NCBI RefSeq assembly: GCF_026571515.1
Contig: NW_026856982.1
Coordinates: 62,001 to 126,000 of the forward strand
Length of the DNA stretch: 64,000 bases
Origin: Ruditapes philippinarum
Lineage: Eukaryota
Direction of reading: 5' to 3'
Both the position numbers and the translations under genes were made by a program. The notes beneath the pieces were generated by a model that saw only the letters and a list, made by a program, of their open reading frames with translations, was not told the origin of the DNA and ran no database searches. Positions 1-64,000 of this stretch are shown here, in pieces; the first letter of the stretch is position 1; every line of letters begins with the position of its first letter.

Positions 1-306
1 AATGATGACACTGTTTTGGAAGATGATATAGAAAATTTTGTGAGACGAACTCCTGACTGTTTCATAAGATATGTACCTCCAGAGGGTGTATCAAATTCAA
101 CCCTTGTTTTCTGTCAGCCTGTCATAGGTAGATGTAACACTTCCGGTACATGGAAAACTTACGACGCAAAGGTCGAGTCGTTGTGCCACGACGCGAGGCT
201 GGAGCAAATTTACATTGTCAACATAGATTTTGTAGAATACTCGTAATTATCTATACGTCATTTTATTTGTTAGATGTTGGTATCGAAAATGTTGCATTTG
301 AACCTC

Positions 307-396
307 AAAACTCAAACTCGCCTTATTCGAAATACCGCATTAGTCGATCTACAAAACTCAAACTCGCCTTATTCAAAATACCGCATTAGTCGATCT
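307..396. repeat. Two-copy ~45-bp tandem duplication in an intron
   Basis: caaaactcaaactcgccttattc(g/a)aaataccgcattagtcgatcta occurs twice in a row. Confidence 0.85.
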
Positions 397-959
397 ATAT
401 ACAGTATATGCATATATTTTAAAGAAACATAAACAGGCGAGTCGTATCAGTATAATCTGGCAAGCGTGCGTTTTATAAATGCTTATTAAAGGGTATCGAT
501 CTATATCTTATGAAATAGTTTTGTAAAATTTATCAACAGTAAAATTATATTGCTTCTTTTATTATATGGTTGATTTCTGAAAAAAAGTTGTAACGCAGAA
601 TGTCTCCATTATTTAACACATAATGTATGTAAACAGAATAAATGTTCCGGAACAAATTATTATTTTGCTATTTTAAGTTTAGCAATGATTTTGTGTATGC
701 GCCATTTGCTTTTAAGGCGATTAACTATCTTTTTGACTTTGGAAGTATGCCTTTTTAAAATTCAAACAATACATATTGCAGTAGATATATAGCTTTATTC
801 ACTTTAAGGGTGCTTGCTCGCCAGTAAATTACAAGTCCAAAATGAAGGAAAAATTCACATTGACGTTAAGAATAAAATGTTCATTTTTGATTCATTATAA
901 ATTCAATTTGCGTTAATGATATTAATCAGAGTACGGTTTTTTCCAAACCCTTATACAGC

Positions 960-1180
960 NNNNNNNNNNNNNNNNNNNNNNNNNNNNNNNNNNNNNNNNN
1001 NNNNNNNNNNNNNNNNNNNNNNNNNNNNNNNNNNNNNNNNNNNNNNNNNNNNNNNNNNNNNNNNNNNNNNNNNNNNNNNNNNNNNNNNNNNNNNNNNNNN
1101 NNNNNNNNNNNNNNNNNNNNNNNNNNNNNNNNNNNNNNNNNNNNNNNNNNNNNNNNNNNNNNNNNNNNNNNNNNNNNNNN
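960..1180. other. Assembly gap (N run)
   Basis: Run of N. Confidence 1.
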
Positions 1181-3322
1181 CAAAAATCACTAATTTATTC
1201 ATAAAATTTTATGAAATTGACATTTTTTTATTTGGAGTTATTTCAACGGTGCATTACGAAAAATGCCGAAACACAGCGAATTTTCACGAAGTTATGTCAG
1301 AAATACTTTTGTTTTACAGTTTCAAGAATGTTTTCTGTGCTATCTGTAATGGTAGAGATGCTGATCATATAAATAACTGTATGCCTGTAATCGTTGGACC
1401 ACTCAATCCTACAGACCTTCACGCACTTCTTACCTTCAGTGGAGAAAACGTCGCCGGGATGGGCTTTAACAAGAAATATTGTCCCGTTGGAACGGTTTAT
1501 ATACCAGTCCTGGTACGGTTAAATAGGCTCATTTAGAAATTCCTCAGACATTATCTCAGACTGGACGGAAATTTTCTTCCTTTTTACCTTTTCTTATTAT
1601 GTATTTATCTTAGTTGTTTATTTATTTATTTTTGAGCCACGTTTACAGCCCGTTTATTTCAAGAAAAGAAAACAAACATGATAAGTATAGCATTTGTCCA
1701 AATTGTTACAAATATTTATAAGACATGACCTATAACAAAGCATTTTTACATTTTGTTCCATACCGTTATTTACTTTTTTATAAATTGTCTTAATATCTTT
1801 TGTGTATTTTCAGTTGATGCTATTTATTTTTATGATTTTAGGAATCATGTAAGAGTGTACACTGCACGTCTCCATATGTGGTCGATATTCTACGTAACAC
1901 GTGCGTTCTACGGTCGTTGGTATCTCAATCTGTAAGTGTACACATACCTATCTTGGTCAGTCTAAACCAAAGTATTCCGCTCTTCAATTATGGAGAGTTA
2001 CATAATGACGTCACCAGTATACTAGCTGCTCTGTATACGACGTCATGTATAAGTGACGTCTTTTTTGTCGATGAATTAGACACTACCTACACACCTGACA
2101 TGACCAGTGATTCGCTCCTAACTACACGCGTGCAAGCTCTTTATATTTCTTTGCACGTGATAGAATCCACGCCACATCTCAACTACGATGAATATGTAGC
2201 AACCGTCAATACAGAACACAATCAAGTCATCCATGATTTAAATGTTTTGATGAAATTTAGCTACCGCCAGCTACCGCCAGCTGGATCCATTATATGTAAA
2301 TCGGCAAACCTATATCGACAGTGATATGATTGTGGAGAGAAATCCGTACAATGGCGCGGCGCTCGTATCTAACCCACTGATCACAGTCAATTGCAATTGC
2401 TCAGAAAAAGGTGAACTTGGAATGGACTACCCGTTGCATTTTATGGAATGCCCTTCAGCATTGATATCACTGGCAGAATTCGGTGTAACTCGGATGGACT
2501 CGGGCCTAAGATTCGGAGAGAAAGGAGTCATAAGTTTCAGTGAATTCAGAAGCGTTAACTCTTCACATGTTTACGTTTGTATCGATTCCATGAAGAAAAA
2601 AGTACAAAACTGGTCTTCACGTGGAAATTTAATCTTTGATAGATATGCTGTGTTTCTCATTTTTACTTTGCATCTGTTAATGATATTGCTTTGGTAAATC
2701 AAAGCACTGAAAGGCTGAATTACTGGAAACCAGCGAAGCACGTGGAACTATTTTTGTATTAATCCGCCTGATATTTCGCTCACGTGATTAGCAAACTGTC
2801 GGTTATTTGACAACGGTATTTGTGACTCGTATAATAGCCGAGGAGTTCCGATGAAAAGCCTCGTTTTTACTGTTATTTTTCTGTTTGTTTGTTGTTATAA
2901 CCAGTTGCATATTATATGCCTTGGTTTAATAAAAACTGAAACTGAAAACTGAAATGTTCATACTGATAAAATGTGATAGACTTTTACTAAGTATTTTCGT
3001 TTTCTCATATACATTGTACTTTTTATGTTCTGCATTCTCAAGTCATAAATACTTCAAACATTATCCGCTTTCCCCATGAAATGCAAAAACACAAAAATTC
3101 CAACAAAAAATATTTACGCTATTTGCAACCATGTTTTTCCCGATAATATATATGTTCGTTGCTTTTCGTTTACATGTTATTACCTATAAATGTTAAAACT
3201 GTATTATGTAGTTTATGACAATATAAAAATAAAATTCTTGTATTGTGGTGTATATTTCAATTTTGCAATATAGTGTTTTAAGAAATTAAAAATTACTGTA
3301 CACAGTTTTCTGAACTTTTTAA

Positions 3323-3658
3323 AGCTGCATGCATCCAGATTCATGATAATTTTTTGAAAATTTTGAAAATGTACTAAAAAGTATAATATTGTGATTTAAT
3401 TGAAAGGAAACAATTACATTAATTATCAATGGCACTTGCAACCCAAAATTAAATTACCAAAAAGAGGTTACAATTTGCAAAAAGTACCCTTACTGTGTTA
3501 GAAATTGTTATAAAAACTGAAAAAATTGTCATTTGTCACACAACACATGTAAATTATTACTTGAATCTTGAATCTGTTTACTCTTTCTATAACATTAGTA
3601 CATTTTTCTCAAGTTTGATTTTATTGCAATAATTTGGCTCATCTGGAGGCATGTTGCT
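3323..3658. mobile_element. TTAA-flanked MITE (Kolobok-like non-autonomous element)
   Basis: TTAA|AGCTGCATGCATCCAGAT ... ATCTGGAGGCATGTTGCT|TTAA terminal inverted repeats. Related copies at ~55617-55960 and ~60432-60798. Confidence 0.65.
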
Positions 3659-4978
3659 TTAAAGTTTTATGTAATAGATTAGTTTCTAATATTCGATGTA
3701 TTCAAATGCTTAGTAGAGTTGAACAGATCTTTTGCTAGAAATTTCCACTCGCTTTGATATTTATAGACGATGAAAAAATGAAATATAATCCTACATTATT
3801 GTATAAAGAAATATATGGCGCAGAGAAATCATCGCAGAAATGTGAAAGACATTTTAAACGTTGTTAGCTTGTTGTAATCAAAAGAAATATATCTACAATA
3901 ACGTCAATCACCTAAGTCCACGAAATTTGTCCGGCGTTCGTCACAATTTGACTAATGGTTAATCTTTTAGATGACATCAAATTGTTTATGAAGTTGATGA
4001 GTACTGATTTAATGTATTATTTTGTTATTGCATTTCTTCCCTACGCAAAATGCGCATGCGCGAAATGCAACATCCGTTTCTATGGACATATCCTTTTGTA
4101 AATAGGTCTATAAAAAGCCATTTGGCCATTGCGGTCCCTCATATCTTTCGTCATGTGTAATATGTAAGCCTAATATATATGACATGCATAATGAATTCAA
4201 ACACATAACTTCTCCCTGCCCAATACCTAAATTGTGCCAATGTCTTATTTAAATACGATGGATATTTCAATATGAACCAGTTACGAACAAGTTACCCTGA
4301 CCCTTCTTAGATACTTACAATACACTTAGAGGCACTTATAACCCGACACTGACATTTTTCGGCATAAATTGGTCATTTATTGAAGGATTTTGATCAAATT
4401 TGGACCATACAAAATACAACGTATTATACTTACTATTTAGAATTTTATTTACAATTCATTGACAAGAAAATAGGAAAAATAACAAAACAAATAGACTTGG
4501 TGAATATTTCGCCATTCCTAAACAAGGCCTTGCTCGAGTTCCCGTAAATTGTGGCATGAATTGAACAGGTGTGTGATAAAGCGACTTGTATAGCCCCTCG
4601 AAATAGAGAAATATTCCCCAAACCTTTTTCAGAAACTACGTCATTTCCATGAGACGGAGGTGTTTAAATTTTGTTATAGCTATGGCAGGACACACACAGT
4701 ATTAGATCCGGTTAACATACAGATTTAGTGCGATTCAGAGACTGCTCGTTTTGTTACGACTTTTACAGCCATTCTGTGATTTTTCATTTAACAGTAGCCT
4801 ATAAGTATTTGTTTTTTTTTATTTTCTTGTCATTGAATTGTAAATAAAATTATAAGTTGTAAGTATGATATATTGAATTTTGTATGTACCAAACTTGAAC
4901 AAAATCCGTACACAGATAACCAATTTATACCGAAAAATGTAAGTGCATCTGAGTGAATATCTAAGTCTATCAAATATA

Positions 4979-5200
4979 TATGAGCCGTGTCACGACAAAA
5001 ACAACGTAATGCGTTTGCGACCAGCATGGATTCAGACCAGCCTGCGCATCCGCGCAGTCTGATCAGGATCCATGCTGTTCGCTAACAATCACTATTACAA
5101 GTAGAGAAACTGATAGCGAACAGCATGGATCTTGATCTGGATCCATGCTGGTCGCAAACCTATAATGTTGGTTTTGTCGTGACGTGTCGTGACGCGGCTC
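4979..5200. mobile_element. Palindromic MITE, ATGAGCCG family, copy 1 (internal deletion in the right arm)
   Basis: ATGAGCCGTGTCACGACAAAA...TTTTGTCGTGAC...GCGGCTCA. Homologous to 13790-14030 and 56268-56500. Confidence 0.8.
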
Positions 5201-7216
5201 AAAGTGACGCTTGTTGCAATGTAGGCATACTTCGGAATATGATTATTAAAGAAAAAAAATGTCAGCGAAGATTTCCTTTTTACTTTCGTACCTTAATAAA
5301 AACAAGTCTTTTTTTTCATTGAACTGCTATAAGAATCGGTCTGAAAATGTGATATTGACTTTTTCCGTGTGGCAAATGACTGGTCTCTTGACGGACAATT
5401 TTCTATTACACTTTGTTTCCATTTCAAACAATTCGTGAACAAAAAACTAGAATTAAATGATATTATATTTGACATGTAAGTAACATCAGCTGACCAGGTA
5501 AGGCCAAGAAGGCCAATATAAGGAAAATGCCTGCCAATCACGCTCCTTCACATATGCTAAGAAGTTCAAAAATATAAACCTGTCATGGAAACACCTTTTA
5601 CTGGAAATGCAAGAGAAAAAAAAGAAAGCGGATAACTTGTCCATGAAAATTGTAAAATGATAATATAATTCCTTTAAAACAAAAGGCAAGCATGCTTATT
5701 GATAAAGGGTGGACTCACAATATAAAATAATGATTTAAGATTGAATTTTTATTGAATCTATCTGGACTATACTTTTTTGTACGTTAGATCCTTCTCAAGA
5801 TGATGAAGAAAGCTCGAACCTACTAACTGGAACACAAACATATACAAATGTGACTTAATCACCAAGGACTCTTTAGCATAAACGACAGTCGTCAATTTAT
5901 AATACACTTTATAAATACGCATCTGTTCACAAAAACTACTACATTCTTTTGACGATTTTGACTTAATTTCCATTGAAGTCATTACGAAGTCGTGGCACAT
6001 ATTGCCAGGGTTTATTTTTCAAACATTTTGGCGGAGTTATTGCCCTTTGTTCTCAACTGCTACCAATCGTAATAACTCGGCAATCTCTGTCAAGTTGTTC
6101 TTGAAGTCGCCCGAGGTGTTCCGATTGAATTGCTGGTGTATTTTACAGATGAGCACTGGCGCATATTGTCGGTATTGGCAGAATTATGACCCTTTGGGAG
6201 TAGAGAAATAATTATACTTCTGTGTGCAACTTTTTTTTTTATATTACAAACAACTCGAGTTTTTATATTACATTAAAATTTTATACATATATTGGCCTAA
6301 TGTAATATATCATATAATATCACTGTACAAATTCCATAACACTTATTAACATTTTAACAGAATTTTTTGCCCTTTTTTTGGCATAAGAAGTTTAAGTTAA
6401 GATAGGAGTAAATCACTGTCACTGATAGCTCCGGATTATAATATATATAAATGCATAATAGATGATACATTTATAAAGTAAATAATAAACAAGTAAATGT
6501 TCAAAGCAAACAAAATGATCAAGCAACGTAATATATTACTATATATTAAAGAATGAATTAGAATTAGGAAAATTTTTAATTTGTTTAATATGCATCTAAT
6601 TAGATAAATTAGCATTTCTAATCTGTATAAAATACAAGATTCTAATTAATATTGGCTGATATGTTACATATTTTTAAAAAAATAAAAAGGACATAATACC
6701 CCCAGAAATGCTCGAATTGCAAAATTCTGACAACACATGTGTAGTAAGCAAGTCTACAAGATATAATAAGCCACGCCTTTAATATCAAATATCGTTATTG
6801 TTACTGTGTGTATGTTTACTTGATGTTTGGGAGTTTATGAGTGTATACTTGGATGCAACACATATAATAAAATATATAAACCATCCTTCGGGTCTTGTTT
6901 AGTTTGTGTGTTAGTAAGCCATCCAAATAGAAAATACAAATGTTACAACATGCACCAGGGTATATCTGTGAAACAAAAAATGAAGGTTGATAACCTGGTG
7001 TTTGTCTCATTGCATCATTTGCGGATGTGTTCTTAAACTGACCTAACATTTGTTAGATTCAGACATCCAGGTTAAACTGACCTAATATTAAAGGATAATC
7101 TAGACTGATAACAAAGATTACGGGGTTATTGGACTGTGTCACCGCACAGATAACCGGTTACCTAGTTTGTCGTTATATTAGGTCACATTTTGTGTAGACA
7201 TACTCTCTGTGACAAC

Positions 7217-10200
7217 ATGGATATATCCTCACTAGGTATGTATAATTGTTGAAACAATTTTGAGTAATTCTTCCGCAATATTTTGTATGGGTCTAGTTTT
7301 CAAAAGAAAAAAAATCATGTCATGAAAATATGTCTCCTTTCCTAGTAGTGCATGCTTTGAATTGTCAACCAAAAAAAACACCCTGATATTCGTAGGTTTA
7401 TTTGTTGTTTTTAGGGGTGGGGGAGTTGTTGTCTTTCGAGATAGGTTCGACCTTTCCAACCTGAAGTATTATTATCACTGGTTCATTGACTTGCATAGAT
7501 TAAATACATGTCTCAGTCAATACCAGCAACTTTGAATTAAAGTCTCATCCAAAAATACTGTTTGAACGACTATTATAATTAGAGTAGTGGGCTATCAGAC
7601 CACTCAATAAACATAAATTTTCGTAGCAAATAACAGTTTTATCCATAACAAATAAAATCATAGAACAAGCTTATTATCTAGACTCGTTCACAAATCAGCT
7701 GTTGTCATCGCTACCCGGCATCCCTTACCCCGGAGGATACCGGTGACTATTAGCCAAGATTTTACCAAACGTCTGACACTGCAGTGGTTTTCTAACCCTG
7801 AATATCTTATATCCAGCTCGCAGTGTGGGGACTTTTAGCGGGGATGTGACCTTGAACCGTAGGGCGAGAAATTTGAAAATAGTTTGATTATCCCAAAGTC
7901 GGAGTATTCTGCGTGATAGGACCGGGATTATAAACATCTTAATACTTGCCTTAGTGCGATTCAGTATTGCTAAACACTAAAGCACAACAGAATATATAGG
8001 TCGATTGAGAGTTTTATATTTGAAGATATTATTATCAAACTTTCAGATGCAAAATTCCAGGAGTTGATAAAAGCTGCAGTTGATGTGAAGAATAATGCAT
8101 ATTGTCCGTACAGTAATTTCCGAGTTGGGGCTTCAGTTCTATGTACGGACGGTTCCATTTACGCTGGTATGTATGTCATAAAAGGGGAATGGATAACGAT
8201 TTGAGATTAATCGACTGTTTAATAACTAATACGGCCACAGTATGCGATGTTCTTTCGTTCAATTTTTAACCATTCAATTGTGTATGAAGATATCCGGCTT
8301 TAAGTTTAGAACAGTCCATTTAAAGTTTTAAAGGATTTCAATATCAAAATACATGTACAAAAATTGAGCTACCAAAGCATTAAGCTGGTGGCAAAGGTTA
8401 ATCACCAATCGCATCTTCTCGGCCCTTTCCGTCAAACGGCAATTAATGAATATATGTAGTTAATGAATATATGTAATTAATGAATATATGTAATTAATGA
8501 ATATAGGTAAATAATGAATAAAGTAATTGATGAATATAGGTAACTAACGAATATATGTATTTAATGAATATAGGTAATTAATGAATATATTTATTGATGA
8601 ATATAGATAATTAACGAATATCATTAAATATATGTAATTAGGGATTTATGTAATAAACGAATATTTGTAATAAATGAATATATGTAATTGATGAATATAT
8701 TTGATTAATGAATTTAGGTAATTAATGCATAGAGGTTATAAATGAATATAATTATGCCATAAATGAATTACAGGCTGTAATGTAGAGAATGCGTCATATG
8801 GTTTGTGCGTCTGTGCGGAGAGGAACGCCGTCATGAAAGCGGTGTCCGAGGGGAAGATGAATTTTGTAGCGGCAGCTGTCTCGTGGTATGTCAAACCCTA
8901 GTTTATATTACATGTCATTAAACTATAGTTTTAAAATCATATTATGTTGTCATAACACTTGAATTATAGAAAAATGTGGACATTGTTCAAAAATAAGGAA
9001 AAAACGTGTGAAATGTCTAGTGGCTACACTTTTTACACTTTTTGGGCACGATCCTGGTGAACCTTGGTATACAAACAAGATACTTAAAAACTATTCTGCT
9101 TAAATAATATTGATATGAACAGGTACGTATATACGTACCTGTTATGAAGGACAGATTAAAGGAGATAAATTAAGACTTTTCAGAAAATATATGTATATCA
9201 ACATTCCTGTTGTTAGTTTGGCCTAATACCTATGTACGTAAGCTCGATTGCAAAACAAGTTCTTGCAATTTATATTAATTACTTTCGAGTCCGCTTCCTG
9301 GAACTAACCAGTACTGGTGTCATATGAAGGAACATGGTCGTGACCCGATTAGGGCTCGAACCCACGGTCCCTAGGTTGAAAGGCAGGCACCTTAACAAAT
9401 AGGTCCCCGCTCTTCTAGTTAGTTCACTTGTTATATGTTCTCTTATCATATGTAGGCACAATGGTTATCTACACCTGTTTCAAAAGTCTACTAGCGATAT
9501 AAACAACAAAATTCTGTTTGCAAGCGCCTTTTGAATGTTTACGTTTTAGTTAAATAAAACCCCACGGATGGCCACCTGAGTCATTCCTCCACCGGTTAAG
9601 CTGGAAAGTCGCCATATGACCTTTACAGTGTTGGTGCGACATCAAGTCAAACAAAAAAAGAATGCCGCTGCTGCTGATGATGATGATGCTGCTGCTGCTG
9701 ATGATGATGATGATGATCAGTAATAATATTAAGAACGTTTAATTTGATTTTCAGTGACATTAAAGGCGACTTTAAAGGTCCGTGTGGAGTCTGTAGACAA
9801 GTATTTGCTGAGGTAATATAAATCGTAATTTCCTCGACCCTTATGAATAAAATAGCCGTTGTGTTCCGAGTGAGATGATATCTTTATTACTCTGCTGCAA
9901 CAAAATATCACGCCTGTTTAACTCACAACGAGTGTAAAATATCCATTGGTAAAAATGTTGTGAGCAACTTCCGTTCCTCGTTGTGAGCACCCATCTATGA
10001 CGTGTAACACGATAAACAAGGTGAATTTTCCATAATTTATGAAGATTACAGACATTAATATAAAAATATCGGAATGCAGTTAGCTAGCGATGTGTTTTCC
10101 GAGTATGCACATGTAAAGACAATGCCTGTTGGTCGACACTTTGATGGAAATACCGTGCGACGCAGACACTCGGGGTAGCTGTAAAACTGAAGACATCTTC

Positions 10201-13200
10201 TCTCCGGACCAAATTTAAAATTGAAAACGTCGATTCTAGTGAAGTTTTGTGCATTCTAACCTGAAACAGATGCCCACAAGTCTTCAGCGTAAATTATTAT
10301 CTGAAAGTCTTCATAGAAATGAAGAAATACCCTTTTTTGCTTTAATCCTCGTTGTGAGCACCATATAACCTCGTTGTAAGCAAGACAAGCGCAATGCTTG
10401 TCTGGTTTTAATATGTAATTCAAATGGCGAGAATACAATTTTCAATCTACCAAAAGCAATCAAAACGTTTATGCACAATAGTTTTCCTTTGCAATAGTTT
10501 TTCTTTTTCTACATAACTTGGCCAGTGTAACATGAATGAAGCTCAGGATAAATACATGCATGTTTATATCACACAGACTGCCCTCGATGTAGGTATATGT
10601 AGGGTTTTTTTTTGTTTACCATTATCTATTAAGCTAAGAATATATTTGTGTAGTGTTAAAGTTACAACACACTATAAACTTGTAAGTAATCCTCCGTGAA
10701 AAACGATAGTCGCATAATAACAGATTCAAATAGTTCTCAGCGTTTGTTTGCTATGTAAAGCATTTTTCCTGATTTTAGTTGCACTGTCTTCCCTAGAAAG
10801 CTCATGACAGTCTGTGTTTGACATTTAAATAGCATTTTCATCCTGAGATAATGGCATTTTTAGAAATCTTCTTGACTTCTTAGGTGTAACACCACTAGTA
10901 CAATTTTGGGTTAGCTGATTTCAAAGTTTTTGGATTTTCTAGAAGGTCATTCAGGGGTCAAGGTAAAAAAATATAGATCAGTTTGATGGTCTTGTCTATA
11001 GGGGTGTTGTGTCCAAATATGAGTATTATCCGTATACTAATAAGGAAGTTATGAGCAATTTTTAAGTTTTTGGACAATTTGACCTTCAATGTGAATGTCA
11101 TTCAGGGGTCAAGGTCAAAAGAATATAGGTCAGTTGGAAGGCCTTGTCCAAAGAGGTGTTGTGCCTAAATATGAATTAAATTGATTTACTAATAAGGACA
11201 TTATGGTCAATCTTAAATGATTTTGGACAATTTGACCTTCAAGGTAAAGGCCATTCAGGGTTAAAGGTAAAATACAGGTCCGTATATGAAGGTATTGTGC
11301 AAAGGGATGTTGTGTTCAAATATGAATCAAATCCGTTTACTAATAAGGCAGTTATGGCCAATGTAAAAGTTTTCGGACGGATTGACGGACTGACGGACGG
11401 ACAGTTCAAAACCCCTTCGGGTATATTGCAAAAAAAATGCTGCTGTGCAAAAAAGTTTTAATTGCTTTGGTAGATTGAAAACTATATTTTCACCATCTGA
11501 ATTACATATTAAAACCATACACGCACTGCGCTTGTCTTGCTCACAACGAGGTTATGGTGCTCACAACGAGGATTAAAGCAAAAAAGGGTATATCTTCGTT
11601 TCTATGAAGACTTTCAGGTAATAATTTACGCTGTCAAAGACTCGGGGCATCTGTTTTAGGTTAGAATGCACAAAACTTCACCAGAATCGACGTTTTCAAT
11701 TATAAATTTGGTCCGGAGAGAAGTTGTCTCCAGTTTTTCAGCTACCCCGAGTGACTGCGTCGCACGGTATTTCCATCAAAGTGTCCACCAACAGGCAATA
11801 TCTTTACATGTGCATACTCGGAAAACACATCGCTAGCTAACTGCATTCCGATATGTTTACATTAATGTCTGTAATCTTCAAAAATTATGAAAAACTTACC
11901 TTGTTTACCGTGTTACACGTCAGAGATGGGTGTTCATAACGAGGAATGGAAGTTGCACCGATGGATATTTTACACTTGTTGTGAATTAAACGGGCGTGAA
12001 TATGGCCAAACACTACCATCAGTATAGAGCCAAATCACCTTGCACATATTTGCAGTCTGACCAGGTTCAATACTGTTGGTATTTTTATATTTGAATCTAT
12101 TATATTTAAATGGACTGTTCCAAATTTAAAGGAGGATAAGTTCATTACATAAATTCACGAGGTGAGAGGTTAACAATTTTTGTTCAATATGAATATGTTT
12201 TGTACGGCTTATCTTTTCATCCCAGCTGGATTTTGGCGTTCAAAAACACCTTATCCAAAATGGCCGGAAAGCTGCGTTCGAGAACAATGGTCATTGTGTC
12301 CACAATTTCATTTTGTTATTCGTATATTGCTCGGATTTTTATGCTCCCCGAAAATTTCGGTGGAGCATATAGTCGCCGGGTTGTCCGTCAGTCCATCCGT
12401 CCGAACGTCCCGAATACGTGTCCGGCCCATAACTTCGTAATTTGAAGTCGGATTTTACAACTATTTCACAGAAATGATCACCATATTGAGACGCTTGTCG
12501 CGCGCAACATTTGGGTCGCTACCTTGAAGGTCAAGGTCAAAGAATGACCTTGCAGCAAAATCGTGTCCGGCCCATAACTTTGTTAATTGAAGTCGGATTT
12601 TAAAAATATTTCACAGAAATAATCACTATATTGAGACGACGTGTCGCGTGCAACATTTGGGTCGCTACCTTGAAGGTCAAGGTCACAGCATGACCTTGCA
12701 GCAAAATCGTGTCCGGCCCATAACTTTGTTGTTTTTTTTTTTAAAGTCTGATTTTAAAACTATTTTATGGAAATGATCACCATATTGAGATGACGTGTCA
12801 CGCGCAACATTTGGGTCGCTACCTTGAAGGTCAAGGTCACAGCATGACCTTGCAGCAAAATTGTGTCAGGCCTATAACTTCGTTATGTGAAGTCGGATTT
12901 TACAACTATTTCACAGAAATGATCACCATATTGAGAAGATGTGTCGCGCACAACATTTGGGTCGCTACCTTGTTTTAACACTTTGAACTTTGACTGTGAC
13001 ATAACTCACAACAAGAGGTATACCTTCCTGTGTCCAAAACCTATTCGGAGAGCATCACCCGGTTCAACCGGCTCTTGTTGAATTATTCTGTACTTGACTA
13101 GGTATTGCTATTGAAAAACATAATATATTATGATCAGTCAAAGGGGAAAAACTTGTATCACTTTAATTTTAGACAGACAGAGTTATTTACCATTGCAAAG

Positions 13201-13404
13201 GTGTCCACATCGTCGAGTATTTCAATTTTTAAACAGCTTATATTTATTTTCATACCACATTTATGTTTATGTTTATATTTTCAGTTTAACTTGGACTTGG
13301 ATCTTTATCTAACCAAGCCAGACATGACGTACAAGAAAGTAGTTCTCAGGGAACTTTTACCCATGGCTTTTACCCCTAAGAGTTTAGAAGAGGAAAGAAT
13401 TTAG
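7217..13404 (+). CDS. CDA: Cytidine deaminase (homotetrameric CDA type), copy 1, 142 aa
   Basis: Exons 7217..7235, 8047..8166, 8774..8885, 9755..9812 and 13285..13404 (429 nt, all GT-AG, phases match). Motifs [24 protein letters not shown] (Zn ligand and catalytic Glu), PCGVCRQ, ELLPMAF. Confidence 0.95.
8441..8770. repeat. ~17-bp AT-rich minisatellite (aattaatgaatatatgt) in CDA1 intron 2
   Basis: Roughly 19 degenerate units that run up to the exon-3 acceptor. Confidence 0.85.
9240..9412 (-). mobile_element. tRNA-derived SINE remnant
   Basis: The reverse complement has a tRNA-like head with B-box GGTTCGAGCCC, followed by GGTCACGACCATG...CCAGTACTGG...CCAGGAAGCGGACTC. Homologous copy at 39074-39238 (+). 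Confidence 0.65.
9561..9659 (+). mobile_element. SINE/LINE-type 3' tail fragment
   Basis: CCTCCACC...AAGCTGGAAAGTCGCCATATGACC...TGTTGGTGCGAC...A-rich end. An inverted homolog lies at ~62882-62986. Confidence 0.55.
9909..11998. mobile_element. ~2.1-kb non-autonomous foldback DNA transposon with ~570-bp TIRs, CAC...GTG ends and a 5-bp TSD (AATAT)
   Basis: 9909-~10480 is the reverse complement of ~11440-11998 at high identity. AATAT flanks both ends (9904-9908 and 11999-12003). No transposase ORF. Lies in CDA1 intron 4. Confidence 0.85.
10900..11425 (+). mobile_element. Fragment of a Helentron-type non-autonomous element nested in the foldback spacer
   Basis: Three degenerate ~150-bp units (ttttggac..tgaccttcaa..aggggtcaagg), then a GACG microsatellite (11375-11403) and the short hairpin ccccttcggg. 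Confidence 0.6.
12337..13079 (-). mobile_element. Helentron-type non-autonomous element (HINE-like) with an internal ~146-bp tandem array
   Basis: Head AACAAGAGCCGGTTGAACCGGGTGATG (reverse complement at 13050-13079), about 4 units, CCGT microsatellite and terminal hairpin ATGCTCCCCGAAAATTTCGGTGGAGCAT. The same head occurs at 34522. Confidence 0.75.
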
Positions 13405-13789
13405 AAAAATTAAACATTTACAAAGACAGACCGTCCAATAAGGAGTGCTAGGTGGTTAAATGATACATTAAAACGTGTTTTAATTTCTTTTATTATATAT
13501 GACACGTGATATATAATCGGGGATTTAGATGGGTGAAGAAAGAAATATAGGAGCTTACAACCCGTTGTTTTTCTCTCCTTGAACTTGTTTAATCTCTTGA
13601 ATTTAGAAAATAATAAAATATAAAAACATAGTTATTGATCCTACATCGACAGTGATTGCCGTTTAACAAAATACTGAAATGTTTGAACAAGCAAATCATG
13701 GTCAAAATTTGTACTTTTAAATGTTCTAAAATTGAACGTATCTAGGGCAGGTGTCTACTAGTGAGCTTTGCGGACGACCCTCATATAAA

Positions 13790-14030
13790 TATGAGCCGCG
13801 TCACGACAAAACCACCTTAATGGCTTTGCGACCAGCATGGATCCAGACCAGCCTGCGCATCTGCGCAGTCTGATCAGCATCCATGTTGTTCGCTTACCAA
13901 CCCTGTTACAAGTAGAGAAACTAATTAGCGAACAGCATGGATCCTGATCAGACTGCGCGTATGTGCAGGCTGGTCTGGATCCATGCTGGTCGCAAACCCA
14001 TTTTGTTGGTTTTGTCATGACGCGGCTCAT
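13790..14030. mobile_element. Palindromic MITE, ATGAGCCG family, copy 2 (complete)
   Basis: ATGAGCCGCGTCACGACAAAACC...GGTTTTGTCATGACGCGGCTCAT; ~105-bp arms around a short spacer. Confidence 0.85.
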
Positions 14031-16159
14031 ATAATTTGGAAGTACGTTAAAATATCAACTTGATTTGTGTTCATATATATGTATATACACAAAATTATAG
14101 AGGCTATTTAAGTTTATTTTTCTACGACTACATGACTTATTTTCAACAAGTGGTATGCAAATAAATTGTTTATGAGTGGCGGTAGCCACGAGTGAGGTAT
14201 GATAATTTTCATAACACAAGATGGAAATAAAACCTGGATTTTTAGGGAAAAAACTTTTTTGTTTATTGTGATTATATTTTTTTCATTTTTATGACATTAC
14301 AATTAGAAAGAGTTGTCCTTCAATTTTGTGTATTGGGAGAATATAATTAAGAGAAAGTAATCCAACAAGAAAGCAGTAAAAAGACCGTAAATATGTTTCA
14401 CTGCAGTGAAAAATGTTTTACAGTGAAAATACGGAAATGAACACACGCATTTTATTCAATATTTCATTTATAAGTACATAATAAATAATCTTCTATATGC
14501 ACATGTACAATGGTATGACATATGTCTATGTATATATCCATAACAAAATGTTTGATGTAACATTACTTTACATTAATGTACAATTTGATCCAATTAGTTG
14601 TTCTTAATTTCCTATGACCTACTCATATCTAAAATGATATGTATTAATAATGAATAATGCAATACATTCACAGGGGTGGTATTAAAGATGTAAAAACATA
14701 TCCTCGTAAAAAACGTTTCTTACTACAATCAATGAAATGATGAAACTTGTAATTTATATTCAATCAAATCTTTTTTTATGTTGCCATAACAATATCTCAT
14801 CTAACAAAAATAATAATAACAACAACAACAACAACAAAAAAACAGATAATAATAATTGCACTGCTCTTAATCCGAGACAGTCGGATATATTAAGTAGGTA
14901 TTAAAACGCATATTTAACCTCAAAATACCGTTCTAGTTTTGAGACAAGTTAACTTTCGGAATATAATAAACGCATTGATATTTGTATAAACCAAGTTAAC
15001 AATCTTAAAAATAAAAATCCAGTTAATTTGAAAGATACAAATTTACTGGTGTTGAAATATTTTTAAACAAAAAAGAACCGGTTTACACGGGCATTGTATG
15101 ATTATTTAATAATATAAAAAATGAACATATTTCAAAGGGACTCCGCCAGATCGGACTGGAAATGATTTTTCGAGATTAATTTTCGATTTGGTATCTGTCT
15201 CGACCATTAACTTGCGTAGAAAAAATCGCTCCCTCCGTTTTCCCAGAATAATGATTCTACTTGTGAAAGATGATCCCAAATTGAAAAAAAGTGTATATCA
15301 AATCGGTCCGAGAATAACACAAGCAAACGTATTTCAATGTATGTCTTAGTATATTTCTTAATTACCGTGTGCTTAGATCTATGTAAGACATTTAAATGTT
15401 CTCGGGCTTTTGCAAATGGACCTCATTGGAGTTCTTTTTAAACACGTACACAGAGGTGTAGCATGGCTTATTTGGCTATGAGGATGTTAGAAAGTCATTA
15501 TTTAATAATAAGAACGGCTGGAGTGGCTTCTCTTCCCCCAATGATGACGATGTTAGTTTCAGATACGCAAAGTGATGTTTAAGTTCAGAAAATACGAGTT
15601 TATTAATATACTAGTACATTTCTTGTTTAGACACTGTGAAATCGATGTCAAGACCACATGATGGATTTTCACATTTTACTTTGGAAAGATAATCTCATGT
15701 AAATTTGTTATTTAAAGCATGAATCGAACCAGTGATTTTAGTTTAAAGGCAGTTGCCTGAAACATTTTCAGTCAACCGCTCATCTTTAATCTTCTCTTTC
15801 AGTTGTCAGAGATCCTAAGGCTACACTTCTCTTCTTACAATAATTTCTTTTCGTTTGTACATGGGTGTTTTTTTTTGGGGGGGGGGGGCAGGGGGGGGGG
15901 GGCTTCAGTTTTTGTTTTCTCTATCTTATTAAGATTTACCCTTTACTCTTAACCCGTTTCACGTATAAATCTTAAAACACTGGTCTCGACTATATAACAA
16001 ACTTACGCCACTGCAGAGTGTACTCATCCCCTCAAAATCTGTCGTTTACAGATATAACAGCTACGCTACTGTATTGTTTACAGTTGCTCCACTTCACATG
16101 TATAAACCGCGTCAATAAGTAGCCTAAATCATTTACCATAGTACGTGAGAACTTAAGCA

Positions 16160-18695
16160 ATGGATGTTTCAACTCTAGGTATGTTGTAAATTAGTTATAA
16201 TATAATGAATTAAAATTGTATGCATGCACGTTTTATTTCAATTTAACTGTTGCTAGCTTTAATTGTAATGCAATTGTTGCACAATTATAGAAAAAAATGT
16301 ACGTTACACGATAAAGCTTAACTGCAATAATCGATCTCCGATAAGAGTTCCTTGTACCATATATTTTGCCTAAAACGTAGTCGTGGTTGTGTATAGAATG
16401 GCTGAATACTTTACAATGAATGAGAAACGTTTTGTTAAATACAAATTTAATGTTATGATGCAAGTGTACTTAGTTTAATTTCAATGTTTTTTGTTGTTAT
16501 TTTTTTTTGAAAGCACATTATCGACCTTAAATATACAAATATACGTTATACTTATAGATGGCAAGCTACAAGAACTGATTAAAGCTGCGGATAAAGTTAA
16601 AGAAAATGCTTATTGTCCGTACAGTAATTTCAGAGTTGGGGCCGCCGTGTTGTGTGCTGATGGGTCTATATATGCAGGTATACTTACTAGTATATAGAAA
16701 ATATTTAGAAAACAAAAAATATTATAATTTTCTACAATGTATATCCCTGGCAGATGTATTTTATAGTTTATGCATTTTTAATTTGATTGTTGTTAGATGT
16801 AATTGCTTGTTTATTTTTTTATTATGTAAAATGTAAACTTTCATTATCATGAATGTATTATCATGAAGATATATGTATATTTTGTATTCAAATAGACTGT
16901 AAAATGCTGTATCTCATTACAGTTAATGATTAATATTAAATTAAATGTGCAGATACATGTTCAAGTTTAGCAAGAATTCTTAATGGCCGATAATAAATTT
17001 AATGTTCATCACGTGCTATGTCAATCTGTGTATATTTCCACAAGCGCGAGTTACACTACCAAATAAACCAAGATAGTATGCATGATTCAATCGTTCATCC
17101 AGTTTAAAATGTAATTATATACATGTAATTTAATCTAGTTAATGCATATCACTGAAACCTTTCAGAAAAAAATGTACATGTGTAATTTGCTCTCCTAACA
17201 ATTATACGACAAATATGATATAAAGTCAAACCTTCACCAAAGGCCATCTTTTAATAACGGCCATACATAGAAGAACATGTAATGCAAGGCCAGCATTGAA
17301 AGATTCCACTTTGATCAGTTAAGAAAACTGCCTTTGGAAAATAAAGGACATTCTTATTAATGGATCCCTAAATCGGCCGTTGAAGACAGGGTTTTGTAAA
17401 CATGTCAAATTGTCAATATGATTTACAGGATGTAATGTAGAGAATGCATCTTATGGTGTCAGTGTGTGTGCGGAACGTAATGCAGTAATGAAAGCTGTAA
17501 CAGAAGGGAATAAATCATTCAAAGCATTGGCAGTGTGTTGGTAAGTTTACGACCGGCTACCTTTCTAGAACGACCATATACTTTTCTTTAGAACGACCAT
17601 ATTAACTTCTGTTCAAACGATCGTCTACATATCGAGAGTAACGTATTTTCTTCTAAAACGGTCATCTACATATCTATAACAAATTTGCATTCTTCCTTTA
17701 CACCATTAACCTTTCTAGAACAATCGTATTTCCTTCATAAACGACCATCTTAATATATAGCCTTCTATAACAAACGTATAACACTGATTGGTCGTTTAAC
17801 ATTCTAAAATGACGGCACTTTTGATAGAGCGACCTAATTTCATAATAAAACATTGTACTCTTTAAGAACGTCCATATTTTTTTTCAAAATGGCATACAAC
17901 CTTTCTTGAACGACCACACTGCATTGTAAAATGACCATTTTCTTTTGATATATTAATTTAAAAGTAGGTAAAGTTCGTCAATACAGACTTTTCGCCGTTG
18001 TTATACTTCTATTGATATCGTTCGATAAAATTTTCAATAAATTTCACATACATATTGTATAATATATAATCTTCAAATTAAACATTTACATATATTATTT
18101 TATAATTCAGTGACGTGAAGGGAGAATTTACAGGACCATGTGGTATATGTAGACAAGTGTTGTCAGAGGTAACTATATAATAAAATGCACTGACCAGTAA
18201 ATATGAATACATAAAACAATTGTGTCATTGTTAATAGACTTAGATTTACAACCGGAAATCCTAGTCTCAATGAATTGTGTACAAGTTTTATCTCCAAAGC
18301 TACAACTAAAGTAAATTTTCGCCATTTTATCAAAATTTATTACTTTTTCAACAACATGTATATTGTAAAAATATAAATCAAACTGTGATAAGATCCATAA
18401 ATACATTTTAAAAAGGGGATAAAATGTATGTTCCTCCATTTTCAAGTGTTCGGGAAGATAAAAACTCATTATATTTGAACAGAATTTACTCCCCTTTTGA
18501 TAAATTGATAAAATCGGTATAATTTTTTGTGTACATGTATACATAAATAACGCGCACGTGTTGTGAATATTTCAGTTCAACATGGACCTGGAGATTTATC
18601 TAACTAAACCAGACATGACGTACCAGAAAGTAATTTTCCGGGACCTATATCCATTATCGTTTACTCGACACAGTTTGGAGGAGGAGAAAATCTAG
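16160..18695 (+). CDS. CDA: Cytidine deaminase (homotetrameric CDA type), copy 2, 142 aa
   Basis: Exons 16160..16178, 16558..16677, 17429..17540, 18111..18168 and 18576..18695, the same lengths as copy 1. Motifs [34 protein letters not shown]. Confidence 0.95.
17560..17940. repeat. Degenerate short tandem repeat (ctttctagaacgaccat-like) in CDA2 intron 3
   Basis: Repeated variants of ttctagaacgacca about every 20-25 bp. Confidence 0.5.
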
Positions 18696-20036
18696 AAAAT
18701 ATATGTCTCATACTTGAGAATAAAGTGGTGCATCTATATCCATTGTGCAGCTATAGGAAGATTTGAAGAAAATAAAACTTTTACAAGTACAAACATTCGT
18801 CAAGTCATACATATATACATCTCTCAGGAACCTTATAGTTTTTGGTAAGCTTGGAGATAAGCCATTTTTGTCGTCAGTATATGTACATGCAGGCATACTT
18901 GCATATCCGTACAGTTAACGGTCCTATACTGTAGGTATTTTAACATTTGAAATCCCTTGAACTTTGAATGGACTATTCCAAATTCAAAGCAGGACGAATC
19001 CATTATACAAATTGAGCAGGTTAAAATTTATCAGCTGTCCGTACATGAGTCTGTCTACAGTGTTCTTATATACACTACAGAAGTACATTCCAGATATCAG
19101 TAGATGTACAAATCTAAATATAAATAACTTCTTCATATCATAGTAAGGACTGGCTACATGTATTGCATAGTTCCAGCACTTACAGACCACAGACACTTTG
19201 GGTGTGTAGCTCAAAATGCCTTTAAAAAAACCCAAAAAGTATATTTTTTTCAATTTGGCACATTACTTAATCAAAAATATATCATTAAAAAATTTTAAAA
19301 GAAAGGCCCCGAAATAAATTAAAAAAGGGCTTCGAAAAAATTTAAAATTTTTTTTAAAAAAAATTTTTTTTACTTTAATTTTAAAATATTTAATTTTTTT
19401 TGGGGTATCCCCGGGGTTGGGGTTTTACAAAAATACATTAAATTTTATAATTTTATATACATTTCATTTTTGGGTTTTTAAAAAAAGTTTTAAAGTTTTT
19501 TTCCCGCCCCCAACCAAAAGGTTTTTCCCGTGTTAAAGGGATTTTTCATTAAAGAAAAATAAAAAAATTCATTTGTTTTTTTTTTTTTCTTTTCCCTTTT
19601 TGTTTTTTCAGCAAATTTTTTTTGAATACTTTTAAGGCATTAAATTGGGATTAAAGAAAACATATCCCGAAGTAAAAAATAAAAAGGGGCTTTTTAAAAA
19701 AAATTTTTTTATTTTTGCATTTTTTTTTGTTTTTTTTTTAAAAAGCAGCCCCCTTTTTTAAAAATGCTTTGGTTTTTTTCCCCGGGAAACCCGTCCCCGA
19801 TATAAAAAAAGCTTTTTTTTTCAAACCCCCGCCCCCCCCTGCCTTGGGAATTTCATCCCCCCAAAATTTAAACGTGGAAAAAAGTCAAAAGTGGGGGGTG
19901 GGGAAAAGGGGGGGTCTTTTAAAAATTTCCCTTTAAATTAAAAAAAAATGCATACACCTGGAAAAAGGGGAAAACAACCTTTTAATTTTGTCTAAAAACA
20001 AAGGTTTAAAAATTTTCCGAAAATGGGATAAAAAAA

Positions 20037-20783
20037 AACAAGAGGGCCCTGAAAGGGGGCCTGAAATCGCTTTTCCCCCTTTTAAAATAGGCCCCGGGCC
20101 AAAGGGCCCAATTTTTTAAAACCCGGGCCCCTTTTTTTGAAAAAAAACTTGGGGAAAACACCCCCTTAGAAGATGTTTCATGCTAAATATCTTAGCTCTA
20201 GCTCTATGGGGGTTTATAAAAGAAGAGTGTTTAAGTTTTTACTATATACAAATATGGAAAATCAATGCCCCCTGGGGCAGGGCCAAATTCTTACCCCAGG
20301 GCTTTATTTGAACAAACTTGGTAGACACCCACTAGAAGATGTTTTCATCCTTAATATCTAAGCTCTAGCTAAAAGAAAGTTTTTTAAGTTTTATTATATA
20401 CAAATAAGGAAAATCAATAACCCTCCCCCCTGGGCGGTGCCAATTTTGACCCCAGGGCATTTATTTGAACAAACTTAGTAGACACTGACTAAGATGATGT
20501 TTCATGCCAAATATTTAAGCTCTAGCTCTAATGGTTTTCTGAAAGAAGATTATTTTAAGTTTTTTTTCTTTCGGTTGCCATGGTAACCAGAGGTCTGCTT
20601 TGAATTAAATTCTTTGAAAAAACATTTTAAAACAGTCTACCTAAGGAACATTCCTATGGAGTTTGGATGAAATTGGCAGTTTATTGATGAGATGTCGTTT
20701 TAAAGTAAAAGTTTACAAACGGACGCTGGACGGAAAAGCGATCAAAAAAGTTCACCATGTCACTTTGTGACAGGTGAGCTTAA
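20037..20783 (+). mobile_element. Helentron-type non-autonomous element with internal tandem units (5' part in low-quality sequence)
   Basis: Head AACAAGAGGGCC...GGCC; ~165-bp units (tttatttgaacaaacttggtagacacc...agctctagc); ACGGACG; terminal hairpin region AGTTCACCATGTCACTTTGTGACAGGTGAGCT. Confidence 0.65.
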
Positions 20784-23185
20784 TAACGATTTATTTAAAT
20801 TAATATGATAGTAGTGGAGAAACGTTCATTTTAAAAAAGGAACTCCACTGAGGTACAAAACATAAAATTGACAACCTTACAAGGCTCAAGTTAAAACATT
20901 TAAAATTGGAAAAATCTTTAAACGATTATAAAGAATAATACTTAGAATTAAATAGAAAATCGATTTTTTGTGCAATTCTTTAGCCGGATTTGAGTGAAAA
21001 GCTTTTCAATTTTGTGTCATTTTGGAAAATAAAAATTATTCTGGAAAAAAAGTGGGTTTAGGGGAAAAGACCCCGAAAATTTTGGGTTTAAAACGTTTAT
21101 AAGTTTTTAGTTTTATAAATTTTTTGGAAAAAATTTAAAATTTTCCCAAACCATTCATTTCGAAAAAATTTAAAATGGAAAATTGGGCCCTTTTAACCCC
21201 AGGCCCTATAATAATTTTTAATGGAAAAATATCAGTCAGAGCCTAAAAAGAGGGGTAATTTAAAAGAATTTCCCAAAATAGCCGCATGGGGTTTAAATCC
21301 CCCCATAGCAAAATTTAAATTTTTTTCCCTTTAGCCAAAAAAAACTTTTAAAAACTCATTCCCCTTTCTGGTTGGTTTTCCAAGGTTTGGGTTCCCAAAA
21401 ATTTCCCCCTTCCTTTAAAAACCCCAAATCAAACTAAAATAAATTTTGTATAAACCAAAAGAACTTAGATGACAAATTTAAATTTCATATACATGTATTT
21501 ATTTCAAATCATATCCATGTGCAACACTAATGTCTCAAAATGTGTTAAAAATATATCAGAAATTAAAACAGTAGAATGTATAAAATTTAACAAATTATTT
21601 AAACATTTTCTCTGTATCAAAATTGAATTTTATGCAAAATATGGGGTATTGTAACAAAAGAAAATCTTGCAAAAATAAATTGACCACTATTCTAATGCAA
21701 CGTGGTTAAAGAATGTAGCACTTTAATACAATGTATGTTAAGTAAATAGCAATTTTAATAGAATTTTTGTTATTAATAATTGACAAATTAAGTTAGATAA
21801 ACAACATTTTCTCTAGTAAATTTGTATTGTCACAGATAGCACTTTATATAGGAGGGCTATCCCAAAATATCGTAGACAATGTCTGTAACTCAATCAGTTA
21901 TAACACAATAAAATAATCCAGCTAAGGAAAAGTCAATACACAGTGTATGCTAAAAACAAAATAAATATAACAAAATTGTTCTCCTTTAATTCCTAATATA
22001 ATTACATGTATATAATTGTTGTAAATCTGTGTAACAAAATAAGATCTTTTAACTTGAATTTTTAATATAACTTTTTACATCACTAAATCTATATTGCATT
22101 TTAAATAAAAACAGACATCTTTAACACATAATTTATGTGATTACTTAAAACTTAATTCAATAGAGCAGCATCTTTAACAAATTTAAATTCCTTAATATCT
22201 AGGTCAGACTAACAACAGATTATATTCTATCCCAGTTAATATCAATCAAACTTCATGAAGATATAAAAACTTTTTTTTAACTTAAACTTAAATTTGAAAT
22301 TTCAATAAAACTTCATTGTTACTAAGACAACAATTACAATAATTACAATAATACAACTGCTTAAATTTAGTTTAGTTCTTGTATAAAATTTTACATCTGT
22401 AACAGTATCTTCATTAAACTCTGAATATTATTGTGACTGATAACAAAAAAAAAAATCATTTATGTAATAAAATGACTTTGGGTCAATTTCAACTATAAAC
22501 TTCTAAAACTAATATCTATTTATTCCTTAAAGGTCATTATTTGACTTGAAGGGAAGAGAACATCTTTAAATTCATTGTGCACCGGCTAACCCATTACATT
22601 GATAATAATTCCCCATTCTCACACCTAAGTCTGACAAAATAAGACTGGGATGTGTTATGGTTTGTCTTTTCTTCCCATTTATTAAGGCTTTTCATTTATA
22701 CACAACAAAAACAACTGAAAAGTTAATTAGGAAAGGAAAAACATTTTTTGGGGGTTGTACATATAAATTGTCTTATAATACAGATTTGACTGTACAAGTT
22801 TCCCAAACGTTATCAGACAAGTTGTGTACCTCTTATGCACCTGTGCATTATAAAATATACTATAACAAACCCTTGTTATCACAAACCGTGTTATAATTCC
22901 TTTCAATGAGCCACAACAGAGCTGTCATTTTCATGCCATTTTAGTCATTAGATTAAAATCATTCTGTCATTTTCAGTGACACGAAAACCCACCCTTTACA
23001 GATTCAGGACCCTTAGCACCCATCCACAAAATCCCAGCCGTTAAGGATTCAGGACCCCTAATACCCATCTAAATGCCAGCTCTCATCATTTTGACCTTGT
23101 GGAGAGAAATGCTCAAACACAAGCTACAAACATACCCAGGACCCCCCATATGGACCCCAAAGTCACTTTGTGTTTGTATTTATAG

Positions 23186-26100
23186 TTAGAGTCCAAATAT
23201 AGATGGGTCTTTAAGCTTGAGAGAGGACAAAACACGCTTCAAGTCATCGGTGTTCCATCGTGTAACAGACGTAGGTACAGCATGGTGACTGCTGCTTGCA
23301 ACACTGAAAATATATAAACATACATTTAACTGACACATTTGTACATTAAATATAAAACAGATAATTAATTTCCTTAAGAAAATTGCAACGTAATTGGCAA
23401 TTCCTGTAGAAGAATTCTTGAAGAGTAAAAAAAACTATATATTTGCTGCCTATAGTTTAATAAATTAGTGTTTGAATTTTTTAAAGATCATACCTGTATG
23501 AAAGAACAAGAGCTGTCCATAAGAGAACGCGCCCAACAATTCTCATCACTTGACAGTAGAAAAGGTGACATAACTCTATAAAATGGTAACTCAGAGTTAC
23601 GGAAACTGTGTCCATCATGTTAGATAAACACAAGCATAGAACAAGTTTGGGAAGTTTTTACCCATTCCCTTCAATAGTTTTGGAGATACCAATATGCACA
23701 CAAAAAAACCTAAACGGAAATGTGACACTAATGCCTGGGTGAGTACAAGAACTTTCCTTATGCTTCTAACAGTCAAAATTAAAGGTTTGTAAACTCCATA
23801 GACATAGAAGGGAATGACCCATCAGCAAAATCATTGCTAAATGGTTAACACCCAATTTAAAACATCAAAAGAACATTTTATTCTATTTACTTTCAAAATT
23901 CATGTGTGTTTAATAACAGAGACATTATATATTACAATTCATTTGAGAATTAAATTAACTGTTGAATCATAATGTTATGGAAACGACATGGTTTCACTGT
24001 TTACAAATTTTATAAAAATATTTCATTAGATATAGCTTTATACATTTTAAGGGTTAAATTTTAAGTTATATGTTCTCAAGTTAAAGTTGAAGAACCTGAG
24101 ATAAAATCATATACATGTATATACTTAAGTTACTAAAATCAGTGGGTTTTTTTTTCTCTATATTTTACAGCTGTATAATTTCCCCTAAAAATGTTATATT
24201 TTCCCCTAAAATGCCCTGTGACCATGATTCTTTACCAAAACCATGATTTAAAAGCAGCTGACTTATATCAACTAGTTGATCAATTTAATTGACTAAAAGA
24301 CAGAAATCTGTCTCTATAAAAAGCCTCTACCATGTACCATACATTTTCAATTCAACTGAAATTGAATATTTTGTAAAATGTGTGGGTCAACTTTATTCTC
24401 AGTAATTGGACTTTGATTTCAAGTTTTCCCCCTTTTCTGATTTATTGTTTTGTATTTTCCCCTTCAGAAAACCACAGGTTTTCTTGAAAATTAAAATAAA
24501 AATCAATGAAAATAGAGTCTAGTCACATAAAATTTAGCATGGATAGTATTACAGTTCTGGTTCTTACAATATTTGGTATGACAATAGCAGCTAAAATTCT
24601 ACACAAATCATGGTCATTCAGTATTCTCACATCACAGTGAGAGATAGGTGGTCCAGGCCTATTGTTCTCAGATTACCAAATAAATCATTACACTTACTCT
24701 ATGTTGATCGGGTCATTAAATGTGATCAGAATGTCTGTCGAGTATCGTCCAACACGAAGCAAGCCCATGTGTAGCTCCACTGTATTCTTCACTGCTTCGT
24801 TGAACTTGGCAATGTTTTGTTCGCCTATCACATACCAGCAACTGTCAGCCCTGAATAGTCAATAAAACATTTTACTGTATAAAACATATCAAAGTCATTA
24901 AAATTATATAGAGACATGTACCAACTTCTATCGTCTATTGGTCACACAGTTTTCAATTCCAATATAATATAAACTCTATCAAATTCCTGTTAATTCAGTG
25001 CATAAACATAAACTGTAGCATAATGGTTTTCCTCGACTGATATCATAATGCCAACAAGAACCTAAATGCACAGTTCCTGAAAAAAACAGTGCATGTGGAT
25101 ATAAAACTGAGCAAAAGGTCTTACTCTTCCATAGCAATATTGTCTTTCATCACTTGTTCTGTGTGAATAACTCTACTGTCATTCGCAGCACCATTTGCTG
25201 TGGCAAGGTCATCAAAATGTGTCCTGAAAATCAAAGGATTATAAATTTGTAACATTAAAACTGACTAGAATGTCAATGTTAGGCATTGTAACATGCTTCA
25301 TATTACCCCCCTATTAAACCAGCAGAGTACGTTATTCCAAAATATATGCACAGCAGAAAAAACAGAATGGTTACACATCATATGATGTCAGATATGCCGT
25401 TAATTAACCAAACAATGTTAGGAAAAATACTTCTACGCTCAATTTAGTTGAACATATTTTTATCAATGCTCTATCTTACTAGTATGTCAAAGTATAATAA
25501 TGTATGGTTAACGGTATTCGCTCCCAATGATTGAAATTAATCACTCAGGCCTATCAGCATTCATGACAATATTCCTACGCATTTGAATCCAAACTATAAA
25601 TTATTCTACAACAACACACTCACAAATTTATATCTCTTTCCTAATTAACAAAGAATTTCAGAATCTATTCAATGGTAACTATTCTACTCACCTGGGTCAC
25701 AAGAATAACAAACTGAAAGTAGGGCATTAACAAAGAAATTCTGAATCCAATTAACATGTACCTGTACGCCTATGTCACAAGTATAACAATGTAAACTTAC
25801 TTAATAGCAACTTCATCTGGTTCTTGTGAATCAACTGCTTCCATCAGCTCTATAATGATGCTCTGATCAGTTTGGGGATGTGCAAATACTTCCTGGTTGT
25901 CAGGGATCTGGCGTATAACACTGAAATTATCATAAGTTTATCATTTTAAACGGTGTAACGACTTCTACCATATTCAAACATTTTAACTTTTTCTTTTTAG
26001 CATTACAAAATTTTATTTTTCAATTTTTTTTTTTTTTCAGACCCATGGCTTGCTAACAGATTCTACCCACACTATTAAGTCTGATTAAGTACATATTTTG

Positions 26101-26499
26101 ATATTTTCCTTAAAAAAAAGTTGAATAGTTTTAGCTAGATTGAAAGATGGATAAGTGTTAGTCTTAAAATACCTCCTCAATCCAACATTAACTTTTAGAA
26201 GGCAATTGACCATAATCACTAAAATGCTTTGTGTCTGAAATAATGCATAATTCTGACACATTGCCAAAGTCAAGAACTGGTTTTAGCCTGTCAGATCTAC
26301 TACAACTTAAAAAAAATATAATTCTTGGCTAAATTTCAAAATCTAAATTACCATTGATTCTCTTATATAAATCATGCTTCATTACTATTAATAAAAGTAT
26401 TATTTCCATAAAAGGAATCATAAACACAGACCTTAGATCATCCCTGTTGTCTGGGAGAACAACACTAAAGGCGCCACCAAACAACAGCTGTTCAGACAT
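23186..26499 (-). CDS. RANGRF: Ran guanine nucleotide release factor (MOG1), 185 aa
   Basis: Minus-strand exons 26432..26499, 25801..25920, 25125..25223, 24698..24850 and 23186..23303 (558 nt). Motifs [64 protein letters not shown]. The ATG directly follows an acceptor, which implies an upstream non-coding exon. Confidence 0.95.
23505..23783 (+). mobile_element. Short degenerate Helentron-type element in a RANGRF intron
   Basis: Head AACAAGAGCTGTCCATAAGAG, similar to the head at 46913; degenerate tail gggtgagtacaagaactttcctta. Confidence 0.45.
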
Positions 26500-26737
26500 C
26501 TGAAAAACACAATTAAATTGACATTAATTCATTAAATAATAAATCATAAATTAAACGGTAATAAAGTTTGTAACAAAACAAAACAAACAAAATGACTCAT
26601 ATTGTAAAGGTCTCCTGCTAGCTTGATTATCTTAAAATCCTCTCAATATTTCTATTGTACCAAGTTTATTGCTTCAATCACCTATTAAGTACATAAAACA
26701 TGATAGATACACAGTTAATTGTTGTTCTTCTTCTCTT

Positions 26738-27116
26738 TAATACGGGGAAGTCAAAGACCGGGCCCGCGAAGCGGGTCCGGGCTTTGGCTTGCCCGGCTAT
26801 AGACTACACGTGTATATTTAAAAGAAAATCAAATAAAAAACAATAAAAAAATATATAGAATTCTATACCTATCAACGAAATTTTCAGTGTCAGTTCTAGT
26901 CGGGCACCGCCATTTACAATATAACTCAATGATAATAGGCGGGGTATTCCGATAACGTACCAAATCTCAACTTTTCGGATAAATAATAATCGTCGAGTGT
27001 TCCGAGTGAAAACGGAAGCAGTGCATGTAATACCGAATGACACATTTAAAACGGAAGGAATGAAAGGAATATTTTAACGACTTCCCTGTTCATAGGCTTT
27101 GCCTAATTTCATATTA
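26738..27116. mobile_element. ~380-bp repeat, copy A, with subterminal inverted repeats and hairpins (Helentron-like)
   Basis: ACGGGGAAGTC...GACTTCCC(T/C)GT; GC-rich hairpin CCGGGCCCGCGAAGCGGGTCCGG; 3' hairpin AGGCTTTGCCT. Near-identical to 27605-27985. Confidence 0.75.
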
Positions 27117-27352
27117 AAACCAGAGACATAGATAACATATGTCTCTGATAAAACTACAACTGAAAATGTAAATTTAAAAATTAATTCAAAGTTTTCCACT
27201 ATACAGGTAGCATTTTATCACTCTTTCTTTATATTATTCATTAAACAGGTGAAGTTCAGTGAAGATTGATATACAATTTACACAGTCACATAATAATATA
27301 ATAATCACATATTACATTATGTATATATTAATTATTAAAATATTACATGTCA

Positions 27353-27486
27353 TGTTACAGAACTGTTAGGTGAAAAGATGTGTAAGCCACCGGAAAGCTC
27401 AGTCGGTAGAGCTTCGTAACTGTATACCAAGTTTCGCAGATTTAAGTCCTGATCAGGCTGTACATTCTTTTTCTCACCATGTGACA
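27353..27486 (+). mobile_element. Degenerate tRNA-like sequence bracketed by short imperfect inverted repeats
   Basis: A-box AGCTCAGTCGGTAGAGC and a decayed B-box (gatttaagtcc). Flanks tgttaca..ggtgaaaagatgtgtaagcc / ggctgtacattctttttctcaccatgtgaca are roughly complementary. Confidence 0.45.
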
Positions 27487-27604
27487 TACCATTGATATAA
27501 TAAGGTAAATTCTAAATTCTATTTTCTTTAAATCAAATTTTTTTTAATATATACACCAGCCTGTCTACACACATCATTCATCAATGAAAAAATATTGTGA
27601 TAAT

Positions 27605-27985
27605 TAATACGGGGAAGTCAAAGTCCGGGCCCGCAAAGCGGGCCCGGGCTTTGGCTTGCCCGGCTATAGACTACACGGGTATATTTAAAAGAAAATTCAA
27701 ATAAAAAACAATTAAAAAATATATAGAATTCTATACCTATCAATGAAATTTTCAGTGTCAGTTCTAGTTAGGCGCCGCCATTTACAATGTAACTCAATGA
27801 TAAAAGGCGGTGTATTCCGATAACGGAACAAATCTCAACTTTTCGGATTATTAATAATCGTCGAGTGTTCAGAGTGAAAACGGAAGTGGGTATATATAAT
27901 ACCGAATGACACATTTAAAACGGAAAAATGAAAGGATTTTTTTACCGACTTCCCCGTTCATAGGCTTTGCCTAATTTCATATTAA
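27605..27985. mobile_element. ~380-bp repeat, copy B
   Basis: Direct repeat of 26738-27116 with scattered substitutions. Confidence 0.75.
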
Positions 27986-28635
27986 TAATAAAACACTTAA
28001 ATAACTCAAATGAGAAAATATTTTTATCAAGCTGATCTAGATACTGTACCTTTTCAGAGCAGCTCACAAATTAGTTTAGTAGATCTATCCAAAATTTCAG
28101 TTATCCGAATGTAAGTATTTTTTAAAATTCTTGACTGACGACTCGAATATGGAAATTTCATAGAAATATAAAAGTATATTTACAAAAACGATAACGGTCT
28201 TAAAGATTTTTCGGGTATTAGACGCAAGAAGAAAGTTATTGCTGTTTATTGTGCAATAAAGTCTGTGTCAATTTGGCGCTTTATTTTTAGGTGCGCGTAA
28301 AATTAGTACGCTGTAGTTATCATTTAACGGTTGAACACTACAAAAAGACATGACTTAAAAAAATCGGCCAAAAAGTTAATCTGAGATTAAAATAAAAAAT
28401 AAATCCTTCAGTTAATCAAATTATTATATTTTTTCTGTTGTGCTTTTTTTTTACGAGACCTTTCTAATTAAAATAATTAACAATTTGAAATTAAAATAAA
28501 GATATTGGAATATAACTTTTGAATGCTATGAGGAGGCTTCGATCGTTCTCTACAGTGAATTAATACTTGTTTGGTTTTTTTCTTGTTTAATTAAGTTGAT
28601 ATATCTCGCGTTCGTGAATAACGTGAATAATAACT

Positions 28636-31600
28636 ATGCCATATAAAAATGTGGTTGCCCAATACGAGCCTCTAGAAGACAAAGGAGAGTTTAAATTACG
28701 GAAGACGGTTTTCCTCGGCTACACGGATGTAGCGGCAGGTGGCATGTAAGTTCTTTGTTATTTTCTCACTCCACATTTGCAATCTGATAAAAACGCTTTG
28801 TAATTAAAACATCATATACAGATATTTGTTGTCCTTTTCTAAATGAAAGCGCAACATAGCTTGGAATAACATTCATTCATTCATTCATTCATTCATTCAT
28901 TCATTCATTCATTCATTCATTCATTCTTATTTATTTATTTGTTTGTTTATTTATAAAATGTTCTTTTTAGAGTTAAGTCGTGTGTCCCATGTTACTGTAC
29001 AAAATACTTCAGTCACTTTGTTGTTCGAAATACAGGGTCATGATTTTTATTCGCAACATTATTCTTTGCAAGCTAGGTGATCGTATTTGATATGAGAATG
29101 AATTTCGCGTAGTTTTTTTCAGACGAGCTCTGCTTGGCATCAACATGAAGAAAGAGTTTTTAACAATAGATATCCCGGAACTGGGTGATGTAAAATTAGC
29201 GGTAGAAAGCACGGAGAAATTAGACCCGAGGGATCAGCCATATGCACCTTTTCAAATCTGGAATCTTAAATATGAACTGGTAAGCATGAGCACGAAATAA
29301 TAAATTGTCACAACTCACCTTGCATTTCTCGTTTGTGCGTCCGTATTAATGCAGTTGAGAAAGGAATACTTTATCAAACATATAATTCCGATATCTAGAA
29401 GATCATGTTCTAATTTAAATCCAAGAAAAATACATGCAACTATAAACCGAACTGAAATGTTGATAAACTGGTGCAAAATAAACCAACAAAACCAAACCAA
29501 ACCAAACAAAAGGAAGGAACGAACGAACGAACGAAGGAACGAACGAACGAATGAAGGGTGGTTGGTTCGNNNNNNNNNNNNNNNNNNNNNNNNNNNNNNN
29601 NNNNNNNNNNNNNNNNNNNNNNNNNNNNNNNNNNNNNNNNNNNNNNNNNNNNNNNNNNNNNNNNNNNNNNNNNNNNNNNNNNNNNNNNNNNNNNNNNNNN
29701 NNNNNNNNNNNNNNNNNNNNNNNNNNNNNNNNNNNNNNNNNNNNNNNNNNNNNNNNNNNNNNNNNNNNNNNNNNNNNNNNNNNATCTGAATAAATGTTGT
29801 TTATTATAATCTTAAAGACCAGTCTACTAGTTAATACATTAAATCAAATACTGAAATGTTTCGAATGACACATTGTATAAAACTTTGGTACACTATGTAT
29901 TTTTTTAATGCATTTTAGAGTGCTGTTTTAAAATATTAATGATGATGTTTTGCTTTTAAATGGCACTTAAATCTCAAAGTGTCTTTGCAGCTAAGAAATA
30001 AATAGCCAAATATAAAATCAGTTTTTGAAGTGTCACAATTAACGTGTGTCTACATTTTAAAATAGGGCACTTGATATATTACTTTGTTTATGTTCTTACT
30101 GTGCAATAAAATCAATGCTGGTTTTAAGATTTGATTTTATAACTCGGTTCGATTTAGTAATGCCCTGTATGAATTTAAGTAAACGATTTTCCTGCTGTAA
30201 GCATGTCTCCACTTTGACAAGAATAAAACAAATTTCGCATACATGCATGTTGCCTTAAATATTTTTTTGGTATGCATGTAATATTATACTTTTAACTATT
30301 AATTAAGCTTTGTAAATTTGAGTAAGTTTCCCTATTCGGCCATTTTATAAAAACAAATCACCGTGTCCTATACATGTAGATGTGCAAGTTTAACATACAA
30401 TGCATATGATGAAAGTTATGGTTATTTTGTATGAAGATACCAAGTAAATTGTTATATTATTAGCTATAAAAAGTATATTAGCTATAACAAGTAGATCCAT
30501 TGGTAGCTGCAGGTAAAATCTTATCTTCTACATATAATACATATGAATATGTTATCAATTTTAAAACATATATATGTTTTGTTTCAGTTTTCTGTTATTC
30601 TAGTCAACACCAAACTGAAAGCAGACAAATGCCACTATGTATGCTCCAAAATAATGGATTTATGCACTCGATGGTAAGCCACTTTTTAAAACCCTTTATC
30701 TAATTAAATTTATTATTCAAGACAGTAATTTAAACACTTACAATCCACGTTAACTACAAAAGGAAGGTCAAAAGGTGCAAAAGGAGCCCTTACTGTGTTA
30801 GTTATGTGGTAAAATCACAGTAATAAATACTGCAAAGTCAGTCTATACTCGCATATAACATGATAACATTATTACTCGAATCTTATTTCTACTTTCTTAA
30901 AAATCTTAGTGAAGTTTTCTCAAGTTTCTGGAATATTCTGGCTTATCTGGTGACATTATATGCAGCTTGAACTGTAAGAATTTAAGAAAATTATAAACTA
31001 AATCAACCAATATAGACTTACAGACATATGCGTTAGACGATTTCCCCAAAGACAAGGGTACAAAGTAAAGGGACATCGTCTAATTAATACGAAAATGCTT
31101 TTAGATTTATATCAATTGTAACTTTAAATTGAAGTTATGAGTTTTAGCAATTAAAATATTTCAAAGCTACTGTTAATGTAAAATACAACAAAAGTATCAT
31201 ATTTTTTTAATGTTTACAGGTGTGTAGATAAGCTGGTTGTTCTGAGTGCACTAAGGTTAGATGTTTCCATGGATAATATTTCTGATATATATGAAACTGT
31301 CATAAATGACATGCCACGTAAGAATTATTTATATGTATATACCTGTATATGTAGTTTACTAAATTCAATCAAAGAATGCAGGGTCACCCAAGAGGCGGTG
31401 GTTACCTACTTATACCTGTACATGTTTTATCAAGTAGAAGTTGAATGTTAATGGACAATATACATTTATTCATAATTCATTATGACTTTTCCCGCAAATG
31501 CAACAATTCAAGTTATAAAGTTGACTAGAACACACGTGTGTCTTTTCTCTTTGTGGACCACATGGATCTCCTTTATAATACGAAGAATATTACATCGTGA

Positions 31601-33067
31601 TTGGAAAATATGCATGCATTATTAAGATATGTAGCTTGAAGTTTTTTAACAACTCCATCATGGAGATAATAAAGCACAAAAAGCATTACAAATGTTATCC
31701 TTGTTCTTAATTAAGCAATTCAAAACAAAAACAATAAGTATATTTTAGTTATCTGCGCTGATATGTGAATATTTCAGTTACAAAATGTCCGGAACTTTCC
31801 GGGGATACCAGGATGAATGACCCATTTCTGAGTACATTAATACAAATGGTACAAGTTGAATACATACCGACATGCTTCCTGTTAATACCTGCCCACAGGG
31901 CGTGTCTTGGTGAAGCACGTGAAACTGACGGCAGTAAACAGGTATTCAAAGTTAATGATAAAAATTTAGACACTTCAATTTAAATTAGAATAATGTATTT
32001 AATAGATAAACAATTATAAGTACTGCCGTTTTTTATAAAAATTAAAGTTAAAGCTTCATGAAATGAGAAATTGCTTAATGAAGTAGAAACGATGCGTAGT
32101 AAGCAATAATGTAACACTTATAGATCTATTCTAATGGCCTAGGTTTGTCATCTGTATTGCTATTAGATACTAGGTTAATATACGCAAGTTTCAGGTGAAC
32201 TTCATAAAAAATATTGTAAATTCCTGTAAGTCAATTATAAGAATGAAGAATTTGCAGATTTTTTTAAATTATTTTATTTCAGGTGATTAAGACATTTCAA
32301 CAAACCATCAATACAGCAACGAAAATAAGCTTTGATCAGGAGTTTAGTAATAACTTGGTTAGTATACATGTATATACGAGTACTTGCATGTCATATGAAT
32401 TTAGTGTATACTTTACAAATTCATTTTAATTTGTTGATCAAAATTCATTTTGACGCTACTGTATGTGATTAAGGAATATAAGTACATGTATATAGGTTAT
32501 AGTGATTTCATTAATGCTGACTAACAAAAACTAACAAACTTAGGATTGAAATTATGCAGGATTGAAATTATGCATCGTGCGACTGTGGTACGCTGATTGA
32601 ACGGGGAAATATTAAATGATATTTTGCACCGATTAATTAAATTTACAAAAGAATTTGAAAAATGGAAATATCTCATTTGACAAAATATATTCAAAATTAA
32701 AACAAATTTCCAATAAAAAAATATAGTGTTTCGTCAAAAGGTGCACGTTGTGACAAAAAATCAAAAATGTATAATTTATGCTGTTCTTGTTATTCAACAC
32801 CTTTTCAGATATACATGTATAGTATGATTGTTTATTCCTTACCATGCTAAATATCTTATATGAATTTGTCTGTCTTTCAATCATAACCATTCATCACTTT
32901 AGGAGGAAACAATTTACCAAGAAACTAGTGAACAGTGAAGACCCTGATCAGACAGCACAAATGAGTTATTTAAATTTTCAATATTTCTAAACATTTTTTT
33001 TCTTCAGATATACAAGGGAGATAATGACCAGAAAGATTCCAACAGTGTCTCAATGATCTACTCGTGA
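28636..33067 (+). CDS. Uncharacterised 249-aa protein, candidate PAC1/PAC2-fold proteasome-associated factor with C-terminal HbYX (Ile-Tyr-Ser)
   Basis: Exons 28636..28745, 29123..29279, 30588..30673, 31220..31317, 31778..31941, 32283..32357 and 33008..33067 (750 nt). All junctions are GT-AG and phase-compatible, with no internal stop. The gene model is well supported; the family call is an inference. An extra exon inside the N gap cannot be excluded. Confidence 0.75.
28870..28926. repeat. (CATT)n microsatellite
   Basis: About 14 perfect units. Confidence 0.95.
29570..29783. other. Assembly gap (N run), preceded by a (GAAC)n microsatellite
   Basis: Run of N. Confidence 1.
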
Positions 33068-33834
33068 AGATGACCGCCATCATATTTCGTGACTTCCTTC
33101 ATGTCCTTGGCAAAGATTGGAATAATAAACTGAAAAGTCTATAATGTCTTATTGCATTGTAATGCAATTGTTAACAGTGCATTCCTTGCAGACATTTTGA
33201 GATATCAGCAAAATGTTATCATAAAATGGTCTTATTATCATAAGAGTTCCACAACTTAAAAACATATAATTTGAAAATCTTACATAATTGTAAATCAAAT
33301 GGGACAGTAAATCCCAGAAATATGAGAAAGATAAAGAAATATGTACAGTATTAAATTGAAAATAGACGTTTAGTGTGAATCTTTGCTCAATTTTCACTTG
33401 AATTAACTTGAAAGGTTTTCATTTTCCACAATAAAAAAGATTATTTTGTAAAAAGCAATGCCAGTGAATTAATGTTCAGAAATTTTGCACACATTTTAAT
33501 GATACACACCTTCACCAAATGGTATAAAAATCTTGAAAAGATATGTCCAGTCCTGTCTAGCAAAAAAAACCTCAGTGGAGTCGCTCTTATGAATTTGTAT
33601 ACAATAAATGCCATTTTTTTTTTTATCTCATATCAATAAATTTGTTAACATGAAATCTAAATGAGTATGCTGTCGTACTATGTTAATAAAATCAATATCT
33701 TGTAATCAATAAGTAATTTATTTATTTAGTATGTTAACTGTTTTTCATCTTGTCACACCATCATACTCATTTCATTATCTTATAAAGTTAAGTTAAAACA
33801 GAGTGGTTATTCCATTTTTTACACACACATATTT

Positions 33835-34080
33835 GCCCCTTGTGGCTGAGGGGCTGCCTTAAAGGATCGAGGGATCAGAATTTCACCCACCATTTATCCC
33901 TGCGTGATCGTAAGAGGCGATAAAATGGGTTCAAATAACTGAAGTCTATGAATCCCTTAGCTCTAGGTTGACCCAGGTATTGATTTAATTTTGTAACACC
34001 CTAGGTAAAACAACTTTCCTGTTTCGGTGCCAAATGACCTAAACTGTGGTAGTGCACCATAAACCCAAACAAAGCAAAAA
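33835..34080 (+). mobile_element. Degenerate SINE remnant
   Basis: GC-richer island with CCCTGCGTGATCGTAAGAGGCGA and a 3' end ATGACCTAAACTGT...TAAACCCAAACAAA, typical of SINE tails. Confidence 0.45.
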
Positions 34081-34521
34081 CATATATTTTCTGATATTCA
34101 AGTTTAATTATCTTATAATGTGTAAAAAATCACATTGCTTATTTCATTTTTATGACATACATTTTTCACATCCAGGGGACATGGACCTGAATTGATGTTT
34201 CATTAGGAAACAAGGATATAAATGAATAAAAAATAAACAAATCGGTTACCAATCTTATATATTTTATTTGTTTCTTAACTTTATACTATTAAAATAAATA
34301 CAATTGCATGATGAAAAAAATTATCACAGATTTATCTAAATACATGTATATACTTTCACTACAAAATGCAAAAACTTGTGTCAGTAACTTTCAAAGCAAA
34401 TCATCATATTTTGTTAACGGTCTTGGCTAACCCACCCATCACATAGACTTCTGACTATGACAAGTGTTTAAATAAGGATTTTCTTGTTATTTAATGTAAA
34501 CTAAATAATATAGAAAGGTTC

Positions 34522-34977
34522 AACAAGAGCCGGTCGAACCGGGTGATGTTCCCTGAAAAGGTTTAAAACACAGAGAAGTAGTTTCTTGTTGAAATCTTGA
34601 AGTTTTGGTTATATCATGGACAAAGTTTACAGTGTAAAAATGATTAAAAACCCAATAACTCCAAAATTAGACAAGGCAGAGTTACTGTTCTTTTGCACTG
34701 TACTTCTACTTAATGAGATCTATCTACCTACAAAGTTTCTTGTTGATATCTCTTGTAGTTTCAGAGTTATGTTCCTGACAATGTTCAAAGTGTAAAAATG
34801 AATAAAAGGGCAATAATTCAAAACTTAGACAAGACAGAGTTATTGAATTGCACTTCTATTCAATGAGATCTATCTACCTACAAAGTTTCTTGATGATACC
34901 TTGTTTTGTCCTTGACAAGAAAAGTGGAAAGACGGACGGACAAAGCCGTGAGGCTTTCCCTTTGGAAAGCATTAAAA
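34522..34977 (+). mobile_element. Helentron-type non-autonomous element with ~2 internal units
   Basis: Head AACAAGAGCCGGTCGAACCGGGTGATG; duplicated unit (aatgagatctatctacctacaaagtttct); GACGGACGGAC; hairpin GCTTTCCCTTTGGAAAGC. Confidence 0.7.
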
Positions 34978-35649
34978 GTGAATAAGCAAAATAAAGAAAA
35001 CAAACTTGTTTAATTTGATCTGGATAGGGTATAAAGTTTTTGTTCATTTCTGAACAAACGGTTATCTTTTACCATAAACAATAACTGTCTCTATAATTAT
35101 TGATTTAAGCAAATCATAAATTCAACTCAAATTCATCAAAAATATCAAAATACCACTATAAAACGGATTTAACTCAAAACAAGATTGGAGCAGTACCTCT
35201 AGACGCTTGCAGAAATCATTATCAGAAAATAGACAAATATCGTTTTTTTTTGCCAATTTTCAATTTTTACATTTATTATCATACATAAATCGGTGTGAAA
35301 AGATGAATTAGACCTTTTAAAGTTCATTCCGTTGGGTTAAAAAGCAAGATTTTAGCATTTTATCATTCAAGCGCCGTGTCCGGTATATACCCAAATACGG
35401 TATTTAGTGTGGTGCTCCAATCCTTTTTTTAGTCTCACTCCTATAAAACAAGACACATTTAAATACACATGGAAATAAAATGCATTATTGCCCCTTTCTT
35501 ATCGTTATGTATACAAAATGAACTTCAAAAAATGGTTCATTTGTACTAATATTCTAGCAAAAAAACCCAAATTTTTTTCATACTTATAAAATAGAAATAT
35601 TTTTTTAGAAGTATTTTGAAATATGAATAAAAATTTACACTAAAATTTA

Positions 35650-38600
35650 CTATAATCTAATTGGGTCATCACTTCTTTCCATTTTAAGTCGTTTCATCTC
35701 GTACATCAGTGAGTAGGTAGAGTTCAATAAATCGTCTGTGGCCTGTTTAAGTCCCTGGGAAGACTGGCTAAATGCTGATGTATTAGTGTGTACTGATGGC
35801 CATATCGTGTCCGTGTACTTGGCCTCGGGACGGTAAGTGGGTGCTGGCATTGGTTTACAAATTGATTGCTCCGCGGCGTCCCAGTGGTACGGGTAATTAG
35901 CTGCCAGCCTCTCTGCCTCACTCAAAGTCTGAAATAATCAAAATATTGAAAATAATTTTTTTTTTTTTAAACTTAACCCTGATTTGAATTTGGAACAGTC
36001 CAATCATATCTTAGGGTTTTCAACATCAAAATACAGAAAATAAGCTACCATCAGTATAAAGCCTGGTCAAACTGCAGCATTGATTTTGATCCTAAACATT
36101 TAAAATTTCCAGATCAAAATATTATTTCAATGACTTTGTTACTATTTATATAACTGTGTTTTATATAACTGTGTTTTATATAACTGTGTTATATATAACT
36201 GTGTTTTATATAACTGTGTTTTATATAACTGTGTTTTATATAACTGTGTTATATATAACTGTGTTTTATATAACTGTGTTATATATAACTGTGTTTTATA
36301 TAACTGTGTTTTATATAACTGTGTTTTATATAACTGTGTTTTATATAACTGTGTTTTATATAACTGTGTTTTATATAACTGTGTTATATATAACTGTGTT
36401 ATATATAACTGTGTTTTATATAACTGTGTTTTATATAACTGTGTTTTATATAACTGTGTTATATATAACTGTGTTATATATAACTGTGTTTTATATAACT
36501 GTGTTTTATATAACTGTGTTTTATATAACTGTGTTTTAATTACATAAAAAATATTTGGAATACTCCTGAATTTCATAATAATATTTAACTAACATAACAT
36601 CACTATTTTTTGTACATAAAACCTACAAAAAAAATATCTTTAATTCAGTTTCCAGTTTATTTTTATTTTTTCCTCTTAGCTTCCACACATGAAGTAAGTT
36701 CCATGAAACATACCAAATAATACAAATATTTCCTTGATAAAACAAAGCAAAACTTATTTTTTTCCTTTTTATAATTATGTATAACAATCAACATTGGTAC
36801 ATTATAATTGACATGATGAGTGCAAAATGTCTTACAGTTTTCATGGAGGATTTGATCCCAGTGGTGGCATCTCTCAGAGCTATGTTAGAGGAAGCTGGTA
36901 CCATGGCAGGCTGTGTCGTGTTCCAACCCTTCAAACAATGCTGAAAAAATATGATAACTTATAATTAATATAAATATTTTCAAAGTTAATATTCATCCTT
37001 ACATAGAGATCCATATTTTGTATTTCGATGCAACCCATCAGAAAAGTATTGCTTAATCTTCTTGCAAGAACTCAGTAACTTGTAATCTTACAATACATTT
37101 ATATCATTTTCAATACATTTTGTTTGTTCTGAATTTGTATTACAAACAGGTAATGTACTAGTCAATTATTTAGTTTATCCAAATTTATTTTAGTTTCTGT
37201 CTGAATCTATAAACTTATTGAAACACTCTAAAATCCCTGACTAGGACCCACCAATAGTAAGCAACAAGTGTAAAGTTTCTTGCTGATAGAAACAAGGCCT
37301 TGCCCCCGACAGGGTTTTAACCTATACCACAAGCAATCCTTAGATGACTAGTCAGTTGTAATCACATCAAAGGACAGTAAGATGGTAAAATCCTCAATCC
37401 ATTCAAGGTTAACACACACTAACATACACACTTGAGAACACCTACCTGTGACAAAGCCATGGAATCTGTGCCATCAAAACTATTTCTACGATGAGGTTTA
37501 ACTCTGTGTGGAGGCATTAACGTAGATCTTGGTATACTCACTCTGAAATAACAACAGTTCTGATTACTAAATTATGAAGCTGTTTTGGTTAAGACAGTAA
37601 GACAAATTTTATTTATAGTCCGTTGTGGTTAACAGTACAAAACATAAGCTTTAAGCTTGTATCAGACATGAAAATGTTCTAGTATGAATAATGCAAAGTG
37701 TGATATCATTTAAGTATGAATAATGCAAAGTGTGATATCACTCTAGTACAAATAATGCAAAGTGTGATATTATTTAAGTATGAATAATGCAAAAAAGTGT
37801 GATATCACTTAAGTATGAATAATGAAAAAAAAAGTGATATCATTTAAGTATGAATAATGCAAAGTGTGATATCATTAAAGTATGAATAATGCAAAGTGTG
37901 ATATCACTCTAGTACAAATAATGCAAAGTGTGATATCATTTAAGTATGAATAATGCAAAAAAGTGTGATATCACTTAAGTATGAATAATGCAAAAAAAAG
38001 TGATATCATTTAAGTATGAATAATACAAAGTGTGATATCACTCTAGTACAAATAATGCAAAGTGTGATATCACTTAAGTATAAAAAATGCAAAAAATGTG
38101 ATATCATTTAAGTATGAATAATGCAAAGTGTGATACCATTCAAGCTTTGCCTGGTATTTATATAAAAAAATTTTAATATGATAATAATCAGATTTTAGTT
38201 ACCGCACAAATCTTGGTTCATCATAGGTTGGTTCCTTCTCTTTCACATGACTGGTATCTGGCTCCTGATAATCATAATCGGCAAAAAGACTTTTCTTAAT
38301 TGGCTCGGGAAACAATCTGTTGTTAACAACGTACGGCTTCACCTCTATAAATATCAAATATAAAACTGTTTGTAAAATCTATTTTCATTGAATGACTGTA
38401 ATGTCTATTCCATTGGATGACTTTTCATGTACATATCAAAAATGCAAAGCTGCAGTTAATCTAGAAATTATTTTTCATTTTCCTCAAAAATAAAGGACTT
38501 GTGTGTTATTATAGATTAGTTAAAAAGATTTTGTGACAGGTATGGCCAAATGCTACAAAACCCCTACCTTGGTTCTAATGTTAAATAAACTTCATTAATA

Positions 38601-41600
38601 CAGGGCAAAACAACCTTTCAAACAAAATCTTTAAAATTAATGATATACAAAAGTTTACATCCTAAAAAACACAAATGTGATGACATCCTCGCTATTCTAT
38701 ACAAATACAAGTCTTTGGTGGTGGTGTTGATTTTCACTCAGGATCACGACAGTAAGCCACACTGAATTTATCAGAGCACAGTTCTGCAACCGCATCATTC
38801 CTGGGCAGGCTGTCAAGCAGTTTACCAGTACTAGTTGCCTTCACTTCCACAAGGAATTAAAATTTCTGTTTATGGCAGAGCAGAGGTACAGTGCGAATGA
38901 CCGTATTAAGTACAGTGCTAATGATCGTAGAAAAGATTTCTTGACCAATCACAACAAAAGTGATCTGCACCGTCCCCGAATCATACTCTGGTTGCCCGAT
39001 TCACAGTCCAATGCATTACCTATTGAGCTAACCAGACGGAATTACTTTAATCTCCTAAATATATATATATCAAGGGAAACAATGGCTTAGTGTTTAAAGT
39101 GTCTGCTTCTCAACCCAGGAATCATGGGTTTGAGCCCTAATTGGGTCACAACCATGTTTCTTCTTATAACATCAGTACTAGCGGATTCCAGGAAGTGGAC
39201 TCATAAGTGAATTAATATAAGTTTCACAATCAAGCTCTACTTAGCACAAATAAGTTCACAATACTTAGAATGCCATGAAAGCACTGTTTATCATTATATT
39301 ATAAATATCATCATAAATCAGCATTCACTTCTAGGACAAATTTGTTTATAAGTAAAACTGATTTACAGAACATTTGTATGTTATAATGTATCACATATAG
39401 GATCTAAGTGTTAAACATTTATTACTAAAACTGTTATTTACACCTTAAAAAGAAATAACCATTATTCTAAACATATACACTAAAACTTCTATGATATCAC
39501 TTTACCCTTTCTAAAACACAAAGAATCCAATTTTGAGACAAATATGTGTTAAAAGTTATTTTATACCTAAAATCCACATGTTTAATTGACACCAAACACA
39601 AAGCAATTTATATATTAATGCTGTAATACTATATATATCAGTATCATAAATAAAGCATACAATTGTACTATTTAATTTACTTTTATACAAAATGCCTAGT
39701 TTCATGAATGATTGACAAACATTATCTTAAAGCTATAAAATTTTGTGATCAATCATAAATTTAACAAAAGTTGTCACAGAGAAATTTCACCTCCCCAAAC
39801 CAGCAACCCACAGTGGGTAAAGATTATTTCAAAATACTTTTAAGGGAAAGACTTGCAACTTAACATGACTAAAAATACAGTATAACTTAAAACTACGCTT
39901 ATAATATGCAGATATATATGTAAATAATACAAAAAAATAATACTTTGAATATAACCACTATAGGTAAATATTTGGTAATTGGTATTGATACTTTTTGGTA
40001 TATAATAATTAATTGTAATATGGTAAAAAAGCTGGAATAATCTGTACAGCAGCTAAAATTCCAAACAATAGTATTTTGAATAACTTTTCAAATATTATAT
40101 TATTATGTTTAGTTTATTGCTACATCAAATATGTTTGCAGTGAAATCAGTTATCCACAAAAGTGGTTTTCATTTTCAGCATGTTCTTGATTTATGTCATA
40201 TTACTTTATGCCTAGGAATTCAATACATTCATAAATGGGGTGCGCAGGAATGACGTCATTTAATACATGCAACTTGTCTTACACAGAAGTTGTTACACAG
40301 GTGCTTTTTTTTAAATAGCACTGGCGTAAACAGTAAATACTTACACCCTCTACCCCAGTTATCATTTAATACAAATGTAACATCTGACATTGTACAATAA
40401 ATGATTTCCTGTTAAAACATTAAAATTTGTTATATATAAGATATAAAAAACCTCTAATAATAAGTTATGGAACTGCAAACTACCTGATACTGGGTTCTCC
40501 TTTTGTCCTGGTACATTAAACATATATATCAGTTATAAATATCATAAATAGAGGATATTGAATGAGTGTAAGTTTAATACTGAATTTATTGAACCAGTTG
40601 AATTAAAGTATATTATGTGGGCCTTTGGTGAGCATGACATTATTTTATTCAACAAGTTCAATAAATTCAGTAATGAACTTAAACAAATTTAATATTCTAT
40701 TTATCACATACCAAAGCAAAAGCGGCATGAGTATGTGATAGAAATATCATACAAGGTATAGTGCAACCTCCGTAGGAGCAACCCTCTGTTGAACAGTAAC
40801 CTCTTTACAAAAACCAACTCTCAATTCTTCAAATTATAAGACCATACAATATTTCAAATCTTTCTAGTGCAATACCCATAAGCGACAACTAAAATCCTGG
40901 TCTCAAAAGGTAAACATCCTGAAAAGTTAGTACTGTAATTGCTAAAAACTTAAACATCATTTTTCTAATTTTACTGGAAAAAAACCTACACTATTACAGT
41001 AAACTGACAACATTTCACAGTAACCGGAACACCATACATATATTTGAAATGTATGTGAAATGGGATCAGAACATGTAGGTCTTTCCAAAATCAAAATATT
41101 TTTTTGGAATATAAGCTGACAATAGAAATGTGTTCAGCATTGTATCTTGATGTGAATGTAATAATGTATTGTATATGGAATAACGTTATTCGCTCTTACT
41201 TGTTTCTTCCAGGGCTTTCTGTACAGGAAGTGGCTCTCTTTCTGGGTGTTCCCACAATTGCTGGGGACTGCTGTTATAGTGAAAACAAAAAAGATAAACA
41301 TTAGAGAACATAACTCATAATTCATTATGTGCAGTATGAACATATTGAAAAGATAAACATTAGAGAACATAACTTATGATTCATTCTGTGCAGTATGAAC
41401 ATATTTAAATGATAAACATTGGTTAAATGCACCCTGTTTTGTCTGTTGCTTGTTTTCTTTCATTTATCTGGCAATGTTCCACTGTTACCTGGTTTTCAAG
41501 AGAATATCTAATCAATCAGAAGCCTGGTGATTAACATGTCTGCCTTTCAACTACTGACTGTATGTTTAAAACCTTAAATGGTCATTGTACCTACATGTAT

Positions 41601-44600
41601 TTCTCTACAGGGTAAGGTGGTACACAAAGTAGACTTAAGCATGTTGGCTTATGAAAACTGTAGGATACATGTTAGTTAAGTCCTTTTTTTTTTATACAGT
41701 TGCAATAATAAAATAATGTGATGAAAATTGAACGTGTACATGTACATACATGTATGATTTAGGAAAATGGCATAATCATTCTACAAAACAAGATACTCTA
41801 AGGACTCTGTGATCAGAATGAAAACATATTTCACAATTATGAATAACTTACTCCATGTACATAGAGTTTACACATTCCTCTAAATTCAGACGTCTAAATT
41901 CTTTCAAATCTTCAAAGAAAGTCTCTGATTGGTTGATGGCATTGGAGTCGTTGTCAAGCAAGGCCGCTATCCAATCATATCCCAGCATTTTCTGTTGTTG
42001 CTTGGAGATAGAGTCCATCTGAAAGGTCAAACTTCCTGATGCGTCCCGTGTTGGACTTCGGAAACTGACCCGACTTGTGTTACTTGTACCAGATGTAGAC
42101 TGAAATAGAACACAGAATGACATATTTCAGGGTGTTTTTCTTTTTTTAGTATTTTGGGAACATGATCCATACCCATGGAATCGGGAATTTCAGTGATGTC
42201 TTGTTAAAATTGGGAAAAAATACATGTCATTGACTTAAATTTTGCAGTGATTAAATGATTATGAATACAAAGAATCACTGTCTAGAATGGCATCTTCGAT
42301 TCATTTTTGCACCACCTTATTTTCAAAGATTTTAGAATTTGTTATTAAATATTTTTATTTTGTAACTTTCAATTGGGAATTTTTTCCCATGGATTGGGAA
42401 AATAACATACTATTTTCAATTGGGAATTATGGCTGAATATCGGCTATAAAATAAGCCAGAAAAAAATCCCTGTATAATTTGTATATTCTTTACAAGGTTA
42501 TTGAGCCCTTCATCTGCTGGTAGCAACTGGATCTACCAATGTGATCTGAGCCATCTGATCATGGTCTGCACTGTTCACTACTCAGACAGTAAACATTTTG
42601 AAATTTTCCCTTAGTTTTGTCCAGACTGAAAGATGGACAAGTCTTTGATTTGAGATTTTTAGCATTATTTAAGTGTTAAGTGATGCCCTTTTCTTTCAAT
42701 GCAATGTGGTTGAGCCAAATCAGACTTAATAAAGTTGGCATGTTGATATTAACTTTGTGAAACAGAAGCAGTTAAAACTATTTGTGCAACATTATGTTAT
42801 CTGTTAATACAAAAAATAAACTATAAAAGTATCACTTTACTCTTTCTTGTTAACTTTTATATATAAATTAATAGAAGGCAGTGCTTAGAAAAATACTTAG
42901 AAAAATACTTCTGTTCTATGTTTGCCCTTGATTTTAAAAGATTAAAATAGTTATAAAGATAAAAAGAAATCTTACCCTGTTTGATCTGTTGCTAGTGGAC
43001 AGCAATATTGATTTGGGCTTTTTGGTTTCTTTTATAAATTTGGCAATTTTCCTACTGTTACCAGGGTTACCCAGATTTTTGGAATAATTCTCTTCACCAG
43101 ATATTGGATCTGTATCTCTTACAGGTATATCGTCATCATCACTAACACCTGTACCAGTTCCCAGTCTCTCCTGCAAGAACTTCAGATCACTGTCTTCCAC
43201 ATTGGAATAGCTGTAGTTTAACCGAGGATACTCATCTTCACATTCCTTCAACAGCTCGCTAGCGTTCAGATTCGCCATTCCATTAACTTTCACATTCTGA
43301 TCAATAATTCGCCTCCTTCGGAGAGTATTTGGAGTCCCCGAACCTTTTGCCGCAGTCTCTGCATAACTATCATGATGAGCATTTTCTTTAAGATCATCCA
43401 TGTAAACTTCCTCTATGTCTTTTCTCAAGTTAGATAACTCTGTATTAGTGTCCCTGCTTAAATATTCTTGACTTTCTACATTTAAATCTTTACTTTGGAA
43501 TGATTTCTTTGGGGAAGTCTCAACAAGATTTTCTTTGTTGGAATTGCGTCCACGTTTCAAATCTGCCTGATCTGTTTCTTCTCTTGATTGAGTTCTCCTT
43601 CTATGTAGTCTGTAAACAAATCCAATGTCCTAGTTTACAAATTTTAAGTAGTAACACCATACCATTTTTATCATCTAACTCTTTTTAATAAACAAATTAT
43701 TTCATCTCATAGTGCTCATTATTCGCAATTCAGGACAGTTTTCTTTTTCTTAATATCTTTAAAAAGTCATGGCAATTAATAATGAGGAAAATTGTGCATT
43801 TTTTAAAAGAATTTTTTACTATATACAATCAATAGGAAATGCTCGCACCCTGACAGAACCCAAATGACATTGTTTATGACAAATTTCACACTTAAAATAA
43901 CATAACATTTTTATTATTTGAGTATTTTTATGAAATTTGGACTATAAGTAAATGACAGACCATTAACTGACTAGTAGACCACTATAAGTCTAATACAGTA
44001 AGCAAAGCATTGATAAAATTGTAGAAAAATTAAAATTTAAATATGTAAATATTATGATATAAATATAATGTAATGTACTATATTATTTCCCACCAGTTAT
44101 TTCCTGAAAATTTATTAACTTCAATATAATTCTGACAAACTGAATTCTTGTTTTTTTAAAAAAAATGCTAAGAACATTCAAAATTTATTTCAATTCAATG
44201 AACAATGAAAGAGTTTTTCATTTAAAAACTACTCAATATTTACTTTGACAAATATACATAATGATGAATTTATCTTATATGTAAGACCAAAATATTTAAC
44301 TAATGGCTCGGGTGATATAAAATCTTGACAGGTAATATATCCACATATACGTGGGTTGTCCCAAAAGTCTGTGACAAATTTTATAGCCGGTTCATTTTTA
44401 ACGCCAATAGAAAGTAATTCACACATATAACCGTTAAGTTTATTATTTAACATTACAACAAATCATTTACAAAAAATTTATCCTAGTTACTTAGAAATTT
44501 TCAATATTTACGACATTGGTTTGAGTTGCCGGTGCACGTCAAATAATTTACATTTTGCTATGAATAGGCTGAAATTAATTACGTATATTTCAAATATCTG

Positions 44601-45747
44601 ATGATGTGTCTGCACAATGTCACGTTGACTTCCTCTGCTGCTATGTTTAAATCATCTCTGAAAATTTTAGTTAAATAACTTAAACAACGAAAAAGATACG
44701 AATAAATGAAAATATCTCATATAAAATAGGAAAGTTAAAATGGCGACGTTCGAAAAATTTGTGGCGCAGTGAACAACATGTCACTCAGGTTTCATGACTA
44801 TTTCGAGATGACACATGTAACGATTTTCAACAATTATACCGAATATAACAGTTTAGCAACCTATTCTGAGCATTTGTGTACAAAAGGCATGAACGGAACC
44901 ATAAATTTGCGCTACAAAAAGCGAAAATAAGGAAAACACGGATAGGAAGACCGATCTTCGTCGCCTATTTCCTACAGCTAAAAACAGGAGTAACGAGATC
45001 GGAAGTTCGCGTATAGCAAAAATTAATGTATGCCATCCAAACATTCAACAGACATTAACAACCACATGATTTAAGTCAGAAATTGACGATTTATGGGTAC
45101 CATTATTGCGTTGAAAGCCATTGAGAGTATTTGAGAACGGCGCCTTATATAGATTTAACGCCGTCCTTTGACGTTGGACGTGCGCCGAGATTCAGTTAGT
45201 TGCCATGGTGTTTATGGCATATTTTTGTTGTTTGTTAATATTTTTCTATGAAAATTTGTGAAAATATTTAAATTATATGGGTTTATAACATATTAAAATA
45301 TCAAATTCGCACCTGTTTAAGTTAGCTTTTTATCAATCTTGTCACAGAATATTAGGACAACCCTCGTATCACTCCAAAACCAAAATAACATATAATATTT
45401 GTAACACATTACCTTGCTCTAACTTCTCTACTAGGAGTGTTTGAGACAGACTTCTGTAAACCTGTATCCATTCTCTCAGTTAAATTACTTCTACAATTTG
45501 AGTCTTGGTTGTTTCCAAACCTCCGTACTGGAGACCTCTTAGTTCTCTCCCCTCTAGCTTGTTTTGTCATGGTTACGCTGGACAATGAAGATTGACCCTG
45601 TTCACCATTGTTATCATATGTAGATGGATCCCTGGTAGAGGAGGTACTAACAAAACTTTGTTGTAATCTGGACTGTTTATCTTTCAGCTTACGAAGAAGA
45701 AGCTTGCTCTGCTCCCTAAGATCTTCATCAATTTCCACGGACATCAT
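35650..45747 (-). CDS. MIIP: Migration and invasion inhibitory protein-like (MIIP family), ~636 aa
   Basis: Minus-strand exons 45413..45747, 42976..43609, 41852..42099, 41200..41270, 38203..38344, 37446..37542, 36836..36940 and 35650..35928 (1911 nt, phases match). MIIP motifs [74 protein letters not shown]. Confidence 0.88.
36145..36537. repeat. 15-bp minisatellite (ttt/tta-atataactgtgt), ~26 copies
   Basis: Nearly perfect array with only two variants; in the last intron of the MIIP-like gene. Confidence 0.97.
37680..38143. repeat. ~31-bp minisatellite (aagtatgaataatgcaaagtgtgatatcatt), ~14 copies
   Basis: Visible tandem units with recurring variants. Confidence 0.92.
38735..39038 (-). mobile_element. 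tRNA-derived SINE (degenerate)
   Basis: The reverse complement starts GTCTGGTTAGCTCAATAGGTAATGCA (A-box-like), continues GATTGGTCAAGAAATCTTTTCTACG and then AGTACTGGTAAACTGCTT...GCCTGCCCAGGAA. Confidence 0.55.
39074..39238 (+). mobile_element. tRNA-derived SINE remnant (same family as 9240-9412)
   Basis: TGGCTTAGTGTTTAA A-box, GGTTTGAGCCC B-box, then GGTCACAACCATG...CCAGGAAGTGGACTC. Confidence 0.65.
42128..42472. mobile_element. Small MITE with CAGGG...CCCTG ends
   Basis: CAGGGTGTTTTTCT / AGAAAAAAATCCCTG termini and internal TTGGGAA motifs; TSD unclear. Confidence 0.5.
44350..45366. mobile_element. Non-autonomous Tc1/mariner-type element with TA TSD
   Basis: TA|CGTGGGTTGTCCCAAAAGTCTGTGACAA ... 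TTGTCACAGAATATTAGGACAACCCTCG|TA. No transposase ORF. Confidence 0.75.
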
Positions 45748-45937
45748 TCTTCTTCAATGGCTTGACTGAAAAATAAAAAATTATTAAGTGTATGTTACGA
45801 CAAAATCAAAACATGTAGTAGGGGTAGTTGCAACTTAAAAAGTGACAAATTTTTACACCGCTTATTAATTAACACCATTCAAAGCTGACAAATTCTGATA
45901 AAGAAAAGCATAATTTAATTCAACATATCAAAGTTCT

Positions 45938-46743
45938 CAGGGTTAGCATTTAGCAAGATTTTCTACTTGCAGATTTTTGCAAGTGATCAAATGTTAAACT
46001 GGCAATATAAGGTACTCAACTGGCATTTCCATGTCTGATGATCACGTATCTTATTATTATTATCATTATTATTATTATTATTATTATTATTACACAATAC
46101 ACAATGACAATGTTTTTGAACATCTGGTATATCAAATGATAATAAGCTTGAATGTCTATTAAATATCAGAATCATCTTTATCACCGTTAATCACAGATGT
46201 CTTCTTGTAGCAAACACATTAATTTATAAATTTTAAACAAATTTTTAGAGATCAGATTTCGTATACCTACACTTATAAACTTGTTCATGTTATGTAATTT
46301 CTTTGGACCTTCATTAATTTTTGCATATTTTGTACTTGATTACACCAACAGCCTGAAAACTCAGAGGTACTGATCTACTTAAATAAATATTTCAGCTTAA
46401 AAGTAAACACTTTACAGAGGATTGCTACGCATTTACATTGGACCCTGATAAAACATCTTGGATGCTCTAACAAATAGTGTTTGGCTGTTATAAATAGTCA
46501 ATCAAAATATAGTCACAGGAAAAATAAATAGAGCAACCAAAAATTGATTTTTAAGTTTTAAAGGTAAACGTCATCAGTTTCTGCAGCGGGCACTTGCCAA
46601 TCATCAGCTCAGAAGATAACAATTATGTAAACGTCCAAAATTAACAGTAACTTGCAAATAAATGCCAGCTAGAGTAATTTTTACTGGCATTATTAAATTT
46701 TAACTGGCATTTTGCCAGTATGCCAGCTTAAATTCGAACCCTG
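45938..46743. mobile_element. Non-autonomous CAGGG-ended DNA transposon with a 5-bp TSD (GTTCT); hAT5-like
   Basis: GTTCT|CAGGGTTAGCATTTA ... TAAATTCGAACCCTG|GTTCT. Confidence 0.7.
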
Positions 46744-46912
46744 GTTCTTACATATCAAAGTTTGCTGCTCCAGTTATTTATATACTAACATGGGGAATGC
46801 AGAAGAAGGGGAATGCAGAAGAAAAAACAGCCCAGTGGTTGAAACTGAAATTTGTTTCTTTTCAAAAATAAAAAAAAAAAAAAATTTAATAAGGCTAATT
46901 AAGTATACATAG

Positions 46913-49285
46913 AACAAGAGCTGTCACAGGAGACAGCGAAGCTCGACTAATAAAATACTGGACGCAGTAAGGAGGACAAAACTATGAAAGAAAAATCAAT
47001 TATGTATAATTATGTATTAAGTTATAGTAAAAAAATAACATTTGTTAACATAAATTCCAGATCAAGGGGAATAATTCTAAAAATAGTCATGCTAGAGTTA
47101 TGGACCTTTTCACACAACATGTGTGTTATGATAAGAAATATATATTTGAAGTTTGAAGTAGATACCTTAACAAGAGCTGTCACAGGAGACAGCGAAGCTC
47201 GACTAATAAAATACTGGACGCAGTAAGGAGGACAAAACTATGAAAGAAAAATCAATTATGTATAATTACGTATTAAGTTATAGTAAAAAAATAACATTTG
47301 TTAACATAAATTCCAAGATCAAGGGGAATAATTATAGAAAAAGTCATGCTAGAGTTATGGATCTTGCCACACAACATTTGTGTAATGATAAGAAATATAT
47401 ATTTGAAGTTTGAAGTAGAAAATTACCTTAAAAAGTAAAGAAGTTATTATATTTCTTAAAGAAAATCCTAAGTTCAAAGAGAGATAAATCTGTAAATATT
47501 GCTTCAAGAGTTATGAACATTGTCACATAAAATGTAATTAATGATAAGGTATAAGTATTTGAAGTTTGAGGTAGATACCTTTAAAAATAAAAAAGTTAAA
47601 ATAAAAAATAACATTTTTTCTAGTAAATAAATCTAAGTTTATGGGAGATAATTCTTGCAAATATTGGTGCTAGAGTTATGAACCTTGTCACATAAGATGT
47701 GGATGATGATTACGTAATTATATTTGAAGTATAAAGTTGATCCCTTTAGAAATAAATAAGTTACAGTAAAAAATAATATTTTTTATGGAAAATTCTAAGT
47801 TCAAAGGGAGATAAATCTGAAAATATTGGTGCTAGAGTTATGAACCTTGTCACATAAGATGGGGATGATGATAACGTAAATATATTTGAAGTATGAGGTC
47901 GACCCCCTAAGAAACAAAGAAGAAACAGTAAGAAATAGTATTTTTTGAGGAAAATTCTAAGTTCAAGGGGAGATAAATCTGAAAATATTGGTGCTAGAGT
48001 TATGAACCTTGTCACATAAGATGGGGATGATGATAAGGTACATATATTTGAAGTATGAGGTTGATCCCTTAAGAAATAAAGAAGAATCAGTAAAAAAATA
48101 GTATTTTTTAAGGAAAATTCTAAGTTCAAGGGGAGATAAATCTGAAAATATTGGTGCTAGAGTTATGAACCTTGTCACATAAGATGTGGTTGATGATAAG
48201 GAACATATATTTGAAGTTTGAAGTTGATACCTTAAGAAATGACAAAGTTATAGTGAAAAATATTTTACTGCACCAAAACTTTAATCTAAAATCTGGACGC
48301 GGACGCCGACGCCGGGGCGAGTAGGACAGCTCTCCATATACTTCGTATAGTCGAGCTAAAAAGTAAAGAAGTTATTATATTTCTTAAAGAAAATCCTAAG
48401 TTCAAAGAGAGATAAATCTGTAAATATTACTTCTAGAGTTATGAACATTGTCACATAAAATGTAATTGATGATAAAGAATAAGTATTTGAAGTTTGAGTT
48501 AGATACCTTTAAAAATAAAAAAGTTATAATAAAAAATAACATTTTTCTAGTAAAAAAATCTAAGTTTATGGGGAGATAATTCTTGCAATATTGGAGCTAG
48601 AGTTATGAACCTTGTCACATAAGATATGGATGATGATAAGGTACATATATTTGAAGTATGAAGTTGATCCCTTTAGAAATAAATAAGTTACAGTAAAAAA
48701 TAATATTTTTTTTCGGGAAAAATTCTAAGTTCAAGAGAGATAAATCTGAAATTATTTGTGCTAGAGTTACGAACCTTGTCACATAAGATGGGGATGATGA
48801 TAAGGTACATATATTTGAAGTATGAGGGTGATCCTTTAAGAATTAAAGAAGTAACAGTAAAAAATATTATTTTTTAAGGAAAATTCTAAGTTCAAGGGAA
48901 GATAAATCTTAAAAACATTGGTGCTAAAGTTATGACCCTTGTCACATAAGATGGGGATGATGATAAGATACATTTATTTAAAGTATGAGGGTGATCCCTT
49001 AAGAAATAAAGAAGTTACAGTAAAAAATAGTATTTTTTAAGGAAAATTCTAAGTTCAAGGGGAGATAAATCTGAAAATATTGGTGCTAGAGTTATGAACC
49101 TTGTCACATAAGATGTGGTTGATGATAAGGAACATATATTTGAAGTTTGAAGTTGATACCTTAAGAAATGACAAAGTTATAGTGAAAAATATTTTACTGC
49201 ACCAAAACTTTAATCTGAAATCTGGACGCGGACGCCGGGGCGAGTAGGACAGCTCTCCATATACTTCGTATAGTCGAGCTAAAAA
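46913..49285 (+). mobile_element. Two nested copies of one Helentron-type element (inner copy 47169-48360) with ~160-bp internal tandem units
   Basis: Identical heads AACAAGAGCTGTCACAGGAGACAGCGAAGCTCGACTA at 46913 and 47169. Identical tails GGACGCGGACGCC...TAGTCGAGCTAAAA at ~48360 and ~49285. The outer copy resumes exactly where it was interrupted. Confidence 0.85.
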
Positions 49286-49696
49286 GGATAAAGTGCTTCA
49301 GGAACAGACTGGTCATTCTGACAGAGGTGATTTTGACACTTGACGGTTAAGCTTAAAGGAAGCAGAGCACAGTCATGAATGGTATAGTCATAATAAGATA
49401 ACCAGTAATTGTACCTGAAATTAAGATGATATCTAATTTAATTGAACCCACCCGCCTGCAAAAATTAATTTGCTTAAAATCAAATTTTGGGATTAATAAT
49501 TTCATTTCCAATTAATAATTTTCATTTTACGGTAAATAGCTTATTAGCTAATATTTCTTGTAATATGTAAACCTACTTAAATAGAATAAATTTCCTTAAA
49601 GTTTCTTGTTTCCATTCAGGGAAAAAAAGTTGTCACGAAATGTAAGCATATAATTTGACTCGACACCTAAAATTAAGTTGCGTTAAAGAGTAATTT

Positions 49697-50780
49697 CAGG
49701 GCTTGAATTTAACTTTTTTGGCCACTTGCAATTTTTTGCTAGTGGACAAATTTTTAACTAGCATAAACTGAATTCAACTAGCACTTTTAAAGACAATGAT
49801 TTTTTAATTCCAAAATTGTTTAAACTTTTGTATACATTCATTAATTGTTTAAATTATCATGTACCATAATAATTAATTCATTGTTGTTACAATTATGTAT
49901 CATAATAATGATTAAATTAACACGATCAATATGAAAGATTACTTTTTTATTTCTGCATAAAAGGTTTAAACATATTTTGTGACAGCTGACTTAATCATGA
50001 AATTGGGCATGAAAAAAATTAGAATACTTCACTTTTAAGTTTAATTATTTGATGTGCTGAAAGACAAAGTTGTTGCTGGATATAGAGAATAACAAAATTA
50101 AAATTGTAATTTATTTGGACGAGTTCGAACTGCCCGGGGTACGAATCAGCAACGTAACTTTCTACTCAAAAACTTGATTTAGGGGACAGGGATTCTTATC
50201 AAATGTCAATCTACATGTAAATAAATAATAATGCAATATTGTCGCCATATCCACGATGTCTGGTCTGGATTATGCGCACAACAATCGGCGCAAAATATTT
50301 TGGCAACATTTCCATCTACGTAAGACTGACATGCAGTTCTTTCTTCCATTTTTTAACAGTTCTAACTGAAAGTCTGATTGTCTTTCATTTGATAGACTGT
50401 GAATCATCTTCTGTACTCGGAGTATTGTTATTGGAAGACACATTTGCTTCAGTAAGTGGGAAGAAGTTTGTTACTTTTCATTTAGACATTTTATTCCGAT
50501 CACGCTTGATTTACACGGACAAAATGACATTTGGACTGGTTTAAATTTGTGTACTTTTTTAAGCGAGGTTAAGGTATAGAAAATGTAAACCAGACAGCAA
50601 GTGCGCGCACAGTTTATAACTCGGCTACCTGCGAATATTACGCCCCATTTAAATTTCGGATTTTCCAGACAAGCGTATTCTGTTTTTTCTTCAACTCGCA
50701 AAAAATTGCGGGTAGTCATAAATCTAACTCGCAAAATCATTTTTCAACTAGCATTTTGCGAGTGTTAAATTCGAGCCCTG
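49697..50780. mobile_element. Non-autonomous CAGGG-ended DNA transposon with a 5-bp TSD (AATTT); hAT5-like
   Basis: AATTT|CAGGGCTTGAATTTAAC ... GTTAAATTCGAGCCCTG|AATTT; subterminal AACTAGCA/AACTCGCA repeats. Confidence 0.75.
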
Positions 50781-51289
50781 AATTTTATTGCCTGTAGGAA
50801 CCGGCGATATAAATTATTCTTGGTCAGTAACGTGTTAACAATATATGCTGGAAATTGATCAATTCCAAAGGCCAATGAATTTCGTGCAAGGAAATGTTGA
50901 ATTTTTTAAGAGCTATTTATCATTTTATGCTTGATACCTGACCAGTGCATAGCTATTTCTGAAAATTGTATTCAAATACATTCAGGATCTTTTCAGTAAA
51001 TACATTAAGAACTATTCAATAAGAGAACATTTAAAACTTGTTAATGCGATGATAAAATTTTATTTTCTAACCCCACCCACTAATCTTGACAGAGGCAGAA
51101 CTGAAACAAGTTTTGACAAGTTGAAATATGGAACCAAATTTACATGCAAGGAACATGATTAAATCAAACTTGTAACAGGATGTTAGCTTGTTTAAATTCT
51201 TAACAAAAATCATAGAAAACAGACACTCAACCTTTGAGTTATTAAAACATGCCACAAATATTGAATAAAAAGTTGAATTTAGTTTCAAT

Positions 51290-51360
51290 CATCCGCCATT
51301 GGAGTTTACATCAACGACGCTTTCTGATTGGTTCGATAGATCTCGCAAGATCTCACGTAC
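51290..51360. promoter_or_regulatory. Candidate bidirectional promoter core for XXYLT1 and the MIIP-like gene
   Basis: CCGCCATT (YY1-like), GATTGG (reverse CCAAT box) and TCTCGCAAGA (one mismatch to TCTCGCGAGA) cluster 30-95 bp upstream of the XXYLT1 ATG. Confidence 0.4.
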
Positions 51361-51385
51361 CGTGTTCCGTAAGAACAGTAAGATC

Positions 51386-53330
51386 ATGGAAGTTGTACAG
51401 ATACTACAAAATCGTGTAAAACGATCTAAAATTTTACAATTGCTCGTGGTTTTAATTGCCACTTTGGCAATATATTCGTTTTATAAACTTGGAAGCACTC
51501 CAAAGATTTCGGGTTTGAATACAAGTTATCATGAGAGAGACAAACATGTTGTGCAAAACCAAAAACAAGTTAAAGAAACTCTACTTTCAGTTTCGGATTC
51601 AGCTGTAAACAAAGTTGTGAAAGACGAAGATGATCACCCTATCGATGTAATGATAACTTTTACCAAAGCAGAAAACAATAACAATCTTCAAGTCAAGTTT
51701 AGAATGACTGTCATGTCGCTATTCAAATTTGCTAGCTCTAAAATTAATCTTTACATACTTGGAGATGTGAAAAGTGAGGAAATTGCCAAAGATATCCTTT
51801 CAGAAGTTGCTGATAAACAAAAATATAATGTAAGTATTCTTAATGATAATGAGTGTGAATCTGGTATGGTATAAACATGCAGCATTGCATTGGTAACATG
51901 CCAGAGTGGCCATATTTTTGTAGTATTAAAATGGTAGTACTTTAATCCTGTGACCACTCCAAAATTTGGAGTCCAAATGTAAATTTTACCATGTTCAAGA
52001 TAAGTGTTGATTGGATTAAAATGGTCTTAATGGCAGCATTATAGTCTTAATTCTGGCATAGTATTACGTAGCTAAAGAGACTTCAGCGAACAGGTTTTAT
52101 AGTACTGCTAGACCTGTCGCACAACGTCAAAATAAAAGCGACATATAAAGTTATGGAAGCCAGAACTACGTATTACGTACAGTTTCTACTGTACCATCAT
52201 TGAATGATATACATGTAACTTGATTTGAAAATAGTATTCCATATGAATCAAGGGAATATAATAATAAAGGAATTTTTCAAAAGGGTAAAAAAACTTGATT
52301 GGATAACTATGGTACATGGAAGAGGCTATCAATTGGGACAGCCTTTCTAGCTGATATAAGTCAGCTGCTTTTATGTCATGGTTCTGGCGAAGAATGTGCT
52401 TTTGGCATTTCAGCAGAAAAATATAGCATTTATAGGGGGAAAATACCTACATGTATTTTAGACTTTGGGAAACATCCTTTATTTGGCTGTAAAATACAGG
52501 AAAAAAAATCACTTCTGTAAAAACAGGCCATACTATGGAATGGATTATACTGATAGATAAAAAGCGACTCTGACATCTTAGAAATGAATTATTGATAATA
52601 TAATTTTTCTAAATGCAAGTTAACATTTTTATCTATCTTTCAGGTCTTGCATTTAGACATAGACACTTTAGTTAAAGAAGTCCACGAGATAGTATCAGAG
52701 ATGCAGAAATATTTCAGCTACAAACCAGGGGCGTATTACAGCGATTCCTTGTTCTTCATGTCACTTGTCATTCATAAAGTTCTACCTGACATGCATAAAG
52801 TGATCATGTTGGATTGTGATTTAAAATTTAATGCAGACATCAAAGAATTGTTCAACCGGTTTGAATTATTTACTGACACTAACATAATGGGAATAGCTAG
52901 AGATGCACAACCTGTTTATAGACACAATTTTCATATGTACATAAACAAAAACAAAGGGACAAGAGTTGGTGCCCCTCCGCCTGACGGTCTAACTGGTTTC
53001 AACAGTGGCGTATTATTACTAGACCTTGATAAGATGAGAAAATCTGAAGTTTATAACTCACTTTTATCTGCTGAGTCTATCAAACTTCTCACTGAAAAAT
53101 TCCTGTTCAAGGGCCATCTTGGTGATCAAGATTTTTACTCATTGATCTCATTGGAACACGAGGAATTGTTCCATGTGTTACCGTGTACTTGGAATAGACA
53201 GTTATGCACATGGTGGCGTGATCATGGTTATGCTGAAGTATTTGATCAGTATTTTAAATGTGAAGGTCATATCAATATATACCACGGCAACTGTAACACT
53301 GCAATACCAAAACTTGATTGGGAATCTTAG
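51386..53330 (+). CDS. XXYLT1: Xyloside xylosyltransferase 1 (GT8, type II membrane protein), 376 aa
   Basis: Exons 51386..51829 and 52644..53330. N-terminal transmembrane helix, DxD motif (LDCD), QPVYRH, GFNSGVLLLDL, FKGHLGDQDF, LPCTWNRQLCTWW, IYHGNCNT. Confidence 0.95.
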
Positions 53331-55616
53331 CTTTGGAAACACATTATTATTTTTTTTTTATCTTAAAACACTTTTAAGGAAAAGTGAATGAGATTCTTGA
53401 AAGCGTTGTTACATAAAAAAACAACTGTTATTTAGTGTTTGAAATTATTTTTTGCCCAATAGGATTGCAGTACATGTATTTCAAATGAATCGAACACATT
53501 TACATTGGTAAATCGGAAAACTGTAAATCAGACTGGTAAATTCACTGTTTATAAAAATAATTTAAAAAGTTTGTAAACACATTTTAATAAACTTTAACCT
53601 ATACATAATCATTATATACATGCATTTTGAAAAAATTGCATAATGGAAGTTGAAAATTTTTGTCAAACTTATTTTGTTAGCACAAATAAAATGAAGAATA
53701 ATAATGTAAATTTATTGTATTGATAATCTTATTTTGATAGTGGAAATAGTCCGATGGATTATAAGATTAGATTTATTAAGGTTAAGAACTGATTATATTC
53801 TGCTGACTTGACATTTATCTTTATGCTTAATATATTGCTTTGACATTGAAATACTTATTTTGTAAGATCTAAGTATTGGGGGGGGGGGGGGGTGAGAGAG
53901 AGAGGCTTGGGTATAGGTAGACCTGTGTAAATAGATACTGCTTGGAACTTGGCAAATGTTGGATGTTCTCATGTAGTCTAGGATACAAACAGAATTTAAC
54001 TGTTCACACTGCAGTACTGTTTACATTACAGTGATCACGGTGTTATACTTGTTAACGCTACCTTAACCAAGTTGTAACTGTGAAAGTTTGTACCCAGAGA
54101 TTAGATGGGAAAAACCAGCATTCACTGAGTTCCATAATATATCAATTGTCATTTACCCTACCATTGACAGCATTGTACTTGCGGAAGTATAATTATAGTG
54201 TATTTACTTACTCATTAACAAATATTTGGTGTTTGAAATTATTAATGTTCAATAGGACTGTAGTATTTCAAATGAATCATAACACATCTACTTTCGTATA
54301 TTGGCTAATCATTAACCATTAAATTAACTGCTGTCTTTTAGACTTATTTTATTTATCTGGAGGCATGCCACTTTAAAGTAATGTAAATGTACAGTCTCAC
54401 TGTTCAGTAAAAGCTTCAGCTGGAAGGTTAGGTCTTTATTTACAGAGGTTGACTGTATGTAAAATGATAATCTGATTTTATTTCAAAGTAAAGGTATACC
54501 TGTATTATTGAAATCCAATTATTTGTTGTATATAACCAAAAATTTATTATGTATTTACTTTTTTATATACAGTATTATTTGCGTTTCTTTAAAGGTAATA
54601 ATAAAAATATGCAAAATATACATTATTTTGTTGTTACTTTCTGTCATAGAAAAATACAATGAAGATGTTATGTATTTCCTGGTAATGGAATAGTCCTGGT
54701 TGTAAAATTTGGAACAGTTCATTTGTATTCAAGGGATTTCAGTATGACAATAGTAAAATTTGAGCAGTCAACAGTATGAAGCCTAGTCTGACTTGCCAGG
54801 CTCTACACTAGTATTGATATTTTATTTTAGCTTACCTGACCACATAGTAGTACTGTACTCAAAAGTTAAGTTAGTAAGTAAGTTGCCAGGCAACCATCAC
54901 ATACACTAACTGTATAGCATCTTCTTTCACCCCCATATGTGCACGTCAATAAGAGGCACAGGGCATTGGCAGAAGATTTAGAGCTAATGGTCAAACTTTG
55001 TTCAACTGAGGACACTGCTGACTGGTTAAGACCCAAACTTTGTTTCTGCACATGGAGGGCAGATCCTAGAGATTCAAACTATCACATACTATAAATTTGG
55101 AGTAATGCCTATCTTGCATTATACGATTAATATGCTGATACAGAGTAGGCAGGGACAAGGAGGGGTTACCTCCTTCATTATTGTCACTGGTTACTGTATG
55201 TTCAGGTGCTCATTGGCCGCTGTACAGTGACATGTACTTCAAAATTCCTATCTTTGGCTCACTACTCTGAGGATATTGCACAGAGGGAAATTTTCACCAC
55301 TTAATGCTTTAAAATTAACCTTTTACGGGCACGACTGGCGACATTTTCTGGGTCTAAGCTAATTTTTTGTGCCTGAACGTGCGTATGGACTCTTATTAAA
55401 CAAAGATCAAAGAATATGATGAAACAGTATAAAGTTGTTTCAGACTACACAGATTGGCCCGACTATACTGTTGGTATTGACAAGTCATTACCAACTTCAG
55501 TTTTTGCATATATTACATTTGTATTGCTTGTCATTGTATTATGATGTTTTACCAACATCATTACATTACTTTCCCCTCCGAGAAGTCTTGTTTCGTACCC
55601 TTCTTTATCCAGGGTT

Positions 55617-55960
55617 AAGTTGCATGCCTGCAGATGAGCCAAAAAAAAAATAATCAAAAAACAATCAAGAAAATCAACTTTGAAAAAAATTAACTAAGAT
55701 TTAAAGGATAGTAGAAATATTCTAAATTCAAGTTATGATTTTACATTTTACCGGTATATGCAATGAATGACAGATTTTGCAGTATTTATCTCAAAATCTC
55801 TAACACGTGACTCTATTTTAAAATATTTTGACCTTTTTTTTGGTAATTAATGTGGACTGAAATGAGTAAGTTTCTGTCTTCCTTCCCGTAACAATATTTT
55901 ACATTTTAGTACATTTTCATGAAAATTAGCTGCACTAGCAGGAATCTGGAGGCATGCTGC
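55617..55960. mobile_element. TTAA-type MITE, degenerate copy
   Basis: AAGTTGCATGCCTGCAGATGAGCC ... AATCTGGAGGCATGCTGCT; homologous to 3323-3658. Confidence 0.55.
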
Positions 55961-56267
55961 TAAGAGACTTTAAACATATAACAAACACACATATATTTAT
56001 TTAATAGTATTTAATAAAATAACAAGGAAGAAACTCAGGTATATTATGTATAACCTATCAATAAAATCTTATGGAAAAAACACAACAGATCTTTATATAG
56101 ACTTAACAACAGTAAAAAGGGAAAAAATAACATTGTGCAAAACGCTGTATTGCGTAGAAATATCAACAATAATTGAGTAAAAAGTATTATACAACCCTTA
56201 CTTAGGCTTTAAATTTACATACTAAACACTGTGCAGTGAGAAAGGTCTAGAAAAGGTTGAAGCACTA

Positions 56268-56505
56268 TATGAGCCGTGTCATGACAAAACCAACATAATG
56301 GGTTTGCGACCAGCATGGATCCAGACCAGCCTGCACATCCACATAGTCTGATCAGGATCCATGCTGTTCGCTTACAAACTCTATTACAAGTAGAGAAACT
56401 AATAGGGAACAGCATGGATCCTGATCAGACTGCATGGATGCGCAGGCTGGTCTGGATCCATGCTGGTTGCAAACCCATTATTGGTTTTGTCATGGCGCAG
56501 ATCAA
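56268..56505. mobile_element. Palindromic MITE, ATGAGCCG family, copy 3
   Basis: ATGAGCCGTGTCATGACAAAACC...GGTTTTGTCATGGCGCAGATCA. Confidence 0.85.
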
Positions 56506-59151
56506 ATATTTATACATGTGTAGTAATATATTTCAAAATGAAAATTATATCAAATGCTATAACTTGTAATAGATAAATCCTTTAACAAGACTTATATAAA
56601 ATTTGTAATTCAAAAGCTTCTTAACACTAATATATTTCAGATCTTGTGTCCAATTATATATGGTATCAATTTTCACTACAGTAACAGATTCAAATATGTA
56701 GACACCTTAATCAACCACAAAGCATGGATCCCCCTTATGATGTTCCTAAATTGGTAACAGCTTTAAGACATTGCAAAATGTTGTGAAAAGTTGAAAGATT
56801 ATATTTTTTACTCGGTTTGAACTTTGAACCCATGCAGAGTTGATCTCCATGTAAAGTTACCACTTATCAAATATCAAACAGTTCTGTAAATAAGAAATTG
56901 ACACTCTAGTAGAAAAAGTACCAAACTAAATATTAAGATTTTTTACGATGACCCCCTTCAATTAACCAATAAATCAACCCAAGATTGCCAAAACACAAAA
57001 TTTATAAATGAACGCCCTTGACAAAATGTTGGTAAATGTGAGGTAATCAAAGGTAAATAGACAGATTCAAATCTATGACATAATATTTTTGACCATGAAA
57101 GGGCTATTAAATATATGTAATTAATTAAGAGAATATAATGTATTTCAGATGAAAGACAAAATAGGGATTCTTGAAATAAGTGAGCAAATCTGTCATCAAC
57201 ACAGAACTTTCATAAAAAAAACACACCTAAAAAATAACAGAAATAATGTGTAAATAACATTTGTTATGAATTACAAAACTTTCATGTAAATAACATAACA
57301 TCTGTTATTAATTACTGACTTTCATGTAAATAACATAACATCAGTTATTAATTACAGACTTTCATGTTATTAATAACAAAAGTTGCAGTCAGATTACAAC
57401 ATTTTTGGTCCCGCTGTGTTGTGTACATATAAAATTTCAAATTTTACAATACATGTATTTTGAACACATTATTTTGTTCTCACAACCATATAAAACCATG
57501 AAAGATAGAAAATACAGACATTGGGTAGAAATAAATTCAAAACAAATATATCTATATTTTGGTCCAGTTAAATTTCAACATGAACTTGAACAAAAATGAA
57601 TTTGACATTCTATGCACAATATTCAACTTTTAAATAAGATAAATGAAAATATTTATACAAATTAGATTTTATTCCAGCTGGAAAAATTTCTTAGTGATAA
57701 ATAAAAAAAAGAAGAGAAAAATATAATTTCATTCAAATTCTTATATTAGTAAAGTGGAACAATTATACAAAAGTTAGTAACAAATTAAACACATTAAAAA
57801 ATCAGCTCCAACAGGGGATAGGTTAATAGCTTTAAAGAATGAATAAATTAACATACATAACATCACCTTAGTCACGGACCTTAATTGTCAATTAAGGTCC
57901 GTGCTTAAGTGCAATAACTCCTATTAAATTCAGAAGGACTTAACTGGTTACTACAATAAGGTGACAATAAGATTATGAGACAACAAAATGCATTTTTTTT
58001 CAGCAAAGTTGTATATTTGACAAAAAATACAATACATTAGTCTCAATTTTTTTTCTTTTGTGAATTTATCATTATAATTATCTTAGTATATGTAATGTAT
58101 GTAATATTACTATCTCGAAAATTGCTGGAATTTAAACTAAGGTGTATCACCTCTTCTCCCATATCCCAGTTACTATAATTTTCACTACTAAAAATACAGG
58201 TTAGTGTATAGTTCTATATTTTGCAATGATATTTTGTCATAAACAAAGTGGTACAAATTTTAATACATCACTATTTCTCATATAAATGTATTTAGTAAAC
58301 AAAACACTATTTAATCCTATTTTTAAAGAAAGCTTTTATAATTTACTCCTACCTTTTACATTTAGACAAAGCTGGTATATTTTACTCCCAGGTAGCATAA
58401 ATTTATTAAACAATTGATTGGCCAAAGTTTATAACATGAAGTCAATTATATCCAGTAATAAAAATTTAGGTCCACACTTGCGAACAGTCTTCTTTAAACT
58501 GCACTTTAATTATGTATGATTTTAATACATATTATTATTGTCATTAGAATCAAAATGATAAAATTAAATATTTTATCTTTATTTCATAAATAATCATAAT
58601 TATGATAAAGGCTATTTGCTAAAATGCTATAAATGAATAACTGATGACTTACTGGAATAATTATCATAATCTTTTTTTAATTGAAAAATACAAATCCTGC
58701 AAAGGTAGCACTTATGAGAGTGACGATGCACATACTTTGGTTAATAATTGACTTACAGGTTTTTATATAGATCATTTTTTACAAAACAGTCAATAATATG
58801 ACTTTCAATTATTGAAAACAATAAGGGTGTCAGTCATAATTAATACAATGTCAGAATTGTCTTTAAATTAGAACAATAAATGTGAAAAGGCAAGAATATA
58901 ACTGAGAATATGTAACCCCTTAAGTGAGTATGTTAAGTAGACTAAACAAAATTTCATCACATGAACAAGAGTGATACTCTATTGCATATCCTATAATAAA
59001 TATACCTGTGAACAATTTTACAATAAAGTGTAAAGAATATATAAATAAACACTGAGTTTATAACTAAATAACAACAAATAGGTTTCAAAGAAAATCTAGC
59101 AAGAGTACATACAATATCACTTTGAACATGAAAGGAAAAATAGGGTTTTAT

Positions 59152-59550
59152 AGGGATCCATTTCTGGGGATTATTTGAGGGGATCCATTTGTAGGGATTA
59201 TTGAGGGGATCCATTTTGGGGGTTATTTGTGGTGACTATTGAGGGAATTCATTATTGGGGGTTATTTGTGGAATCCTTTTATTGGGATTATTTGTGGGGA
59301 TCCATTTGTGGGAATTATTTGAGAAGATCCATTTGTGGGGATTATTTGAGGGGATCCATTTGTGGGGATTCATTTGTGGAATCCTTTTATTGGGATTATT
59401 TGTGGGGATCCATTTGTGGGAATTATTTGAGAAGATCCATTTGTGGGGATTATTTGTAGAATCCATTTGTAGGGATTATTGCAAGGGATCCATTAGTGCA
59501 GATTATTTGAGGGGGTCCATTTGTGAGGATTATTTGGGGGGATCCATTTG
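59152..59550. repeat. ~24-25-bp minisatellite (ggggatccatttgtggggattatttga) with a higher-order duplication
   Basis: About 16 units; a block of ~96 bp starting atttgtggaatccttttattggg recurs at ~59263 and ~59372. Confidence 0.9.
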
Positions 59551-60431
59551 AAAGTTAGTCGAGGAGATCCATAAGTGGATATTAAAGTATTAGAGGGATA
59601 TACATGTATACAACATACCCTCACTAGTTGACTACTTCTAACAAGTTTGTGTGGTATACCAGGCTTAATTAAGTATTTCCCTATATGTCCCTCTATTCTT
59701 ATTTCCCTATATGTCCCTCTATTAAGTATTTCCCTATATGTCCCTCTATTCTTATAATAGTTGGTGATAATCATTGCTAGCTAAACTCTATGGTTTCATA
59801 TTTAACAGTTAATGAGATTCTGTAATGAACACTTCATTAAAACATAACCATAAAATGTGGTCTGTGGGTATTTTAAAATAATGAAGATTATTATAATGGT
59901 TTGGCATCATGATGCAACATTGTGGTACATGTATGTAAATTTACAATTTTTCCAAAACTAAACTCAATTTGAGTAAATAGATCAAAATAGGCCAAATATA
60001 ACTTTCAATTTATGAAAATAAACACATAAAACTACCCATTTCAACAAAATGACATCTATTATCTCAAGTAGATGTTCATTTATGAAAACAAAAATTTAAT
60101 AAAATAAACAACATAAAATCTTTCATGAAAGATTATGAATAAATGCTTGCACAACATTGCTTAGTAGAAAAAAATCTATTTTCAGACCAATCTGATAAAT
60201 AAATTATATAAAGTAGAAATTCTACACACAAAAAGAAATACAAACTTTTAGCAAATATTGCTTTTTTTCTTTGAGAAAGGGACATAAATTTAAATATCAA
60301 TGACTAACATTTGATATAACATTTTATAAATAACAAGTAGGAATGCCAAATAAAAAATACAAACGGTTGAAACCTTCAACATACATTGTTTTTTTCCTCA
60401 TGAAAGGGACATAACTCATAATATCATCGTT

Positions 60432-60798
60432 AAAACTGCATGCCTCCAGATGAACCAAACTATTTCAAGAAAAAAAAAAACAAAAAAAAAAAAAAAAAAA
60501 AATACTCCCAAGATTTTAAGAAAAGTAAAAAGATTCAAGATTCAAGTAATAATTTACATGTTATGTGAGATTAATGACTGACTTTTCAGTATTTATAACC
60601 ATATTCTTACTGCATGGCTTTACTAAAGCAGTAACATCTTTCTTTGCATATTTTGACCTGTTTTTTGTAATTTACATGGATTGTAAATGCTATTTGCAAT
60701 GTGTAAATTACTTTCTTTGTTCACTACACAATATTTTACATTTTAATACATTTTCAAAATTTCAAATAAAATTAGCATGATTCTGAAGGCATGCTGCT
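60432..60798. mobile_element. TTAA-flanked MITE, inverted relative to 3323-3658
   Basis: TTAA|AACTGCATGCCTCCAGATG ... TTCTGAAGGCATGCTGCT|TTAA; the internal sequence is the reverse complement of copy 1. Confidence 0.65.
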
Positions 60799-61159
60799 TT
60801 AAAACTTTTGTTGCACCTGCTATACATGTACATATTAATCCAGCAAACTTCAAATGCAAAATTCAATACATCGATATACATTAGAAATGCTAAAATAAAT
60901 GAAAAACTTAAACAAACATTGCTGTTTTCCATCGACATGGACATTAATCAATATCATTATTATTATCACAAATGTCACACTCTCAACTTACAAATTTATC
61001 ATCATATATTTTGAATTGTGTCATTTTAACAGTAGACAGCAAAAATGCTGTGCAAAAAAATGCAAACTTCAGGAGCTCCACTGAAGTCCCAAAAACATAA
61101 AAACATAAACTTTGAAATTCTTACATGGATCACCTCAGGGACACTAAAAACAGAAGAAA

Positions 61160-62631
61160 ACTAGAAATGTGTCCATAGGACACGGATGCCCACACACGCC
61201 ACTGTTCTGTCAATCTTATGACTCTAGGTCAAATATTTTTTTGGACTACATGTGCCACAAGTTGAAAACTAACTAGAACTGTGTCCCAAGGTCACGGATG
61301 CCCCCACTGACAACATATATATGGTATATAGTGAAAAAATCAACAAAGGGCCATAATTCTGTTAAATTTGGTCGCAGCAAAAATTCCTTCCTTTACTACC
61401 ATCTACACATTAAGGTTATTCATCCCAGGAAGTTTAAGCAAAATCTGCCAACAAGTTTAAGAGGAGTTGCGTTCACAAAATTTCTATATGGTATATAGTG
61501 AAAAAATCAACAAAGGGCCATAATTCTGTTAAATTTGGTCGCAGCAAAAATTCCTTCCTTTACTACCATCTACACATTAAGGTTGTTCATCCTTGGAAGT
61601 TTAAGCAAAATCTGCCATCCGGTTTAAGAGGAGTTGCGTTCACAAAATTTTTACATAGTATACAGTGAAAAAATCAACAAAGGGCCATAATTCTGTTAAA
61701 TTTGGTCGCAGCGAAAATTCCTTCCTTTACTACCATCTTCACATTAAGGTTGTTCATCCCTGGAAGTTTAAGCAAAATCTGCCAACCGGTTTAAGAGGAG
61801 TTGCGTTCACAAGATTATGGGACGTACGGACGGACGGACGGACAGACGGACGGATGGACGGACAAGTGCAACGCTATATGCTCCCACATTGTGGGGGCAT
61901 AAAAATCAACAAAGGGCCATAATTCTGTTAAATTTGGTCGCAGCAAAAAATTCCTTCCTTCACTACCATGTACACATTAAGATTGTTAATCCCTGGAAGT
62001 TTAAGCAAAATCTGCCATCCGGTTTAAGAGGAGTTGCATTCACAAAATTTCTACATAGTATATAGTGAAAAAATCAACAAAGGGCCATAATTCTGTAAAA
62101 TTTGGTTGCAGGGAAAATTCCTTCCTTTACTTCCATCTACACCTTAAGGTTGTTCATCCCTGTAAGTTTAAGCAAAATCTGCCATCCGGTTTAAGAAGAG
62201 TTGCGTTCACAAAATTTTTACATAGTATATAGTGAAAAAATCATCAAAGGGCTGTAATTCTGTTAAATTTGGTCGCAGCAAAAATTCCTTCCTTTACTAC
62301 CATCTACACATTAAGGTTGTTCATTCCTGTAAGTTTAAGCAAAATCTGCCATCCGATTTAAGAGGAGTTGCGTTCACAAAATTTCTACATAGTATCTAGT
62401 GAAAAAATGAACAAAGGGCCATAATTCTGTTAAATTTGGTCGCAGCGAAAATTCCTTCCTTTACTACCATCTACACATTAAGGTTGTTCATCCGTGTAAG
62501 TTTAAGCAAAATCTGCCATCCGGTTTAAGAGGAGTTGCGTTCACAAGATTTCGGGACATACAGACTGACGGACGGACAGACGGACGGACAAGTGCAACGC
62601 TATATGCTCCCACATTGTGGGGGCATAAAAA
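61160..62631 (+). mobile_element. Helentron-type compound element with 167-bp tandem units, two heads and two tails
   Basis: Heads ACTAGAA..GTGTCC..GG.CACGGATGCCC at ~61160 and ~61272; units start at 61331, 61498 and 61665; a GACG microsatellite plus hairpin ATGCTCCCACATTGTGGGGGCAT at ~61880-61900 and ~62605-62626. Confidence 0.85.
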
Positions 62632-62881
62632 TGCAAAAGAATATAAACAAAAATACTCTAAATAAAATTGAAAATCATTTTTTTGTGTGTGCAATTCTTA
62701 GCTTGATCTGAGGTAATCACACTTTGACACTTCATTGTTGGGAAATTTTGCACAATAAAAAGTTTTTATTATGGAAAAAAAAACAGAGTGAGAAAATGAT
62801 ATGAAAGTTTGCCAGCAAGTTATTGTTCAAGACCATCTAGTCCTGTTGTGTTAGAAAACTTAAGTGTAATCTGTTTTACAT

Positions 62882-62986
62882 TTTGTTTGTCTGATTGTGT
62901 TTTACGTCACACCAACACAGTATAAGTCATTTGGTGACGTTCCCGTTTTACTGGTGGAGGAACACCCCGGGTGCCCTTCTGTGCAT
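62882..62986 (-). mobile_element. SINE/LINE-type 3' tail fragment
   Basis: Reverse-complement homolog of 9561-9659. Confidence 0.5.
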
Positions 62987-63367
62987 ACGAGGAAGCTATC
63001 CAGCTAGCTTCCAGATGGTGGGTTGTTCTGTTTAACATAATATGCTAATTTTTTGCATGGTGAGGGTATAAATAATATTATTATAAGCATTTTTGACACA
63101 TGTACATGTATAAATGTTCTACATATAAACTCTACACTGATGTGACTAGCTAAGCTATTCTACCTCACAACCTTAAGTTACCTTCATGTATAAGATGTAA
63201 AAAGCACAAGCATTTCATAACATTAACAGCTTGTTTTTTAAATTTTACACATAATCATTCTACTGAAAAACACTGCAGAGCACAACAGAATTCAAAGCAG
63301 CTTAGTTAAACTTGTCTGGTGAAAAAATAACAGGATTTAGACGGAGTTAGAAACGTAACAATAAAGT

Positions 63368-63473
63368 TCAGGATAATCTGCTGTCATTTTCTGTTGTAGT
63401 AACCTCCCTTGAAAACTGTCCAACAGTATCAGGGTTATCTCCCTTGCTCCCCTCCATCTTCACCTCTTGCAAT
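63368..63473 (-). CDS. Possible terminal coding exon of a gene beyond the right edge
   Basis: Strong polypyrimidine tract and CAG acceptor at 63474-63490 (minus), followed by a GC-richer stretch reading LQEVKMEGSKGDNPDTVGQFSREVTTTENDSRLS*. Frame and identity cannot be confirmed. Confidence 0.4.
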
Positions 63474-64000
63474 CTGGAAAAAAAAAATCAAACAAAATTT
63501 AATTTAAATCTTAATCAATGTAAATGAATTTACAATTTTGTTCATTATATCACTGAGGCAAAGTGTTAAAATGCAATTTTATCAGCACCAAAATAATACA
63601 AGTAATAAAAAAATATCAAAATATGATCTGAAATAAAATAAACATATTAAGCATTTGTGTAATTACTGTAGCTAATTAATGATTATATCAGTTTGCTTAA
63701 ATAAAAGCTGAAATAAAAACATTCTAGGTATACAAATTATGATGTTGTTAATGTTATGATAGCTAAAAGGATTATGTATTATGATTTGCTGAACAACACT
63801 CAGTCAAAATTAAATATAACAGGTGCTTCATTAATTTAAAACATTTAAAACATTTCTTACAATAGTTTACAACAACACCTAAATTAACTCCTTAATTAAG
63901 AAAACAACAAAACTTATATTATATTTAAACAAAATAATAAGCAACATTTGTTATGTAAAATTTTTACAATCACAAAAGCAAATGATAATATTAAATACAG

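What the first reader, a model, noticed from the sequence alone, without database searches (positions are those of the whole stretch)
28636..33067. Uncharacterised gene for a PAC1/PAC2-like protein ending in an HbYX motif: candidate extra 20S proteasome chaperone or gate regulator
Seen: seven phase-compatible exons, mostly missed by the ORF track, give MPYKNVVAQYEPLEDKGEFKLRKTVFLGYTDVAAGGIRALLGINMKKEFLTIDIPELGDVKLAVESTEKLDPRDQPYAPFQIWNLKYELFSVILVNTKLKADKCHYVCSKIMDLCTRWCVDKLVVLSALRLDVSMDNISDIYETVINDMPLTKCPELSGDTRMNDPFLSTLIQMVQVEYIPTCFLLIPAHRACLGEARETDGSKQVIKTFQQTINTATKISFDQEFSNNLIYKGDNDQKDSNSVSMIYS*. The last exon is a polar linker followed by M-I-Y-S-stop. Established: a C-terminal hydrophobic-Tyr-X motif docks into 20S alpha-ring pockets in PAN/Rpt2,3,5, Blm10/PA200, PI31, Pba1/PAC1 and archaeal PbaA/PbaB. 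Inference: the strand/helix pattern (VFLGY-helix; FQIW/FSVILV hairpin; helix; DKLVVLSA; helix DPFLSTLIQMV; IPTCFLLIP; helix) and ~250-aa size fit the PAC1/PAC2 fold. However, I do not see the N-terminal ATFFGEV of animal PSMG1 or the SVGNVGQL of PSMG2, so this may be a third paralogous family.
Basis: partly seen in the sequence, partly recalled or inferred. Interest (0 to 1): 0.8.

Follow-up and report, generated by a model that had tools for sequence, protein, structure and literature searches.

The report
Third PAC-type proteasome chaperone-like gene in clam
This Manila clam gene is real and expressed, and it encodes a protein with the predicted shape of the PAC1/PAC2 chaperones that help build the proteasome core, plus a conserved C-terminal docking motif. 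It exists alongside the clam's ordinary PAC1 and PAC2 genes and may correspond to the extra chaperone PBAC5 known from plants, but its function is untested.

Summary
Seven GT..AG, phase-compatible exons (28636-33067, +) encode 249 aa ending M-I-Y-S-stop. The N gap lies in intron 2, and spliced RNA contigs of a public run show all six junctions, including a direct exon 2 to exon 3 join. Every exon matches the RefSeq protein 'uncharacterized protein LOC132748359' of Ruditapes philippinarum, so the model is already annotated but unnamed.

An AlphaFold model (pLDDT 83.7) matches human PAC2, archaeal PbaA/PbaB, yeast precursor chaperone chains (chain P; Pba1-Pba2 complex chain O) and human PAC1 at Z 13-19. 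Nucleoside phosphorylases score Z 11.6 or less. The clam genome has separate canonical PSMG1 and PSMG2 genes on other contigs.

Relatives occur in bivalves, abalone, annelids and a nemertean. The penultimate Tyr is kept in 16 of 17 sequences (Phe in one), always behind Ile or Met, on a variable acidic linker.

No Pfam model reaches threshold. The best sub-threshold hits go to plant DUF7894 and to PAC2. Arabidopsis PBAC5 is a published third HbYX chaperone that binds PAC1-PAC2, reported to have metazoan homologues, so the concept is not new. I rate this a new member of a known kind. Proteasome binding is inferred, not shown.

The parts
28534..28635 (+). 5' untranslated part of exon 1 (minimum extent)
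   Evidence: An X1 RNA contig covers 28534-28745 and is then spliced to 29123 (table 8). A 14-nt loose end before 28534 suggests either a further upstream exon or allelic divergence.
28636..28745 (+). Exon 1 coding part: start codon, disordered N-terminus, first strand (TVFLGY)
   Evidence: ATG at 28636 and GT donor at 28746. Joint 28745>29123 seen in RNA contig.
29123..29279 (+). Exon 2
   Evidence: AG acceptor and GT donor, 157 nt. The RNA contig continues from 29279 into the first 14 nt of exon 3 (table 7).
29570..29783 (.). Assembly gap (N) inside intron 2, not in coding sequence
   Evidence: Exon 2 joins exon 3 directly in RNA contigs, and P0023 has no extra residues at position 89/90.
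30588..30673 (+). Exon 3
   Evidence: Joint to 31220 seen in RNA contig.
31220..31317 (+). Exon 4
   Evidence: Reciprocal overhangs at 31317 and 31778 join it to exon 5 (table 7).
31778..31941 (+). Exon 5, the most conserved part (helix DPFLSTLIQMVQ, strand PTCFLLI, PAHR loop)
   Evidence: Used as the query that recovered the family. Single copy in the genome.
32283..32357 (+). Exon 6 (C-terminal helix of the core)
   Evidence: Joints 31941>32283 and 32357>33008 seen in RNA contigs.
33008..33067 (+). Exon 7: polar/acidic linker, tail and TGA stop
   Evidence: Model residues 236-249 have pLDDT below 50, so they are predicted flexible.
33056..33064 (+). Codons for Ile-Tyr-Ser, the C-terminal Hb-Y-X motif
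   Evidence: Counted from the C-terminus in 17 relatives: position -2 is Tyr in 16 and Phe in 1, position -3 is Ile or Met in all 17, position -1 is variable, and the linker at -6 to -16 is variable.

Best explanation
The gene encodes a third PAC-type protein of the PAC2 superfamily fold, alongside the clam's canonical PSMG1 and PSMG2. It has a compact alpha/beta core (about residues 18-235) followed by a flexible, roughly 15-residue acidic tether ending in Ser-Met-Ile-Tyr-Ser.

The most likely mechanism is that the tail's Hb-Tyr-X motif and free carboxylate dock into a pocket between two alpha subunits of the 20S proteasome. PAC1/Pba1, archaeal PbaA/PbaB and plant PBAC5 dock this way. The protein would then act as an accessory alpha-ring assembly chaperone, possibly together with PAC1-PAC2 as described for Arabidopsis PBAC5.

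Shown here: the gene model, its expression, the predicted fold, the separate PSMG1 and PSMG2 genes, and conservation of the tail. Inferred: proteasome binding, partnership with PAC1-PAC2, and equivalence to PBAC5.
For: Fold. The AlphaFold model has pLDDT 83.7 and pTM 0.82. Foldseek's top hits are all PAC2-superfamily chaperones, E 3e-8 to 1e-5. VIA-align over 48,161 chains gives 3gaa Z 17.9, human PAC2 (8qyj_J) 17.4, PbaA 17.4, PbaB 15.4, chain 7ls6_P of a yeast proteasome precursor 14.9 and chain 4g4s_O of the yeast Pba1-Pba2 complex 12.6, against 11.3 or less for nucleoside phosphorylases. The second look gives human PAC2 up to 18.9 and human PAC1 13.3-14.2. The ESM Atlas's own model gives TM 0.70 to archaeal PAC2-family proteins, 0.67 to plant PAC1 and 0.65 to DUF7894, and 26 of the 30 nearest clusters by features are PAC2.

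Third gene. PF16094 hits only contig C14176 and PF09754 only contig C10139. Exons there match human PAC1 (E 1.6e-6) and PAC2 (E 1.6e-10). The window gene is single copy.

Tail. Tyr at -2 in 16 of 17 relatives and Ile or Met at -3 in all 17, after a variable linker, across Mollusca, Annelida and Nemertea.

Precedent. PBAC5 has an HbYX motif, forms a trimer with PAC1-PAC2 and binds between alpha4 and alpha5, with homologues reported in fungi and metazoans (PMC9105311).

Sequence hints. Collinear sub-threshold hits to plant DUF7894 in 6 of 17 members (best E 7e-4) and to PAC2 in 4 of 17.
Against: There is no experimental evidence of proteasome binding. No Pfam family reaches its curated threshold: DUF7894 best 19.4 bits against 27, PAC2 best 15.3 against 25.8. 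The family profile finds nothing in the PDB by sequence. hhalign against the clam's own PSMG1 and PSMG2 exons is not significant.

That DUF7894 is the PBAC5 family could not be verified with these tools, and the primary PBAC5 paper is not held. Three raw RNA-seq runs showed no exonic coverage, so expression may be low or restricted to certain tissues. Several polar residues are conserved (D31, R38, Q81, N96, C104-H105, E143, D165, H190, D201), which could point to a different activity.
Confidence: 0.6

Rival explanations
1. The protein binds the 20S proteasome through its tail but does not act in assembly. Instead it acts on mature core particles as a gate regulator, cap or activator, as archaeal PbaB does, or as PAC1-PAC2 is reported to do on sperm proteasomes.
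For: It has the same fold and tail as PbaB (Z 15.4). HbYX tails also open or cap mature 20S in Rpt subunits and Blm10/PA200 (PMC9105311). A 2026 preprint listed reports PAC1-PAC2 on mature sperm proteasomes. Expression looks restricted, since three RNA runs showed no exonic reads.
Against: The closest published analogue with separate PAC1 and PAC2 partners, PBAC5, acts in alpha-ring assembly. Nothing here distinguishes assembly from regulation.
Confidence: 0.2
2. It is a PAC-fold protein with a role outside the proteasome, for example an enzyme or a binding protein of the wider phosphorylase/hydrolase-like fold. The terminal motif would then serve a different partner.
For: The same fold class includes nucleoside phosphorylases, MTAN, peptidyl-tRNA hydrolase, hydrogenase maturation proteases and pyroglutamyl peptidase, at Z 7-11.6. 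Conserved polar residues include C104-H105 and H190. No sequence family passes threshold.
Against: There is a clear Z step between the proteasome chaperones (12.6-18.9) and the enzymes (11.6 or less). A motif conserved at a fixed distance from the free C-terminus on a disordered acidic tether is the hallmark of 20S alpha-pocket binders. The sub-threshold sequence hits go to PAC2 and DUF7894, not to enzymes.
Confidence: 0.12
3. It is simply the clam's divergent PSMG1 (PAC1) orthologue, as the UniRef name of the scallop member ('Proteasome assembly chaperone 1') implies.
For: The UniRef name of P0033. In the Atlas, 14% of the family's own cluster carry PF16094 and 11% carry PF10450. PAC1 also ends in HbYX.
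Against: The clam genome has a separate gene on C14176 that matches PF16094 exon by exon (45.1, 30.3, 26 and 21.1 bits) and matches human PAC1 at E 1.6e-6. The window gene gets no PF16094 hit. The model is structurally closer to PAC2 (Z 17-19) than to PAC1 (Z 13-14).
Confidence: 0.03

Closest known systems
[quoted passage not shown] 2020, as summarised in PMC9105311)
   Same: Both are an extra chaperone encoded alongside separate PAC1 and PAC2 genes, and both carry a C-terminal HbYX motif. Homologues of PBAC5 are reported in scattered metazoans. The best sub-threshold Pfam hits of the clam family go to the plant family DUF7894 (about 242 aa, the same size, collinear).
   Different: Homology was not demonstrated here. 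The DUF7894 hits stay below threshold, and I could not verify that DUF7894 is PBAC5. Binding to PAC1 and to the alpha4-alpha5 pocket is known only for the plant protein.
Human PSMG2 / PAC2 (PF09754; chains 8qyj_J, 8tm4_d, 8yix_g)
   Same: It is the best structural match: Z 17.4-18.9, rmsd 3.0-3.3 A over about 200 residues, with similar length.
   Different: Sequence identity is only 11-12% and the Pfam score is below threshold. The canonical PAC2 N-terminal motif, present in the clam's own PSMG2 exon (LQPAVSVGNVAQL), is absent. The clam has its own PSMG2 on another contig. The window protein has a conserved HbYX tail.
Human PSMG1 / PAC1 (PF16094) and the yeast Pba1-Pba2 complex chain 4g4s_O
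   Same: Same fold (Z 13.0-14.2) and a C-terminal HbYX on a flexible tail. The review states that this motif is conserved in all eukaryotic PAC1/Pba1 homologues.
   Different: There is no PF16094 match. The protein lacks the roughly 60-residue N-terminal extension of PAC1, since the alignment starts at PAC1 residue 64-65. The canonical clam PSMG1 lies on contig C14176.
Archaeal PbaA / PbaB and Thermoplasma 3gaa (PAC2 family)
   Same: Single-domain PAC2 fold of about 240 aa (Z 15.4-18.5).
   Different: The archaeal proteins form homo-oligomers and act without PAC1/PAC2 partners. Sequence identity is about 10%.

Membership tests
PAC2 superfamily (fold level: PAC1, PAC2, Pba1/2, PbaA/B) | Three-layer alpha/beta PAC2-type fold covering the whole core | tested here: met
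   Z 12.6-18.9 over 163-210 residues to PAC2, PbaA, PbaB, PAC1 and yeast precursor chaperone chains, against 11.6 or less for the next fold class. Atlas TM 0.65-0.70.
Pfam PAC2 (PF09754) | HMM score above the gathering threshold (25.8 bits) | tested here: not met
   Best score 15.3 bits (E 0.017). Only 4 of 17 members hit, and the hits are collinear. The genome-wide PF09754 search hits only C10139.
PSMG1 / PAC1 (PF16094) | HMM match, or orthology to PSMG1 | tested here: not met
   No member hits PF16094 at E up to 10. The genome's PF16094 hits are all on C14176, and that locus matches human PAC1.
PSMG1 / PAC1 (PF16094) | C-terminal HbYX motif | tested here: met
   The protein ends M-I-Y-S, and the motif is conserved in relatives.
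PBAC5 / DUF7894 (PF25428) | HMM score above the gathering threshold (27 bits) | tested here: inconclusive
   6 of 17 members give collinear hits (protein about 150-230 against profile 143-221 of 242). The best is 19.4 bits, E 7e-4, which is below threshold. No better DUF7894 locus exists elsewhere in the genome; only two noise hits were found.
PBAC5 / DUF7894 (PF25428) | Coexists with separate PAC1 and PAC2 genes and carries an HbYX motif | tested here: met
   Feature definition taken from PMC9105311.
PBAC5 / DUF7894 (PF25428) | Binds PAC1 to form a PAC1-PAC2-PBAC5 trimer and docks at the alpha4-alpha5 pocket | not testable with these tools
   This needs biochemistry or multimer modelling. Only monomer prediction was available.
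HbYX-motif 20S binders | Hydrophobic-Tyr-any residue at the extreme C-terminus of a flexible tail | tested here: met
   Position -3 is I or M in 17 of 17, position -2 is Y in 16 of 17 (F in 1), and position -1 is variable. Tail pLDDT is below 50.
HbYX-motif 20S binders | Tail-dependent binding to an inter-alpha-subunit pocket | not testable with these tools

The most novel reading that the evidence does not exclude
The family is an ancient third branch of eukaryotic PAC-type chaperones, in the PBAC5 lineage. It would be retained in lophotrochozoans (molluscs, annelids, nemerteans) and plants but lost from vertebrates and the standard invertebrate models. In these animals alpha-ring assembly would then use a PAC1-PAC2-X trimer that occupies a third alpha pocket.
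Probability: 0.35. Interest if true: 0.65.

Novelty: new member of a known kind. Interest (0 to 1): 0.5.

Why it matters
[quoted passage not shown] A conserved sixth, PAC-shaped, HbYX-tailed protein in three lophotrochozoan phyla would show that the plant PBAC5-type addition is not confined to plants. It would also give an animal system for asking what a third alpha-pocket binder does. At present these proteins are labelled 'uncharacterized', or in one case mislabelled 'PAC1', and no Pfam family covers them. Giving the family a name and a testable function therefore has practical annotation value.

Tried and rejected
- Pfam on the six single exons: no hits.
- PDB sequence search with exons 2 and 5, with orthologue P0003 and with the family profile: nothing meaningful.
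- Word search with exon 5: only two ORF fragments from near relatives, because of the length filter.
- hhalign of the family profile against the clam's own PSMG2 and PSMG1 exons: not significant. A 10-residue match (DPFLSTL against PPFLRSL, probability under 1%) is taken as chance.
- Genome-wide DUF7894 search: two hits, one containing a stop codon and one low-complexity, both rejected as noise.
- Raw RNA runs X10, X12 and X16: no exonic coverage. X12 laid no reads at all, and X10 and X16 matched mostly repeats in introns, so they neither support nor refute the model.
- Atlas search restricted to unnamed clusters: nothing useful.
- The primary PBAC5 paper (PMC7657472 / 10.1242/jcs.249862) is not held. 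Literature searches for DUF7894, PSMG5, PAC5 and Pba5 gave nothing relevant.
- The divergent-PSMG1 reading was considered and rejected (see rivals).
Whole-protein steps used database proteins returned by the tools.
Full report
**1. Observation**

The region is a spliced animal gene on the + strand. I placed seven exons at 28636-28745, 29123-29279, 30588-30673, 31220-31317, 31778-31941, 32283-32357 and 33008-33067. Every internal boundary is AG...GT, the phases are compatible, and the total is 750 nt. The three split codons read ATA (I37), TGG (W118) and CTT (L151). The last exon ends ...S-V-S-M-I-Y-S-TGA.

The N run at 29570-29783 lies inside intron 2 (29280-30587). I laid four public runs of the same species on 28450-33400. 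The contigs of run X1 are spliced, so they are RNA. They show joints 28745>29123, 30673>31220, 31941>32283 and 32357>33008, all GT..AG.

The other two junctions appear as reciprocal overhangs. After 29279 the contig continues with the first 14 nt of exon 3, and before 30587 two contigs carry the last 15 nt of exon 2. The same pattern holds for exon 4 to exon 5. In that transcript, therefore, exon 2 joins exon 3 directly and no exon is hidden in the gap. The caveat is that the exon 2-3 evidence rests on 14-15-nt overhangs.

Three raw RNA-seq runs gave no exonic coverage. X12 laid nothing, and X10 and X16 matched mostly intronic repeats. Expression in those samples is low or absent. Nine contig-type runs from six studies hold a small share of the words of the searched stretch 30588-33300, most plausibly its exons.

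**3. Identity of the model**

- Single exons gave nothing in Pfam or in the PDB by sequence.
- The word search with exon 5 found only two ORF fragments.
- The exhaustive HMMER search with exon 5 returned full-length proteins of 237-249 aa.
- A word search with one of them, P0003, returned P0023: RefSeq 'uncharacterized protein LOC132748359 [Ruditapes philippinarum]', 249 aa.

All seven exon translations are found in P0023 in order, with exactly one residue between the pieces at the split codons. The window is therefore Manila clam, and the gene model already exists in RefSeq without a name. All whole-protein work below uses P0023 and other database proteins.

**4. Family**

Relatives are annotated 'uncharacterized' or 'hypothetical' in these taxa:

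- Bivalves: Mercenaria, Mactra, Dreissena (three loci), Mya, Mizuhopecten, Pecten, Solemya, Mytilus
- Gastropods: Haliotis (two species)
- Annelids: Ridgeia, Owenia
- Nemertean: Lineus

The only functional name is UniRef's 'Proteasome assembly chaperone 1' for the scallop protein. Identity to the clam protein falls to 34-44% outside heterodont bivalves, over the full length. The gene is single copy in the clam genome.

**5. Not PSMG1 or PSMG2**

A six-frame search of the whole 1.41-Gb assembly with PF16094 (PAC1) hits four exons on contig C14176 and nothing in the window. PF09754 (PAC2) hits one exon on contig C10139.

The C14176 exon matches human PAC1 (8qyj_I, E 1.6e-6). The C10139 exon, which reads LQPAVSVGNVAQL..., matches human PAC2 (8qyj_J, E 1.6e-10). 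The clam thus has canonical PSMG1 and PSMG2 genes plus this third gene.

**6. Fold**

AlphaFold2 on a 17-sequence alignment gave pLDDT 83.7 and pTM 0.82.

- Foldseek against the PDB: every top hit is a PAC2-superfamily proteasome chaperone, namely PbaA, Thermoplasma 3gaa, human PAC2 and PAC1 in 20S assembly intermediates, PbaB, yeast precursor-complex chains, and actinobacterial PAC2-family proteins. E-values run from 3e-8 to 1e-5.
- An aligner that does not depend on Foldseek, run over 48,161 representative chains: 3gaa Z 17.9, human PAC2 17.4, PbaA 17.4, PbaB 15.4, 7ls6_P (a chain of a yeast proteasome precursor) 14.9 and 4g4s_O (a chain of the yeast Pba1-Pba2 complex) 12.6. Scores then step down to nucleoside phosphorylases and MTAN at 11.3 or less.
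- The second look: human PAC2 up to Z 18.9 (rmsd 3.0-3.3 A over about 203 residues) and human PAC1 at 13.3-14.2.
- The ESM Atlas's own model agrees, with TM 0.70 to archaeal PAC2-family proteins, 0.67 to plant PAC1 and 0.65 to DUF7894. By features, 26 of the 30 nearest clusters are PAC2.

I take the fold assignment as established at the level of prediction.

**7. Sequence-level affiliation is weak**

No Pfam model passes its threshold. Six of 17 members give collinear sub-threshold hits to PF25428 (DUF7894), a family whose Atlas clusters are commonest in Streptophyta. The best is 19.4 bits, E 7e-4, aligning protein 151-230 to profile 143-220 of 242. Four of 17 give collinear hits to PAC2 (best E 0.017). 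None hits PAC1.

The family profile finds nothing in the PDB by sequence. hhalign against the clam's own PSMG1 and PSMG2 exons is not significant. A genome-wide DUF7894 search found only two noise hits elsewhere, so no other clam locus is a better DUF7894 counterpart.

**8. The tail**

Counted from the free C-terminus in 17 full-length relatives:

| Position | Residue |
|---|---|
| -1 | variable |
| -2 | Tyr in 16, Phe in 1 (Mytilus) |
| -3 | Ile or Met in all 17 |
| -4 | mostly Met or Leu |
| -5 | mostly Ser or Thr |
| -6 to -16 | variable, polar and acidic |

The distance from the last structured element to the end is nearly constant. A motif fixed relative to the carboxy-terminus, on a disordered tether, conserved across three phyla, fits the HbYX docking motif of 20S alpha-pocket binders.

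**9. What is known**

A review (PMC9105311) makes three relevant statements. All eukaryotic PAC1/Pba1 homologues carry a C-terminal HbYX. Yeast Pba1 and Pba2 tails bind the alpha5-alpha6 and alpha6-alpha7 pockets. [quoted passage not shown]

The primary paper (Marshall et al. 2020, J Cell Sci) is not held. I could not check whether molluscs were among its metazoan relatives, nor whether DUF7894 is the PBAC5 family. That link is my inference from size, taxon and the Atlas neighbours. I found no paper naming an animal counterpart.

**10. Mechanism and verdict**

The best-supported reading is a third PAC-type chaperone-like protein whose HbYX tail docks into an inter-alpha-subunit pocket of the 20S core or its precursors. 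It probably acts in alpha-ring assembly alongside PAC1-PAC2, as PBAC5 does in plants (confidence 0.6).

The rivals are:

- a regulator or cap of mature 20S (0.2)
- a non-proteasomal role for a PAC-fold protein, suggested by conserved polar residues including C104-H105 and H190 (0.12)
- a divergent PSMG1 (0.03, contradicted)

The fold, the separate PSMG1 and PSMG2 genes, the tail conservation and the expression are shown. Proteasome binding, the partner and the PBAC5 equivalence are inferred.

Its novelty is limited by the RefSeq annotation and by the PBAC5 precedent. I rate it a new member of a known kind, interest 0.5.

**11. Limits**

- The family's range outside Lophotrochozoa is untested, because the available searches depend on a 54-aa query or on shared 5-mers.

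Noticed in passing
window 51299-53330 (+): Two long open frames downstream. The second (52647-53330) matches glycosyltransferase family 8 (PF01501, E 3e-11). The first looks like its N-terminal part with a membrane anchor. This is probably a xylosyltransferase-type neighbour gene, unrelated to the finding.
   Followed up: partly
alignment A2, junction of exons 2 and 3 (P0023 residues 89/90): Three relatives (P0029, Haliotis P0035, Solemya P0037) carry 4-13 extra residues exactly at this intron position. Splice-site shifts or a micro-exon therefore occur here in other species. In the clam the N gap sits in this same intron, so a rare alternative isoform cannot be excluded.
   Followed up: no
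database relatives P0025, P0026, P0030: Some annotated relatives lose the HbYX tail or skip an exon. The Mercenaria and one Dreissena model end in unrelated sequence, as if read into an intron. The Mactra model lacks the 25 residues of exon 6. These are likely isoform or annotation artefacts. Dreissena polymorpha has three separate loci of the family.
   Followed up: no
window 33068-33200: The X1 RNA contig departs from the genome 6 nt after the stop codon and runs on for 134 letters that are similar but not identical, so the 3' UTR is polymorphic or alternatively processed. An AATAAA stands at 33124-33129.
   Followed up: no
window 28870-28930 and 29475-29569: Microsatellites sit in introns 1 and 2: a (CATT)n run, and AAACC / GAAC-type repeats that abut the assembly gap. 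The repeats probably caused the gap.
   Followed up: no
window 36142-36576: A long tandem repeat reads as open frames on both strands (KTQLY / ITVFY units). This is non-coding satellite-like DNA.
   Followed up: no
G000 contig C14176:30887-42226 (-), loci L001-L004: This is the canonical clam PSMG1 gene, spread over at least 11 kb. I did not locate its last exon, and so did not see its own HbYX tail.
   Followed up: partly
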